Assembly (NCBI RefSeq): GCF_036507355.1 | Contig: NZ_AP027877.1 | Reading direction: 5' to 3' (one strand) | Source: Escherichia coli | GTDB taxonomy: Bacteria; Pseudomonadota; Gammaproteobacteria; Enterobacterales; Enterobacteriaceae | DNA length: 64,000 bases | Shown here: piece after piece, positions 1-64,000 of the stretch | Position numbering within the stretch: the stretch's first letter is position 1 | Layout: the number at the start of each line of letters is the position of its first letter | The notes under the pieces: generated by a model | Seen by the model: the letters and a program-made list of their open reading frames with translations, nothing else | What the model was told of the DNA's origin: nothing | Databases searched by the model: none | Program-made: the position numbers and the translations under genes

Positions 1-54
1 ATCGCCCCAGCAATCAGGAGCCACGACAGTTTGAGGGACTCTTGCCGGTTTCAT
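1..54 (-). CDS. yafS: 5' end (first 18 codons) of putative SAM-dependent methyltransferase YafS; gene continues beyond window start
   Basis: Reverse complement of 1..54 reads ATG AAA CCG GCA AGA GTC ... = MKPARVPQTVVAPDCWGD; divergent from gloB as in E. coli K-12. Confidence 0.5.
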   Translation of the reverse strand, partial: MKPARVPQTVVAPDCWGD

Positions 55-84
55 CACAACCTTCCGTTTCACACTGAGAGGTAA

Positions 85-843
<759 letters not shown>

Positions 844-914
844 TAAAACTTTCTTGTCATCGGCTCCGTTCGCCGTTATGATCGGTCGTCTTTTAAGCAA
901 CTATTGACACACAC

Positions 915-2273
915 ATGAAGGCAAAAGCGATATTACTCGCCTCTGTCCTGCTCGTGGGTTGCCAGAGTACCGGCAACGTTCAACAGCACGCACAGAGCCT
1001 TTCTGCAGCTGGTCAAGGGGAAGCAGCAAAGTTTACAAGTCAGGCACGATGGATGGACGATGGGACGTCTATCGCGCCAGATGGTGACTTGTGGGCTTTC
1101 ATTGGCGACGAGCTAAAGATGGGAATTCCGGAAAATGACCGGATTCGCGAACAGAAACAGAAATATTTACGCAATAAGAGCTATCTCCACGATGTAACTT
1201 TACGGGCAGAGCCGTATATGTACTGGATAGCCGGGCAAGTTAAAAAACGTAACATGCCTATGGAACTGGTACTACTACCCATAGTGGAGAGCGCTTTTGA
1301 TCCTCACGCAACGTCTGGCGCCAATGCCGCAGGCATCTGGCAGATCATTCCGAGCACGGGGCGCAATTATGGTTTGAAACAGACCCGCAATTATGACGCG
1401 CGTCGCGATGTTGTTGCTTCAACAACTGCCGCGCTGAACATGATGCAGCGTCTGAACAAAATGTTTGACGGCGACTGGCTTCTGACCGTAGCGGCTTATA
1501 ACAGCGGCGAAGGTCGGGTCATGAAGGCAATTAAAACGAACAAAGCGCGTGGGAAATCCACGGACTTCTGGTCGTTACCGTTGCCGCAGGAAACGAAGCA
1601 GTACGTGCCTAAAATGCTGGCATTGAGTGATATTCTCAAAAACAGCAAGCGTTATGGCGTACGTCTGCCAACGACCGATGAAAGCCGTGCTCTGGCGCGT
1701 GTGCACCTGAGCAGCCCGGTTGAAATGGCGAAGGTTGCAGATATGGCGGGGATTTCCGTCAGCAAGCTGAAGACATTCAACGCTGGCGTGAAAGGCTCCA
1801 CGCTGGGCGCAAGTGGTCCGCAATACGTGATGGTGCCAAAGAAGCATGCAGATCAACTGCGTGAATCTCTGGCTTCAGGCGAAATTGCTGCTGTACAGTC
1901 GACGCTGGTTGCCGACAATACGCCGCTTAACAGCCGTGTTTACACCGTACGCTCTGGCGACACGCTTTCAAGTATCGCTTCACGTCTCGGCGTAAGCACC
2001 AAAGATTTGCAGCAGTGGAACAAACTGCGCGGATCTAAGCTGAAGCCAGGCCAAAGTTTGACGATTGGTGCAGGCAGTAGCGCACAGCGACTGGCAAACA
2101 ACAGCGATAGCATTACGTATCGTGTGCGCAAAGGCGATTCGCTTTCAAGCATTGCTAAACGCCACGGCGTGAACATCAAAGATGTGATGCGCTGGAACAG
2201 CGACACTGCGAATCTGCAACCAGGCGATAAGCTGACGTTGTTTGTGAAAAACAACAACATGCCAGATTCCTGA
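915..2273 (+). CDS. mltD: membrane-bound lytic murein transglycosylase D with C-terminal LysM repeats
   Basis: 452-aa ORF, lipoprotein signal (LLASVLLVGCQ), two LysM-like repeats (YTVRSGDTLSSIA / YRVRKGDSLSSIA). Confidence 0.93.
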   Translation: MKAKAILLASVLLVGCQSTGNVQQHAQSLSAAGQGEAAKFTSQARWMDDGTSIAPDGDLWAFIGDELKMGIPENDRIREQKQKYLRNKSYLHDVTLRAEPYMYWIAGQVKKRNMPMELVLLPIVESAFDPHATSGANAAGIWQIIPSTGRNYGLKQTRNYDARRDVVASTTAALNMMQRLNKMFDGDWLLTVAAYNSGEGRVMKAIKTNKARGKSTDFWSLPLPQETKQYVPKMLALSDILKNSKRYGVRLPTTDESRALARVHLSSPVEMAKVADMAGISVSKLKTFNAGVKGSTLGASGPQYVMVPKKHADQLRESLASGEIAAVQSTLVADNTPLNSRVYTVRSGDTLSSIASRLGVSTKDLQQWNKLRGSKLKPGQSLTIGAGSSAQRLANNSDSITYRVRKGDSLSSIAKRHGVNIKDVMRWNSDTANLQPGDKLTLFVKNNNMPDS

Positions 2274-2285
2274 CAAACCAGATAA

Positions 2286-2320
2286 TAAAAAGGCACCGAT
2301 TCCCCCGGTGCCTTTTTTAT
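2286..2320. terminator. bidirectional rho-independent terminator between convergent mltD and yafE
   Basis: GC stem ggcaccg...cggtgcc flanked by A-run upstream and T-run downstream. Confidence 0.6.
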
Positions 2321-3091
2321 TTATGCCGCTTTATGTGCATCTACCATGATGATATCACTGGTGAAAGAGCCATCATTCTGCAAGGCAAAATACGTTCTCA
2401 CCTCTGTCGATGCGCTCTGTTGGTAAATGCGAATAGCGTCTACTAACGCTTCTGGCGTACGCATTCTCGCGCCCCATGAAGAAAATTCCAGCGGTAACTT
2501 ATCTGTAATTAAATTATCAACTATCAGATTGGCTTCATTGATTAACCTCAACCACTCACCGCTGGCGTAGTTTCGTACGTGAGAGGTATCGCGTAATGCT
2601 TCTACCGTCTGTAACCAGATGTCGCGCACTGGGTGGCCCGGAGACATTACGTCCATCACAATCAGCCTACCGCCAGGTTTCAATATCCGGTTCACTTCAC
2701 GCAGTGCTGCACCAACATCATGCCAGTGATGGGCAGAATAACGGCTGATAACAATATCAAATGCGTTATCGGCAAATGGCAGACTTTCGGCATAACCCTG
2801 GCGGGTGGTGATATTTTTCAGTTGCCGGACTTCGGCAGCTTGTGCCACGACATCCAGCATTTGGGCAGATAAGTCATACGCCACCACCGTGCTCACGTTT
2901 TGCGCAGCGACAAAGCTGGCATGCCCTGCTCCGCAGCCCATATCAAGTACACTTGCATCAGGATAATCAGCCAGACACACCGCCAGGCGCTGTAAATCTC
3001 GTCCGGATGCATGTACGGTACTGGTCAGATATTCGCTGGCTTGAGAGCTAAACTGCTTTTCTACATGGTCATGGTGGGATTGTATTGTCAT
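2321..3091 (-). CDS. yafE: class I SAM-dependent methyltransferase
   Basis: 256-aa ORF, ATG start; motif I VLDMGCGAGH; position between yafD and mltD matches K-12 yafE. Confidence 0.85.
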   Translation of the reverse strand: MTIQSHHDHVEKQFSSQASEYLTSTVHASGRDLQRLAVCLADYPDASVLDMGCGAGHASFVAAQNVSTVVAYDLSAQMLDVVAQAAEVRQLKNITTRQGYAESLPFADNAFDIVISRYSAHHWHDVGAALREVNRILKPGGRLIVMDVMSPGHPVRDIWLQTVEALRDTSHVRNYASGEWLRLINEANLIVDNLITDKLPLEFSSWGARMRTPEALVDAIRIYQQSASTEVRTYFALQNDGSFTSDIIMVDAHKAA

Positions 3092-3168
3092 TGCGCTGTC
3101 CTTTTGTTATTTGAGTATAAAAGGGCAGCGCCAAACGTTGGTCTGCCCTGTGGCAGACCTGACATACC

Positions 3169-4020
<852 letters not shown>

Positions 4021-4209
4021 CTACTGTTATAGGGATTTTAGCTCACTCTTTCAACGAGCAATTGTATATTGTTATGTAAGCAAGTGCTTACACCGGTCAG
4101 AATTTTGCTCATTATTGAGAACATTAAATCGGATGACATATCACGCATCCTGATGGTTTAATGACAAATAAATTCAAAATATCTCTTCTATTTTGCAACA
4201 GGAGCAAAA

Positions 4210-5124
4210 ATGAAAGCCACTTCGGAAGAACTCGCCATTTTTGTTTCGGTCGTAGAAAGCGGCAGCTTTAGCCGGGCAGCGGAACAATTAGGGCAAGCAA
4301 ACTCAGCGGTAAGCCGGGCGGTGAAAAAGCTGGAGATGAAACTTGGCGTTAGCCTGCTTAATCGGACCACGCGACAACTTAGCCTGACGGAAGAAGGCGA
4401 GCGTTATTTCCGTCGCGTACAGTCAATTTTGCAGGAGATGGCAGCGGCAGAATCAGAAATTATGGAGACGCGTAATACACCGCGTGGACTGTTACGGATC
4501 GATGCCGCAACTCCAGTGGTGCTGCACTTTCTGATGCCGTTAATTAAGCCTTTCCGTGAACGCTATCCGGAAGTCACTTTGTCGCTAGTCTCCTCCGAAA
4601 CGATTATTAATTTGATCGAAAGAAAAGTGGATGTCGCGATACGCGCTGGTACGTTAACGGATTCCAGCTTACGTGCCAGGCCGTTATTTAACAGTTATCG
4701 AAAAATTATCGCCTCCCCCGATTATATTTCCCGCTACGGGAAGCCAGAAACGATCGACGATTTAAAGCAACATGTTTGCCTGGGATTCACTGAACCCGCT
4801 TCCCTCAATACCTGGCCGATAGCCTGTAGCGATGGACAATTACATGAGGTGAAGTACGGTTTGTCATCCAATAGTGGGGAAACACTGAAACAGCTTTGCC
4901 TGAGTGGCAACGGGATTGCGTGTTTGTCCGACTATATGATCGACAGAGAAATCGCTCGCGGAGAATTGGTGGAGTTAATGGCAGATAAAGTGTTGCCAGT
5001 GGAAATGCCATTCAGTGCAGTCTATTACAGCGACCGTGCGGTAAGTACGCGCATCCGGGCTTTTATCGATTTCCTTAGCGAGCATGTAAAAACAGCTCCC
5101 GGAGGAGCTGTCAGAGAGGCTTAA
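4210..5124 (+). CDS. yafC: LysR-family transcriptional regulator
   Basis: 304-aa ORF, ATG start preceded by ggag; N-terminal LysR HTH ([32 protein letters not shown]). Confidence 0.9.
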
Positions 5125-5924
5125 TCCCATTCAGGAGCCAGACCTTCCGGGCTAACCAGGCGGTCGTTGCAATCCAGTGCGGCGATCGCTTTTTTATCTT
5201 CGGCATCAAGCTGTAAATTTTGTGCCTTAAGATTACTTTCCAGGTTTTTACGTTTAGTAGAAGAAGGAATTACTGAGTAACCTTCCCCCATAGCCCACGC
5301 CAGAATCACTTGTGCCGGAGTCGCATTGTGTTTAGCTGCGATACGAGCAATAACCTCATCTTTCAGGGCCTTACCATACGCCAGCGTCATATAGGAAGTA
5401 ATATGGATGCCGTGCTGTTTAGCCAAGGCAACCACTTTACGGTTTTGCAGATAAGGAGAGAGTTCAATCTGGTTAGTAGCGATGTTTTCAGCGCCAACAG
5501 CAGCAATCGCCTTTTCCATCAATGGGATCGTGAAGTTGGAAATACCGATCTCACGCGTCAGCCCTTGTTTTTTGGCTTCCAGCAGCGCCTGCATAAACTC
5601 TTCAACAGCGACTTCATCGTTTGGTGACGGCCAGTGGATTAGCGTCAGATCAACATAATCGGTACGCAATTTTTGCAGGCTCTCTTTCAGACTTGGGATC
5701 AATTTGTCTTTGCTGAGATTTTCAATCCAGATTTTAGTGGTGATGTAGAGTTCATGACGTGGCACGCCACTTTCTGCAATCGCCTGACCTACTGCGGCTT
5801 CGTTATCATAGATTTGTGCGGTATCAATTGCGCGATAACCAAGTTCAAGCGCCGTTTTCACAGATGAAATAACAACGTCGTCTTTCAGACGGAAAGTACC
5901 TAAACCAAATGCAGGGATAGCCAT
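5121..5924 (-). CDS. dkgB: 2,5-diketo-D-gluconate reductase B / methylglyoxal reductase (aldo-keto reductase)
   Basis: 267-aa ORF, ATG start; AKR family signature; 4-bp convergent overlap with yafC stop. Confidence 0.92.
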
Positions 5925-6044
5925 AATATGCCTCTTTTAATGCTATTTTCGTTAACTGAGGTGATTATGGGCTTCAGACTGTTGAGGAAAAAGAGCGTAA
6001 AACGCAGAGGATTTTTGCGATTTTAGCAATAATAGAAATGTAGA

Positions 6045-6078
6045 CGAAAAAAAACCTCGAGCGATAACTCGAGGCTTC
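6045..6078 (-). terminator. rho-independent terminator at the distal end of the rRNA operon
   Basis: On minus strand: stem cctcgag...ctcgagg followed by T8 run, immediately downstream of tRNA-Asp. Confidence 0.7.
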
Positions 6079-6086
6079 TTAATAAG

Positions 6087-6163
6087 TGGCGGAACGGACG
6101 GGACTCGAACCCGCGACCCCCTGCGTGACAGGCAGGTATTCTAACCGACTGAACTACCGCTCC
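6087..6163 (-). tRNA. aspU: tRNA-Asp (GUC), distal tRNA of rrnH operon
   Basis: Reverse complement matches GGAGCGGTAGTTCAGTCGGTTAGAATACCTGCCTGTCACGCAGGGGGTCGCGGGTTCGAGTCCCGTCCGTTCCGCCA. Confidence 0.93.
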
Positions 6164-6215
6164 ACCGAATTCTTTTACAACCACCGGTTTTATGACCGGC
6201 TTACTGCTTAATTTG

Positions 6216-6335
6216 ATGCCTGGCAGTTCCCTACTCTCGCATGGGGAGACCCCACACTACCATCGGCGCTACGGCGTTTCACTTCTGAGTTCGGCATGGG
6301 GTCAGGTGGGACCACCGCGCTACGGCCGCCAGGCA
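6216..6335 (-). rRNA. rrfH: 5S ribosomal RNA
   Basis: Reverse complement matches E. coli 5S rRNA from TGCCTGGCGGCCGTAGCGCGGTGGTCCCACC to ...GGGAACTGCCAGGCAT; 120 nt. Confidence 0.95.
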
Positions 6336-6427
6336 AATTCTGTTTTATCAGACCGCTTCTGCGTTCTGATTTAATCTGTATCAGGCTGAAAATCTTCTCT
6401 CATCCGCCAAAACAGCTTCGGCGTTGT

Positions 6428-9330
<2,903 letters not shown>

Positions 9331-9513
9331 TCACAACCCGAAGATGTTTCTTTCGATTCATCATCGTGTTGCGAAAATTTGAGAGACTCACGAACAACTC
9401 TCGTTGTTCAGTGTTTCAATTTTCAGCTTGATCCAGATTTTTAAAGAGCAAAACTTCGCAGTGAACCTTTGCAGGTACACTCTGAAGTATTTTTTATTTA
9501 ATCACTACAGAGA

Positions 9514-9589
9514 TGGTGGAGCTATGCGGGATCGAACCGCAGACCTCCTGCGTGCAAAGCAGGCGCTCTCCCAGCTGAGCTATAGCCCC
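9514..9589 (-). tRNA. alaV: tRNA-Ala (UGC), 16S-23S spacer tRNA
   Basis: Reverse complement matches GGGGCTATAGCTCAGCTGGGAGAGCGCCTGCTTTGCACGCAGGAGGTCTGCGGTTCGATCCCGCATAGCTCCACCA. Confidence 0.93.
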
Positions 9590-9631
9590 ATAACATGTAG
9601 TTAAAACCTCTTCAAATTTGCGGTGCAAATT

Positions 9632-9708
<77 letters not shown>

Positions 9709-9776
9709 GTAGAGGTTTTACTGCTCATTTTCATCAGACAATCTGTGTGAGCACTACAAAGAACGCTTCTTTAAGG

Positions 9777-11318
<1,542 letters not shown>

Positions 11319-11449
11319 AAAAGTTTGATGCTCAAAGAATTAAACTTCGTAATGAATTACGTGTTCACTCTTGAGACTTGGTATTCATTTTTCGTCTTGC
11401 GACGTTAAGAATCCGTATCTTCGAGTGCCCACACAGATTGTCTGATAAA

Positions 11450-11462
11450 TTGTTAAAGAGCA
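11450..11462 (-). promoter_or_regulatory. rrn leader boxA antitermination element
   Basis: Minus strand reads TGCTCTTTAACAA in the leader between P2 and 16S. Confidence 0.7.
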
Positions 11463-11499
11463 GTTGCGACGCGGCTTTCAGCTCACTGTCGCGAGGTGG

Positions 11500-11532
11500 C
11501 GTATATTACGCTTTCCTCTTTCAGAGTCAACC
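11500..11532 (-). promoter_or_regulatory. rrnH promoter P2
   Basis: Minus strand TTGACT (-35), about 16-bp spacer, TAATAT (-10); matches known rrn P2 architecture. Confidence 0.7.
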
Positions 11533-11599
11533 CTGAATTTCAGGATTTTTCTCTTCAACCGAACCGGCTGTTTGTGTGAAGTGATTCACATCCGCCGTG

Positions 11600-11700
11600 T
11601 CGATGGAGGCGCATTATAGGGAGTCATTTCAGGAAGACAAGCGGAAAAATGCATTTTTATTTCAACCGCTCATCTTTTAATCATTACGCCGGTTTTTGCT
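11600..11700 (-). promoter_or_regulatory. rrnH promoter P1 with upstream A/T-rich UP element / Fis-site region
   Basis: Minus strand reads cttgtcttcctgaaatgactccctataatgcgcctcc (TTGTCT -35, TATAAT -10); A/T-rich tract upstream (11641..11700) overlaps the gmhB 3' end. Confidence 0.75.
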
Positions 11701-12256
11701 GCTTTTTTATCGCTTGCGGCAGGTCTGCCAGGCTATTTAACACCCAATCTGCCGCGTTTTCTGCTTCAGGTGTAATAGGTTTACCCGTACGCACCAGCAC
11801 TTTTGTTCCCACGTTCGCCGCAACCGCTGCCTGCATATCTTCTAATTTATCGCCCACCATATAAGAAGCGGCCATATCAATATGCAAATAATCGCGTGCT
11901 GACAAAAGCATCCCCGGATGTGGTTTGCGGCAATCGCAGACCTGGCGAAACTCTTCAACACTACCCTGCGGATGATGCGGGCAATAATAGATACCATCCA
12001 GATCGACATCTCGGTCCGCCAGCGACCAGTCCATCCACTCGGTCAGCGTTTCAAACTGTGCTTCGGTAAATTTACCGCGAGCAATGCCAGACTGGTTGGT
12101 TACTACCACCAGCGCAAAGCCCATTTTTTTTAGCTCGCGCATGGCGTCAATAACACCGTCGATAAATTCAAAGTTGTCGATCTCATGGACATAGCCGTGA
12201 TCGACATTAATGGTGCCATCACGGTCAAGAAAAATTGCGGGTACGCTCTTCGCCAC
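11684..12256 (-). CDS. gmhB: D-glycero-beta-D-manno-heptose-1,7-bisphosphate 7-phosphatase
   Basis: 190-aa ORF; HAD-family motif FLDRDGTIN; start codon at 12254..12256 reads GTG; synteny (divergent from metN, upstream of rrsH). Confidence 0.88.
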
Positions 12257-12345
12257 CTTTTATAGCTCCTTAATAAGGCATGTGACGCTAGTATCGCATG
12301 TTTCGACCTGCAAGAAAGTGCTCTTCGCATAAACCTGATTGATTT

Positions 12346-12353
12346 AGACGTCT
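12346..12353. promoter_or_regulatory. candidate MetJ operator (met box) in the metN promoter region
   Basis: Perfect palindromic AGACGTCT octamer in the gmhB/metN divergent intergenic region. Confidence 0.45.
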
Positions 12354-12443
12354 GGATGCCTTAACATCCATTTCATTGACGGCGTTGCCCGTTTCAGGCA
12401 TTCGAGATGCCACGACTAACTTAATGACGATAATAAATAATCA

Positions 12444-13475
12444 ATGATAAAACTTTCGAATATCACCAAAGTGTTCCACCAGGGCACCCGCACCATCCAG
12501 GCGTTGAACAACGTCAGCCTGCATGTGCCAGCTGGACAAATTTATGGCGTTATCGGTGCCTCAGGCGCGGGTAAGAGTACGCTTATACGTTGTGTAAACC
12601 TGCTGGAGCGCCCAACCGAGGGTAGCGTGCTGGTCGATGGACAGGAACTGACCACGCTGTCAGAATCCGAGTTGACCAAAGCTCGCCGCCAGATTGGTAT
12701 GATTTTCCAGCATTTTAACCTGCTCTCTTCGCGTACTGTTTTTGGCAACGTGGCTCTGCCGCTGGAGCTGGACAATACACCGAAAGACGAGATCAAACGT
12801 CGCGTGACGGAATTGCTGTCATTGGTTGGTCTTGGCGATAAGCATGATAGCTACCCGTCGAATCTTTCCGGTGGGCAGAAACAACGTGTGGCGATTGCCC
12901 GTGCATTAGCCAGCAATCCCAAAGTATTGCTGTGTGATGAAGCCACCAGCGCGCTGGACCCGGCAACGACACGTTCTATTCTCGAACTGCTGAAAGACAT
13001 CAACCGCCGTCTGGGTTTGACGATTCTGTTGATCACCCACGAAATGGACGTTGTGAAGCGTATTTGTGATTGCGTTGCGGTCATCAGCAATGGCGAACTG
13101 ATCGAGCAGGACACGGTAAGTGAAGTGTTCTCACATCCGAAAACGCCGCTGGCGCAGAAGTTTATTCAGTCAACCCTGCATCTGGATATCCCGGAAGATT
13201 ACCAGGAACGTCTGCAAGCGGAGCCATTCACTGACTGCGTGCCGATGCTGCGTCTGGAGTTTACCGGTCAATCGGTCGATGCCCCACTGCTTTCTGAAAC
13301 CGCGCGTCGTTTCAACGTCAACAACAACATTATTAGCGCGCAGATGGACTACGCCGGTGGCGTTAAGTTCGGCATCATGCTGACTGAAATGCACGGCACA
13401 CAACAAGATACGCAAGCCGCCATTGCCTGGCTGCAGGAACACCATGTAAAAGTAGAGGTACTGGGTTATGTCTGA
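12444..13475 (+). CDS. metN: D-methionine ABC transporter, ATP-binding subunit
   Basis: 343-aa ORF, ATG start; Walker [13 protein letters not shown] signature LSGGQKQR, Walker [12 protein letters not shown]. Confidence 0.95.
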
Positions 13476-14121
13476 GCCGATGATGTGGCTGCTGGTTCGT
13501 GGCGTATGGGAAACGCTGGCAATGACCTTCGTATCCGGATTTTTTGGGTTTGTGATTGGTCTGCCGGTTGGCGTCCTGCTTTATGTCACGCGTCCGGGGC
13601 AAATTATTGCTAACGCGAAGCTGTATCGTACCGTTTCTGCGATTGTGAATATTTTCCGTTCCATCCCGTTCATTATCTTGCTGGTATGGATGATTCCGTT
13701 TACCCGCGTTATTGTCGGTACATCGATTGGTTTGCAGGCAGCAATTGTTCCGTTAACCGTTGGTGCAGCACCGTTTATTGCCCGTATGGTCGAGAACGCT
13801 CTGCTGGAGATCCCAACCGGGTTAATTGAAGCTTCCCGCGCAATGGGTGCCACGCCAATGCAGATCGTCCGTAAAGTGCTGTTACCGGAAGCGTTGCCGG
13901 GTCTGGTGAATGCGGCAACTATCACCCTGATTACCCTGGTCGGTTATTCCGCGATGGGTGGTGCAGTCGGTGCCGGTGGTTTAGGTCAGATTGGCTATCA
14001 GTATGGCTACATCGGCTACAACGCGACGGTGATGAATACGGTACTGGTATTGCTGGTCATTCTGGTTTATTTAATTCAGTTCGCAGGCGACCGCATCGTC
14101 CGGGCTGTCACTCGCAAGTAA
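13468..14121 (+). CDS. metI: D-methionine ABC transporter permease
   Basis: 217-aa hydrophobic ORF; 8-bp overlap with metN; synteny. Confidence 0.95.
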
Positions 14122-14160
14122 CGTTCAACACAACATAAATAATTGAAGAAGGAATAAGGT

Positions 14161-14976
14161 ATGGCGTTCAAATTCAAAACCTTTGCGGCAGTGGGAGCCC
14201 TGATTGGATCACTGGCACTGGTAGGCTGCGGTCAGGATGAAAAAGATCCAAACCACATTAAAGTCGGCGTGATTGTTGGTGCCGAACAGCAGGTTGCAGA
14301 AGTCGCGCAGAAAGTTGCGAAAGACAAATATGGCCTGGACGTTGAGCTGGTAACCTTCAACGACTATGTTCTGCCAAACGAAGCATTGAGCAAAGGCGAT
14401 ATCGACGCCAACGCCTTCCAGCATAAACCGTACCTTGATCAGCAACTGAAAGATCGTGGCTACAAACTGGTCGCAGTAGGCAACACTTTTGTTTATCCGA
14501 TTGCAGGTTACTCCAAGAAAATCAAATCACTGGATGAACTGCAGGATGGTTCGCAGGTTGCCGTGCCAAACGACCCAACTAACCTTGGTCGTTCACTGCT
14601 GCTGCTGCAAAAAGTGGGCTTGATCAAACTGAAAGATGGCGTTGGCCTGCTGCCGACCGTTCTTGATGTTGTTGAGAACCCCAAAAATCTGAAAATTGTT
14701 GAGCTGGAAGCACCGCAGCTGCCGCGTTCTCTGGACGACGCGCAAATCGCTCTGGCAGTTATCAATACCACCTATGCCAGCCAGATTGGCCTGACTCCAG
14801 CGAAAGACGGTATCTTTGTCGAAGATAAAGACTCCCCGTACGTAAACCTGATCGTAACGCGTGAAGATAACAAAGACGCCGAGAACGTGAAGAAATTCGT
14901 CCAGGCTTATCAGTCTGACGAAGTTTACGAAGCAGCAAACAAAGTGTTTAACGGCGGCGCTGTTAAAGGCTGGTAA
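14161..14976 (+). CDS. metQ: D-methionine-binding lipoprotein
   Basis: 271-aa ORF; lipobox LALVGCGQ; NlpA-family; synteny. Confidence 0.95.
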   Translation: MAFKFKTFAAVGALIGSLALVGCGQDEKDPNHIKVGVIVGAEQQVAEVAQKVAKDKYGLDVELVTFNDYVLPNEALSKGDIDANAFQHKPYLDQQLKDRGYKLVAVGNTFVYPIAGYSKKIKSLDELQDGSQVAVPNDPTNLGRSLLLLQKVGLIKLKDGVGLLPTVLDVVENPKNLKIVELEAPQLPRSLDDAQIALAVINTTYASQIGLTPAKDGIFVEDKDSPYVNLIVTREDNKDAENVKKFVQAYQSDEVYEAANKVFNGGAVKGW

Positions 14977-15013
14977 TTTTTAGGCTGTTTCCACAATTTG
15001 TAATATCATTCAG

Positions 15014-15045
15014 GACGGGCGCTTGCCCGTCTTGTCATTTTTACA
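15014..15045 (+). terminator. rho-independent terminator after metQ
   Basis: Hairpin gacgggcgcttgcccgtc followed by T-rich run. Confidence 0.6.
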
Positions 15046-15093
15046 AGCTCCTGATTCAATATTGACGTTTTGATCATACATTGAGGAAATACT

Positions 15094-15498
15094 ATGCGTG
15101 CTTTACCGATCTGTTTAGTAGCACTCATGCTAAGCGGCTGTTCCATGTTAAGCAGATCCCCTGTCGAACCCGTTCAAAGCACTGCACCCCAGCCGAAAGC
15201 GGAGCCTGCAAAACCGAAAGCGCCGCGCGCCACGCCGGTCCGAATTTATACCAATGCAGAAGAATTAGTCGGCAAACCGTTCCGCGATCTCGGTGAAGTC
15301 AGTGGCGACTCTTGCCAGGCCTCTAATCAGGACTCTCCGCCGAGCATTCCAACCGCACGTAAGCGGATGCAAATCAACGCCTCGAAAATGAAAGCCAATG
15401 CGGTATTACTGCACAGCTGCGAAGTCACCAGCGGTACGCCAGGCTGCTATCGTCAGGCTGTATGTATCGGTTCTGCGCTTAACATTACGGCGAAATGA
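15094..15498 (+). CDS. rcsF: outer-membrane lipoprotein sensor of the Rcs phosphorelay
   Basis: 134-aa ORF; lipobox LMLSGCSM, Pro-rich linker, conserved Cys residues. Confidence 0.93.
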   Translation: MRALPICLVALMLSGCSMLSRSPVEPVQSTAPQPKAEPAKPKAPRATPVRIYTNAEELVGKPFRDLGEVSGDSCQASNQDSPPSIPTARKRMQINASKMKANAVLLHSCEVTSGTPGCYRQAVCIGSALNITAK

Positions 15499-16202
15499 GC
15501 AGTTTCCAGTTCGAGCAAATAGGTGTTATTCGCTCGCCCTATAAAGAAAAATTCGCCGTTCCGCGCCAGCCAGGTCTGGTAAAAAGCGCCAACGGCGAAC
15601 TGCATCTCATTGCTCCCTACAACCAGGCCGACGCCGTTCGCGGCCTGGAAGCGTTCAGCCATTTATGGATCCTTTTCGTCTTTCATCAAACGATGGAAGG
15701 CGGCTGGCGTCCGACTGTGCGTCCACCGCGCCTCGGCGGTAACGCCAGAATGGGGGTTTTCGCAACACGCTCTACTTTCCGCCCTAACCCAATTGGCATG
15801 TCGCTGGTAGAGCTGAAAGAGGTTGTTTGCCATAAAGACAGCGTGATTCTGAAGCTCGGCAGTCTGGATCTGGTCGATGGTACGCCGGTAGTGGATATCA
15901 AACCGTATCTCCCCTTTGCCGAATCGCTTCCCGATGCCAGTGCCAGCTATGCGCAAAGTGCGCCAGCTGCAGAGATGGCGGTGAGTTTTACCGCAGAGGT
16001 CGAAAAGCAGCTTTTGACGCTGGAGAAGCGTTATCCGCAGTTAACGCTGTTTATCCGCGAAGTACTGGCGCAGGACCCGCGCCCAGCCTATCGTAAAGGT
16101 GAGGAAACGGGCAAAACCTATGCCGTCTGGCTGCATGATTTTAACGTTCGCTGGCGCGTCACCGACGCAGGTTTTGAAGTCTTTGCGCTGGAACCGCGTT
16201 AA
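15495..16202 (+). CDS. trmO: tRNA (adenine37-N6)-methyltransferase TrmO (formerly YaeB/TsaA)
   Basis: 235-aa ORF overlapping rcsF stop by 4 bp (ATGA); synteny upstream of proS. Confidence 0.9.
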   Translation: MSSFQFEQIGVIRSPYKEKFAVPRQPGLVKSANGELHLIAPYNQADAVRGLEAFSHLWILFVFHQTMEGGWRPTVRPPRLGGNARMGVFATRSTFRPNPIGMSLVELKEVVCHKDSVILKLGSLDLVDGTPVVDIKPYLPFAESLPDASASYAQSAPAAEMAVSFTAEVEKQLLTLEKRYPQLTLFIREVLAQDPRPAYRKGEETGKTYAVWLHDFNVRWRVTDAGFEVFALEPR

Positions 16203-16312
16203 ATTCACGCCCTTCTCTTTTGACATTTCTTTTGCACTGGTAAACTAAATCACTTTTTTTGTCCCAGGCTCGCCTTGAGCCTGTTCTACCTTCCAACTGG
16301 AACCGTAACAAC

Positions 16313-18031
16313 ATGCGTACTAGCCAATACCTGCTCTCCACTCTCAAGGAGACACCTGCCGACGCCGAGGTGATCAGCCATCAGCTGATGCTGCGCGCCG
16401 GGATGATCCGCAAGCTGGCCTCCGGGTTATATACCTGGCTGCCGACCGGCGTGCGCGTTCTGAAAAAAGTCGAAAACATCGTGCGTGAAGAGATGAACAA
16501 CGCCGGTGCAATCGAGGTGTCGATGCCGGTGGTTCAGCCAGCCGATTTGTGGCAAGAGAGTGGTCGTTGGGAACAGTACGGTCCGGAACTGCTGCGTTTT
16601 GTTGACCGTGGCGAGCGTCCGTTCGTACTCGGCCCAACTCATGAAGAAGTTATCACTGACCTGATTCGTAACGAGCTTAGCTCTTACAAACAGCTGCCGC
16701 TGAACTTCTATCAGATCCAGACCAAGTTCCGCGACGAAGTACGTCCGCGTTTCGGCGTCATGCGTTCCCGCGAATTCCTGATGAAAGATGCTTACTCTTT
16801 TCATACTTCTCAGGAATCCCTGCAGGAAACCTACGATGCAATGTATGCGGCCTACAGCAAAATCTTCAGCCGCATGGGGCTGGATTTCCGCGCCGTACAG
16901 GCCGACACCGGTTCTATCGGCGGCAGCGCCTCTCACGAATTCCAGGTGCTGGCGCAGAGCGGTGAAGACGATGTGGTCTTCTCCGACACCTCTGACTATG
17001 CAGCGAACATTGAACTGGCAGAAGCTATCGCGCCGAAAGAACCGCGCGCTGCTGCTACCCAGGAAATGACGCTGGTTGATACGCCGAACGCGAAAACCAT
17101 CGCGGAACTGGTTGAACAGTTCAATCTGCCGATTGAGAAAACGGTTAAGACTCTGCTGGTTAAAGCGGTTGAAGGCAGTAGCTTCCCGCTGGTTGCGCTG
17201 CTGGTGCGCGGTGACCACGAACTGAACGAAGTTAAAGCAGAAAAACTGCCGCAGGTTGCAAGCCCGCTGACTTTCGCGACCGAAGAAGAAATTCGTGCCG
17301 TGGTTAACGCCGGTCCGGGTTCACTGGGTCCGGTAAACATGCCGATTCCGGTGGTGATTGACCGTACCGTTGCGGCGATGAGTGATTTCGCTGCTGGTGC
17401 TAACATCGATGGTAAACACTACTTCGGCATCAACTGGGATCGCGATGTCGCTACCCCGGAAGTTGCGGATATCCGTAACGTGGTGGCTGGCGATCCAAGC
17501 CCGGATGGCCAGGGTACGCTGCTGATCAAACGTGGTATCGAAGTTGGTCACATCTTCCAGCTGGGTACCAAGTACTCCGAAGCACTGAAAGCCTCCGTAC
17601 AGGGTGAAGATGGCCGTAACCAAATCCTGACTATGGGTTGCTACGGTATCGGGGTAACGCGCGTAGTGGCTGCGGCGATTGAGCAGAACTACGACGAGCG
17701 CGGCATCGTATGGCCTGACGCGATCGCGCCGTTCCAGGTAGCGATTCTGCCGATGAACATGCACAAATCCTTCCGCGTACAAGAGCTTGCTGAGAAACTG
17801 TACAGCGAACTGCGTGCACAAGGTATCGAAGTGCTGCTGGATGACCGCAAAGAGCGTCCGGGCGTGATGTTTGCTGATATGGAACTGATCGGTATTCCGC
17901 ACACTATTGTGCTGGGCGACCGTAACCTCGACAACGACGATATCGAATATAAATATCGTCGTAACGGCGAGAAACAGTTAATTAAGACCGGTGACATCGT
18001 CGATTATCTGGTAAAACAGATTAAAGGCTGA
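16313..18031 (+). CDS. proS: prolyl-tRNA synthetase
   Basis: ORF track 16259..18031 begins at an upstream TTG; the ATG at 16313 ([20 protein letters not shown]...) gives the expected 572-aa protein. Confidence 0.93.
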
Positions 18032-18040
18032 TGCCAGAAA

Positions 18041-18068
18041 GGGTCCTGATTTCAGGGCCCTTTTTTAC
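18041..18068 (+). terminator. rho-independent terminator after proS
   Basis: Hairpin gggtcctgatttcagggccc followed by T7. Confidence 0.6.
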
Positions 18069-18390
18069 AGGGATTGTATAAAATGGATAAACCAAAGGCG
18101 CACTACCGCCTGTTTCTCCCCTGCTTTCTTTTGCTTTCGGCCTGCACCGTTGATATCAGACAACCAGACTCATCAGCCACAGCGGTAGATGCTGAGGCGA
18201 AAACATGGGCAGTCAAATTCCAGCATCAAAGCTCTTTCACCGAACAATCAATAAAAGAAATAACTGAAACCGATCTCAAACCCGGCGATTTGCTGTTCTC
18301 CTCAAGCCTGGGGGTAACCTCATTTGGTATCCGGGTATTCAGCACTTTGAGGTGTACTGGCAATAGCGGACACTACCATTTGTTCTTTTT

Positions 18391-19209
18391 TTAAGCAGCC
18401 ATCTGATGATATTTTTCCCTGAAGGCTGCCGGGGAGATATTCCCCAGACGAGAGTGACGACGCTGACGATTGTAGAAAATCTCAATGTATTCCCGTATTA
18501 CTGAGATGGCTTCATCCCGGTTATTAAAACGATAGTGGCTCAGGCTCTCATTTTTCAGCGTTCCCCAGAAGCTTTCCATCGGAGCGTTGTCGTAACAGTT
18601 ACCTTTACGCGACATTGATGTTTTCAGACCAAACTGCTCCTGTATGACCCGGTAATCGTATGCGCAGTACTGTGAACCTCGATCAGAGTGGTGGATTAGC
18701 CCGACAGGTGGGCGCTGGCTCCTGAGCGCCATAAACAGGGCTTTACCTGTCAGCTCTTTTGTCATGCGCTCTCCCATGGCGTAGCCGACAATTTCGCACG
18801 TATAAACATCTTTGATGCCAGCGAGGTACAACCATCCCTCCTGTGTGGCAACATACGTCAGGTCCGCCACCCAGACCTGATTTGGTGCTGTAGGAGCGAA
18901 CGTCTGGTTCAGCAGATTTGGCGCAACTGGCAGATTGTGGTTCGAGTTCGTAGTCGCTCTGAACTTGCGTTTCTGCTTACAGCGTAGCCTTAGCTCCTTA
19001 CGAAGACGTGCCAGTCGGTCACGACCAACGATGATGCCATTCTCTGCCAGCTCCGTCTGGAGCCGCCGGGTTCCATATGTTTCGCGAGTGCGGATATGTG
19101 CCACCTTAATCTCCAGTTTTAGCCGCTCATCACTTTGTTTTCTGTCTGAGGGTTCATGCTGTACCCAGTTGTAATAACCGCTCCTGGATACACCAAATAC
19201 CTGACACAT
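18391..19209 (-). CDS. IS3-family transposase OrfB (DDE integrase domain), expressed as OrfAB fusion by -1 frameshift
   Basis: 272-aa ORF with rve/DDE catalytic region (…HHSDRGSQYCAYDY… NCYDNAPMESFWGTLKNE…); coordinates are the ORF from first in-frame start, the true reading frame begins upstream at the slippery site. Confidence 0.85.
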   Translation of the reverse strand: MCQVFGVSRSGYYNWVQHEPSDRKQSDERLKLEIKVAHIRTRETYGTRRLQTELAENGIIVGRDRLARLRKELRLRCKQKRKFRATTNSNHNLPVAPNLLNQTFAPTAPNQVWVADLTYVATQEGWLYLAGIKDVYTCEIVGYAMGERMTKELTGKALFMALRSQRPPVGLIHHSDRGSQYCAYDYRVIQEQFGLKTSMSRKGNCYDNAPMESFWGTLKNESLSHYRFNNRDEAISVIREYIEIFYNRQRRHSRLGNISPAAFREKYHQMAA

Positions 19210-19244
19210 CGCTTCAATGGGAAATTGTTGTCGCCATTGTTCGA

Positions 19245-19547
19245 TTAACGCGTATTTTTCAGCGACTCCTGTGCAAAATACGCTGTTGCTTTTTTTAATA
19301 TATCTCGCTCAAGGCGAGCTTCATTTAACGCCTTACGCAGTTGCAGAATTTCAGATTCCAGTTCAGCCACCGTGCGGGAACCAGGAGTACCGAGCCCTTT
19401 TCTGGCGGCGGTAACCCATTGTCCTAAAGTGCCTTCAGGAAGAGATAATCGGGAAGCGCCTTCACTGATCGAAAGTTGATTTTCAAGAACCGTTCTGACA
19501 GCTTCGGCTTTGAACTCTTTAGAGTAACGTTGGGTTTTTCTGCTCAT
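19245..19547 (-). CDS. IS3-family transposase OrfA (HTH DNA-binding, leucine zipper)
   Basis: 100-aa ORF MSRKTQRYSKEFKAEAVRTV...; ends just after an A-rich slippery sequence. Confidence 0.85.
   Translation of the reverse strand: MSRKTQRYSKEFKAEAVRTVLENQLSISEGASRLSLPEGTLGQWVTAARKGLGTPGSRTVAELESEILQLRKALNEARLERDILKKATAYFAQESLKNTR
19287..19296 (-). other. programmed -1 ribosomal frameshift site of the IS (A-rich slippery sequence TTAAAAAAAG)
   Basis: OrfA codons tta aaa aaa gca (LKKA) lie where the orfB frame overlaps; typical IS3-family A AAA AAG-type motif. Confidence 0.6.
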
Positions 19548-20179
19548 TATTAGCTCCTTCTGATGCCATTCTATTTCAGGAAGGAGTGTCCGTTAAACTC
19601 AGGCTACCTCACTTCTTCCGTCAGTCATGTGGCTATCTATCTGGGTGATAATAACGTTGCAGAAGCGACGGGCGCTGGCGTCCAGATTGTTTCCCTTAAA
19701 AAAGCCATGAAGCACAGTGATAAGCTTTTCGTCTTACGAGTCCCGGACCTTACCCCGCAACAAGCCTCAGATATCGCCGCATTCGCCAATAAAATCAAAG
19801 ATAGCGGTTATAACTATCGCGGCATTGTCGAGTTCATTCCCTTTATGGTGACCCGCCAGATGTGCTCACTAAATCCGTTCTCCGAGGATTTTCGCCAACA
19901 GTGCGTCAGCGGCCTGGCGAAAGCGCAGTTAAGCAGTGTGGGCGAAGGAGACAAAAAGTCGTGGTTTTGTTCGGAATTTGTCACTGATGCATTTGCCAAA
20001 GCCGGGCATCCGCTTACGCTGGCGCAATCGGGCTGGATTAGCCCTGCCGATCTGATGCATATGCGTACTGGCGATGTCTCTGCGTTTAAGCCCGAAACGC
20101 AGTTACAGTATGTTGGGCACCTGAAGCCAGGGATTTATATCAAGGCGGGTCGCTTTGTTGGTTTGACCCGGTGATAAAG

Positions 20180-20300
<121 letters not shown>

Positions 20301-20373
20301 AAAACGTGCAAATTCAAAATGTTGAAATATATCCTTCTGGCCTGTTTTGCGTTTGTTTCTGTCTCAAGACGGG

Positions 20374-21084
20374 TTACTGCCCCAAACTACTGCAATCCTT
20401 GTTTGGGTAAAATTTACCTGCCGTATCGGGCGCTAATACTTTGGTTGGCGCACCGGTATCCGGATTAGCCTCAAGCGTAAAGTGACCTTCTACTGACAGT
20501 AACACCGGTTTTTCACTGTGACCGCGCGCAGCCAGGTAGCCACGCTCCAGCTCTGCGTTATTCGCTACCATGAAACGTTTTCCGGTCGCGCAATCAGTGA
20601 AGGTCGCCGCATCAGCCATATAAAAATACATGCCCCGCAGGGTCATCGGCGTCATGGGTAAACTGGATTGTGCCGGTTCCAGCGTATAGTTGAATTGCGA
20701 TTCAATCGGATTGCCTTCACGATCGAGCATCTCCAGCGCATCGCCTTTCGCCCGATAATATGACTTTTCACCTTTGCTGTCGGTTAATACCAGCTTGTCA
20801 GCGGTTCGCGCCCATGTACCGTAGGAAGCGAAGGAGGAAGGTTCTTCACGAGCACCGAGATAACGCTCATTCATCACCCATGTTCCGTCTTTTTCGAGGA
20901 ACAGAGAGGTTTCGATTCCTTCGCAATCGGCACACGGCAGCACGCCGCGCCAACTTTGCGGCATCGGTTTCAGTTCGGCAGCCTGCGCCGGAGAAAGCGT
21001 ATCGACTTCGGCCCGATTATTACAACCCATCAGAGTAAAGAGGCTGATTACAGCCATCGCTGTCACTATCGCTTTTTTCACCAT
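20374..21084 (-). CDS. nlpE: envelope-stress/copper-homeostasis outer-membrane lipoprotein NlpE (CutF)
   Basis: 236-aa ORF, ATG start; lipobox LFTLMGCNN; CxxC motif LPCADCEG. Confidence 0.92.
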   Translation of the reverse strand: MVKKAIVTAMAVISLFTLMGCNNRAEVDTLSPAQAAELKPMPQSWRGVLPCADCEGIETSLFLEKDGTWVMNERYLGAREEPSSFASYGTWARTADKLVLTDSKGEKSYYRAKGDALEMLDREGNPIESQFNYTLEPAQSSLPMTPMTLRGMYFYMADAATFTDCATGKRFMVANNAELERGYLAARGHSEKPVLLSVEGHFTLEANPDTGAPTKVLAPDTAGKFYPNKDCSSLGQ

Positions 21085-21097
21085 CCATTCCTTCTTT

Positions 21098-21520
21098 TTA
21101 TTCCTGACCGCTGCGTACTTTGCCGCGCATCGCCTTCACGCTTGATTTTTGTGCTTTCGATGCCAGCCTGCGCTCTTTCGATGCACGGGTGGGCCGCGTG
21201 GGTCGTCGGGCTTTTTGTTCTGTTGTTAAATCTTTAATCACTGCCACCAGCCGGGCCAGCGCCGCTTCGCGGTTCAGTTCCTGATTGCGGTATTCCTGTG
21301 CCTTAATGACAATTACGCCATCACTGCTGATCAAATGATGGCTGGCGGCGAGCAGACTCTCTTTGTAATACTCTGGCAGGCTGGATGCCCGAATGTCAAA
21401 ACGCAGATGAATGGCCGTTGAGGTCTTATTAACATGCTGCCCGCCCGCGCCCTGCGCACGAATGGCGGTGATCTCAAGCTCACCATCGGGAATAGCAACA
21501 TGTCGGGAAATCACAATCAT
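21098..21520 (-). CDS. arfB: peptidyl-tRNA hydrolase ArfB (YaeJ), alternative ribosome rescue factor
   Basis: 140-aa ORF with GGQ motif ([15 protein letters not shown]) and basic C-terminal tail. Confidence 0.93.
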
Positions 21521-22062
21521 GAAGGTTGTTGCCAGGCGGTTAAGTTCACTTCCAGATTATTCTTATCATCCGATAACCAGATCACGCCATCCTGAATCGT
21601 TGCCTGCAGCGTCATGGTACGATCGGCAAAGGCGCTTACTTTCGCCAGTTGTTCATCGTCCAGATACCAGACGGAAAGATTGGCAAACTGCACACATTTG
21701 CTCTGATTTTGCTGCCACCAGATTTGCGCCGCCCGACTATTATAGGTAAACAGCGCCACTTCTGCGGCCTGGGTGCAGGCTTTCTTAATCCGCCGCTCAT
21801 CCGGCAGCCCCAGCTCAATCCACAAATCAATGCCCAGGTGATCGTTACGCAGCCACGCTTCCGGCTCATCATCGGCACACAAACCACGGGTAAATTGCAG
21901 ACGTTCATCAGCATATTTCAGCCACGCCAGCAAGCGCAGCATCATACGCTCCTGGGTTTCTGAAGGGTGGCGCGCCAGCGTCAGAGAGGCATCGAGAAAC
22001 TGGTTGCGGTCGAGATCGGCCACATTAACCGTCGCTTTATAAATTGTCGCTTTAAGCGCCAT
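21517..22062 (-). CDS. yaeQ: conserved protein YaeQ
   Basis: 181-aa ORF, ATG start, 4-bp overlap with arfB; synteny. Confidence 0.9.
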
Positions 22063-22227
22063 AAGAAAACTCCTTTCGAATCAGGAGGCCATTGTAACGG
22101 AATACGTGCAGTTGCGGCGCTGATATTGCAGAAATGAGTGTGGTATAGTCACCTTGCGAAACAGAGTTTATCTTCGTAGGCTTAGACTTGCATCCACGGT
22201 TAAGTCAGAGTGCTGACAGGAGGGCAT

Positions 22228-22428
22228 GTGGAAAAATATTGTGAGTTAATACGCAAGCGGTACGCGGAAATCGCCAGCGGAGACTTAGGATACGTTCCGG
22301 ACGCGCTGGGCTGCGTTTTGAAAGTGCTGAATGAAATGGCTGCCGACGACGCCCTTTCTGAGGCTGTCAGGGAAAAAGCAGCATACGCTGCGGCAAACTT
22401 ACTGGTGAGCGATTATGTCAATGAATGA
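22228..22428 (+). CDS. yaeP: small protein YaeP (UPF0253)
   Basis: 66-aa protein from GTG at 22228 ([28 protein letters not shown]...); ORF track starts 6 codons earlier at another alternative start. Confidence 0.75.
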
Positions 22429-22675
22429 TACGTATCAACCAATCAATTGTGATGATTACGATAATCTTGAGCTCGCCTGCCAGCATCATTTAATGCTGAC
22501 ACTTGAGCTGAAAGATGGCGAAAAATTGCAGGCAAAAGCCAGCGATTTAGTCTCCCGCAAAAATGTGGAGTATCTGGTCGTCGAGGCCGCTGGCGAAACC
22601 CGTGAGCTACGTCTGGATAAAATTACCAGCTTTAGCCACCCGGAAATCGGTACGGTGGTGGTGAGCGAGTCCTGA
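22421..22675 (+). CDS. rof: Rho-binding antiterminator Rof (YaeO)
   Basis: 84-aa protein [35 protein letters not shown]...; overlaps yaeP stop. Confidence 0.85.
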
Positions 22676-22727
22676 TTGACTTTCGCCGGATGCGACGCTT
22701 AATGCGTCATATCCGGCCTTCACTTAA

Positions 22728-24023
22728 CTAAGCGTTTCGCTGCCAGACAAAACTTATGCCATTCTCACCTTCAGCCACACCTTCTTGCGTCACAAATACC
22801 CCTGCCGCCGCAATCAGCGTTTCGCCATAAAACAGCAGTGGCGTGGTGTCACGTAGCCACGGCGGCACGCCCAGCTCTTGCCAGATTTTCTTTAGCTTAC
22901 GTCCGCCGTTACGCCCGACAATATGCAGCAATCCTGGCGCTTTGAAACGCACGCTGACCGCTTCGTCTGCACGCGGAGGGCGAATAGCACCTCCCGCATT
23001 AAGCTGTACACTTCCCAGCCCCGCCGGTAATTCCAGCGGTTGAAGCCACGTCTGCCACGGCACAATGTTTTCGCTTTGCCCGGTGACGGATTTAATCCAC
23101 CACAGTTGCGACTGATAGCGTCGGATTTCAAACGCGCCCAAACGTAAACAGGGGGAGGCATCTTCCCGCGCCAGCGCCACTTCCTGCCAGATCCTCACCA
23201 ACGCGTCGCGGGAAGGCATCGGTGCATTCTGCCCTGCCAGCCAGCGGCGGATAATCGCCGCGCGGCGGGCATCACTCATCGCCAGCATTGGCACAATCTG
23301 CAGCGTCCCCTGCGGCGATTGACAGTGTGCTAAATCATCCGCCAGCAGTTCATCCAACAGGCTCTCTTGTTCAGCACAAAGTGCGGCGCTGCGGGCCGTT
23401 GCTTCGGCAAAATGCGGCCAACGCTGCTGCAATAACGGCACTATGCGCAGGCGCAGAAAGTTACGATCATATGAGTCGTCCTGATTACTTTCGTCTTCAA
23501 TCCAGCGTAAACCATGCGCCAATGCCCACTGCTCCAGTTCCCCCCGCGTGCGGGCGAGCAACGGGCGGATAAGCCGTGTTCCGGCAAACTCCGAAACTTC
23601 CCCCATAGCCGAAAGCCCGGCAGGACCGCTACCGCGTTTTAGCGCCAGCAGAAAAGTTTCACATTGATCGTCGAGATGTTGCGCAGTGACCAGCACTTCA
23701 CCGGGTAACAGGGTACGAGCAAATGCCTGATAACGCGCCTGCCGCGCCTGGGCCTCAATGCCCAGTCCTTCTTGCGCAAGTTGCACGCGCTCGACCAACA
23801 GCGGCACCAGCCACTGTTGGCAGATGTTCTCGCAATGCATAACCCAGGCGTCGGCATTGGCACTTAAACCGTGATGCACATGAATAGCGCGCAGAGTGAC
23901 GCCCGGATTTTCCGCCCGCCACTGCACCAACTGATGCAGCAGAACGGTGGAGTCAAGCCCGCCGCTAAAGGCCACCAGAATCTGGCGTGAGGTGAGAAGT
24001 TGTCTTTTGAGCGTGAGTGTCAT
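22728..24023 (-). CDS. tilS: tRNA(Ile)-lysidine synthetase
   Basis: 431-aa ORF, ATG start; PP-loop ATPase motif SGGLDS. Confidence 0.92.
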
Positions 24024-24087
24024 GATGGTGCAATTTTACAGTAGCAATGCCCGGCACGTTACCGGGCAAATGCGGCGATGACAAGCC

Positions 24088-24477
24088 TTACTGCTCATAC
24101 AGTTCCAACGGCAGCCCGTCCGGATCGTTAAAGAAGGTGAAGCGTTTTTGCGTGTATGGATCGACACGGATGGCTTCACACTTCACGTTATGGCTTTCAA
24201 GGTGCGCCACTGCCGCATCGATGTCATCAACGCTAAAAGCCAGATGACGCAGGCCGCAAGCTTCCGGTCGGCTGGGGCGCTCCGGCGGGAACGGAAATGA
24301 GAAAAGCTCAATCACATATTGCCCATTAAGCGCCAAATCCCCTTTCCACGAGTCGCGCGCTTCGCGATAGACTTCGCTTTGCAGCGTGAAACCAAGAATA
24401 TCGCAGTAGAAAGCTTTGCTCACCGCATAATCCGTCGCAATAATCGCAATATGGTGAACCTGTTTTAAACCCAGCAT
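24088..24477 (-). CDS. yaeR: glyoxalase/VOC-family protein YaeR
   Basis: 129-aa protein from MLGLKQVHHIAIIATDY...; ORF track begins 9 codons upstream at an alternative start. Confidence 0.85.
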   Translation of the reverse strand: MLGLKQVHHIAIIATDYAVSKAFYCDILGFTLQSEVYREARDSWKGDLALNGQYVIELFSFPFPPERPSRPEACGLRHLAFSVDDIDAAVAHLESHNVKCEAIRVDPYTQKRFTFFNDPDGLPLELYEQ

Positions 24478-24533
24478 AACGTCTCCTTTATTTGTTAACA
24501 GCACGTTACTCGCCCGGAAGCCGCTCTGGCAAG

Positions 24534-26675
24534 TTATCCCGCCATTTTTAGGACTCGTACGCGGTAAACGCCGTCTTCGTCCTGTTTCGCGCCGTGAATA
24601 TCCGTTTCAAAACCGGGGTAATGTTGCCCTACGGAACAAAGCATCAGTAGAAAATCGAGTACCGTGCGGCTCTCTTTGGTCAGCATTTCTCCAGGCATCA
24701 ACAGCGGTACGCCAGGAGGATAAGGCAGGATCATATTTGCCGATACTCTACCGACCAGTTGTTCCAGCGCAATGGTTTCTACTTCACCTTTAATCTGTCT
24801 CTGCCATGCCTGATGTGGCGTCATGATCATCTCCGGCAAAGTATCGAATGCCCGCAACATCAAACCGGGAAGATCGTGTTTACGAATTAGCTTATGGATC
24901 CCTTGCGCCAGATCCTGAATACGCATATTGCGGTAGAAATCGGGATCTTCTGCGTACAGATCCGGAAGCATATTTTTGATTCGCAGATTGAGATCGTAAG
25001 AGCGTTTAAATTCCGTCAACCCACGCAATAATCCCATTGCTTTGGTTTTATCGATGCCAATACTAAAGAGAAACAGCAGGTTATATGGGCCGGTTTTCTC
25101 TACCACGATCCCACGCTCATCGAGGAACTTCGCCACCAGCGCCGCCGGGATCCCCTCCTCGCTCATATTGCCCTGCTCGTCCATCCCCGGCGTCAGAATA
25201 GTGACTTTAACCGGATCGAGGAACATATGATCGGCATCCGCATCGTTAAAGCCGTGCCATTGTTCGCCAGGCGCAACGGGCCAGCATTCGGCCTCATCCA
25301 CCTGCGGCGGTTGCCAGATATCGAAAAACCAACCGTCAGACTCTTCCCGCAGCCGCTGGACCTCTTTGCGAAAATGCAGCGCCCGCTCCACCGAACGGTT
25401 AATCAGCCGTTTGCCCGGATTACCACGCAGCATCGCTGCTGCCGTCTCAACCGAAGCAACAATGGGATAACTGGGCGAGGTGGTGGTATGCATCATAAAG
25501 GCTTCGTTAAACGCCTCTTCGTCATACTCACCTTTAATGTGGATCAGCGAAGCCTGCGATAACGCCGCCAGCATTTTGTGGGTCGATTGCGTTTCGAAGA
25601 TCACTTTTCCCGCAACACGCTCACCGCTCATACCACTTTTACCCTGGTAGATCGGATGAAAATGGGTGTACGGCACCCAGGCAGAATCGAAGTGGATCGA
25701 GGGGACATCCAGCGTCTGTTTGATCCAGTCGGTGTTGTAGAGCAAGCCATCATAGGTGGAGTTGGTGATCACCGCATGAACCGGCCATTGTGCCTGCGTG
25801 GTGGCAGCGACTTTCTCTTCGATGCTGTCACGAGTAAATTCACGGCGCGGGATCCCACCCAGAATCCCCAACGCATTACGCGTCGGTTTCAGCCAGACTG
25901 GCACTACATCGTTCATCATCAACAGATGCGCCAGTGATTTATGGCAGTTGCGGTCGATCAACAGCGTACTGCCGGATGGCGCGGCGTACATACCCACAAT
26001 TTTGTTCGACGTCGATGTTCCGTTGGTAACGATATAACTCTGTTCCGCGCCAAAAGTCCGCGCGATGTACTCTTCCGCTTCCAGGTGTGGCCCGGTGTGG
26101 TCGAGCAACGAACCAAGCTCGGTGACCGAAATAGAGACATCAGCCTTAAGAGTATTCCCGCCGAAAAAATCATAAAACAGACAGCCAACCGGGCTTTTTT
26201 GATATGCGGTGCCGCCCATATGCCCCGGCGTACAAAAGGTGTACTTCCGCTCTTTGACGTAGGTAAACAAGGCTTTCGTGAACGGCGGTGTAATGTTATC
26301 AAGATATTCGTCGGTGTACTGACGCATACGAATGGCGATATCTTCCGCCTGCCCCAGCGCATATTCAAAAAACCAGAGCGCCATCCGCATATCCTGCACG
26401 CTGACATCCATCGTCGAGTGGGTGTTGATGAAGGCATAAAGCGGGAGATATTCATTAAGCTGATTGATATCGCTACATAAATCGAGGCTGTACTCATCCC
26501 AGTCAAAAATCACGCCGCAAATTCGAGGGTTATGTTCGATAAATTTCAGCAAATCAACGCTGTTTTGTGGCCAGATAATCTGAAAGCCTTGCGCCACCAG
26601 CGCCGACTCCAGTTCTTTGATGGGCTCATCTTTATAAAAGACGCCATGCGGTCCCATAATGGCAATGATGTTCAT
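24534..26675 (-). CDS. ldcC: constitutive lysine decarboxylase (PLP-dependent)
   Basis: 713-aa ORF, ATG start; fold-III decarboxylase PLP site (…STHKMLAA…). Confidence 0.95.
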   Translation of the reverse strand: MNIIAIMGPHGVFYKDEPIKELESALVAQGFQIIWPQNSVDLLKFIEHNPRICGVIFDWDEYSLDLCSDINQLNEYLPLYAFINTHSTMDVSVQDMRMALWFFEYALGQAEDIAIRMRQYTDEYLDNITPPFTKALFTYVKERKYTFCTPGHMGGTAYQKSPVGCLFYDFFGGNTLKADVSISVTELGSLLDHTGPHLEAEEYIARTFGAEQSYIVTNGTSTSNKIVGMYAAPSGSTLLIDRNCHKSLAHLLMMNDVVPVWLKPTRNALGILGGIPRREFTRDSIEEKVAATTQAQWPVHAVITNSTYDGLLYNTDWIKQTLDVPSIHFDSAWVPYTHFHPIYQGKSGMSGERVAGKVIFETQSTHKMLAALSQASLIHIKGEYDEEAFNEAFMMHTTTSPSYPIVASVETAAAMLRGNPGKRLINRSVERALHFRKEVQRLREESDGWFFDIWQPPQVDEAECWPVAPGEQWHGFNDADADHMFLDPVKVTILTPGMDEQGNMSEEGIPAALVAKFLDERGIVVEKTGPYNLLFLFSIGIDKTKAMGLLRGLTEFKRSYDLNLRIKNMLPDLYAEDPDFYRNMRIQDLAQGIHKLIRKHDLPGLMLRAFDTLPEMIMTPHQAWQRQIKGEVETIALEQLVGRVSANMILPYPPGVPLLMPGEMLTKESRTVLDFLLMLCSVGQHYPGFETDIHGAKQDEDGVYRVRVLKMAG

Positions 26676-26728
26676 GTGTTCCTCCTGGAAAATCCTTCCT
26701 TAATCATAGCCTGCTCAAACCGTGGCGA

Positions 26729-26756
26729 TAAAAAAGGGCCACCGAAGTGACCCTTT
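26729..26756 (-). terminator. rho-independent terminator after accA
   Basis: On minus strand: stem agggtcac..gtggccct followed by T-run. Confidence 0.55.
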
Positions 26757-26773
26757 TTCAGAACTTTTGCGAA

Positions 26774-27733
26774 TTACGCGTAACCGTAGCTCATCAGGCG
26801 CTGATAACGACGATTTTTTAAATCTTCAGTGCTTAACACGTCGAGATCGGCCAGATCCGCCAGCAGTTGCGCTTTCAACGATGCCGCCATCGCTTCCGGG
26901 TTACGGTGAGCGCCGCCCAGCGGTTCCGGGATGATGGAGTCGATCAGTTTCAGCTCTTTCAGACGCGGAGCGATGATACCCATCGCTTCAGCCGCCAGCG
27001 GCGCTTTGTCGGCGCTCTTCCACAGAATGGACGCACAACCTTCCGGCGAGATAACGGAATAGGTGCTGTATTGCAGCATATTCACTTTATCGCCCACGCC
27101 AATCGCCAGCGCACCGCCAGAACCACCTTCACCGATAACCGTACAAACTACCGGTACACCGAGGCGAGACATTTCACGCAGGTTGCGTGCAATAGCTTCA
27201 GACTGACCGCGTTCTTCTGCGCCCACGCCCGGATAAGCCCCCGGGGTGTCGATAAAGGTGATGATTGGCATCTTAAAGCGTTCAGCCATTTGCATCAGGC
27301 GCAGAGCTTTGCGGTAACCTTCTGGTGCTGGCATACCAAAGTTACGGCGAATTTTTTCTTTGGTTTCACGACCTTTTTGATGACCAATGATCATCACCGG
27401 ACGACCATCGAGACGGGCGATACCACCGACGATAGCTTTATCGTCTGCATACGCGCGGTCGCCAGCCAGTTCGTCAAATTCATCAAATGCCAGGCGAACG
27501 TAATCCAGGGTATAAGGACGCTGTGGATGGCGTGCCAGTTGCGCAATCTGCCATGCACCGAGATCGGCGAAGATTTTACGCGTCAGTTCTACGCTTTTTT
27601 CACGCAGACGATGCACTTCTTCATCGATGTTAATATCCAGTTTCTCATCCTGACGGCTAACCGCAGTCAGAGAATCGATTTTCGCTTCCAGCTCTGCAAT
27701 CGGCTGTTCAAAATCAAGGAAATTCAGACTCAT
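26774..27733 (-). CDS. accA: acetyl-CoA carboxylase carboxyltransferase alpha subunit
   Basis: 319-aa [25 protein letters not shown]..., ATG start. Confidence 0.96.
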
Positions 27734-27745
27734 AGTATTCCTGTA

Positions 27746-30700
27746 TTAGTCAAACTCCAGTTCCACCTGCTCCGAACCAATGAGGCCACGGAGATCGTTT
27801 AATAAACGATCGCTCGGAGAGACACGCCACGTCGCGCCAAAACGCAACCGCGCGCGTGCATCCGCCCTCTGATAGTAGAGATGTACTGGAATTGTCCCAG
27901 AGCGGTGGGGTTCCAGAGACTGACGGAGTCGGTTTAAAAGCTGGTCATCAATTTGCCTGTCCGTCAGCGAGATAGCAAGCCCGCGAGCATATTTTTCCCG
28001 GGCTTCGTCAATATCCATCACTTCGCGAGCGGTCATTTTAAGCCCACCGCTGAAGTCATCAAAGCTGACCTGTCCGCTGACGATAAGTATGCGGTCTTTT
28101 TCCAGCAATTGCTGGTATTTATCCAGGGCGTCAGTAAACAACATCACTTCCAGCCGCCCGGAACGGTCATCCAGCGTGCAGATACCGATACGATTGCCGC
28201 GCTTGGTGACCATAACCCGCGCGGCAACAACGAGCCCCGCAGCCGTGATGACTTTACCACGTTCTGTCGGGTGCATGTCTTTCAGCCTTACGCCTCCGAC
28301 ATAACGCTCAATCTCTTTTAAATACTGGTTGATAGGGTGTCCGGTCAGGTACAGGCCTAACGTTTCACGTTCCCCATCTAATACCACCTGCTCCGGCCAC
28401 GGTTGGCAGCTGGCGTAGGATTGTTCAATTTGTTCCGGTTCTTCGGCCAGCACGCCGAACATATCGGCCTGACCGATAGCTTCCGCTTTCGCGTGTTGAT
28501 CTGCCGCTTTTAACGCATCACCCAGCGAGTTCATCAGCGCCGCGCGGTGTGGCCCAAGACGGTCAAACGCCCCGGACATGATCAGTTTTTCCAGCACCCG
28601 CCGGTTTAACTTTTTGGTGTCGGTTCGGGCGCAGAGATCAAACAGTTCGCGGAAGTAGCCGCCTTTATTACGGGCTTCGATGATCGCCTCAATCGGACCT
28701 TCACCGACCCCTTTGATCGCGCCAATACCATACACGATTTCGCCGTCGTCGTTGACGTGGAAATGGTAAAGACCGGAGTTTATATCTGGTGGCAGGATTT
28801 TCAGCCCCATCCGCCAGCACTCATCCACCAGGCCCACCACCTTCTCGGTGTTGTCCATATCGGCGGTCATTACCGCCGCCATAAACTCTGCCGGATAGTG
28901 CGCTTTCAGCCATAATGTTTGATATGACACCAAAGCATAGGCCGCAGAGTGCGATTTGTTAAATCCGTAACCAGCGAATTTCTCCACCAGGTCGAAGATT
29001 TTCATCGCCAGTTCGGCGTTGATTCCGTTCTTTTCTGCACCTTCAGCAAATACAGAACGTTGCTTAGCCATCTCTTCCGGCTTTTTCTTACCCATCGCAC
29101 GACGCAGCATATCCGCGCCACCGAGGGTATAACCAGAAAGCACCTGGGCAATCTGCATGACCTGTTCCTGATACAGGATGATGCCGTAGGTTGGCTCCAG
29201 TACCGGTTTCAGGCTTTCATGCTGCCACTGTACGTCCGGATAGGAGATCTCTTCGCGACCATGTTTACGGTCGATAAAGTTATCCACCATCCCTGACTGC
29301 AACGGACCAGGGCGGAACAGTGCCACCAGTGCGATCATATCTTCGAAGCAGTCAGGTTGCAGACGCTTGATCAGGTCCTTCATGCCGCGCGATTCAAGCT
29401 GGAATACCGCCGTGGTTTCCGAGCGTTGCAGCATGTCGAAGCTTTTCTTGTCATCCAGCGGGATCGCGGCGATATCCAGCGGCGGCTCGCCATTCTTCGC
29501 CCGCCGCTTGTTGATCATCTCCAGCGCCCAGTTGATGATGGTGAGCGTACGCAAACCAAGGAAGTCGAACTTCACCAGTCCGGCGTATTCAACGTCGCTT
29601 TTATCAAACTGGGTGACCGGATGTTTGCCCTCTTCATCGCAATAAAGCGGCGCAAAATCGGTAATTTTGGTCGGAGCGATAACCACCCCACCGGCGTGCT
29701 TACCGGCGTTACGGGTGACCCCTTCCAGTTTGCGCGCCATGTCGATCAGCGCCTTAACTTCTTCATCCGCTTCGTAGATTTCCGGCAGCTGCGGCTCGGC
29801 TTCAAACGCTTTCGCCAGCGTCATCCCCGGATCGGGCGGGATCAGTTTCGAGATACGATCGACAAAGCCGTACGGATGCCCCAGCACGCGGCCTACGTCG
29901 CGGATCACCGCTTTCGCCGCCATCGTACCGAAGGTGATAATCTGCGATACCGCATCACGACCGTACATGTCCGCTACGTGTTCGATAACCTGATCGCGTT
30001 TCTCCATACAGAAGTCAACGTCGAAGTCAGGCATGGAGACACGTTCCGGGTTAAGGAAACGTTCGAACAGCAGGTCAAATTCCAGCGGATCGAGGTCGGT
30101 GATTTTCAGCGCGTAGGCCACCAGTGAACCCGCACCGGAGCCACGGCCTGGCCCTACCGGTACGCCGTTATCTTTCGACCACTGGATAAATTCCATAACG
30201 ATAAGGAAGTAGCCCGGGAAGCCCATCTGGTTGATAACCTGAAGTTCAGTCTCCAGACGTTCGTCATATTCCGGGCGGCGCTTAACACGTTCTTCCTCAT
30301 CAGGGAATAAAAAGGCCAGACGCTCTTCCAGGCCCTCTTTTGCACGCTTGACCAGATAATCTTCGGTGCTCATGTCCCCGGTCGGGAACTGCGGCAGGAA
30401 GTATTCACCAAGACGCACAGTTACGTTACAGCGTTTGGCGATCTCAACGGTGTTGGCAAGGGCTTCTGGGATGTCGGCAAACAGCTCGCACATCTCCTCT
30501 TCGCTACGCATATATTGCTGCGGCGAATAGTTACGCGGGCGTTTAGGATCGTCGAGGGTAAAGCCGTCGTGGATCGCGACACGGATTTCGTGTGCATCAA
30601 AGTCGCTACTGTCGATAAAGCGCACATCATTGGTCGCCACGACGGGCAAACCGCGCGCTTCCGCCAGTTCCACCGCCGCGTGCAGATAGCTTTCTTCGTC

Positions 30701-31228
30701 CGGCCTGCCGGTGCGGATCAGCTCGAGAAAATAGCGATCCGGGAAGTGTTCTTCATAAAACGCGACACACTCATCTACCAGCGCGCTGTTACCACGCAAA
30801 AGACTGCGTCCGACGTCGCCCATGCGCCCGCCGGAAAGAAGGATCAACCCTTCGTTTAATTCGATAAGCCAGTCGCGATCGATGATCGGCCCGGCGGCAC
30901 CGTACCCGCGCTGATACGCTTTTGAGATCAGCAACGTCAGATTCTGATAGCCGGTATTGTTCGCCGCCAGTACCGTCAGGTGGGTTAACTCATCACCCAG
31001 CAGGTCGCACTGGACGTTAAAATCTGCCCCGACGATAGGCTTAATCCCTGCGCCATGTCCCGCTCCGTAGAACTTCACCAGACCGCAAAGGTTGGTGAAA
31101 TCGGTGATCGCCAGTGCTGGCATACCCAACGCCGCCGCCTTTTTTACCAGCGGTGCGGTTTTGGCCAGGCCATCGATCATCGAGTAGTCGCTGTGCACCC
31201 GCAGGTGTACGAAACGTGGTTCAGACAT
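27746..31228 (-). CDS. dnaE: DNA polymerase III alpha subunit
   Basis: 1160-aa [26 protein letters not shown]... (PHP domain N-terminus). Confidence 0.97.
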
Positions 31229-31264
31229 CTTCAGATTCCGGTTTACTTAATCTCGACACAAGAA

Positions 31265-31861
31265 TCAGGACGCAAGTCCCAGTGCGCGTTTGACAGGCCC
31301 AAAGCTGCGCCGATGATGTTCGGTCGCGCCGTGTTCAGCCAGTTTTTCCAGATGAAAAGCGGTTGGATACCCTTTGTGTTGGGCAAAACCATATTGCGGG
31401 AAAACAATATCCAGCGCCGCCATTTCGGCGTCGCGCGTCACTTTCGCCAGGATAGACGCGGCACTGATTTCCGGTACGCGGCTATCGCCTTTCACCACTG
31501 CCATCGAAGGCATCGGTAATTTCGGGCAGCGGTTACCATCAATCAACACATATTCCGGCGCAATATGCAGCCCAGCGACGGCACGCTGCATCGCCAGCAT
31601 GGTCGCATGAAGAATGTTCAGCTCGTCGATTTCGTGGGGTTCCGCGCGGCCCAGACTCCAGCTCAACGCTTTCTCTTTGATCTCTTCGCAGAGCGCCAGA
31701 CGGCGTTTTTCGCTCAGCTTTTTGGAATCATTCAGCCCGGCAATCGGGCGCGCCGGGTCGAGGATCACCGCAGCGGTGACGACCGCGCCAACTAACGGCC
31801 CGCGTCCGACTTCATCCACACCCGCAACCAGCTGCGTGTGCGGATAAACAAATTCGATCAT
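31265..31861 (-). CDS. rnhB: ribonuclease HII
   Basis: 198-aa ORF; motif [11 protein letters not shown]. Confidence 0.95.
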
Positions 31862-33006
31862 TGTGCTAACTCCAGAACGGCTTGTGCCGCCTGCTCATCG
31901 GCATTGCAGCGGATCTGCTGATGCAGTTCACGGAAGGTATCGTGCATCGCGTGGCTGGTTTTCCCGTTCGCCAACAGCGGTAACAGCGCCGCAGCCAGTT
32001 TTTGCGGCTCACACTCTTCCTGCAATAACTCTTTGACTAACTCTCTGCCCGCCAGCAGATTTGGCAGCGAGACATAATCAGTTTTCACCAGCCGCTTCGC
32101 CAACCAGAAGGTAAAAGGCTTCATGCGATATCCCACCACCATCGGGCATTTCGCCAGCATACACTCCAGGGCTGCCGTCCCCGACGCCAGTAGTGCCGCA
32201 TCGCTGGCGACCATCGCCTCACGGCCCATTCCATCCAGCAAATGAACCGATAGGTCTGGCGCGACTGCAGCTTTGATGCGTTCAAACTGCTCGCGGCGTT
32301 TGGCATTCACCAGTGGCACCACGATTTCGAGATCCGGATATGTCTGGCGCAAAAGCTGGGCCGTTTTCAGGAAATCGGCACTAAGCATTTCGACTTCTGC
32401 ACCACGGCTGCCCGGCAACAATGCCAGACAGTGGGCATCGTAAGGGATCCCCAGCACATCACGGGCACTATTTTTATCTGGATCTAATGGCATGGCATCA
32501 GCCATGGTATGACCGATAAAGCGGCACGGTACGTTGTATTTGTCATAAAACGCTTTTTCGAAAGGCAGAAATGCGAGCACCAGATCGGTGGCTCTGCCTA
32601 TTTTGAAAACGCGTTTCTGTCGCCACGCCCAGACGGACGGACTGACATAATGAATGGTTTTGATACCCTGCTTTTTAAGGTTACCTTCGAGGGTAATATT
32701 GAAGTCAGGCGCATCAATGCCAACAAAAACATCTGGCTTTAGTTCACCAAAACGCTTTGTCAGATCGGCACGAATATGCAGTAAGCGACGCAGACGACCG
32801 AGCACTTCAACAATGCCCATCACCGCCAACTCTTCCATTTCGTACCAGGCTTCGCAGCCTTCAGCCTGCATTCGTGGCCCGGCAACACCAACAAAGCGGG
32901 CGTTGGGCACACGTTCTTTCAGAGCGCGGATTAAACCGGCCCCCAGGATATCGCCGGAGGTTTCTCCGGCGACCAGGGCAATCGTTAATGGACGCTGTTC
33001 AGTCAT
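31858..33006 (-). CDS. lpxB: lipid-A-disaccharide synthase
   Basis: 382-aa ORF; 4-bp overlap with rnhB. Confidence 0.95.
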
Positions 33007-33794
33007 TAACGAATCAGACCGCGCGTTGAGCGTGCAAAGAAATCGGTAAAGGCTTTCACTTCCGGATATGTTTCCGCCAGTTCAGCAATTTCCGGTTTCA
33101 CTTCATCGAGCGTTTTACCGCTACGATAAATTAGCTTATACGCATTGCGGATAGCGGTAATCGCCTCACGGCTGAATCCGCGGCGCTTCAGCCCTTCGAT
33201 ATTGACACCGAACGGCGTGGCGTGGTTACCCTGCGCAATGACATAAGGAGGGACGTCCTGCGCCACACCGGAGCAGCCGCCAACCATCACATGCGCACCA
33301 ATGATGCAGAACTGATGGACTGCGGTCATGCCGCCGATGATCGCGAAGTCGTCAACCGATACGTGACCCGCCAGCGTTGCGTTGTTGGCGAGAATACAGC
33401 GGTTACCTACCGTACAATCGTGCGCAATGTGCGCGTTGATCATCAGTAAGTTGTCGCTGCCCACCTTCGTCAATCCACCGCCCTGGACTGTGCCACGATG
33501 AATGGTGACGCTTTCGCGAATGCGGTTACGATCGCCGATTTCCACGCGGGTTGGTTCGCCAGCATATTTCAGATCCTGGTTAACTTCGCCGATGGAGGCG
33601 AACTGATAAATCTCATTATCGCGGCCAATTTTAGTATGACCATTCACGACAACGTGAGATTTCAGTACGGTACCCTCACCAATTTCGACATGGGGTCCAA
33701 CGATACAAAAAGGACCAATGTGTGCGTTTGCGCCAATCGACGCGCCCTCTTCCACAATGGCGGTTGGATGCACAAAGGCGGATTTATCAATCAC
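33006..33794 (-). CDS. lpxA: UDP-N-acetylglucosamine acyltransferase
   Basis: 262-aa [24 protein letters not shown]...; hexapeptide repeats; start codon appears to be GTG. Confidence 0.95.
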
Positions 33795-33797
33795 GTA

Positions 33798-34253
33798 TCA
33801 GGCCTCCCGGCTACGAGCACACATCATCGTTGCTTCGCAAACTACTTTACCGTCGACCAGAGCAACCCCTTTAAAACGGGTCAGGCCGCGGCGCGTTTTT
33901 TCGAAAGTGACTTCCATGATCATTTGATCGCCAGGCACGACCGGGCGCTTGAAGCGCGCTTCGTCAATACCAGCGAAATAGTACAGCTCACCCGGTTCCA
34001 GTTTTCCTACGCTTTTAAACGCCAGAATACCTGTTGCCTGTGCCATTGCTTCCAGAATCAGCACACCCGGGAAAATCGGTTTTCCAGGGAAATGGCCCTG
34101 GAAGAATGGCTCATTGACAGAGACATTTTTTACTGCGCGCAGAAAACGACCTTCTTCAAAATCCAGCACGCGATCCACCAGTAAGAACGGGAAACGGTGC
34201 GGCAGAAGTTCTAAAATCTCTTCAATCTGCAGAGTATGAGTGTTAGTAGTCAA
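33798..34253 (-). CDS. fabZ: 3-hydroxyacyl-ACP dehydratase FabZ
   Basis: 151-aa protein from TTG start ([29 protein letters not shown]...); ORF track extends further upstream. Confidence 0.9.
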
Positions 34254-34357
34254 GATACTCTTCCTGTCAAAATATAAGAAACGACAATAATAACACGGCC
34301 TGCCGCAATCGTAAGAATGAGACAGGCCGTAAAGTTTGGCGAACAAAAGATGGAACG

Positions 34358-35383
34358 TTAGTCTTGTTGATTAACCTTGCGCTCAAGCGATTTCAGACGC
34401 TTGCTCATGTCATCAATGTTCATCACCAGTGCAGCGGTTTTGCGCCAGACTTTGTTGGGTTGCAGCGGAATGCCTGAGGAATAGACGCCTGGTTCAGTGA
34501 TGGGACGCATCACCATACCCATGCCCGTAACCGTCACTTTGTCGCATATTTCCATATGCCCGTTGATTACGCTGGCTCCGCCGATCATGCAGTAACGACC
34601 AATTTTCAGGCTGCCCGCCATAATGACGCCACCGGCAACCGCCGTATTGTCGCCAATCACGACGTTATGTGCAATCTGGCACTGGTTATCAATGATCACG
34701 CCATTGCCAATAACAGTGTCATCCAGCGCGCCGCGATCGATGGTAGTGCAGGCACCGATCTCCACGCGATCGCCAATAATTACGCGACCAATCTGTGGGA
34801 TCTTCACCCAGTTACCACGATCGTTGGCATAACCAAAGCCGTCTGCGCCTACCACTGTTCCGGACTGGATCAGGCAATTCTGACCGATCTGGATCTCATG
34901 GTAAATGGTTACGTTCGCCCAGAGACGCGAACCTGCACCGATTTTGCTGTTTTTACCTACGAAGCAACCGGCACCGATAATCACGTTATCGCCCAGTTCA
35001 ACGCCGGATTCAATCACCGCGTTAGCGCCAATCGATACGTTGTTACCCAGCTTCGCCGTCGCGTCGATCACCGCACTGGGTGCAATGTTCTGCGCGGGCT
35101 GCGGCGTGGTATCTAAAATTTGCGCCATGCGCGCGTAAGTCAGGTAGGGATTCTTCACTACCAGCGCGGCACTTTTCGCGAAAGGAAGATCGTCCTGGGT
35201 CATGACAACCGCGGACGCCTGGCACAAGCCTAAATGCTCACGGTATTTTGGGTTAACCATGAACGTAATGTGACCTGTTTGTGCAGATTGCATGGACGCA
35301 ACGCCGGTGATGACGATATCGCCATCACCGTGTAGTTCTGCATCCAACTGCTGCGCTAAATCAGCCAGTCGAATTGAAGGCAT
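34358..35383 (-). CDS. lpxD: UDP-3-O-(3-hydroxymyristoyl)glucosamine N-acyltransferase
   Basis: 341-aa [24 protein letters not shown]...; hexapeptide repeats. Confidence 0.95.
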
Positions 35384-35386
35384 TAC

Positions 35387-35872
35387 TTATTTAACCTGTT
35401 TCAGTACGTCGGCAGTGATGTCTTTTACATCGCTGCTGTTGTAAGCAACGGCGTTTGCATCAACAACCAGATCGATATCCTGGCTGTTGGCAACGGATTT
35501 CACAGCAGTCTGGATACGAGTAACCAGTTTGCCGCGTTCTTCGTTGGAACGACGTGCACGATCCTGCTCAAAAGCCTGCGCTTTCTGAGCAAAAGTCTGG
35601 CGCTGAGCCATCACGTCTTTTTCCAGCTTAGTGCGATCGCTGCCCGCTTTCATGGACTGCAGCTTTTTCATTTTAGCCTGCAGATCGGTTTCCATACGCT
35701 GCAGTTCGCTGGCACGGCCTTTGAACTCATTTTCCAGCGTGTTAGAAACACCGGTTTTCTGCGCTACCTGCTGGAACAGGCTGCCCATGTTGACGATTGC
35801 AATTTTGTCAGCCGCCTGAGCAGATGTTGCCAGTGCTAAACCGAGACCTGCAGCTAATAACCACTTTTTCAC
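35387..35872 (-). CDS. skp: periplasmic chaperone Skp (OmpH)
   Basis: 161-aa ORF with signal peptide and coiled-coil-rich basic sequence. Confidence 0.95.
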
Positions 35873-35993
35873 AATAAACTCCTTACCATCCCATTTGCAC
35901 CGGAGGGTGCAGTTCTTTGCGTGGCCCGGCGATCTTATATTGATCGCCTAAAGTCATCGCTACACTACCACTACATTCCTTTGTGGAGAACAC

Positions 35994-38444
<2,451 letters not shown>

Positions 38445-38455
38445 CTAACTAACTC

Positions 38456-39808
38456 TCATAACCGAGAGAAATCATTGAAAAGTGCAAGCCCCATTAACAG
38501 CACCAGCAAAATCGAGCCAATGCGATAACAAAAGTCTTGAACCCGCTCGGATACCGGTCCGCCCTTGATCTTTTCGATCGCAAGGAACAGCAGATGCCCC
38601 CCGTCAAGTACGGGCAACGGAAACAGGTTAATTATCCCTAAGTTCACGCTAATAAGCGCAAGAAACGGCAGGTAATAAACAACCCCGAGTTCCGCTGTCA
38701 TCCCAGCCCCCTTGGCGATAGAGATCGGCCCACTGAGGTTGTTCAGTTTCACATCACCGGTGATCAATTTTCCCAGCATACTGACCGTCAGCTTCATCAG
38801 CTGCCACGTTTTGTCCGTGGCTTCGACGATGGCGTTGAACGGCCCATACTGGCGTACAACTTTATACTCATCTGGCAAAGGAATGACTTTCGGCTCAATA
38901 CCGACAAAACCAATCGCTTTACCATTACCCGGTTTACTCTCCGGGATTAATGTCAAAGACAAGGGACTCCCCTGCCTTTCGATTTCTAACGCTAAGGATT
39001 TACCCGGGTTATCCCGGACAAGCATCACAAAGGTCACCCACTGCGTTAAGGGCTGACCATCGACTTTAACGATCCTGTCGCCTGCTTGCAAACCTGCCTT
39101 GCTTGCCGCCGAGTTTGGCTGCACATTTTCCAGTACAGGTTCAATTTGCGGCCCACGAGGACGAATCCCCAACGAAGATACCGGATCTTCTTTATCGGGC
39201 TCAAACGCCCAGTGACGTAAATCAAGCTTTACATCCCGCCGTTGGTCGCTGCCAAATGGCGCTACCGTAATGGTGGTGCTTTCATCGCCAATTTTATCGA
39301 CCAACTGCAAACGCACGGCATCCCAATCAGGCGTTTCGATACCATCTACGGCTTTTAGTTCCGTACCTGGTGCAATTTGTGCTTCCGCAGCTATCGAATT
39401 GGCTGCTATTTCGCCAACCACCGGACGTACGCCAGGCACACCAATAATAAAAACCAGCCAGTAGGCAAAGATAGCAAAAATGAAGTTTGCAACCGGACCT
39501 GCGGCAATAATCGCCGCTCGTTGGCCGACAGATTTATTATTGAAGGCATGGTGGCGGAGTTCCGGAACGACCGGTTCTGCGCGCTCATCCAGCATTTTGA
39601 CATAACCGCCCAACGGGATCAGGGCGATAACATATTCGGTGCCGAGCTTATCAGTTCGCCGCCAGAGCGCCTTACCAAACCCTATTGAGAAACGCTCAAC
39701 GCGAACACCACAACGCCGGGCTACCCAGAAATGACCAAATTCATGCACGGTGATAAGTACACCCAGTGCAACGATGAACGAAGCCAAATCCCAGAGAAAA
39801 CTCAGCAT
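38456..39808 (-). CDS. rseP: regulator of sigma-E protease RseP (site-2 zinc metalloprotease)
   Basis: 450-aa protein from [11 protein letters not shown]...; HEFGH zinc motif; ORF track begins 15 codons upstream. Confidence 0.93.
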
Positions 39809-39819
39809 ATTACCTTCCG

Positions 39820-40677
39820 TTAAAGCGTCCTGAATACCAGTAACAACAAGCAAGCAAAGACCGGTACCGCAGCCGTCAGGCTATCAATACGATCTAAAAT
39901 ACCACCGTGTCCTGGAATTAAATGACCGCTGTCCTTAATTCCTGCTTCACGCTTAAACATACTCTCGGTCAGATCGCCGAGCACTGAGGCTAACGCTGCG
40001 ACAATAGAGCAAATGAGTAAGGTGACGGGAGCGACGTCGAGATTCGCCCACATGCCATAACCCCATGAGATTACTGCTGCGGTCGCGAGTCCACCTATAA
40101 AGCCTTGCCAGGTTTTACCCGGAGAAACCTTCGGTGCCAGCTTATGTTTACCAAACAATTTGCCAAACATATATGCGCCGGAGTCAGCGCCCCATACCAG
40201 GATCATGACATAGAGCAGCCATATTGCGCCACTGTAATGATTCTCGTCATAGTGCCAGGCCCGTAACGCCAGCATGCCCCAGAAGAAGGGAACAATGGTT
40301 AGCACGCCAAAAATAAGGCGCAATGTTTTAGAGTTACGCCAGATTGCTGCGGAACCTGGGTAAAACAGCACCAGCAATAGCGCGACAATCCACCAACCCA
40401 GCGAAGCCCAAAGTGAGATTTCAACCAGCGGTTGATGAATATTTCGGTGATATTCCGGCAACAGAAAAAGCATCAGCGCCAACAATAACCCGCATAACAC
40501 CGCCAACCATACTCGCTGCGAACGAGTGGTAAAACCGCTAAGCTGTCCCCATTCCCACGCTGCCAGCATGCAGACTACCAGCGTTACAATGGCGAACCCC
40601 ACCGGCGGCAACAGAAACAACGCCGCGATGACGACGGGTATTAACACAAAAGCAGATATCAGGCGATACTTCAGCAA
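39820..40677 (-). CDS. cdsA: CDP-diglyceride synthetase (phosphatidate cytidylyltransferase)
   Basis: 285-aa polytopic membrane [24 protein letters not shown]... Confidence 0.93.
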
Positions 40678-40689
40678 AAGCGACCCCCA

Positions 40690-41451
40690 TCAGGCTGTTT
40701 CATCACCGGGCTCGGTGCCGCCGAAACGACGCTCTCGATTAGCAAAGGCATTTAACGCCCCTTCAAAGTCTTGTTCATCGAAATCGGGCCAGAGAACATC
40801 TGTAAAGTAAAGTTCGGCATAGGCAATTTGCCAAAGCAAAAAGTTACTAATGCGATGCTCCCCCCCAGTCCTAATTACTAAATCTACAGGGGCCAGTTCA
40901 TGCATACAGACATGCTGGTTTAGCATCTCTTCATCTATCTGATCTGGTTGCAGGTTTCCTTGCTGCACCTTTTCAGCCAGTTGCCTGACTCCCTGGACTA
41001 TATCCCAACGTCCACCGTAGTTCGCCGCAATATTCAGCGTCAGACCGGTATTCCCGGCTGTTAGCGCTTCAGATTTACGAATACGTTCTTGCAAACGCGA
41101 GTTAAAGCGACTGGTATCGCCAATAATACGCAGACGCACGTTATGTCGGTGCAGACTTTTTACTTCGCTATCGAGCGCCCACACAAACAGTTCCATTAAC
41201 GCACTGACTTCCTGCGCTGGTCGGTTCCAGTTTTCACTACTAAAGGCATACAGCGTTAACGCCTCAATACCGTTGTTGGCCGCAAAAGAGACAGCCCGGC
41301 GGACGGATTTTGCCCCGGCTTTATGCCCAAAGGCACGAATCTTCCCTTGCTTTTTTGCCCAGCGACCATTGCCGTCCATAATGATCGCAACATGACGGCA
41401 GCCATGCGCTGGCAATTTTTCGCTAAGTGGTTGAGTAGCAGACAACATCAC
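40690..41451 (-). CDS. uppS: undecaprenyl pyrophosphate synthase
   Basis: 253-aa ORF; cis-prenyltransferase motif HVAIIMDGNGRWA. Confidence 0.95.
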   Translation of the reverse strand: MMLSATQPLSEKLPAHGCRHVAIIMDGNGRWAKKQGKIRAFGHKAGAKSVRRAVSFAANNGIEALTLYAFSSENWNRPAQEVSALMELFVWALDSEVKSLHRHNVRLRIIGDTSRFNSRLQERIRKSEALTAGNTGLTLNIAANYGGRWDIVQGVRQLAEKVQQGNLQPDQIDEEMLNQHVCMHELAPVDLVIRTGGEHRISNFLLWQIAYAELYFTDVLWPDFDEQDFEGALNAFANRERRFGGTEPGDETA

Positions 41452-41636
41452 GCGTTTTTTATTCCCTGACAGGGTTTACGGTACTCAGGAATACTGAAGC
41501 CTATACAAAAAAAAGCCGTGTAAAACCACGGCATACCTGACCTTATAAAGCCAACTACTTACGATCAGATGGCGCAGACTATATCACTGAAGCCCTACGC
41601 TAACAAATAGCGCGACTCTCTGTAGCCGGATTATCC

Positions 41637-42833
41637 TCAGCTTGCGAGACGCATCACCTCTTTTCTGGCGACTTCACGCGCGTTCGCATCAACAGATAAC
41701 ACATCGTCCACACATTGTGGTTCGCGCATATCCATTTTTTCCAGTACGGATAAATTCAACGCAGCGATATCCGTAAAGCGGATTTGTTGCGCAAGAAAAG
41801 CAGCAACGGTGATTTCGTTTGCGGCATTCAATGCTGTCGTCGCTGCCTGGCCTTGTTCGAACGCCTCCATCGCCAGTTTCAGGCATGGATAACGATCATA
41901 ATCCGGTGCGGCAAATGTCAACGCACTTAGTTTGCAAAAATCGAGCGGCTTCACGCCAGAGTTCACGCGATTCGGCCATGCCATGGTGTGGGCAATTGGC
42001 GTACGCATATCCGGTTCCCCCAGCTGCGCCAGAACACTGCCGTCCTGATAGCGCACCATTGAGTGAATCACTGACTGCGGGTGAATCAGCACTTCCATCT
42101 GGCTGGCGCTGGCGTTAAACAGCCAACGCGCTTCAATGTATTCCAGACCTTTGTTCATCATGGTAGCCGAATCGACAGAAATTTTACGTCCCATCGACCA
42201 GTTCGGATGACGGCAGGCTTGATCGGGCGTCATTGTTGCCAAATCGCGCAATGGCGTCTCACGGAAAGGGCCACCAGACCCGGTAAGTAAAATGGACACC
42301 ACGCCATTTTGCTCAAGGTCAGCGTATCCCAGATTATGCTGGATAGGTTGCGGTAAACTCTGAAAAATGGCGTTATGTTCGCTATCGACCGGTAACAATT
42401 GCGCTTTGCTCTGCTTTACGGCGTCCATAAACAGACGTCCGCAGGTAACCAGTGATTCTTTATTGGCCAGCAAAATGGTTTTACCCGCGCGGATCGCAGC
42501 AAGCGTAGGTAACAGCCCAGCAGCACCAACAATGGCTGCCATCACCTGATCAACCTCCTCAAGCGCTGCCATATCGCAAGCGGCTTGTTGCCCACTTAAG
42601 ACTTCGGTGCGGCTCCCCTGTTGCTGTAGCATCGTTTTAAGAAGTTTCGCACTCGCTTCATCGTCCATTACGGCATAGCGGGGAGAGAATTCCAGGCACT
42701 GTTCTACCATGCGAGTGACATTTTTGCCTGCCACCAGCGCAACTACGCGGAAGTGTTCGGGATTATGGCGCACCACGTCCAGCGTGCTGCAACCAATCGA
42801 GCCGGTCGAGCCCAGAATGGTGAGTTGCTTCAT
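41637..42833 (-). CDS. dxr: 1-deoxy-D-xylulose 5-phosphate reductoisomerase
   Basis: 398-aa [23 protein letters not shown]... Confidence 0.96.
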
Positions 42834-42858
42834 GAAACATCCAGAGTTGAGACAGAAT

Positions 42859-42910
42859 AAAAAGCAAAACGCCGCCAGCCGATCCGCAAGGATCTACTGA
42901 GCGGCGTTTT
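42859..42910 (-). terminator. rho-independent terminator after frr
   Basis: On minus strand: stem aacgccgc...gcggcgtt followed by ttgcttttt. Confidence 0.55.
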
Positions 42911-42924
42911 TGTCGTTCAAGAAA

Positions 42925-43482
42925 TCAGAACTGCATCAGTTCTGCTTCTTTGTCTGCCAGCGCCGCTTCAATTTTCTTGATTGCAGCATCAGTCAGTTTC
43001 TGTACATCGTCCTGAGAACGGCGATCGTCGTCTTCGCTGATCTCTTTATCTTTCAACAGTGCTTTCACTTTGTCGTTCGCGTCACGACGCACGTTACGTA
43101 CTGCAACACGCGCTTGTTCTGCTTCACCACGAACGATTTTGGTCAGATCTTTACGACGTTCTTCCGTCAGCGGCGGCAGCGGAACACGGATGTCGCTACC
43201 CGCAGAGTTCGGGTTCAGGCCAAGATCGGACGCCATAATCGCTTTTTCAACGGCCGGAGACATTGAACGATCAAACACGTTGATTTTCAGAGTACGGGAA
43301 TCTTCTACCGTTACGCTTGCCAGCTGACGCAGCGGCGTCGGCGTGCCGTAATATTCCACGACAATGCCATCCAGCAGGCTGGGAGAAGCACGACCCGTGC
43401 GTATTTTGCTGATTTGGGTTTTGAACGCTTCTACGCATTTGTCCATGCGTACTTCAGCATCTTTTCTGATATCGCTAATCAC
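42925..43482 (-). CDS. frr: ribosome recycling factor
   Basis: 185-aa [24 protein letters not shown]... Confidence 0.97.
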
Positions 43483-58681: not shown

Positions 58682-59305
58682 ATGCTCGTCTATTGGCTGG
58701 ATATAGTCGGCACAGCGGTATTTGCCATCTCCGGCGTTTTGTTAGCCGGAAAATTGCGTATGGACCCTTTTGGTGTTCTGGTATTGGGCGTGGTTACCGC
58801 AGTAGGCGGCGGGACAATTCGCGACATGGCGCTGGATCACGGCCCGGTATTTTGGGTGAAAGATCCCACCGATCTGGTCGTTGCAATGGTAACCAGCATG
58901 CTGACCATCGTGCTGGTGCGCCAGCCAAGACGCTTACCAAAATGGATGTTGCCGGTGCTGGACGCCGTTGGTCTGGCGGTGTTTGTCGGCATTGGCGTGA
59001 ATAAAGCCTTTAATGCGGAAGCCGGTCCGTTAATCGCGGTTTGTATGGGCGTCATTACTGGCGTTGGCGGCGGGATCATTCGTGATGTTCTGGCCCGCGA
59101 AATCCCCATGATTTTACGTACAGAAATCTACGCAACAGCCTGTATTATCGGCGGTATTGTCCACGCTACGGCTTATTACACATTTTCCGTACCACTGGAA
59201 ACAGCCAGTATGATGGGCATGGTCGTGACGCTATTGATTCGGCTGGCGGCTATTCGTTGGCATCTTAAGCTACCGACGTTTGCGCTGGATGAGAATGGGC
59301 GTTGA
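58682..59305 (+). CDS. yadS: inner-membrane protein YadS (UPF0126)
   Basis: 207-aa hydrophobic ORF with internal duplication (GGGTIRD / GGGIIRD). Confidence 0.9.
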   Translation: MLVYWLDIVGTAVFAISGVLLAGKLRMDPFGVLVLGVVTAVGGGTIRDMALDHGPVFWVKDPTDLVVAMVTSMLTIVLVRQPRRLPKWMLPVLDAVGLAVFVGIGVNKAFNAEAGPLIAVCMGVITGVGGGIIRDVLAREIPMILRTEIYATACIIGGIVHATAYYTFSVPLETASMMGMVVTLLIRLAAIRWHLKLPTFALDENGR

Positions 59306-59315
59306 AGAGAGAAGA

Positions 59316-59340
59316 TGTGCCGGATAGTTTATCCGGCACA
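59316..59340. terminator. bidirectional terminator between convergent yadS and erpA
   Basis: Perfect hairpin tgtgccggata gtt tatccggcaca. Confidence 0.65.
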
Positions 59341-59351
59341 TGAACAACAGA

Positions 59352-59696
59352 TTAGATGCTAAAGGAAGAACCGCAACCGCAGGTGCTTTTCGCGTTCGGG
59401 TTGGTCACGATGAAACGAGAACCTTCCAGTCCTTCGGTATAGTCAACGGAACCGCCGACCAGATATTGCAGGCTCATCGGATCAACCACCAGGCCAACGC
59501 CCTGTTTTTCGATGGTCATATCGCCTTCGTTCACCTGATCATCAAAGGTGAAACCATACTGGAAGCCGCTGCAACCGCCACCGGTGATATACACGCGTAA
59601 TTTCAGATTCGGGTTATCTTCGTCAGCGATCAGGCTTTTAACTTTGTTGGCTGCTGCGTCGGTAAACTCCAGCGGCAGTGCTACGTCATCACTCAT
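59352..59696 (-). CDS. erpA: iron-sulfur cluster insertion protein ErpA (A-type carrier)
   Basis: 114-aa protein from [11 protein letters not shown]...; conserved Cys residues (GGGCSGFQY ... CGCGSSF); ORF track begins 11 codons upstream. Confidence 0.92.
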
Positions 59697-59777
59697 ATTT
59701 TGCTCCAAACGACATCGGCAATTGGGCAAATTCTAACCCAATAATAATCGCCATTATCTAATACCCTGGTATTTCGT

Positions 59778-61217
<1,440 letters not shown>

Positions 61218-61423
61218 TCATACAAATAAGATGACGGCATTTTACTCGCACGTTCCATGAAAATCCTTTGCAAAGCGTAATGTTTCAAATGCACAAAACT
61301 TTTATACTCTAAGAAATCAGGATTGCACCAGTACAAGCAGCCTGATGTTTGACGAGTATTTAACTTGTTATGAATAACATAGAATAGCAGCCATTCACTT
61401 TTTCTACGAATCAGGAACCCTCC

Positions 61424-62704
61424 ATGAGTAAGTCTGAAAATCTTTACAGCGCAGCGCGCGAGCTGATCCCTGGCGGTGTGAACTCCCCTGTTCGCGCCTT
61501 TACTGGCGTGGGCGGCACTCCACTGTTTATCGAAAAAGCGGACGGCGCTTATCTGTACGATGTTGATGGCAAAGCCTATATCGATTATGTCGGTTCCTGG
61601 GGGCCGATGGTGCTGGGCCATAACCATCCGGCGATCCGCAATGCCGTGATTGAAGCCGCCGAGCGTGGTTTAAGCTTTGGTGCACCAACCGAAATGGAAG
61701 TGAAAATGGCGCAACTGGTGACCGAACTGGTCCCGACCATGGATATGGTGCGCATGGTGAACTCCGGCACCGAGGCGACGATGAGCGCCATCCGCCTGGC
61801 CCGTGGTTTTACCGGTCGCGACAAAATTATTAAATTTGAAGGTTGTTACCACGGTCACGCTGACTGCCTGCTGGTAAAAGCCGGTTCTGGCGCACTCACG
61901 TTAGGCCAGCCAAACTCGCCGGGCGTTCCGGCAGATTTCGCCAAACATACCTTAACCTGTACTTATAACGATCTGGCTTCTGTACGCGCCGCGTTTGAGC
62001 AATACCCGCAAGAGATTGCCTGTATTATCGTCGAGCCGGTGGCAGGCAATATGAACTGTGTTCCGCCGCTGCCAGAGTTCCTGCCAGGTCTGCGTGCGCT
62101 GTGTGACGAATTTGGCGCATTGCTGATCATCGATGAAGTGATGACCGGTTTCCGCGTAGCGCTAGCTGGCGCACAGGATTATTACGGTGTGGAACCGGAT
62201 CTCACCTGCCTGGGCAAAATCATCGGCGGTGGAATGCCGGTAGGCGCATTCGGTGGTCGTCGTGATGTAATGGATGCGCTGGCCCCGACGGGTCCGGTCT
62301 ATCAGGCGGGTACGCTTTCCGGTAACCCGATTGCGATGGCAGCCGGTTTCGCCTGTCTGAATGAAGTCGCGCAGCCGGGCGTTCACGAAACGCTGGATGA
62401 GCTGACAACACGTCTGGCAGAAGGTCTGCTGGAAGCGGCAGAAGAAGCCGGAATTCCGCTGGTGGTAAACCACGTTGGCGGCATGTTCGGTATTTTCTTT
62501 ACCGACGCCGAGTCCGTGACGTGCTATCAGGATGTGATGGCCTGTGACGTCGAGCGTTTTAAGCGTTTCTTCCATATGATGTTGGATGAAGGTGTTTACC
62601 TGGCACCGTCAGCGTTTGAAGCGGGCTTTATGTCTGTGGCGCACAGCATGGAAGATATCAATAACACCATCGATGCTGCACGTCGGGTATTTGCGAAGTT
62701 GTGA
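61424..62704 (+). CDS. hemL: glutamate-1-semialdehyde 2,1-aminomutase
   Basis: 426-aa [29 protein letters not shown]...; PLP-lysine region LGKIIGGG. Confidence 0.97.
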
Positions 62705-62711
62705 TAATTTT

Positions 62712-62732
62712 GCCTCGCCCACCGGGCGAGGC
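62712..62732. terminator. bidirectional hairpin between convergent hemL and fhuB
   Basis: Inverted repeat gcctcgcccaccgggcgaggc. Confidence 0.6.
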
Positions 62733-62738
62733 ATTCTA

Positions 62739-64000
62739 TTAACGGCTCTGCTTTCTCAGCAAATAGATAAAATATGGCGCGCCGATAAAGGTCGACAGCA
62801 GCCCCGCCGGGATCTGGAATGGAAACAGCACCATCCGCCCACACCAGTCAGCGAACACCAGCAGTAAACCACCCACCAGCGCCGAAATTACGATGTGTGG
62901 CATCGTCCGTCGAAAGCCCATCATCCGCGCAATATGCGGTGCCATTAAACCCACAAAACTCAACGGTCCAATAGTCATCGTCGCGGTCGCCGTCAGGCAA
63001 GCCGCTAACAGCAGCAGCGCAATTCGCGTCGGCGTCAGCGCCATTCCTACGGCTCGGGCGGTATCACCACCCAGCGGTAAAATGGTCAGCCAGCGGCGGT
63101 ACAGCGGGGTAATCGCCAGCAAAATCACCATCACAATTCCGGTACGCCAGACCTGCGCATCGGTCGCGTTGTAGGTCGAACCGGAAATCCAGGTCAGCAC
63201 TTGCGCCATTCGCGGGTCCCCACTTGCCTGCAACATCATCAAAAGCATGGTGAACGCGGTACTTAACGCCATCCCCGCCAGTAACATGCGGTGTGGGGAA
63301 AATCCACCGCGCCCGGCGGCGATCATAATAATCAACAGCGTCACCGCGGCACCGATACTTCCCGCGGGTAACAGCCAGCCAAAAGCATTACCCGGTACCA
63401 GAAACAGCATCAGTACCACGCCAAACGCTGCGCCGGAGCTAATCCCCAGCACTTCCGGGCTTGCCATCGGGTTGCCGGTCAGTCGCTGAATAATACAGCC
63501 CGCCACCGCCAGCATGACGCCCGCAAACAGCGCCGCCATAATTCGCGGCCAGCGCCAGGGCATTAAATCCTCGAGCAACGCCCCGCTCGCCCACGTCCAG
63601 CCGTGCGCATCACGACCAAACGACAGCGCCACTACCACAGCCATCAACAGCAGCACGCCGCCCGCGAGGGCAAACGCCAGCACATGTTGGCGTTCAGCCG
63701 CGACACGATCGTTGACCTTCATATCCGGCGCGCTAATGCTGCGTAAACGCGGCAACAGCCACAGTAGCAGCGGCGCACCGATCAACGCAGTGACCGAACC
63801 GGTGGACACTTCCATCCACACGCGAGTCAGCCAGAGGATGATTTGATCGGAAAGCCAGAGGATCAGCGCACCAATCAGCGACGCCAGCATCAACCGTGGC
63901 AGCAGACGCCGCGCCCCCAGCATTTTTGCCAGCAGCGGCGCGAACAACCCGATAAAGCCGATAATCCCCACAGCGTTCACCAGCAGCGCACTGATGACAA
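62739..64000 (-). CDS. fhuB: ferric hydroxamate ABC transporter permease FhuB, C-terminal about two thirds; gene continues beyond window end
   Basis: Long hydrophobic ORF running off the window end; FecCD-type permease repeats; synteny next to hemL. Confidence 0.9.
   Translation of the reverse strand, partial: VISALLVNAVGIIGFIGLFAPLLAKMLGARRLLPRLMLASLIGALILWLSDQIILWLTRVWMEVSTGSVTALIGAPLLLWLLPRLRSISAPDMKVNDRVAAERQHVLAFALAGGVLLLMAVVVALSFGRDAHGWTWASGALLEDLMPWRWPRIMAALFAGVMLAVAGCIIQRLTGNPMASPEVLGISSGAAFGVVLMLFLVPGNAFGWLLPAGSIGAAVTLLIIMIAAGRGGFSPHRMLLAGMALSTAFTMLLMMLQASGDPRMAQVLTWISGSTYNATDAQVWRTGIVMVILLAITPLYRRWLTILPLGGDTARAVGMALTPTRIALLLLAACLTATATMTIGPLSFVGLMAPHIARMMGFRRTMPHIVISALVGGLLLVFADWCGRMVLFPFQIPAGLLSTFIGAPYFIYLLRKQSR

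Follow-up and report, generated by a model that had tools for sequence, protein, structure and literature searches.

The gene gmhB of Escherichia coli stops a short distance before P1, the first promoter of the ribosomal RNA operon rrnH, which raises the question of whether the last codons of this gene are at the same time regulatory DNA of the operon or simply lie next to it. An initial annotation had proposed that the tail of gmhB doubles as upstream activating sequence for rrnH P1. We addressed this proposal in a window of 64,000 nucleotides from E. coli (contig NZ_AP027877.1), which is the whole stretch of DNA that was analyzed. Positions given as five-digit or four-digit numbers are those of the window, and signed positions are relative to the +1 of the rRNA promoter under discussion. 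The promoter elements and Fis-type sites described here are all read on the minus strand. The architecture of rrn P1 promoters is among the best studied in bacteria.

The junction of gmhB and rrnH lies on the minus strand of the window. A BLAST search of 5,426 complete E. coli genomes found this region in 5,425 of them, the matching segment being annotated as gmhB, and the neighboring genes metNIQ and rcsF are found in the same order as in K-12. The 190-aa open reading frame at 12256..11684 (minus strand, 573-bp coding sequence) encodes GmhB, a HAD-IIIA heptose 1,7-bisphosphate phosphatase, as shown by a full-length family profile match above the curated cutoff (TIGR00213, 337 bits, cutoff 149.6, residues 6–181). 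A second profile, NF006506, matches residues 4–187 with 285.6 bits (cutoff 178), and residues 188–190 extend beyond both profiles. The gene was aligned to its counterparts in E. coli PS10-3 and K-12, and an identical 573-bp coding sequence is annotated in E. coli SMS-3-5. A plus-strand open reading frame antisense to gmhB (11649..11864, 71 aa) was considered spurious, given that the region is already fully explained by GmhB. On the other side of the junction, the 16S rRNA gene rrsH (9777..11318, minus strand) was identified at full length with the Rfam model SSU_rRNA_bacteria (1577 bits); it is the first gene of the operon under P1 and P2, and downstream of it lie tRNA-Ile, tRNA-Ala and the beginning of the 23S rRNA gene (Rfam). 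Just upstream of the 23S rRNA gene, there is also an Rfam match to StyR-44 (9338..9446, 122.9 bits), which is the usual location of this element within rrn operons.

The P1 core promoter of rrnH extends over 11604..11640. It consists of the -35 hexamer TTGTCT (11640..11635), a 16-bp spacer, the -10 hexamer TATAAT (11618..11613), the discriminator GCGCCTCC and a predicted +1 at A 11604, which is located 286 nt upstream of the start of the 16S rRNA gene (11318). Both hexamers agree with the reading of the initial annotation; they are near-consensus (10/12 in the promoter scan) and share the register of the P1 promoters of all seven K-12 rrn operons. This +1 was assigned by aligning rrnH P1 with its six counterparts, and the accessible literature yielded no mapped start for rrnH. 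The discriminator and the A that follows it are present and conserved at rrnH P1. With the 16S rRNA gene of K-12 starting at 223,771 and a 286-nt leader, the P1 start in K-12 is predicted at 223,485. About 110–120 bp downstream of P1, and followed by the 16S rRNA gene, lies a tandem P2 promoter (11503..11530; -35 TTGACT at 11530..11525, 16-bp spacer, -10 TAATAT at 11508..11503; 9/12 in the promoter scan), an arrangement expected of the rrn P1 class. Counterparts of P2 are present in rrnB, rrnA and rrnG, where the -10 hexamer reads TATTAT instead of the TAATAT found at 11503..11508. A further small difference was seen at position 11626, which lies in the P1 spacer at -22 and is a T in the window and a C in all compared Escherichia; K-12 differs further (GAGCCGAC). 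An exact match to 11600..11720 was found in 0 of the 5,426 complete E. coli genomes, the best match being 120/121.

Where does gmhB end relative to this promoter? Its stop codon is the TAA at 11686..11684, exactly where the initial annotation had placed it, and it is directly followed by an in-frame TGA (11683..11681), the stop codon of the 191-aa K-12 allele. With the +1 at 11604, the TAA occupies positions -82..-80. The A+T content around the stop is 65–67% (65% in 20-nt windows spanning -90..-51), compared to 85% at -60..-41 and 50% in the gmhB coding sequence. The stop is thus part of a moderately A/T-rich stretch, but the earlier placement immediately upstream of the -35 hexamer was too loose, as the hexamer is about 40 bp away. 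The related idea of a stop codon inside the UP region, or of an UP element overlapping gmhB, does not hold: the UP-element region of rrnH P1 (GAAATAAAAATGCATTTTTCCG, 11642..11663, i.e., -59..-38; 73% A+T) is intergenic, has no overlap with gmhB and lies about 20 bp downstream of the stop. In comparison to the 17-bp UP consensus AAAWWTWTTTTNNNAAA (PMC2412878), it is a weak match, with 6/14 specified positions in the canonical register and no more than 8/14 in any other, versus 11/14 for the UP elements of rrnB, rrnA and rrnC. Nevertheless, most columns of this region are at least 90% conserved among the 72 related genomes described below. According to papers citing Hirvonen 2001, UP elements are present at each of the seven rrn P1 promoters, together with between three and five Fis sites.

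Fis-type sites were scored in two ways, by the consensus Gnn(c/t)(A/g)(a/t)(a/t)(T/A)(t/a)(t/a)(T/c)(g/a)nnC with 11 scored positions (PMC2885671), and by a log-odds matrix derived from an alignment of 54 Fis sites of genes other than rrn (MotifAdjuster supplement, PMC2718512), which is independent of the rrn operons. As positive control, we used the footprinted Fis sites I–III of rrnB, which are centered at -71, -102 and -143 (PMC2885671). They scored 10–11/11 with the consensus and ranked first, second and third within -230..-60 with the matrix. At rrnH, the candidate for Fis site I is centered at -71, in the same register as rrnB site I (core GATTAAAAGATGAGC, 11668..11682; 10/11 consensus positions; 13.43 bits, p 1e-4). 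This exceeds chance expectation: only 0.25% of dinucleotide shuffles produced a 10/11 match at precisely this position. Among the K-12 rrn P1 promoters, five of seven reach at least 10/11 at -71, rrnD reaches 9/11 and only rrnE is without a match. The core starts 2 bp downstream of the gmhB TAA and overlaps the GA of the following TGA, and is thus located wholly downstream of the stop codon used in the window; in K-12, the site I core has two bases in common with the TGA stop.

The other candidates are found on the upstream side of the stop codon, within gmhB itself. A 15-bp core centered at -134 (GGGTGTTAAATAGCC, 11731..11745) matches the consensus at 11/11 positions (7.85 bits, p 0.0015) and is contained in codons 171–176 (W V L N S L). 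Between this site and the stop, the last gmhB codons hold a middle Fis-type site that can be read in two overlapping registers (together 11688..11712), one centered at -101 (core CGATAAAAAAGCAGC, 11698..11712; 9.07 bits, p 0.0007) and one centered at -91 (core GCAGCAAAAACCGGC, 11688..11702; 4.0 bits, p 0.014). This stretch includes the codons AAA AAG CAG (codons 184–186, -103..-95), and its register is ambiguous: Escherichia sequences score higher at -101, those of most other genera at -91. The scoring that the initial annotation had suggested as a check yielded Fis matches at -71, -101 and -134, but only the weak UP match. By sequence, the additional upstream Fis-type sites (-101/-91 and -134) are those expected for the P1 class, and they are conserved in register. 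Regarding previous work, no Fis entries for rrsH or rrnH were found in the literature supplements that we searched. According to citations in other papers, Hirvonen 2001 and Maeda 2015 reported that Fis binds and activates rrnH, and the number of Fis sites at rrnH was confirmed by gel shift (Maeda et al. 2015).

Matches to such a motif have to be interpreted with caution. The Fis consensus is loose, with a match of at least 10/11 once per 504 bp in the window, and the -134 core encodes a conserved W-V-(I/L)-N-S-L in GmhB. One possible explanation could be that gmhB and the promoter are adjacent only, so that the UP region and the -71 site, both of which lie downstream of the window's stop codon, activate P1, and the Fis-like matches inside gmhB are by-products of the protein sequence and a degenerate motif. 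The conservation of these positions bears directly on this explanation. The comparative set was built with one genome per species and comprised 80 loci from genera including Escherichia, Salmonella, Citrobacter, Klebsiella, Raoultella, Kosakonia, Enterobacter, Kluyvera, Leclercia, Lelliottia and Franconibacter. Together with the window, 71 of these loci gave 72 sequences reaching P1, which are related, so that the counts are not independent. The same P1 was found in every sequence that extends far enough past gmhB. From the gmhB start to the P1 +1, the distance is 652 nt without any indels, and TATAAT is found at the identical offset in 72/72 sequences.

Across the 72 genomes, the median matrix score exceeded the 99th background percentile only at -71, -91 and -134, and 0/440 control positions in the rest of gmhB reached this threshold. 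The median was 9.15 bits at -71, 7.95 bits at -134 and 6.99 bits at -91, with 100%, 78% and 75% of the genomes, respectively, at or above the 99th background percentile. This clustering of conserved high scores in the last 150 bp before P1 argues against by-products of a degenerate motif. A second argument comes from synonymous positions. Codons 184–186 (AAA AAG CAG) show a synonymous heterozygosity of 0.02, 0.00 and 0.07, compared to a mean of 0.33 for two-fold codons, and represent the lowest of 157 three-codon windows of gmhB (permutation P = 0.003). Codon 185 is invariably AAG; the other Lys codons of gmhB vary between AAA and AAG, with six of seven being mostly AAA. The situation is different for the -134 core, where the synonymous dip is modest and not significant (rank 18 of 181). 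Its conservation is for this reason inseparable from the constraint on the protein, and we claim no synonymous constraint at this site. Finally, the equivalent sites of rrnB have been footprinted within a coding sequence, murI. Taking both sides together, we regard adjacency alone as distinctly improbable. Instead, the minus strand at 11600..11750 very likely represents the upstream activating region of rrnH P1, organized like that of rrnB P1 and with its upstream sites inside the end of gmhB. The proposal that the gmhB tail doubles as activating DNA is thereby supported by Fis-type sites in the coding sequence that are conserved in 72 related genomes, by codons almost devoid of synonymous variation and by the indel-free distance between gmhB and P1.

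The invariant block could in principle be maintained for another reason. It consists of an A6 tract followed by GCAG, is located just before the stop codon in most genera, and its Fis register is ambiguous between -91 and -101. A real constraint at -108..-84 might accordingly reflect A-tract curvature, a binding site for H-NS or Lrp, or a signal in the gmhB mRNA such as termination context or 3'-end stability, and binding of H-NS has indeed been reported at the rrnH promoter region (PMC4696680). Fis is favored by the G and C that delimit the -91 register and, like those of the -71 register, are invariant (72/72 related genomes), by the high matrix scores, and by the presence of Fis sites at -71 and -91 in the tyrT promoter (PMC2885671). 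A termination-context signal is further disfavored by the fact that the stop codon moves over 18 nt, with the block remaining fixed relative to P1. Altogether, a constraint unrelated to Fis appears unlikely to us, and binding of Fis remains the preferred reading of this block.

The movement of the stop codon is in our view the most interesting by-product of the analysis, and it is an evolutionary one: a rigid register without indels is combined with a wandering stop. In the compared genomes, gmhB terminates at six in-frame positions, namely -97, -94, -91, -88 (the majority, 53/81), -82 and, in K-12 and most E. coli, -79. These were shifted by point substitution only and give rise to proteins of 185–191 aa. 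Within E. coli, the gene ends in GCG TAA TGA in the window (190 aa; 11681..11689) versus GCA CAA TGA in K-12 (191 aa), and most E. coli are like K-12. The 190-aa form, which is the one annotated in SMS-3-5, is shared by cryptic Escherichia clades and may therefore be ancestral within the genus. Three signs point to a constraint acting at the level of DNA, namely the fixed indel-free spacing, the near-invariant Lys-Lys-Gln codons at -103..-95 and the displacement of the stop by point substitution only. Based on the fixed register, the invariant AAA AAG CAG and the drifting stop, it is even conceivable that the C-terminal tail of GmhB (residues ~184–191) is shaped mainly by the needs of the promoter, its last residues being translated Fis-site DNA. 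We put this forward as a serious possibility, although we lean slightly against it.

Two additional observations emerged from the comparative set. In at least 70 draft genomes, the contig ends 60–700 bp past gmhB, as is expected beside an rRNA repeat, and gmhB is therefore a reliable marker of the assembly break at this rRNA operon in Enterobacteriaceae. Furthermore, contig CACSKA010000010.1, which is labelled Chryseobacterium sp. 18061, contains a gmhB of the Enterobacteriaceae type (88% amino-acid identity), joined to the same rrn P1. This junction is implausible for a genome of the Bacteroidota, and the contig is therefore likely a contamination or a mislabelled assembly.

As gmhB and rrnH point in the same direction, we also looked at the region between them for signals of transcription termination. 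The built-in terminator scan reported none on the relevant strand; it also missed the terminator of clpB upstream of rrnG and was therefore dropped as negative evidence. That terminator (K-12, about -146..-118 of rrnG P1) consists of CGAGCCCTTCGGGGCTCG followed by TTTTTG. It was recovered as positive control, with -13 to -17 kcal/mol, by a replacement search for a hairpin with a U-tract. With this search, no convincing intrinsic terminator was found from the gmhB stop to the 16S rRNA gene. The sole hairpin candidate is formed by an inverted repeat, GCGG...CCGC (11641..11669), whose arms fall in the 3' half of Fis site I and in the bases directly preceding the -35 hexamer; it brackets the UP region and has the -35 hexamer as its tail. 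An analogous repeat, AGCGAA...TTCGCT, surrounds the UP region of rrnG. RNA folding indeed gives a stem-loop here, followed by UUGUCUUC, and together with the rrnG analogue this might be taken as a weak gmhB terminator that keeps readthrough out of P1. However, the hairpin has a dG of -5.9 kcal/mol, a 21-nt interior and no proper U-tract, falling well short of the clpB control, and its fold z-score is only -1.86. There is no covariation either: in Kluyvera, the right arm has changed to CCTC and the left arm shows no compensating change. Moreover, both arms are already explained by the promoter elements they belong to. We rejected the hairpin as gmhB terminator, a role that we consider highly improbable. 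Because a convincing intrinsic terminator is absent, the sequence is consistent with gmhB transcripts running into the P1 region, which probably happens.

These results suggest the following picture of rrnH activation. RNA polymerase would bind to the near-consensus P1 core promoter, and the C-terminal domains of its alpha subunits would touch the UP region, which is A/T-rich and spans -59..-38. A Fis dimer at the -71 site would help to recruit the polymerase. With no more than about 80 bp between the end of gmhB and the P1 start, the Fis-type sites further upstream fall into its last ~20 codons, where the DNA would serve two purposes, encoding GmhB and activating P1. The stop codon itself is situated between the Fis-type site at -71 and the one at -91/-101. 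At most of the other rrn P1 promoters, the sites upstream of site I reportedly contribute more than at rrnB, a further point against mere adjacency. In addition, infrequent transcripts of gmhB, for which no convincing intrinsic terminator was found, would probably enter the P1 region.

How does this layout compare to known systems? A close parallel is rrnB, the analogy drawn in the initial annotation. Like rrnH, rrnB P1 has a 16-bp spacer, TATAAT, a GC-rich discriminator, Fis site I at -71 (a candidate site at rrnH) and two more Fis-type sites upstream on roughly the same helical face. In both cases, a co-directional gene ends in this region: the murI stop is located at -84..-82 of rrnB, so that the footprinted sites II and III lie inside murI, and the gmhB stop is located at -82..-80 here and at -79..-77 in K-12. 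The two promoters differ in the -35 hexamer (TTGTCT at rrnH, TTGTCA at rrnB), in the match to the UP consensus given above, and in the upstream sites, which are predicted at about -91/-101 and -134 for rrnH and footprinted at -102 and -143 for rrnB. In a reporter assay, the rrnH promoter region was the weakest of the seven (Maeda et al.). A similar arrangement is found at rrnA, where the co-directional hemG stops at -88..-86, a Fis-type site is present at -71 (11/11), and matches at -111 and -123 lie inside hemG; unlike those of rrnH, the core promoter and UP element of rrnA are identical to those of rrnB.

The stable-RNA promoter tyrT provides a parallel for the conserved -71/-91 pair of rrnH. 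Its Fis sites are located at -71, -91 and -122, the first two being ~20–21 bp apart, and one Fis site lies within the co-directional upstream reading frame purU. In contrast to rrnH, tyrT is a tRNA operon and not an rRNA operon, and cooperative Fis binding has been documented for it. At rrnG, the upstream gene clpB is likewise co-directional with the same kind of P1, but it stops at -154..-152 and is followed, before the activating region, by the strong intrinsic terminator described above. Therefore, there is no coding overlap at rrnG and readthrough is probably blocked. Among the K-12 neighbors compared, only clpB-rrnG has room for a terminator. The layout of gmhB-rrnH is thus not special: for the sister promoter rrnB, two upstream P1 Fis sites in the co-directional murI coding region have already been described, as has one tyrT Fis site in purU (2024 preprint).

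Beyond the correct annotation of the junction, the significance of these findings is small, yet they are of some practical relevance. An rRNA promoter can be disturbed when the 3' end of gmhB, or that of murI or hemG, is deleted, recoded or tagged. The scarcity of synonymous changes in the last gmhB codons should not be taken as selection on the protein or on codon usage, and the variable annotated length of GmhB (185–191 aa) reflects a stop codon that moves through regulatory DNA. If the tail of GmhB is indeed shaped by the promoter, the junction would represent a clean natural system to measure the constraint that a transcription-factor array imposes on an overlapping coding sequence, and it could show any effect of gmhB transcripts entering P1 and the rrn antitermination system.

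What the first reader, a model, noticed from the sequence alone, without database searches (positions are those of the whole stretch)
18083..20174. Intact IS600-like (IS3-family) element splits the lipoprotein gene yaeF
This is the only accessory DNA in an otherwise K-12-colinear core region. A roughly 1265-bp element with IS3-type terminal inverted repeats (TGAGGT...) and a 3-bp CTT duplication sits inside yaeF, separating the lipoprotein signal and N-terminal region from the C-terminal part. Both transposase frames (100-aa OrfA, 272-aa OrfB) look intact, so the copy is probably still transposition-competent. An IS600-type element in the chromosome suggests a Shigella or IS-expanded E. coli lineage, and yaeF would be one more pseudogene of that reductive process.
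Basis: partly seen in the sequence, partly recalled or inferred. Interest (0 to 1): 0.5.

Follow-up and report, generated by a model that had tools for sequence, protein, structure and literature searches.

The report
IS600 insertion disrupting the yaeF gene
A well-known 1264-bp jumping gene (IS600) has landed in the non-essential lipoprotein gene yaeF of an E. coli/Shigella-type chromosome and inactivated it, which is an ordinary, lineage-specific event.

Summary
The element is window 18348-19611 (1264 bp, not 1265), with its transposase on the minus strand. It has 27-nt imperfect terminal inverted repeats (TGAGGT...ACCTCA) and a 3-bp CTT duplication.

It is 1263/1264 identical to copies annotated IS600 in Shigella sonnei 53G pINV. 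OrfA (100 aa) and OrfB (272 aa) are open. A -1 shift at A AAA AAA G gives a 385-aa OrfAB that matches the IS3 transposase model end to end.

Removing the IS plus one CTT restores a 274-aa YaeF, 263/274 identical to K-12. Close relatives (99.1-99.5% identical) carry exactly this empty site.

The insertion is absent from all 5,426 complete E. coli genomes searched. It is present in a near-identical draft assembly, so it is real and lineage-specific.

- The single difference from other copies is a private OrfB A169V change, so transposition competence is plausible but unproven.
- IS600 sequence occurs in 2,845 of 5,426 complete E. coli genomes, so it does not by itself indicate Shigella.
- The other 54 K-12 genes checked have no frameshift or stop codon (cdaR carries an in-frame 16-aa deletion), so there is no local sign of genome decay.

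This is an already known kind of feature and of low interest.

The parts
18083..18347 (+). yaeF 5' fragment: codons 1-88 plus the first base of codon 89. It holds the signal peptide, the lipobox L18-S19-A20-C21 and the KPGDLLF strand. As it stands it reads into the IS and stops at 18394 (103 aa from the ATG).
18345..18347 (.). Left copy of the 3-bp target-site duplication, CTT.
18348..19611 (-). Complete IS600 (IS3 family), 1264 bp, with the transposase genes on the minus strand, opposite to yaeF.
   Evidence: 1263/1264 identical to the IS600 copy of S. sonnei 53G pINV; 247 plasmid records cover at least 80% of it
18348..18374 (.). Terminal inverted repeat at the orfB-distal end (IRR in the element's own orientation).
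   Evidence: pair I1
19585..19611 (.). Terminal inverted repeat at the orfA-proximal end (IRL).
   Evidence: pair I1
19568..19596 (-). The only sigma-70-like promoter match in 17950-20400: TTAACG, 17-nt spacer, TAGAAT. It overlaps IRL and points into orfA. It is the likely resident transposase promoter (consensus match only).
19245..19547 (-). orfA, 100 aa, HTH_Tnp_1 DNA-binding domain. An AAGGAG Shine-Dalgarno sequence lies upstream of the ATG.
19289..19296 (-). Slippery run A AAA AAA G in the orfA frame, the inferred site of the programmed -1 frameshift that makes OrfAB. A 12-nt inverted repeat follows it (19250-19261 / 19272-19283).
   Evidence: pair I12; RefSeq notes 'programmed frameshift' on the same protein
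18391..19209 (-). orfB, 272 aa from its ATG. It has the rve integrase-core domain with D116, D176 and E212 (35 residues between the second D and the E).
18704..18704 (-). The single nucleotide that differs from other IS600 copies (T here, C elsewhere on the coding strand). It changes OrfB Ala169 to Val and is private to this copy.
19612..19614 (.). Right copy of the 3-bp target-site duplication, CTT.
19612..20174 (+). yaeF 3' fragment, codons 89-274 and the stop codon. It holds the putative catalytic His93 and Cys207. It has no signal peptide and no promoter-like site of its own.

Best explanation
A full-length copy of the IS3-family insertion sequence IS600 transposed into codon 88/89 of the chromosomal gene yaeF and duplicated the 3-bp target CTT.

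Shown here:
- the element, its ends and the duplication;
- its near-identity to IS600;
- its open frames;
- the exact empty site in relatives.

Inferred from established IS3-family biology (IS911, IS3, IS2, IS150):
- orfA is translated from a weak promoter in IRL.
- A programmed -1 ribosomal frameshift at A AAA AAA G fuses OrfA to the OrfB frame and gives the 385-aa DDE transposase OrfAB.
- OrfAB excises a copy as a circle with abutted ends (copy-out, paste-in) and integrates it with a 3-bp staggered cut.

Consequence for the host: yaeF is split. One piece is a 103-aa stub carrying the signal peptide and lipobox. The other is a promoterless, signal-less fragment carrying the putative catalytic His93 and Cys207. 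The lipoprotein enzyme is therefore very probably null.

No polar effect on other genes is expected, because nlpE converges on yaeF from the other side.
For: - Ends, inverted repeats and CTT duplication read directly and found by the repeat tool.
- 1263/1264 identity to the copy annotated 'IS3-like element IS600 family transposase' in S. sonnei 53G pINV; 782 plasmid records match at 99% or more.
- OrfA and OrfB are open. The fused OrfAB hits NCBIfam NF033516 (IS3 family transposase) over positions 1-369 of 369 at 413.5 bits against a cut-off of 160, as one stretch. Pfam finds HTH_Tnp_1, HTH_21 and rve. RefSeq marks the same CDS span (1157 nt) as 'programmed frameshift'.
- D116, D176 and E212 have the 35-residue D-to-E spacing.
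- The repaired ORF is 274 aa and hits NF008552 (YaeF family) over 1-274 of 274 at 529 bits against a cut-off of 279. It is 263/274 identical to K-12 with no gaps.
- Five relatives that are 99.1-99.5% identical over 8.5 kb carry the exact 59-nt repaired site. One of them encodes an identical YaeF.
- An independent draft assembly with 2 mismatches in 12.8 kb has the same yaeF/IS600 right-hand junction. Its yaeF remnant carries an extra GAG-to-TAG nonsense change, as expected for a dead gene.
- The only promoter-like site points into orfA. None faces the 3' yaeF fragment.
Against: - Nothing contradicts the insertion itself.
- Activity of this particular copy is untested. It carries a private A169V change next to the catalytic core.
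- The hairpin after the slippery site is not significantly more stable than shuffled sequence over the 116 nt folded (z = -1.03).
- Loss of YaeF function is inferred from topology, not measured. The biochemical role of YaeF is unknown.
- An in-frame ATG inside the IS (19563) could in principle start a 203-aa cytoplasmic fragment.
Confidence: 0.95

Rival explanations
1. The copy is structurally intact but transpositionally dead or crippled. On this reading it is a fixed relic rather than an active element.
For: The single difference from all other copies surveyed is non-synonymous: OrfB A169V, seven residues before catalytic D176. The 61-mer around it has no exact match in any of the 3,350 E. 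coli genome records and 719 plasmid records that match it.
Against: - Ala to Val is conservative.
- Both inverted repeats, both frames, the slippery site and the DDE residues are unchanged.
- With only one substitution in 1264 bp the copy is young.
Confidence: 0.2
2. The IS placement is an assembly artefact: a repeat collapsed or misjoined into yaeF.
For: IS elements are common sites of misassembly. The related draft contig (L013) ends in a confused IS600/IS30-like join.
Against: - A perfect 3-bp duplication flanks a complete element at a site whose empty form exists in relatives.
- An independent assembly shows the identical right-hand junction.
Confidence: 0.02
3. Loss of yaeF is selected (pathoadaptive or niche-adaptive) rather than neutral, and the IS is merely the tool.
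For: Independent yaeF frameshifts exist in other genomes that share the same NlpE: a 1-nt deletion at nt 550 (L003), a 4-nt deletion at nt 78 (L005, and L007 = CP000036.1), and a 1-nt deletion at nt 297 (L011).
Against: - The places shown by the look-up are chosen to differ in gene content, so lesions are over-represented.
- At least 5,421 of 5,426 complete E. coli genomes keep the region. All 15 rows listed, and the yaeF-spanning rows of the spread listing, are annotated yaeF.
- No phenotype is known for yaeF. Recurrent loss is equally expected for a dispensable gene under drift.
Confidence: 0.08
4. The split gene still yields activity. The 3' fragment would be translated from the in-frame ATG at 19563 inside the IS as a 203-aa cytoplasmic protein containing His93 and Cys207.
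For: An ORF 19563-20174 is open and in frame with the yaeF 3' part.
Against: - No outward promoter-like site was found.
- The fragment lacks the signal peptide, the lipobox and the conserved KPGDLLF strand, so export and folding are unlikely.
- The sister assembly has a nonsense mutation in this fragment.
Confidence: 0.03

Closest known systems
IS600 (IS3 family, IS3 group), first described in Shigella sonnei and common on pINV and in Shigella, EIEC and STEC chromosomes
   Same: - Length 1264 bp, TG...CA ends, 3-bp duplication.
- orfA/orfB arrangement with an A7G slippery site, and DD(35)E residues.
- 1263/1264 nt identical to the S. sonnei 53G pINV copy. RefSeq names the protein 'IS3-like element IS600 family transposase'.
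   Different: - One private nucleotide giving OrfB A169V.
- The insertion site in yaeF is absent from all 5,426 complete E. coli genomes searched.
IS911, IS3 and IS150, the experimentally studied IS3-family models for frameshift-dependent OrfAB and circle-mediated copy-out/paste-in transposition
   Same: Domain order HTH_Tnp_1, HTH_21, rve. A -1 frameshift window between orfA and orfB. A full-length match to the IS3 family transposase model.
   Different: These are different elements. The mechanism is transferred by homology and was not tested for this copy. The downstream stimulatory structure is only a predicted hairpin.
K-12 yaeF (b0193), a YaeF/YiiX-family permuted papain-like NlpC/P60 lipoprotein (Peptidase_C92)
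   Same: - The repaired ORF is 274 aa with no gaps, 96.0% identical.
- Same neighbours: proS upstream, nlpE convergent downstream.
- Full-length NF008552 match.
- The permuted order, His before Cys, agrees with the family description in PMC3142127.
   Different: Here the gene is interrupted after codon 88. There are eleven amino-acid differences, seven of them in the first 63 residues.
IS-mediated pseudogene formation in Shigella and EIEC (Hawkey et al. 2020, PMC7373316)
   Same: IS600 is one of the five IS expanded in all Shigella species, and it inactivates chromosomal genes.
   Different: [quoted passage not shown]
- The window shows one IS per 64 kb and no other broken gene, so membership of an IS-expanded lineage is not demonstrated.

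Membership tests
IS3 family insertion sequence | Two consecutive, partly overlapping frames (orfA in phase 0, orfB in phase -1) joined by a slippery A6G/A7-type motif to give OrfAB | tested here: met
   OrfA 19547-19245 and OrfB 19209-18391. A AAA AAA G lies in the orfA frame at 19296-19289. The -1 fusion gives 385 aa that match NF033516 over 1-369 of 369 in one stretch, 413.5 bits against a cut-off of 160.
IS3 family insertion sequence | DDE transposase with an rve (RNase H-like) core and about 35 residues between the second D and the E | tested here: met
   Pfam rve at E = 2.2e-25. OrfB D116, D176 and E212.
IS3 family insertion sequence | Imperfect terminal inverted repeats ending 5'-TG...CA-3' | tested here: met
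   Arms 18348-18374 and 19585-19611, 27 nt, 70% complementary, TGAGGT...ACCTCA.
IS3 family insertion sequence | Short (3-4 bp) direct target duplication | tested here: met
   CTT on both sides. Relatives have a single CTT at the exact empty site.
IS600 specifically | Near-identity in nucleotide sequence to the named element | tested here: met
   1263/1264 identical to the copy annotated IS600 in S. sonnei 53G pINV. GenBank entries for S. flexneri 301 pCP301 and pO157 label the same sequence 'IS600'. The ISfinder reference entry itself could not be reached with these tools.
IS600 specifically | Ability to transpose | not testable with these tools
   Only structural intactness can be shown. The copy carries a private A169V change.
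YaeF family permuted papain-like enzyme (host gene) | Full-length match above the curated cut-off of the equivalog model | tested here: met
   The repaired ORF matches NF008552 over 1-274 of 274, 529.1 bits against a cut-off of 279.
YaeF family permuted papain-like enzyme (host gene) | Conserved position between proS and nlpE | tested here: met
   K-12 annotation, colinearity and per-gene comparison.
YaeF family permuted papain-like enzyme (host gene) | Lipoprotein signal peptide with a lipobox cysteine | tested here: met
   Read directly from the sequence: MDKPKAHYRLFLPCFLLL-SAC, lipobox L18-S19-A20-C21, identical to K-12 at these positions. No dedicated predictor was available.
YaeF family permuted papain-like enzyme (host gene) | Permuted catalytic residues, with His upstream of Cys | tested here: inconclusive
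   SH93VAIYLG aligns to the His motif of LytE, and WFC207SEFV to the Cys motif of B. cereus PPNE 3kw0. The E-values are about 0.1. The residues are identical in K-12. The family description is in PMC3142127.
Shigella or IS-expanded E. coli lineage (source organism) | High IS density and many pseudogenes | tested here: inconclusive
   - One IS in 64 kb, and no stop or frameshift in the other 54 K-12 genes compared.
- Shigella chromosomes carry 229-348 IS (PMC7373316), which by my arithmetic predicts about 3-5 per 64 kb. This region is rich in essential genes, however.
- IS600 sequence is in 2,845 of 5,426 complete E. coli genomes.
- The closest complete E. coli genome is only 98.6% identical over 4.5 kb.
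- The organism names of the closest assemblies are not given by the tools.

The most novel reading that the evidence does not exclude
yaeF may be a recurrent target of inactivation in host-restricted E. coli/Shigella lineages. Four independent lesions are seen: this IS600 insertion, a 4-nt deletion in CP000036.1 (Shigella boydii Sb227, named from my own knowledge of the accession) and a second assembly, and two different 1-nt deletions elsewhere. Under this reading, loss of this uncharacterised outer-membrane permuted NlpC/P60 lipoprotein would be advantageous, as an antivirulence-gene-like loss, rather than neutral decay.
Probability: 0.07. Interest if true: 0.35.

Novelty: already known. Interest (0 to 1): 0.08.

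Why it matters
- It adds one lineage-specific pseudogene and one IS600 site to the catalogue. The junction (…ATTCAGCACTT|TGAGGTGTACTGG…) could serve as a clonal marker for a rare lineage. Only 8 contigs in the large assembly collection share its exact TilS protein.
- It does not reveal a new element, mechanism or function.
- The modest general point is that an IS600 copy alone is not evidence of Shigella ancestry, and that yaeF is evidently dispensable.

Tried and rejected
1. Exact-protein look-ups of the two yaeF fragments (103 aa and 203 aa) found nothing on record.
2. A scan of the 100,044 species-representative genomes for the 24-nt left junction gave no match. The source genome is therefore not a GTDB representative.
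3. The NlpE look-up returned ten genomes only about 97.8% identical, none with the insertion. This was useful only as negative controls and for spotting other yaeF lesions.
4. I tried to name the organism of the sister assembly GCA_905398585.1 through the literature and found no paper.
5. I looked for yaeF in the supplements of the Shigella IS paper and found no occurrence.
6. I considered the extra 197 bp at 2929-3124 as a second accessory insert. I rejected this because it is the intact 5' end of yafE, which K-12 has lost by a deletion between short repeats.
7. I considered an outward promoter driving the 3' yaeF fragment. No promoter-like site exists on the plus strand.
8. Rfam gave no family inside the IS. 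The fold of the frameshift region was not significantly stable.

Full report
**Observation.** Reading 17800-20500 and computing the junctions shows an element from 18348 to 19611.

- It starts TGAGGTGTACTGGCAATAGCGGACACT and ends AGTGTCCGTTAAACTCAGGCTACCTCA.
- The repeat tool reports these as 27-nt arms that are 70% complementary (pair I1).
- CTT lies immediately outside both ends (18345-18347 and 19612-19614).
- The flanks (…CACTT | IS | CTTCTT…) would also allow a 4- or 5-bp duplication with a shorter element. Two results settle the boundaries. Unrelated IS600 copies align over exactly positions 1-1264. The 59-nt sequence obtained by deleting 18348-19614 is found exactly in five related genomes.

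**Identity of the element.**

- Megablast against 72,556 plasmids gives 890 records with a match. Of these, 782 match at 99% or more and 247 cover at least 80% of the element. The best hits are 99.9% identical over 1-1264 and are annotated 'IS3-like element IS600 family transposase', for example on S. sonnei 53G plasmid A.
- A base-by-base comparison with that copy shows one difference, at window 18704.
- Older GenBank records for S. flexneri 301 pCP301 and pO157 label the same sequence 'IS600'.

**Coding capacity.** On the minus strand, orfA (19547-19245, 100 aa) and orfB (19209-18391, 272 aa) are open.

- The run A AAA AAA G lies in the orfA frame at 19296-19289. A -1 shift there yields a 385-aa OrfAB.
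- OrfAB matches NCBIfam NF033516 'IS3 family transposase' over model positions 1-369 of 369 in a single stretch, at 413.5 bits against a cut-off of 160. OrfA alone scores 48.6 bits and OrfB alone 333.8 bits.
- Pfam finds HTH_Tnp_1, HTH_21 and rve, plus rve_3 and rve_2.
- OrfB has D116, D176 and E212, with 35 residues between the second D and the E.
- A 12-nt inverted repeat follows the slippery site (pair I12). The 116-nt fold is not significantly more stable than shuffles (z = -1.03).
- The only sigma-70-like match in 17950-20400 lies at 19596-19568 on the minus strand, inside IRL and pointing into orfA.

**The private substitution.** The one difference (T at 18704) changes OrfB Ala169 to Val, seven residues before D176. 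A 61-mer centred on it has no exact match. All 3,350 matching E. coli records (5,891 places) and all 719 matching plasmid records (1,411 places) differ from it. The copy is therefore structurally intact, but it is not the allele whose activity can be assumed. I rate 'competent' as likely but unproven.

**The host gene.**

- Deleting the IS and one CTT gives a 274-aa ORF. It matches NF008552 'YaeF family permuted papain-like enzyme' over 1-274 of 274, at 529.1 bits against a cut-off of 279.
- It aligns to K-12 YaeF without gaps, 263/274 identical.
- The N-terminus carries a lipoprotein signal with lipobox L18-S19-A20-C21 (read from the sequence).
- Weak alignments place the family's His motif at SH93VAIYLG and the Cys motif at WFC207SEFV. 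This agrees with the permuted His-before-Cys order described for the YaeF/YiiX family (PMC3142127).
- The IS sits between codons 88 and 89. The export signal and the KPGDLLF strand are therefore separated from both catalytic residues.
- The 5' piece now ends in 15 IS-encoded residues. The 3' piece has no signal peptide and no promoter-like site. Loss of function is inferred, not measured.
- nlpE converges on yaeF from the far side, so I expect no polar effect on other genes.

**Empty site and lineage.**

- A look-up by the window's exact ProS protein returned five loci that are 99.1-99.5% identical to the window over 8.5 kb. All have an uninterrupted 274-aa yaeF and the exact repaired 59-mer. 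L016 differs by 1 nt in yaeF and by no amino acid.
- None of the 5,426 complete RefSeq E. coli genomes holds a place that covers at least 80% of yaeF::IS600. By contrast, 5,421 of them hold the flanking 4.5 kb.
- The left junction is absent from all GTDB species representatives.
- The window's exact TilS occurs on only 8 contigs. The one shown (GCA_905398585.1, L013) matches window 32023-19198 with 2 mismatches in 12,826 bp. It includes the same yaeF 3' fragment/IS600 IRL junction.
- One of those two mismatches turns a GAG codon of the yaeF remnant (window 19830) into TAG. This fits a gene already dead in this clade, although a single base could also be a sequencing error.
- The insertion is therefore real, recent and confined to a rare lineage.

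**Context.** The window is colinear with K-12 MG1655 234869..172183 at about 98.9% identity.

- Of 55 K-12 protein genes compared, only yaeF is broken.
- cdaR has an in-frame 48-bp deletion.
- yafE is longer than in K-12, because K-12 has lost 197 bp.
- There is thus no local sign of genome decay.
- IS600 sequence occurs in 2,845 of 5,426 complete E. coli genomes, with a median of one place. A chromosomal IS600 is not diagnostic of Shigella.
- Shigella chromosomes carry 229-348 IS (PMC7373316). By my own arithmetic that is roughly 3-5 expected per 64 kb, against one observed. This stretch is dense in essential genes, however.
- The closest complete E. coli genome is only 98.6% identical over 4.5 kb. 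The Shigella inference remains open.

**Mechanism.** By homology to IS911, IS3 and IS150 (established knowledge, not tested here):

1. OrfAB made by -1 frameshifting cuts one strand at an IS end and forms a figure-eight.
2. The figure-eight resolves to a circle with abutted inverted repeats. The abutted ends create a strong junction promoter.
3. The circle integrates with a 3-bp stagger.

The CTT duplication and the TG...CA ends are the footprints of this pathway.

**Verdict.** This is a correct and careful first-stage call about an ordinary event. A known IS sits in a dispensable gene, in a rare lineage. I rate it already known and of low interest.

The only mildly interesting by-product is that yaeF carries independent frameshifts in several other genomes. 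Those genomes were sampled in a way that enriches for such differences.

Noticed in passing
L003 (yaeF nt 550), L005 and L007 = CP000036.1 (nt 78), L011 (nt 297): Independent frameshift deletions (1, 4 and 1 nt) inactivate yaeF in other genomes that share the window's exact NlpE. With the IS600 insertion, yaeF has therefore been lost at least four separate times. The look-up favours places with differing gene content, so no frequency can be derived.
   Followed up: partly
L013 12827-13746 (end of contig CAJPYR010000020.1); corresponds to window 19198: In the sister draft assembly the IS600 sequence breaks off at window position 19198. It continues into about 826 bp ending in what I take, from memory, to be an IS30-type right end (...GATTGAATCTACA). 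After that, 94 bp of IS600 (window 19288-19195) are repeated. This is most likely a short-read assembly artefact at a repeat, or a second IS600 copy hit by another IS.
   Followed up: partly
L013 12194, equivalent to window 19830: The sister assembly has GAG to TAG in the yaeF 3' remnant. This is a second inactivating change in the already split gene.
   Followed up: partly
window 52734-53843 (cdaR, minus strand); deletion point near 52908-52922: cdaR has an in-frame 48-bp deletion relative to K-12 (369 aa against 385 aa), between short GCGCTGGCG-type repeats. It removes 16 residues (K-12 312-327) of the C-terminal part. The functional consequence is unknown.
   Followed up: partly
window 2929-3124 (yafE 5' end, minus strand; ORF 3091 down to about 2321): The window encodes a 256-aa YafE methyltransferase with its SAM-binding motif (LDMGCGAGH). 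K-12 lacks 197 bp here, between GCGCTGC repeats, and annotates a 207-aa protein with a different start. The K-12 gene is the altered one.
   Followed up: yes
window 51285-52094 (yaeI); also 22728-24023 (tilS) and 21101-21520 (arfB): YaeI is only 92.2% identical to K-12, TilS 95.8% and ArfB 95.7%. Most neighbours are 99-100% identical. These look like patches of divergent, probably recombined, alleles in a conserved region.
   Followed up: no
window 62705-62738 (fhuB-hemL intergenic): About 123 bp present in K-12 (173446-173600) are missing here. I guess this is a repetitive extragenic element difference.
   Followed up: no
L008 5961-6941: Another genome has an IS110-family transposase gene inserted between nlpE and yaeF. 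The REP-rich nlpE-yaeF spacer is therefore also an IS target.
   Followed up: no
window 20219-20295 (minus strand) and 45560-45669 (minus strand): Rfam matches to naRNA4 (REP-derived, just downstream of yaeF) and to CssrA ('chromosome-encoded Shigella sRNA A', in the rpsB-tsf spacer). Both lie in stretches that align colinearly to K-12, so they do not point to Shigella.
   Followed up: no

What the first reader, a model, noticed from the sequence alone, without database searches (positions are those of the whole stretch)
19287..19296. Slippery A-run marks the programmed -1 frameshift window of the IS
The transposase is split into orfA and an overlapping orfB in the -1 frame, with TTAAAAAAAG lying in the overlap. 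This is the standard IS3-family way of producing an OrfAB transposase at low frequency, and it supports the IS being functional rather than a decayed relic.
Basis: partly seen in the sequence, partly recalled or inferred. Interest (0 to 1): 0.2.

Follow-up and report, generated by a model that had tools for sequence, protein, structure and literature searches.

The report
IS600 transposase programmed -1 frameshift site
The A-run is the already documented ribosomal frameshift site of insertion sequence IS600, a common Escherichia/Shigella mobile element that here sits intact inside the yaeF gene; this is an ordinary, known feature.

Summary
It lies on the minus strand and is 2 nt off: TTAAAAAAAG is window 19298..19289 and the A7 run is 19296..19290. 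The element is IS600 (IS3 family), 18348..19611. It has 27-nt terminal inverted repeats and a 3-bp CTT target duplication, and it interrupts yaeF. It is 99.9% identical to copies that RefSeq annotates as "IS600 family transposase, programmed frameshift".

In the orfA frame the site reads TTA AAA AAA GCA, so the heptamer is A_AAA_AAA, not the more usual A_AAA_AAG. The -1 frame is open from 19308 to the orfB stop. A -1 shift gives a 385-aa OrfAB that matches the IS3 transposase model end to end.

Six nt downstream is a 34-nt hairpin (19283..19250, 9-bp stem, -13.1 kcal/mol). It is kept at the same position in 13 diverged relatives, with U-A/C-G compensation at one pair. There is no upstream SD-like element.

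Sharma et al. 2014 (PMC4066793) already list exactly this cassette: IS600, A_AAA_AAA, 6-nt spacer, 34-nt hairpin, shift at codon 86, 385-aa product, called "proven".

The copy looks intact, with one rare A282V change at a variable position. Sequence alone cannot show that it is active.

Already known; low interest.

The parts
18348..19611 (-). Complete IS600 element (1264 bp, IS3 family, IS3 group)
   Evidence: 99.9% identity over all 1264 bp to RefSeq copies annotated 'IS3-like element IS600 family transposase'. It is the only copy in the window.
19585..19611 (-). Terminal inverted repeat at the orfA-proximal end (5'-TGAGGTAGCC...)
   Evidence: Inverted-repeat pair I1: 27 nt, 70% complementary, ends TG...CA.
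18348..18374 (-). Terminal inverted repeat at the orfB-distal end
   Evidence: Inverted-repeat pair I1.
18345..18347 (.). Target-site duplication CTT, left copy
   Evidence: The flanks read ...GCACTT|IS|CTTCTTCC. Removing the IS and one CTT restores a 277-aa ORF that matches the YaeF model 1-274/274 at 529 bits.
19612..19614 (.). Target-site duplication CTT, right copy
19245..19547 (-). orfA (100 aa, HTH_Tnp_1 DNA-binding/regulatory protein); stop TAA at 19247..19245
   Evidence: This exact sequence is on record on at least 1000 contigs as 'IS600 ORF1'.
18391..19308 (-). Open -1 frame (orfB frame). The first ATG is at 19209 (272 aa). Encodes HTH_21 and the rve DDE catalytic core.
   Evidence: Candidate catalytic residues are D229, D289 and E325 of OrfAB, in the WVAD, HHSDRGSQY and DNAPMESF motifs. 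I assigned them by recognising the motifs, not by alignment to a structure.
19290..19296 (-). Slippery heptamer A_AAA_AAA. The 0-frame reads TTA AAA AAA GCA. After the shift the next codon is AGC (19290..19288).
   Evidence: Same motif, shift at codon 86 and 385-aa product as cluster A_AAA_AAA_1 = IS600 in PMC4066793.
19284..19289 (-). 6-nt spacer (GCAACA) between heptamer and hairpin
   Evidence: PMC4066793 Table S8 gives a 6-nt spacer.
19250..19283 (-). 34-nt stimulatory hairpin. The 9-bp stem pairs GCGUAUUUU (19283..19275) with AAAAUACGC (19258..19250). An optional AAC/GUU extension pairs 19287..19285 with 19249..19247.
   Evidence: MFE -13.1 kcal/mol, z = -2.2. In 14 aligned elements (the window copy plus 13 relatives) 88.7% of cells are paired, against 24-53% when partners are slid; pair 19/42 shows U-A to C-G compensation. 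Size, spacer and stem length match Table S8 of PMC4066793.
19261..19266 (-). Hairpin-loop segment GUCGCU: candidate 5' arm of a second, pseudoknot stem (hypothesis only)
   Evidence: Complementary to GGCGAC at 19235..19230. Duplex energy -10.2 kcal/mol. One compensatory G-C to A-U change in relative L004.
19230..19235 (-). GGCGAC: candidate 3' arm of the pseudoknot stem (hypothesis only)
   Evidence: Kept only in the IS600 clade, and it lies in sequence coding for the conserved W-R of OrfAB.
18074..18347 (+). 5' part of the interrupted host gene yaeF
19612..20174 (+). 3' part of the interrupted host gene yaeF

Best explanation
This is the programmed -1 ribosomal frameshift cassette of insertion sequence IS600, on the minus strand.

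Most ribosomes translating orfA read TTA AAA AAA GCA and terminate at the TAA at 19247..19245. That gives the 100-aa OrfA, a DNA-binding protein.

In a small fraction of ribosomes, the two tRNA-Lys in the P and A sites (codons 85 and 86) slip one base 5' on A_AAA_AAA (19296..19290) and re-pair with AAA AAA. Decoding then continues with AGC in the orfB frame. The product is the 385-aa OrfAB transposase (...ILKK|SNSVF...), which joins the N-terminal HTH domain to the DDE catalytic core.

The shift is stimulated by a 34-nt hairpin that starts 6 nt after the heptamer (19283..19250). There is no upstream SD-like stimulator. Because OrfAB is the transposase, the frameshift rate limits transposition.

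Shown here: the anatomy, the phase, the open frame, the domain content, conservation of the motif and hairpin, and identity to IS600. Taken from the literature: that frameshifting occurs and is hairpin-stimulated. Inferred: the tandem-slippage details and the activity of this particular copy.
For: - Phase and frames are established.
- The fusion has HTH_Tnp_1, HTH_21 and rve domains. It matches NF033516 transpos_IS3 over 1-369/369 at 413.5 bits, cutoff 160.
- PMC4066793 Tables S4, S6 and S8 list cluster A_AAA_AAA_1 = IS600 [true], with no SD, a hairpin in 85% of 517 genes, hairpin 34 nt, spacer 6 nt, stem 9 bp, shift at codon 86, products of 100 and 385 aa. The text calls it a proven case stimulated by a stem-loop, citing unpublished data.
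- A_AAA_AAA was measured in E. coli at 0.41% with no stimulator, 0.82% with the IS911 stimulators and 24.8% with the IS3 pseudoknot.
- The hairpin folds at -13.1 kcal/mol with z = -2.2. It is more stable than the alternative hairpin in 5 of 6 clade members.
- All 16 relatives in register carry A6G or A7G at the same codon position.
- Hairpin pairing is kept in 88.7% of cells, against 24-53% in slid controls, with U-A/C-G compensation at synonymous positions.
Against: - No experiment on this sequence is available here, and the published 'proven' status rests on unpublished data.
- The five basal hairpin pairs never vary. They lie in a segment that codes in two frames (AYFA in orfA, YA(L/F)I in orfB), so their conservation is confounded by protein constraint.
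- The hairpin is A/U-rich and only moderately stable.
- RNAalifold on the seven closest elements prefers a different, mutually exclusive hairpin, columns 12-22 with 28-37.
- Transcriptional slippage on A7 would give an identical protein and cannot be separated from ribosomal slippage by sequence alone.
Confidence: 0.93

Rival explanations
1. Transcriptional slippage. RNA polymerase adds an extra A on the A7 template, giving A8 mRNAs in which orfA and orfB are in one frame. Ordinary translation then yields the same 385-aa OrfAB.
For: The product would be identical (LKK-SNS). IS elements do use this route (PMC1088944). Sharma et al. note that AAAAAAA is under-represented in all three frames, possibly because of transcriptional slippage. 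Genomic A8 copies exist, so the run is length-unstable.
Against: Selection against slippage-prone runs, and the IS examples, concern runs of about 9 A or T. None of the relatives has a run longer than 7, and many have A6G in the classical A_AAA_AAG phase. A conserved hairpin at a 6-nt spacing is the signature of ribosomal frameshifting, not polymerase slippage. The literature assigns IS600 to -1 PRF.
Confidence: 0.05
2. No recoding. OrfA and OrfB are made separately, with OrfB starting at ATG 19209, and the A-run is only the Lys-Lys codons of a conserved ILKKA motif.
For: An ATG opens a 272-aa orfB 36 nt after the orfA stop. The ILKKA peptide is conserved, so the A-rich codons are partly explained by the protein sequence. 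A7 runs are not rare in the window.
Against: The IS3 transposase model aligns continuously across the junction, 11-377 of the fusion. The -1 frame stays open for 33 codons upstream of the ATG and encodes conserved residues (EKYALIEQW). Lys is always AAA-AAA or AAA-AAG and never AAG-AAx in 16 relatives, so the synonymous choice preserves slipperiness. No SD-like sequence is obvious immediately before ATG 19209 (my reading; not scanned formally).
Confidence: 0.02
3. The cassette is intact but this copy is an inactive relic, so the frameshift has no consequence here.
For: The copy differs from the common IS600 sequence at 18704, which gives OrfAB A282V seven residues before the second catalytic Asp. 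The exact OrfB allele was seen on only 4 contigs.
Against: That position is variable in relatives (A, K, E, P, N). The rest of the 1264 bp matches widespread copies, including both inverted repeats. A clean 3-bp duplication marks a simple insertion.
Confidence: 0.1

Closest known systems
IS600 (IS3 family, IS3 group; Shigella/E. coli); cluster A_AAA_AAA_1 of Sharma et al. 2014, PMC4066793
   Same: It is the same element: 99.9% nt identity over 1264 bp. Heptamer, 6-nt spacer, 34-nt hairpin with 9-bp stem, shift at codon 86, and the 100-aa and 385-aa products all match.
   Different: One nucleotide differs (18704, OrfAB A282V). The insertion site in yaeF was not found in any of 5,426 complete E. 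coli genomes.
IS911 (IS3 family) frameshift cassette
   Same: Both use a -1 shift on an A-rich heptamer at the LKK codons to fuse OrfA to OrfB. Both have a structure starting 6 nt downstream.
   Different: IS911 uses A_AAA_AAG, an upstream GGAG SD-like stimulator and a three-way-junction structure. IS600 uses A_AAA_AAA, has no SD-like element within 30 nt, and has a simple hairpin.
IS3 frameshift cassette (pseudoknot stimulator)
   Same: Same family and the same logic of OrfAB production. IS600 has a possible loop-to-downstream pairing that would make an H-type pseudoknot.
   Different: The IS3 stimulator is an established pseudoknot. For IS600 the second stem is only a hypothesis with one compensatory change. 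That IS3 uses an A_AAG-type tetramer motif is my recollection and was not checked here.
IS150 (cluster A_AAA_AAG_37)
   Same: Simple stem-loop stimulator, 6-nt spacer, no SD-like element.
   Different: A_AAA_AAG heptamer, a 48-nt hairpin with a 10-bp stem, and a different IS3 subgroup.
Rfam RF01497 ALIL pseudoknot (IS3411-type stimulator)
   Same: Weak similarity over 19284..19182, mostly from the shared coding sequence GCGUAUUUUGCACAG.
   Different: The score is 14.3 bits against a gathering score of 50. No stem-loop 2 with an internal loop complementary to the apical loop was demonstrated.

Membership tests
IS3-family insertion sequence | Transposase with N-terminal HTH and a DDE (rve) catalytic core, scoring above the curated family cutoff | tested here: met
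   Pfam HTH_Tnp_1, HTH_21 and rve. NCBIfam NF033516 transpos_IS3 at 413.5 bits against a cutoff of 160, covering profile 1-369/369.
IS3-family insertion sequence | Two partly overlapping ORFs, with orfB in the -1 frame relative to orfA | tested here: met
   orfA is 19547..19245. The -1 frame is open over 19308..18391. The frame offset is -1.
IS3-family insertion sequence | Imperfect terminal inverted repeats ending 5'-TG...CA-3' | tested here: met
   27-nt inverted repeats at 18348-18374 and 19585-19611. The element starts with TG and ends with CA.
IS3-family insertion sequence | Short (3-4 bp) direct target duplication | tested here: met
   CTT on both sides. Excising the IS and one CTT restores full-length yaeF.
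IS600 (named element) | Near-identity in DNA to the named element over its full length | tested here: met
   99.9% over 1264/1264 bp to RefSeq features named 'IS3-like element IS600 family transposase'. The ISfinder reference itself could not be consulted.
Programmed -1 ribosomal frameshift cassette | X_XXY_YYZ heptamer in phase with the upstream frame, inside the overlap | tested here: met
   A_AAA_AAA at 19296..19290 is the only in-phase heptamer in 19308..19245.
Programmed -1 ribosomal frameshift cassette | -1 frame open from the heptamer into the downstream domain | tested here: met
   No stop occurs from 19308 to 18394.
Programmed -1 ribosomal frameshift cassette | Downstream RNA structure starting 4-10 nt after the motif with unfolding energy of at least 7.6 kcal/mol (the rule of PMC4066793) | tested here: met
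   The hairpin starts 6 nt after the motif and its first pair is G-C. The energy is -9.0 kcal/mol for the 9-bp stem alone and -13.1 for the full MFE. The rule is quoted.
Programmed -1 ribosomal frameshift cassette | Motif and structure conserved in diverged relatives | tested here: met
   A6G or A7G is present in 16 of 16 relatives in register. Hairpin pairing holds in 88.7% of cells, against 24-53% in slid controls, and one pair shows compensatory change. Dual coding constraint is a confounder.
Programmed -1 ribosomal frameshift cassette | Measured frameshift product | not testable with these tools
   PMC4066793 states it is proven, citing unpublished data. No primary data were seen.
Rfam RF01497 ALIL pseudoknot | Covariance-model score at or above the gathering threshold | tested here: not met
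   14.3 bits against 50, E = 0.72.
H-type pseudoknot stimulator (IS3-like) | Second stem between the hairpin loop and downstream sequence, supported by covariation | tested here: inconclusive
   GUCGCU (19266..19261) pairs with GGCGAC (19235..19230) at -10.2 kcal/mol. It is kept in the 6 IS600-clade sequences, with one G-C to A-U compensation (L004). It is absent in more distant relatives: 64% of cells paired overall.
Transcriptional-slippage IS (A9-type) | Homopolymer run of about 9 or more A/T in the overlap | tested here: not met
   The run is 7 A. The threshold is discussed in PMC1088944.

The most novel reading that the evidence does not exclude
The IS600 stimulator may be an H-type pseudoknot rather than the simple stem-loop reported. 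In this reading the hairpin loop GUCGCU (19266..19261) pairs with GGCGAC (19235..19230), 14 nt past the hairpin. The same loop segment can instead fold back on the 5' arm (alternative hairpin 19285..19275 with 19269..19260). Competing conformers could then set the frameshift rate on the relatively weak A_AAA_AAA heptamer.
Probability: 0.12. Interest if true: 0.25.

Novelty: already known. Interest (0 to 1): 0.07.

Why it matters
The finding has little importance beyond correct annotation. It confirms that the two IS600 ORFs should be annotated as one recoded transposase gene rather than as a pseudogene or two unrelated genes. It also shows that yaeF is inactivated by a clean IS600 insertion.

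IS600 is one of the elements that expanded in Shigella genomes, and its frameshift efficiency sets its transposase supply. That is established biology. The only open detail is whether the stimulator is more than a simple hairpin.

Tried and rejected
1. Rfam scan of 18200..19800 at permissive E-values. It gave only a sub-threshold ALIL hit (14.3 of 50 bits), driven by shared coding sequence, so membership was rejected.
2. Upstream SD-like stimulator. There is no GGAG, GAGG, AGGA or similar within 30 nt, in agreement with Table S4 of PMC4066793.
3. Other slippery sites in the overlap. Only weak tetramers were found (AAAA, UUUU, AAAU), and none has a structure at the right distance.
4. Alternative hairpin B (columns 12-22 with 28-37). 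RNAalifold prefers it on the seven closest elements and 80% of cells are paired. It is less stable than the published hairpin in IS600 (-8.7 against -13.1 kcal/mol) and in 5 of 6 clade members. I kept it only as a possible competing conformer.
5. Pseudoknot stem. The test was inconclusive. A scan of viral contigs for more clade members returned almost only identical IS600 copies and added no informative variation.
6. Search for the yaeF::IS600 junction in 5,426 complete E. coli genomes. It was not found, so the age and spread of this insertion could not be assessed.
7. Exact look-up of the predicted 385-aa fusion. It is not on record, because of the rare V282 allele.
8. DNA-level searches for intermediate relatives in plasmids gave mainly identical copies. 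Relatives came instead from a genome-contig scan and from a search seeded with a betaproteobacterial relative.

Full report
**Observation.**
The A7 run is 19296..19290. The quoted coordinates (19287..19296) are 2 nt off, and the strand was not stated. Two minus-strand ORFs flank the run. orfA is 19547..19245 (100 aa). orfB has its first ATG at 19209 and its stop codon at 18393..18391 (272 aa), and it lies in the -1 frame. An A7 run is not itself surprising: the window has 15, against 18.7 expected. Its significance comes from context.

**What the element is.**
- A 27-nt imperfect inverted-repeat pair (18348-18374 and 19585-19611) delimits a 1264-bp element that begins TG and ends CA.
- It is flanked by a 3-bp direct repeat, CTT (18345-18347 and 19612-19614).
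- Deleting the element and one CTT restores a 277-aa ORF that matches the YaeF family model end to end at 529 bits. This is therefore a simple transposition into yaeF, which lies between proS and nlpE/arfB.
- The 1264 bp are 99.9% identical to copies that RefSeq names "IS3-like element IS600 family transposase".
- IS600-like DNA occurs in 3,486 of 5,426 complete E. coli genomes and on 140 Shigella plasmids.
- This particular yaeF junction is in none of the E. coli genomes. Together with a CssrA Shigella sRNA hit elsewhere in the window, that suggests a Shigella chromosome. This is an inference.

**Anatomy of the recoding site.**
- In the orfA frame the sequence is ATA TTA AAA AAA GCA (I L K K A). 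The in-phase heptamer is therefore A_AAA_AAA, and the G belongs to the next codon.
- The last -1-frame stop upstream is TGA at 19311..19309, and the orfA stop is 19247..19245. A -1 shift anywhere in 19308..19245 would give a fusion. A_AAA_AAA is the only X_XXY_YYZ heptamer in phase there.
- Tandem slippage of the two tRNA-Lys gives ...ILKK-SNSVFCTGVAEKYALIEQW..., a 385-aa protein.
- This protein contains HTH_Tnp_1, HTH_21 and rve domains. It aligns with NCBIfam transpos_IS3 over profile positions 1-369 of 369 at 413.5 bits, cutoff 160.

**Stimulators.**
- No SD-like sequence lies within 30 nt upstream.
- Six nt downstream of the heptamer a hairpin forms. GCGUAUUUU (19283..19275) pairs with AAAAUACGC (19258..19250). 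The loop is 16 nt and has an inner CAG/CUG helix. An AAC/GUU extension is possible at the base.
- The MFE is -13.1 kcal/mol, z = -2.2, and 5-7 of 200 shuffles fold at least as well.

**Relatives.**
- I collected relatives from a species-level genome collection and from plasmids. They are at 37-68% OrfAB identity and come from Beta-, Gamma- and Alphaproteobacteria, a Synergistaceae MAG and a Paraliobacillus (Firmicutes) genome.
- In all 16 that align in register, an A6G or A7G run sits at the same Leu-Lys-Lys codons. It reads either xxA AAA AAG or xxA AAA AAA G.
- In a gap-free 14-sequence alignment, the hairpin at the IS600 position is paired in 88.7% of cells, against 24-53% when the 3' partners are slid by 1-3 columns.
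- Five basal pairs are invariant. Pair 19/42 switches between C-G (10 sequences) and U-A (3 sequences, including IS600) at positions that are synonymous in the relevant frames.
- The caveat is that this segment codes in two frames, so invariance alone is not evidence of structure.

**Comparison with the literature.**
- Sharma et al. 2014 (PMC4066793) list cluster A_AAA_AAA_1 as "Fam IS3/grpIS3/IS600 [true]". It comprises 517 genes, with no conserved SD and a conserved hairpin in 85% of members. The hairpin is 34 nt, the spacer 6 nt and the first stem 9 bp. The shift is at codon 86, giving 100-aa and 385-aa products. Each of these figures matches what I derived independently.
- Their text calls it a proven case stimulated by a stem-loop, citing unpublished data.
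- They measured A_AAA_AAA in E. coli at 0.41% without a stimulator, 0.82% with the IS911 stimulators and 24.8% with the IS3 pseudoknot. The figures for A_AAA_AAG are 0.29%, 4.26% and 39.0%.
- A_AAA_AAG and A_AAA_AAA together make up 72% of the heptamers found in the IS1 and IS3 families analysed together.
- The feature is therefore already known in detail.

**Rivals.**
- *Transcriptional slippage* would give the same protein. However, it is documented for runs of about nine (PMC1088944). No relative has more than seven A's, and a conserved hairpin at 6 nt points to the ribosome.
- *Independent OrfB expression without recoding* is disfavoured. The conserved coding sequence upstream of the orfB ATG is continuous, and the family model aligns across the junction.

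**Is this copy functional?**
- It differs from the commonest IS600 sequence at one base (18704), giving OrfAB A282V seven residues before the second catalytic Asp.
- The exact OrfB allele is rare, seen on 4 contigs, whereas OrfA is the common allele.
- The position is variable among relatives: A, K, E, P or N.
- Both ends, the duplication, both ORFs and the whole cassette are intact. This fits an active copy but does not prove it.

**Loose ends.**
- RNAalifold on the seven closest elements prefers a mutually exclusive hairpin, columns 12-22 with 28-37, which is window 19285..19275 with 19269..19260. It is less stable than the published hairpin in IS600 and in 5 of 6 clade members.
- The hairpin loop GUCGCU is complementary to GGCGAC 14 nt past the hairpin, with a duplex energy of -10.2 kcal/mol.
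- This pairing is kept in the six IS600-clade sequences, with one G-C to A-U compensation in L004. It is not kept in more distant relatives, and it lies in coding sequence.
- A scan of viral contigs for further clade members added nothing informative.
- I rate a pseudoknot as possible but unlikely.
- The Rfam ALIL model scores far below threshold.

**Verdict.**
The feature is already known and of low interest.

Noticed in passing
L029 (plasmid NZ_CP058683.1) 552-559; L043 6449, L044 9283, L074 7401 (IMG/VR contigs): Some IS600 copies have an A8 run instead of A7. This puts orfA and orfB in one frame, giving a 385-aa uninterrupted CDS that is annotated as a plain transposase. Three matches of 135 cassette matches in viral contigs show this, and two of the three are on one contig. 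They are either real +1A mutants with constitutive OrfAB or homopolymer sequencing errors.
   Followed up: partly
window 18704 (minus-strand T; OrfAB residue 282): This is the only difference from the common IS600 sequence. It causes A282V, seven residues upstream of the second catalytic Asp. The exact OrfB allele is on record on only 4 contigs, and the position is variable in relatives.
   Followed up: yes
window 18385-18394 and 19289-19298: The 10-mer TTAAAAAAAG (minus strand) occurs twice in IS600: at the frameshift site, and again overlapping the orfB stop codon (GCT TAA AAAAAG). Other exact 10-11-nt repeats occur in the same 1.5 kb, so this is probably chance.
   Followed up: no
window 18074-18347 and 19612-20174: The host gene yaeF (permuted papain-like enzyme) is split by the IS. 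This junction was found in none of 5,426 complete E. coli genomes. The window is therefore probably from Shigella or an unsampled lineage.
   Followed up: partly
window 20219-20295 (minus strand): A REP-derived naRNA4 (Rfam RF02564, 92.8 bits) lies in the yaeF-nlpE intergenic region, just downstream of the interrupted gene.
   Followed up: no
window 45560-45669 (minus strand): There is an Rfam hit to CssrA, 'Chromosome-encoded Shigella sRNA A' (136.6 bits). This fits a Shigella/E. coli chromosome.
   Followed up: no
window 6090-11318 (minus strand): A complete rRNA operon is present: 16S, tRNA-Ile, tRNA-Ala, 23S, 5S and tRNA-Asp. There is also a StyR-44 hit (9338-9446) between the tRNA-Ala gene and the 23S gene.
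   Followed up: no
window 19249-19310; L005 1741-1820; plasmid hits H153-H175: The frameshift window is the stretch best conserved at nucleotide level between IS600 and distant IS3-family elements (Ralstonia, Xanthomonas, Cupriavidus, Pseudomonas, Agrobacterium, Burkholderia), at 79-91% over 43-99 nt (most alignments 62-99 nt). It was the only segment that aligned in the blastn searches. This fits the combined pressure of two-frame coding and an RNA signal.
   Followed up: partly
L019 (Sodalis sp. dw_96) 1501-1758: An IS600-like orfA (81% identity) matches only residues 1-86, stopping exactly at the frameshift codon. No A-run was found nearby, so it may be a decayed or truncated copy.
   Followed up: no

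What the first reader, a model, noticed from the sequence alone, without database searches (positions are those of the whole stretch)
19563..20174. IS-end / yaeF fusion ORF could still express the C-terminal part of YaeF
An ORF starts inside the IS end (19563) and reads in frame into the yaeF 3' fragment, giving a 203-aa product whose first 17 residues are IS-derived. It retains the region with conserved Cys and His residues (…KSWFCSEFV…, …GHPL…) that I would expect to be the papain-like catalytic residues of an NlpC/P60 fold, but it lacks the signal peptide and lipobox. IS3-family ends often carry outward-reading -35 elements, so a cytoplasmic truncated product is conceivable rather than a clean null.
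Basis: inference. Interest (0 to 1): 0.25.

Follow-up and report, generated by a model that had tools for sequence, protein, structure and literature searches.

The report
IS600-broken yaeF gene, leftover ORF
A mobile element (IS600) has split the lipoprotein gene yaeF, and the 203-codon reading frame across the junction is an ordinary by-product of that insertion that shows no convincing promoter and no ribosome-binding site, and would encode an incomplete enzyme domain.

Summary
ORF 19563..20174 (+) exists and encodes 203 aa. Its first 16 codons and one further base lie inside a 1264-bp IS600 (18348..19611, transposase on the minus strand, 3-bp duplication CTT). The rest is yaeF codons 88-274.

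YaeF is a circularly permuted NlpC/P60 enzyme. Its catalytic residues are His93 (SVSHVAIY, 5 residues after the junction), Glu105, Tyr153 and Cys207. All four lie in the 3' fragment. The 'GHPL' histidine is not conserved and is not catalytic.

The fragment still lacks the first ~29 residues of the conserved ~200-residue domain: strand beta1 with the superfamily GD motif, and the following helix. It also lacks the signal peptide and lipobox.

The promoter argument fails. In IS3-family elements the outward -35 sits in IRR, and yaeF's 3' part abuts IRL. A promoter at the IS tip would also start downstream of the ATG. That would leave GTG 19629, which loses His93.

ATG 19563 has no Shine-Dalgarno pairing (0 kcal/mol). 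Only two weak promoter-like sites with 19-nt spacers lie upstream.

Verdict: an ordinary, recent insertional pseudogene. Expression was not measured.

The parts
18083..18347 (+). yaeF 5' fragment: codons 1-88 plus one base. It carries the signal peptide, lipobox LSAC (Cys21), an N-terminal extension, beta1 with the GD motif (Asp69) and helix 78-87 (Ser80).
   Evidence: Matches positions 1-88 of NCBIfam NF008552. Secondary structure from the AlphaFold2 model. Conservation.
18083..18394 (+). Stub ORF of 103 aa: YaeF residues 1-88 plus 15 IS-encoded residues (LRCTGNSGHYHLFFF), behind the native start codon.
18345..18347 (.). Left copy of the 3-bp target-site duplication, CTT.
18348..19611 (-). 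IS600 (IS3 family), 1264 bp. IRR is at 18348..18374 and IRL at 19585..19611. orfA is 19547..19245 and orfB is 19209..18391.
   Evidence: 99.5-99.8% identical to annotated IS600 copies. Ends and inverted repeats. Pfam HTH_Tnp_1 and rve domains.
18358..18363 (-). Outward-facing -35-like hexamer TTGCCA in IRR. It points away from the 3' fragment. With TAGCCT in IRL it would form a junction promoter (18-nt spacer) in a circle intermediate.
   Evidence: Architecture as described for IS911 in PMC9330008.
19568..19596 (-). Inward transposase promoter in IRL: TTAACG-17-TAGAAT. It is the only sigma-70-like site the standard scan found in 17900..20400.
19419..19449 (+). Weak promoter-like site TTGTCC-19-GATAAT, antisense to orfA.
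   Evidence: My lenient scan. It has a 19-nt spacer and was not reported by the standard scan.
19495..19525 (+). Weak promoter-like site CTGACA-19-TAGAGT, about 38 nt upstream of ATG 19563.
   Evidence: It has a 19-nt spacer and no extended -10 element.
19563..20174 (+). The reported IS-end/yaeF fusion ORF, 203 aa.
   Evidence: Residues 17-203 match NF008552 positions 88-274.
19612..19614 (.). Right copy of the target-site duplication, CTT.
19626..19628 (+). Codon of catalytic His93 (fusion residue 22). The next codon, GTG 19629, is the first in-frame start outside the IS.
   Evidence: Aligns with His49 of 3kw0. Nearly invariant. Positions.
19662..19664 (+). Codon of Glu105, the third member of the triad.
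   Evidence: Invariant in alignment A1. Aligns with Glu64 of 3kw0.
19968..19970 (+). Codon of catalytic Cys207 (WFCSEF).
   Evidence: Aligns with Cys154 of 3kw0. Nearly invariant.
20007..20009 (+). It is not conserved.
   Evidence: the homologues have V, I, L or R at this position.

Best explanation
This is a recent insertional pseudogene. IS600 transposed into codon 88/89 of the core gene yaeF, which encodes an outer-membrane-type lipoprotein with a circularly permuted NlpC/P60 domain. The insertion duplicated CTT.

The 203-codon ORF is a mechanical consequence of the insertion. The yaeF frame happens to stay open for 20 codons into the left end of the IS, and one of those codons is ATG.

The ORF is most likely not translated to any meaningful level. 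Its start lies in the complement of the transposase ribosome-binding site, so it has no Shine-Dalgarno pairing. No good promoter lies upstream on that strand. The IS end facing it is IRL, not the -35-bearing IRR.

If some product were made, it would stay in the cytoplasm without signal peptide or lipid anchor. It would also lack the first core beta-strand (the GD motif, which pairs with the invariant Arg130) and the adjacent helix of the catalytic domain, four residues before the catalytic His. It is therefore expected to misfold or be inactive.

Shown: the anatomy, the residue assignments and the absence of initiation signals. Inferred: no translation and no folding.
For: - IS identity, ends and duplication come. 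A clean reconstruction gives a known 274-aa YaeF.
- yaeF is contiguous in 5420 of 5426 complete E. coli genomes, and none of them carries this insertion.
- Catalytic residues were mapped with a 42-sequence profile against 3kw0 and 2if6. His93 = His49, Glu105 = Glu64, Cys207 = Cys154, Tyr153 = YiiX Tyr115, Asp69 = Asp25, Ser80 = Ser36 (numbering from PMC3142127).
- Asp25 of the GD motif hydrogen-bonds Arg98 of beta5 in 3kw0. Asp69 is nearly invariant and Arg130 is invariant in YaeF homologues.
- The AlphaFold2 model (pLDDT 89, pTM 0.87) places beta1 at 70-74 and a helix at 78-87, both upstream of the break. The His strand 93-99 is the first retained element. The closest solved folds are 3kw0 and 2if6.
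- In at least 40 multidomain homologues the homologous region begins at YaeF residues 54-67 and ends at 257-263. The break therefore lies inside the domain.
- Predicted SD pairing energy is 0 kcal/mol at ATG 19563, against -4.9 for the native yaeF start and -8.0 for orfA.
- The standard promoter scan finds nothing on the + strand.
- The outward -35 of IS3-family elements is in IRR, which here is at the far end.
- A predicted 11-bp hairpin (19553-19563 with 19576-19587) includes the A of the AUG.
Against: - No expression data exist for this strain, so transcription and translation were not measured.
- Two weak + strand promoter-like sites (9 of 12 matches, 19-nt spacers) lie within 150 nt upstream of the ATG, where about 0.2 are expected by chance.
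- A 2025 study estimates that at least 26% of IS3-family elements carry outward promoters. It also found reporter activity in 2 of 5 ends that had no predicted promoter signature (PMC12095673).
- Read-through from the yaeF promoter across the IS is possible.
- E. coli can initiate translation weakly without an SD sequence.
- All four catalytic residues are retained.
- The claim that the truncated domain cannot fold is an inference. I did not model the fusion product.
Confidence: 0.88

Rival explanations
1. The 203-aa fusion protein is made at a low level, from weak outward transcription in the IS600 left end or from read-through, and persists as a cytoplasmic enzyme with partial activity. The allele would then not be a clean null.
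For: - The catalytic His93, Glu105, Tyr153 and Cys207 are all in the 3' fragment.
- Two weak promoter-like sites lie upstream of the ATG.
- IS3-family ends are enriched for promoter signatures (PMC12095673).
- The fragment scores 379 bits against the YaeF equivalog model.
Against: - There is no SD pairing, and the AUG sits at the edge of a predicted hairpin.
- The standard scan finds no + strand promoter.
- The ORF abuts IRL rather than IRR.
- Beta1 with the GD motif and helix 78-87 are missing from a domain whose N-terminal boundary is conserved at residues 54-67.
- The nearly invariant pair Cys172/Cys185 suggests a periplasmic disulfide that would not form in the cytoplasm. This point is an inference.
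Confidence: 0.04
2. A shorter product is made from a start outside the IS: GTG 19629 (181 aa) or ATG 19707 (155 aa). It would be driven by a promoter formed at or beyond the IS tip, for example CAGTCA-19-GATAAT ending at 19652.
For: - An automatic annotation of an E. coli genome calls exactly the 181-aa GTG-start ORF a 'hypothetical protein' (BED23736.1).
- GATAAT at 19647-19652 is a 5-of-6 match to the -10 consensus.
Against: - The 181-aa product starts one residue after His93, so it has no catalytic His. The 155-aa product also lacks Glu105.
- Predicted SD energies are 0 and -0.1 kcal/mol.
- The gene call is not evidence of expression. Another such call, P0288, proved to be a mis-set start in an intact gene.
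Confidence: 0.04
3. The insertion is a reversible off-state. IS600 could be excised by the IS-excision enhancer (IEE) together with the transposase, restoring yaeF, as shown for IS600 in lacZ of STEC O121:H19.
For: - IEE-mediated IS600 excision reactivates lacZ (PMC9397093).
- This IS copy has intact orfA and orfB and is about 99.7% identical to other copies.
- yaeF shows no decay beyond the insertion. The reconstructed protein is identical to a known intact one.
Against: Whether the source genome encodes iee is unknown, because the gene is not in the window. Nothing suggests selection for switching yaeF. This is a possible event, not a demonstrated function.
Confidence: 0.04

Closest known systems
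YaeF of E. coli (NCBIfam NF008552; Pfam PF05708 Peptidase_C92; the YaeF/YiiX permuted NlpC/P60 family; solved relatives 3kw0 BcPPNE and 2if6 YiiX)
   Same: The two fragments together are a complete yaeF, identical in protein sequence to a known E. coli allele once the IS is removed. They show the permuted His-Glu-Tyr-Cys order and the same fold as 3kw0 and 2if6.
   Different: The gene is split at codon 88/89. The fusion ORF replaces residues 1-87 with 16 IS-encoded residues. It therefore lacks the signal peptide, lipobox, beta1/GD motif and helix 78-87.
IS600 (IS3 family) insertional pseudogenes, such as IS600 in lacZ of STEC O121:H19 (PMC9397093) and the IS-driven gene loss of Shigella (PMC7373316)
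   Same: A full-length 1264-bp IS600 with a 3-bp duplication inside a chromosomal gene, with the transposase opposite to the gene.
   Different: This insertion site in yaeF was not found in 5426 complete E. coli genomes or in 100,044 species-representative genomes. yaeF is not mentioned in the supplements of PMC7373316.
IS3-family hybrid or outward promoters that activate neighbouring genes (IS911/IS2 junction-promoter architecture)
   Same: IS600 has a -35-like TTGCCA 10 nt from its IRR tip and TAGCCT in IRL, compatible with a junction promoter.
   Different: The -35 end faces away from the fusion ORF. The ORF's start codon is 49 nt inside the IS, so a tip-plus-flank hybrid promoter could not include it.

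Membership tests
YaeF/YiiX permuted NlpC/P60 (Peptidase_C92, NF008552) | Significant match to the family models | tested here: met
   PF05708 gives E = 2.3e-10 for the fusion and 1.1e-12 for the intact protein. NF008552 gives 379 bits over positions 88-274 against a cutoff of 279.
YaeF/YiiX permuted NlpC/P60 (Peptidase_C92, NF008552) | Permuted order of catalytic residues: His, then a polar residue, then Tyr, then Cys near the C-terminus | tested here: met
   His93, Glu105, Tyr153 and Cys207 align with His49, Glu64 and Cys154 of 3kw0 and with Tyr115 of YiiX (numbering).
YaeF/YiiX permuted NlpC/P60 (Peptidase_C92, NF008552) | Complete catalytic domain, including beta1 with the superfamily GD motif | tested here: not met
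   For the fusion ORF, Asp69 (GD), Ser80, beta1 (70-74) and helix 78-87 lie in the 5' fragment. The domain boundary in homologues is at residues 54-67.
YaeF/YiiX permuted NlpC/P60 (Peptidase_C92, NF008552) | Export signal and lipobox, as in E. coli YaeF | tested here: not met
   The lipobox LSAC with Cys21 is present only in the 5' fragment. The fusion N-terminus MPFYFRKECPLNSGYL has no hydrophobic core, which can be read directly from the sequence.
YaeF/YiiX permuted NlpC/P60 (Peptidase_C92, NF008552) | Cys-dependent hydrolase or acyltransferase activity | not testable with these tools
   The substrate of YaeF itself is unknown. Lipid-directed activity is proposed for relatives.
IS600 / IS3 family | About 1.26 kb with TG...CA ends and imperfect IRs, a 3-bp duplication, and orfA (HTH) plus orfB (DDE rve) with an A-run frameshift site | tested here: met
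   1264 bp with a CTT duplication. HTH_Tnp_1 and rve domains. 99.5-99.8% identity to annotated IS600. An A7 run lies in the orfA/orfB overlap (sequence).
IS-borne hybrid promoter driving the adjacent ORF | An outward -35 in the IS end that faces the ORF, a correctly spaced -10, and a transcription start upstream of the start codon | tested here: not met
   The facing end is IRL. The -35-like TTGCCA is in IRR at 18363..18358. The ATG is 49 nt inside the IS. The standard scan finds no + strand site.

The most novel reading that the evidence does not exclude
Weak outward transcription from the IS600 left end (candidate sites 19419-19449 and 19495-19525) plus SD-independent initiation yields a small amount of a cytoplasmic, N-terminally rewired permuted NlpC/P60 fragment. 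That fragment keeps its His/Glu/Tyr/Cys site and retains some lipid- or amide-directed activity, so the insertion would relocalise an envelope enzyme rather than abolish it.
Probability: 0.02. Interest if true: 0.3.

Novelty: already known. Interest (0 to 1): 0.06.

Why it matters
It matters little biologically. This is one more IS-disrupted gene in an E. coli/Shigella-type chromosome, and YaeF has no known function.

Its practical value is for annotation. Residual ORFs at IS/gene junctions can score above family cut-offs: here 379 bits against a cutoff of 279. They are sometimes deposited as 'hypothetical proteins' although they are pseudogene fragments.

It also shows that in permuted NlpC/P60 enzymes the catalytic His precedes the Cys. 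Judging a fragment by 'Cys and a nearby His retained' is therefore misleading.

Tried and rejected
- Single-sequence AlphaFold2 of intact YaeF gave pLDDT 33 and was discarded. It was repeated with a 42-sequence alignment.
- Exact-sequence look-ups of the 203-aa ORF, the 103-aa and 106-aa stubs and the 155-aa variant found nothing. The 181-aa GTG variant exists as BED23736.1, but its contig could not be fetched. The source genome therefore stays unidentified.
- A scan of species-representative genomes for the exact 41-nt junction found nothing.
- yaeF and b0193 are not mentioned in the supplements of the Shigella IS study.
- P0288 (184 aa, 'MSHVAIY...') looked like an independent disruption at the same site. 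It is only a mis-set GTG start in an intact gene.
- A literature search for IS600 outward promoters found nothing.
- The GC-skew profile gave no usable signal for Rho-dependent termination.
- Rfam found no RNA family at the junction.
- A hybrid promoter at the IRR side, antisense into the yaeF 5' fragment, was considered. By eye the flank offers no acceptable -10.

Full report
**Observation**

The ORF 19563..20174 on the + strand is real: it has an ATG start and encodes 203 aa. The DNA between 18348 and 19611 is a full-length IS600. It is 1264 bp long and 99.5-99.8% identical to copies annotated as 'IS3-like element IS600 family transposase' in many E. coli genomes.

The element has TG...CA termini, imperfect terminal inverted repeats and a 3-bp direct duplication, CTT, at 18345-18347 and 19612-19614. 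Its two transposase frames are on the minus strand:
- orfA, 19547..19245, carries HTH_Tnp_1.
- orfB, 19209..18391, carries HTH_21 and rve.

The end next to the yaeF 3' fragment is therefore IRL, the transposase-upstream end. The ATG lies 49 nt inside the IS.

Deleting the IS and one CTT gives an 828-nt gene. Its 274-aa product is identical to a YaeF protein present on 30 E. coli contigs. The insertion is thus recent, and the rest of the gene has not decayed.

**Is the ORF more than chance?**

No. The yaeF frame stays open for only 20 codons into the IS, and an in-frame TAG sits at 19551, four codons before the ATG. My arithmetic puts the chance of at least one ATG/GTG/TTG among the 19 remaining codons at about 60%.

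**What the protein is**

The fusion product matches Pfam Peptidase_C92 ('permuted papain-like amidase, YaeF/YiiX') and NLPC_P60. It covers positions 88-274 of the NCBIfam YaeF equivalog, and the 5' stub covers positions 1-88.

I collected homologues and aligned 42 full-length ones as A1. I then searched the PDB with that profile. The alignments to 3kw0 (BcPPNE) and 2if6 (YiiX), read with the residue numbering of Xu et al. 2011 (PMC3142127), give these equivalences:

| YaeF residue | Equivalent in solved structure | Note |
|---|---|---|
| His93 | His49 (3kw0) | catalytic |
| Glu105 | Glu64 (3kw0) | catalytic; invariant in A1 |
| Cys207 | Cys154 (3kw0) | catalytic |
| Tyr153 | Tyr115 (YiiX) | catalytic |
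| Asp69 | Asp25 (3kw0) | GD motif |
| Ser80 | Ser36 (3kw0) | near the ligand |

The true catalytic His is five residues downstream of the junction. The family is circularly permuted, with His before Cys.

**What the fusion lacks**

An AlphaFold2 model built from A1 has pLDDT 89 and pTM 0.87. Its closest solved folds are 3kw0 and 2if6. The model's elements fall on either side of the break at residue 88/89:

| Position relative to the break | Elements |
|---|---|
| Before (lost) | signal helix 5-18; two short N-terminal strands; beta1 at 70-74 (GDLLF); a helix at 78-87 |
| After (retained) | His strand 93-99; Glu strand 102-107; further strands and helices; the Cys helix 207-217 |

In 3kw0 the GD aspartate at the start of beta1 hydrogen-bonds Arg98 of beta5. 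In YaeF homologues Asp69 is nearly invariant and Arg130 is invariant.

In more than 40 homologues the domain is embedded in a larger protein. In those, homology to YaeF begins at residues 54-67 and ends at 257-263. The conserved domain is therefore about residues 60-260, and the insertion removes its first ~29 residues.

The fusion also lacks the lipobox (LSAC, Cys21). The nearly invariant pair Cys172/Cys185 suggests a periplasmic disulfide; this is an inference. I infer that a cytoplasmic 203-aa product would be unstable or inactive.

**Expression signals: promoters**

The standard scan of 17900..20400 finds one sigma-70-like site. It is the inward transposase promoter on the minus strand (19596..19568), and nothing is found on the + strand.

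That is true in general, but it applies to IRR. IS911 has an outward -35 in IRR and a -10 in IRL (PMC9330008). In this IS600 a TTGCCA lies 10 nt from the IRR tip (18363..18358, minus strand). With TAGCCT in IRL it would form an 18-nt-spaced junction promoter. That end faces the yaeF 5' fragment, not the fusion ORF.

A hybrid promoter at an IS tip would also start transcription beyond 19611, which is downstream of ATG 19563. The first in-frame starts after the tip are:
- GTG 19629, the codon right after His93, giving 181 aa without the catalytic His.
- ATG 19707, giving 155 aa without His93 or Glu105.

My lenient scan finds two weak + strand sites upstream of the ATG:
- TTGTCC-19-GATAAT at 19419-19449.
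- CTGACA-19-TAGAGT at 19495-19525.

Both match 9 of 12 positions and both have unfavourable 19-nt spacers. About 0.2 such sites are expected in that stretch. A 2025 study estimates that at least 26% of IS3-family elements have outward promoters, and it found some activity in ends without predicted signatures (PMC12095673). Low-level transcription across the junction cannot be excluded, whether from these sites or by read-through from the yaeF promoter.

**Expression signals: translation**

Translation looks worse than transcription. The 20 nt before ATG 19563 give 0 kcal/mol of pairing with the anti-SD, the weakest value possible. For comparison, the native yaeF start gives -4.9, orfA gives -8.0, and the median of all 901 ATGs in the window is -2.4.

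The sequence there, GCTCCTTCTG, is the complement of orfA's own SD. It also forms an 11-bp predicted stem with 19576-19587 that includes the A of the AUG. That fold is not better than shuffled sequences (z = -0.7).

**Context**

yaeF is a core gene. It is contiguous in 5420 of 5426 complete E. coli genomes. None of them carries this insertion, and neither does any of 100,044 species-representative genomes. The flanks are ordinary E. coli DNA, 95-99% identical to nearly all genomes.

The next gene, nlpE, is convergent with yaeF, so no polar effect on a downstream gene is expected. YaeF's own function is unknown. Relatives bind or act on lipids.

An automatic annotation has deposited exactly the 181-aa GTG-start ORF as 'hypothetical protein' BED23736.1. 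This shows how such fragments enter the databases.

IS600 insertions can be reversed by IEE-mediated excision (PMC9397093). Whether the source strain has iee is unknown.

**Verdict**

This is an ordinary IS600 insertional pseudogene, and the ORF is a by-product of the insertion. The best estimate is that no functional product is made (confidence about 0.88). The remaining doubt comes from the lack of expression data, not from any positive evidence for expression.

Noticed in passing
window 18083..18394 (+): The 5' stub keeps the native start, signal peptide and lipobox. It encodes a 103-aa pre-lipoprotein: 88 YaeF residues plus the IS-encoded tail LRCTGNSGHYHLFFF. It is more likely to be expressed than the 3' fusion ORF, and would give a small orphan lipoprotein.
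   Followed up: partly
window 18083..20174 compared with 20200..26000: The yaeF allele here is only 90-95% identical to 5176 of 5423 E. coli records, and at least 99% identical to just 3. The adjacent 5.8 kb is 95-99% identical to nearly all genomes. yaeF therefore seems much more polymorphic than its flanks, possibly through recombination or relaxed or diversifying selection.
   Followed up: partly
window 19553..19587 (IS600 left end): An inverted repeat, GCTCCTTCTG with CAGGAAGGAG, spans orfA's SD. The inward promoter's predicted start (about 19561) lies inside it. Only transcripts entering from outside would carry both arms and hide the SD, which resembles the protection against external activation known from other IS elements. 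This is an inference from the fold and the promoter.
   Followed up: no
window 20219..20295: A strong Rfam match to naRNA4 (RF02564, 92.8 bits on the minus strand, 47.3 on the plus strand). This is a REP-type palindromic element between yaeF and nlpE.
   Followed up: no
homologues of YaeF: The protein database holds many other damaged yaeF alleles. Examples are frameshifted 185-, 193-, 211- and 230-aa forms and in-frame internal deletions such as P0062 and P0055, some with dozens to hundreds of member sequences. The gene appears to be lost repeatedly in some lineages.
   Followed up: partly
homologues of YaeF: Many distant relatives carry the YaeF-like domain at the C-terminus of proteins of 400-1500 aa, and some carry several copies (up to 9 matched stretches in P0172). 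The architecture is reminiscent of secreted or polymorphic toxins, such as the permuted NlpC/P60 T6SS effector Tox-Act1 (PMC12994826).
   Followed up: no
YaeF residues 172 and 185 (window 19863..19865 and 19902..19904): Two cysteines are nearly invariant across the family. They sit on adjacent helices in the model and may form a structural disulfide in the periplasm.
   Followed up: no
locus L001 3001..3555: An intact yaeF in GCA_054663195.1 is annotated with a start at an internal GTG (Val91), giving a 184-aa 'hypothetical protein'. This is an annotation error, not a truncation.
   Followed up: yes
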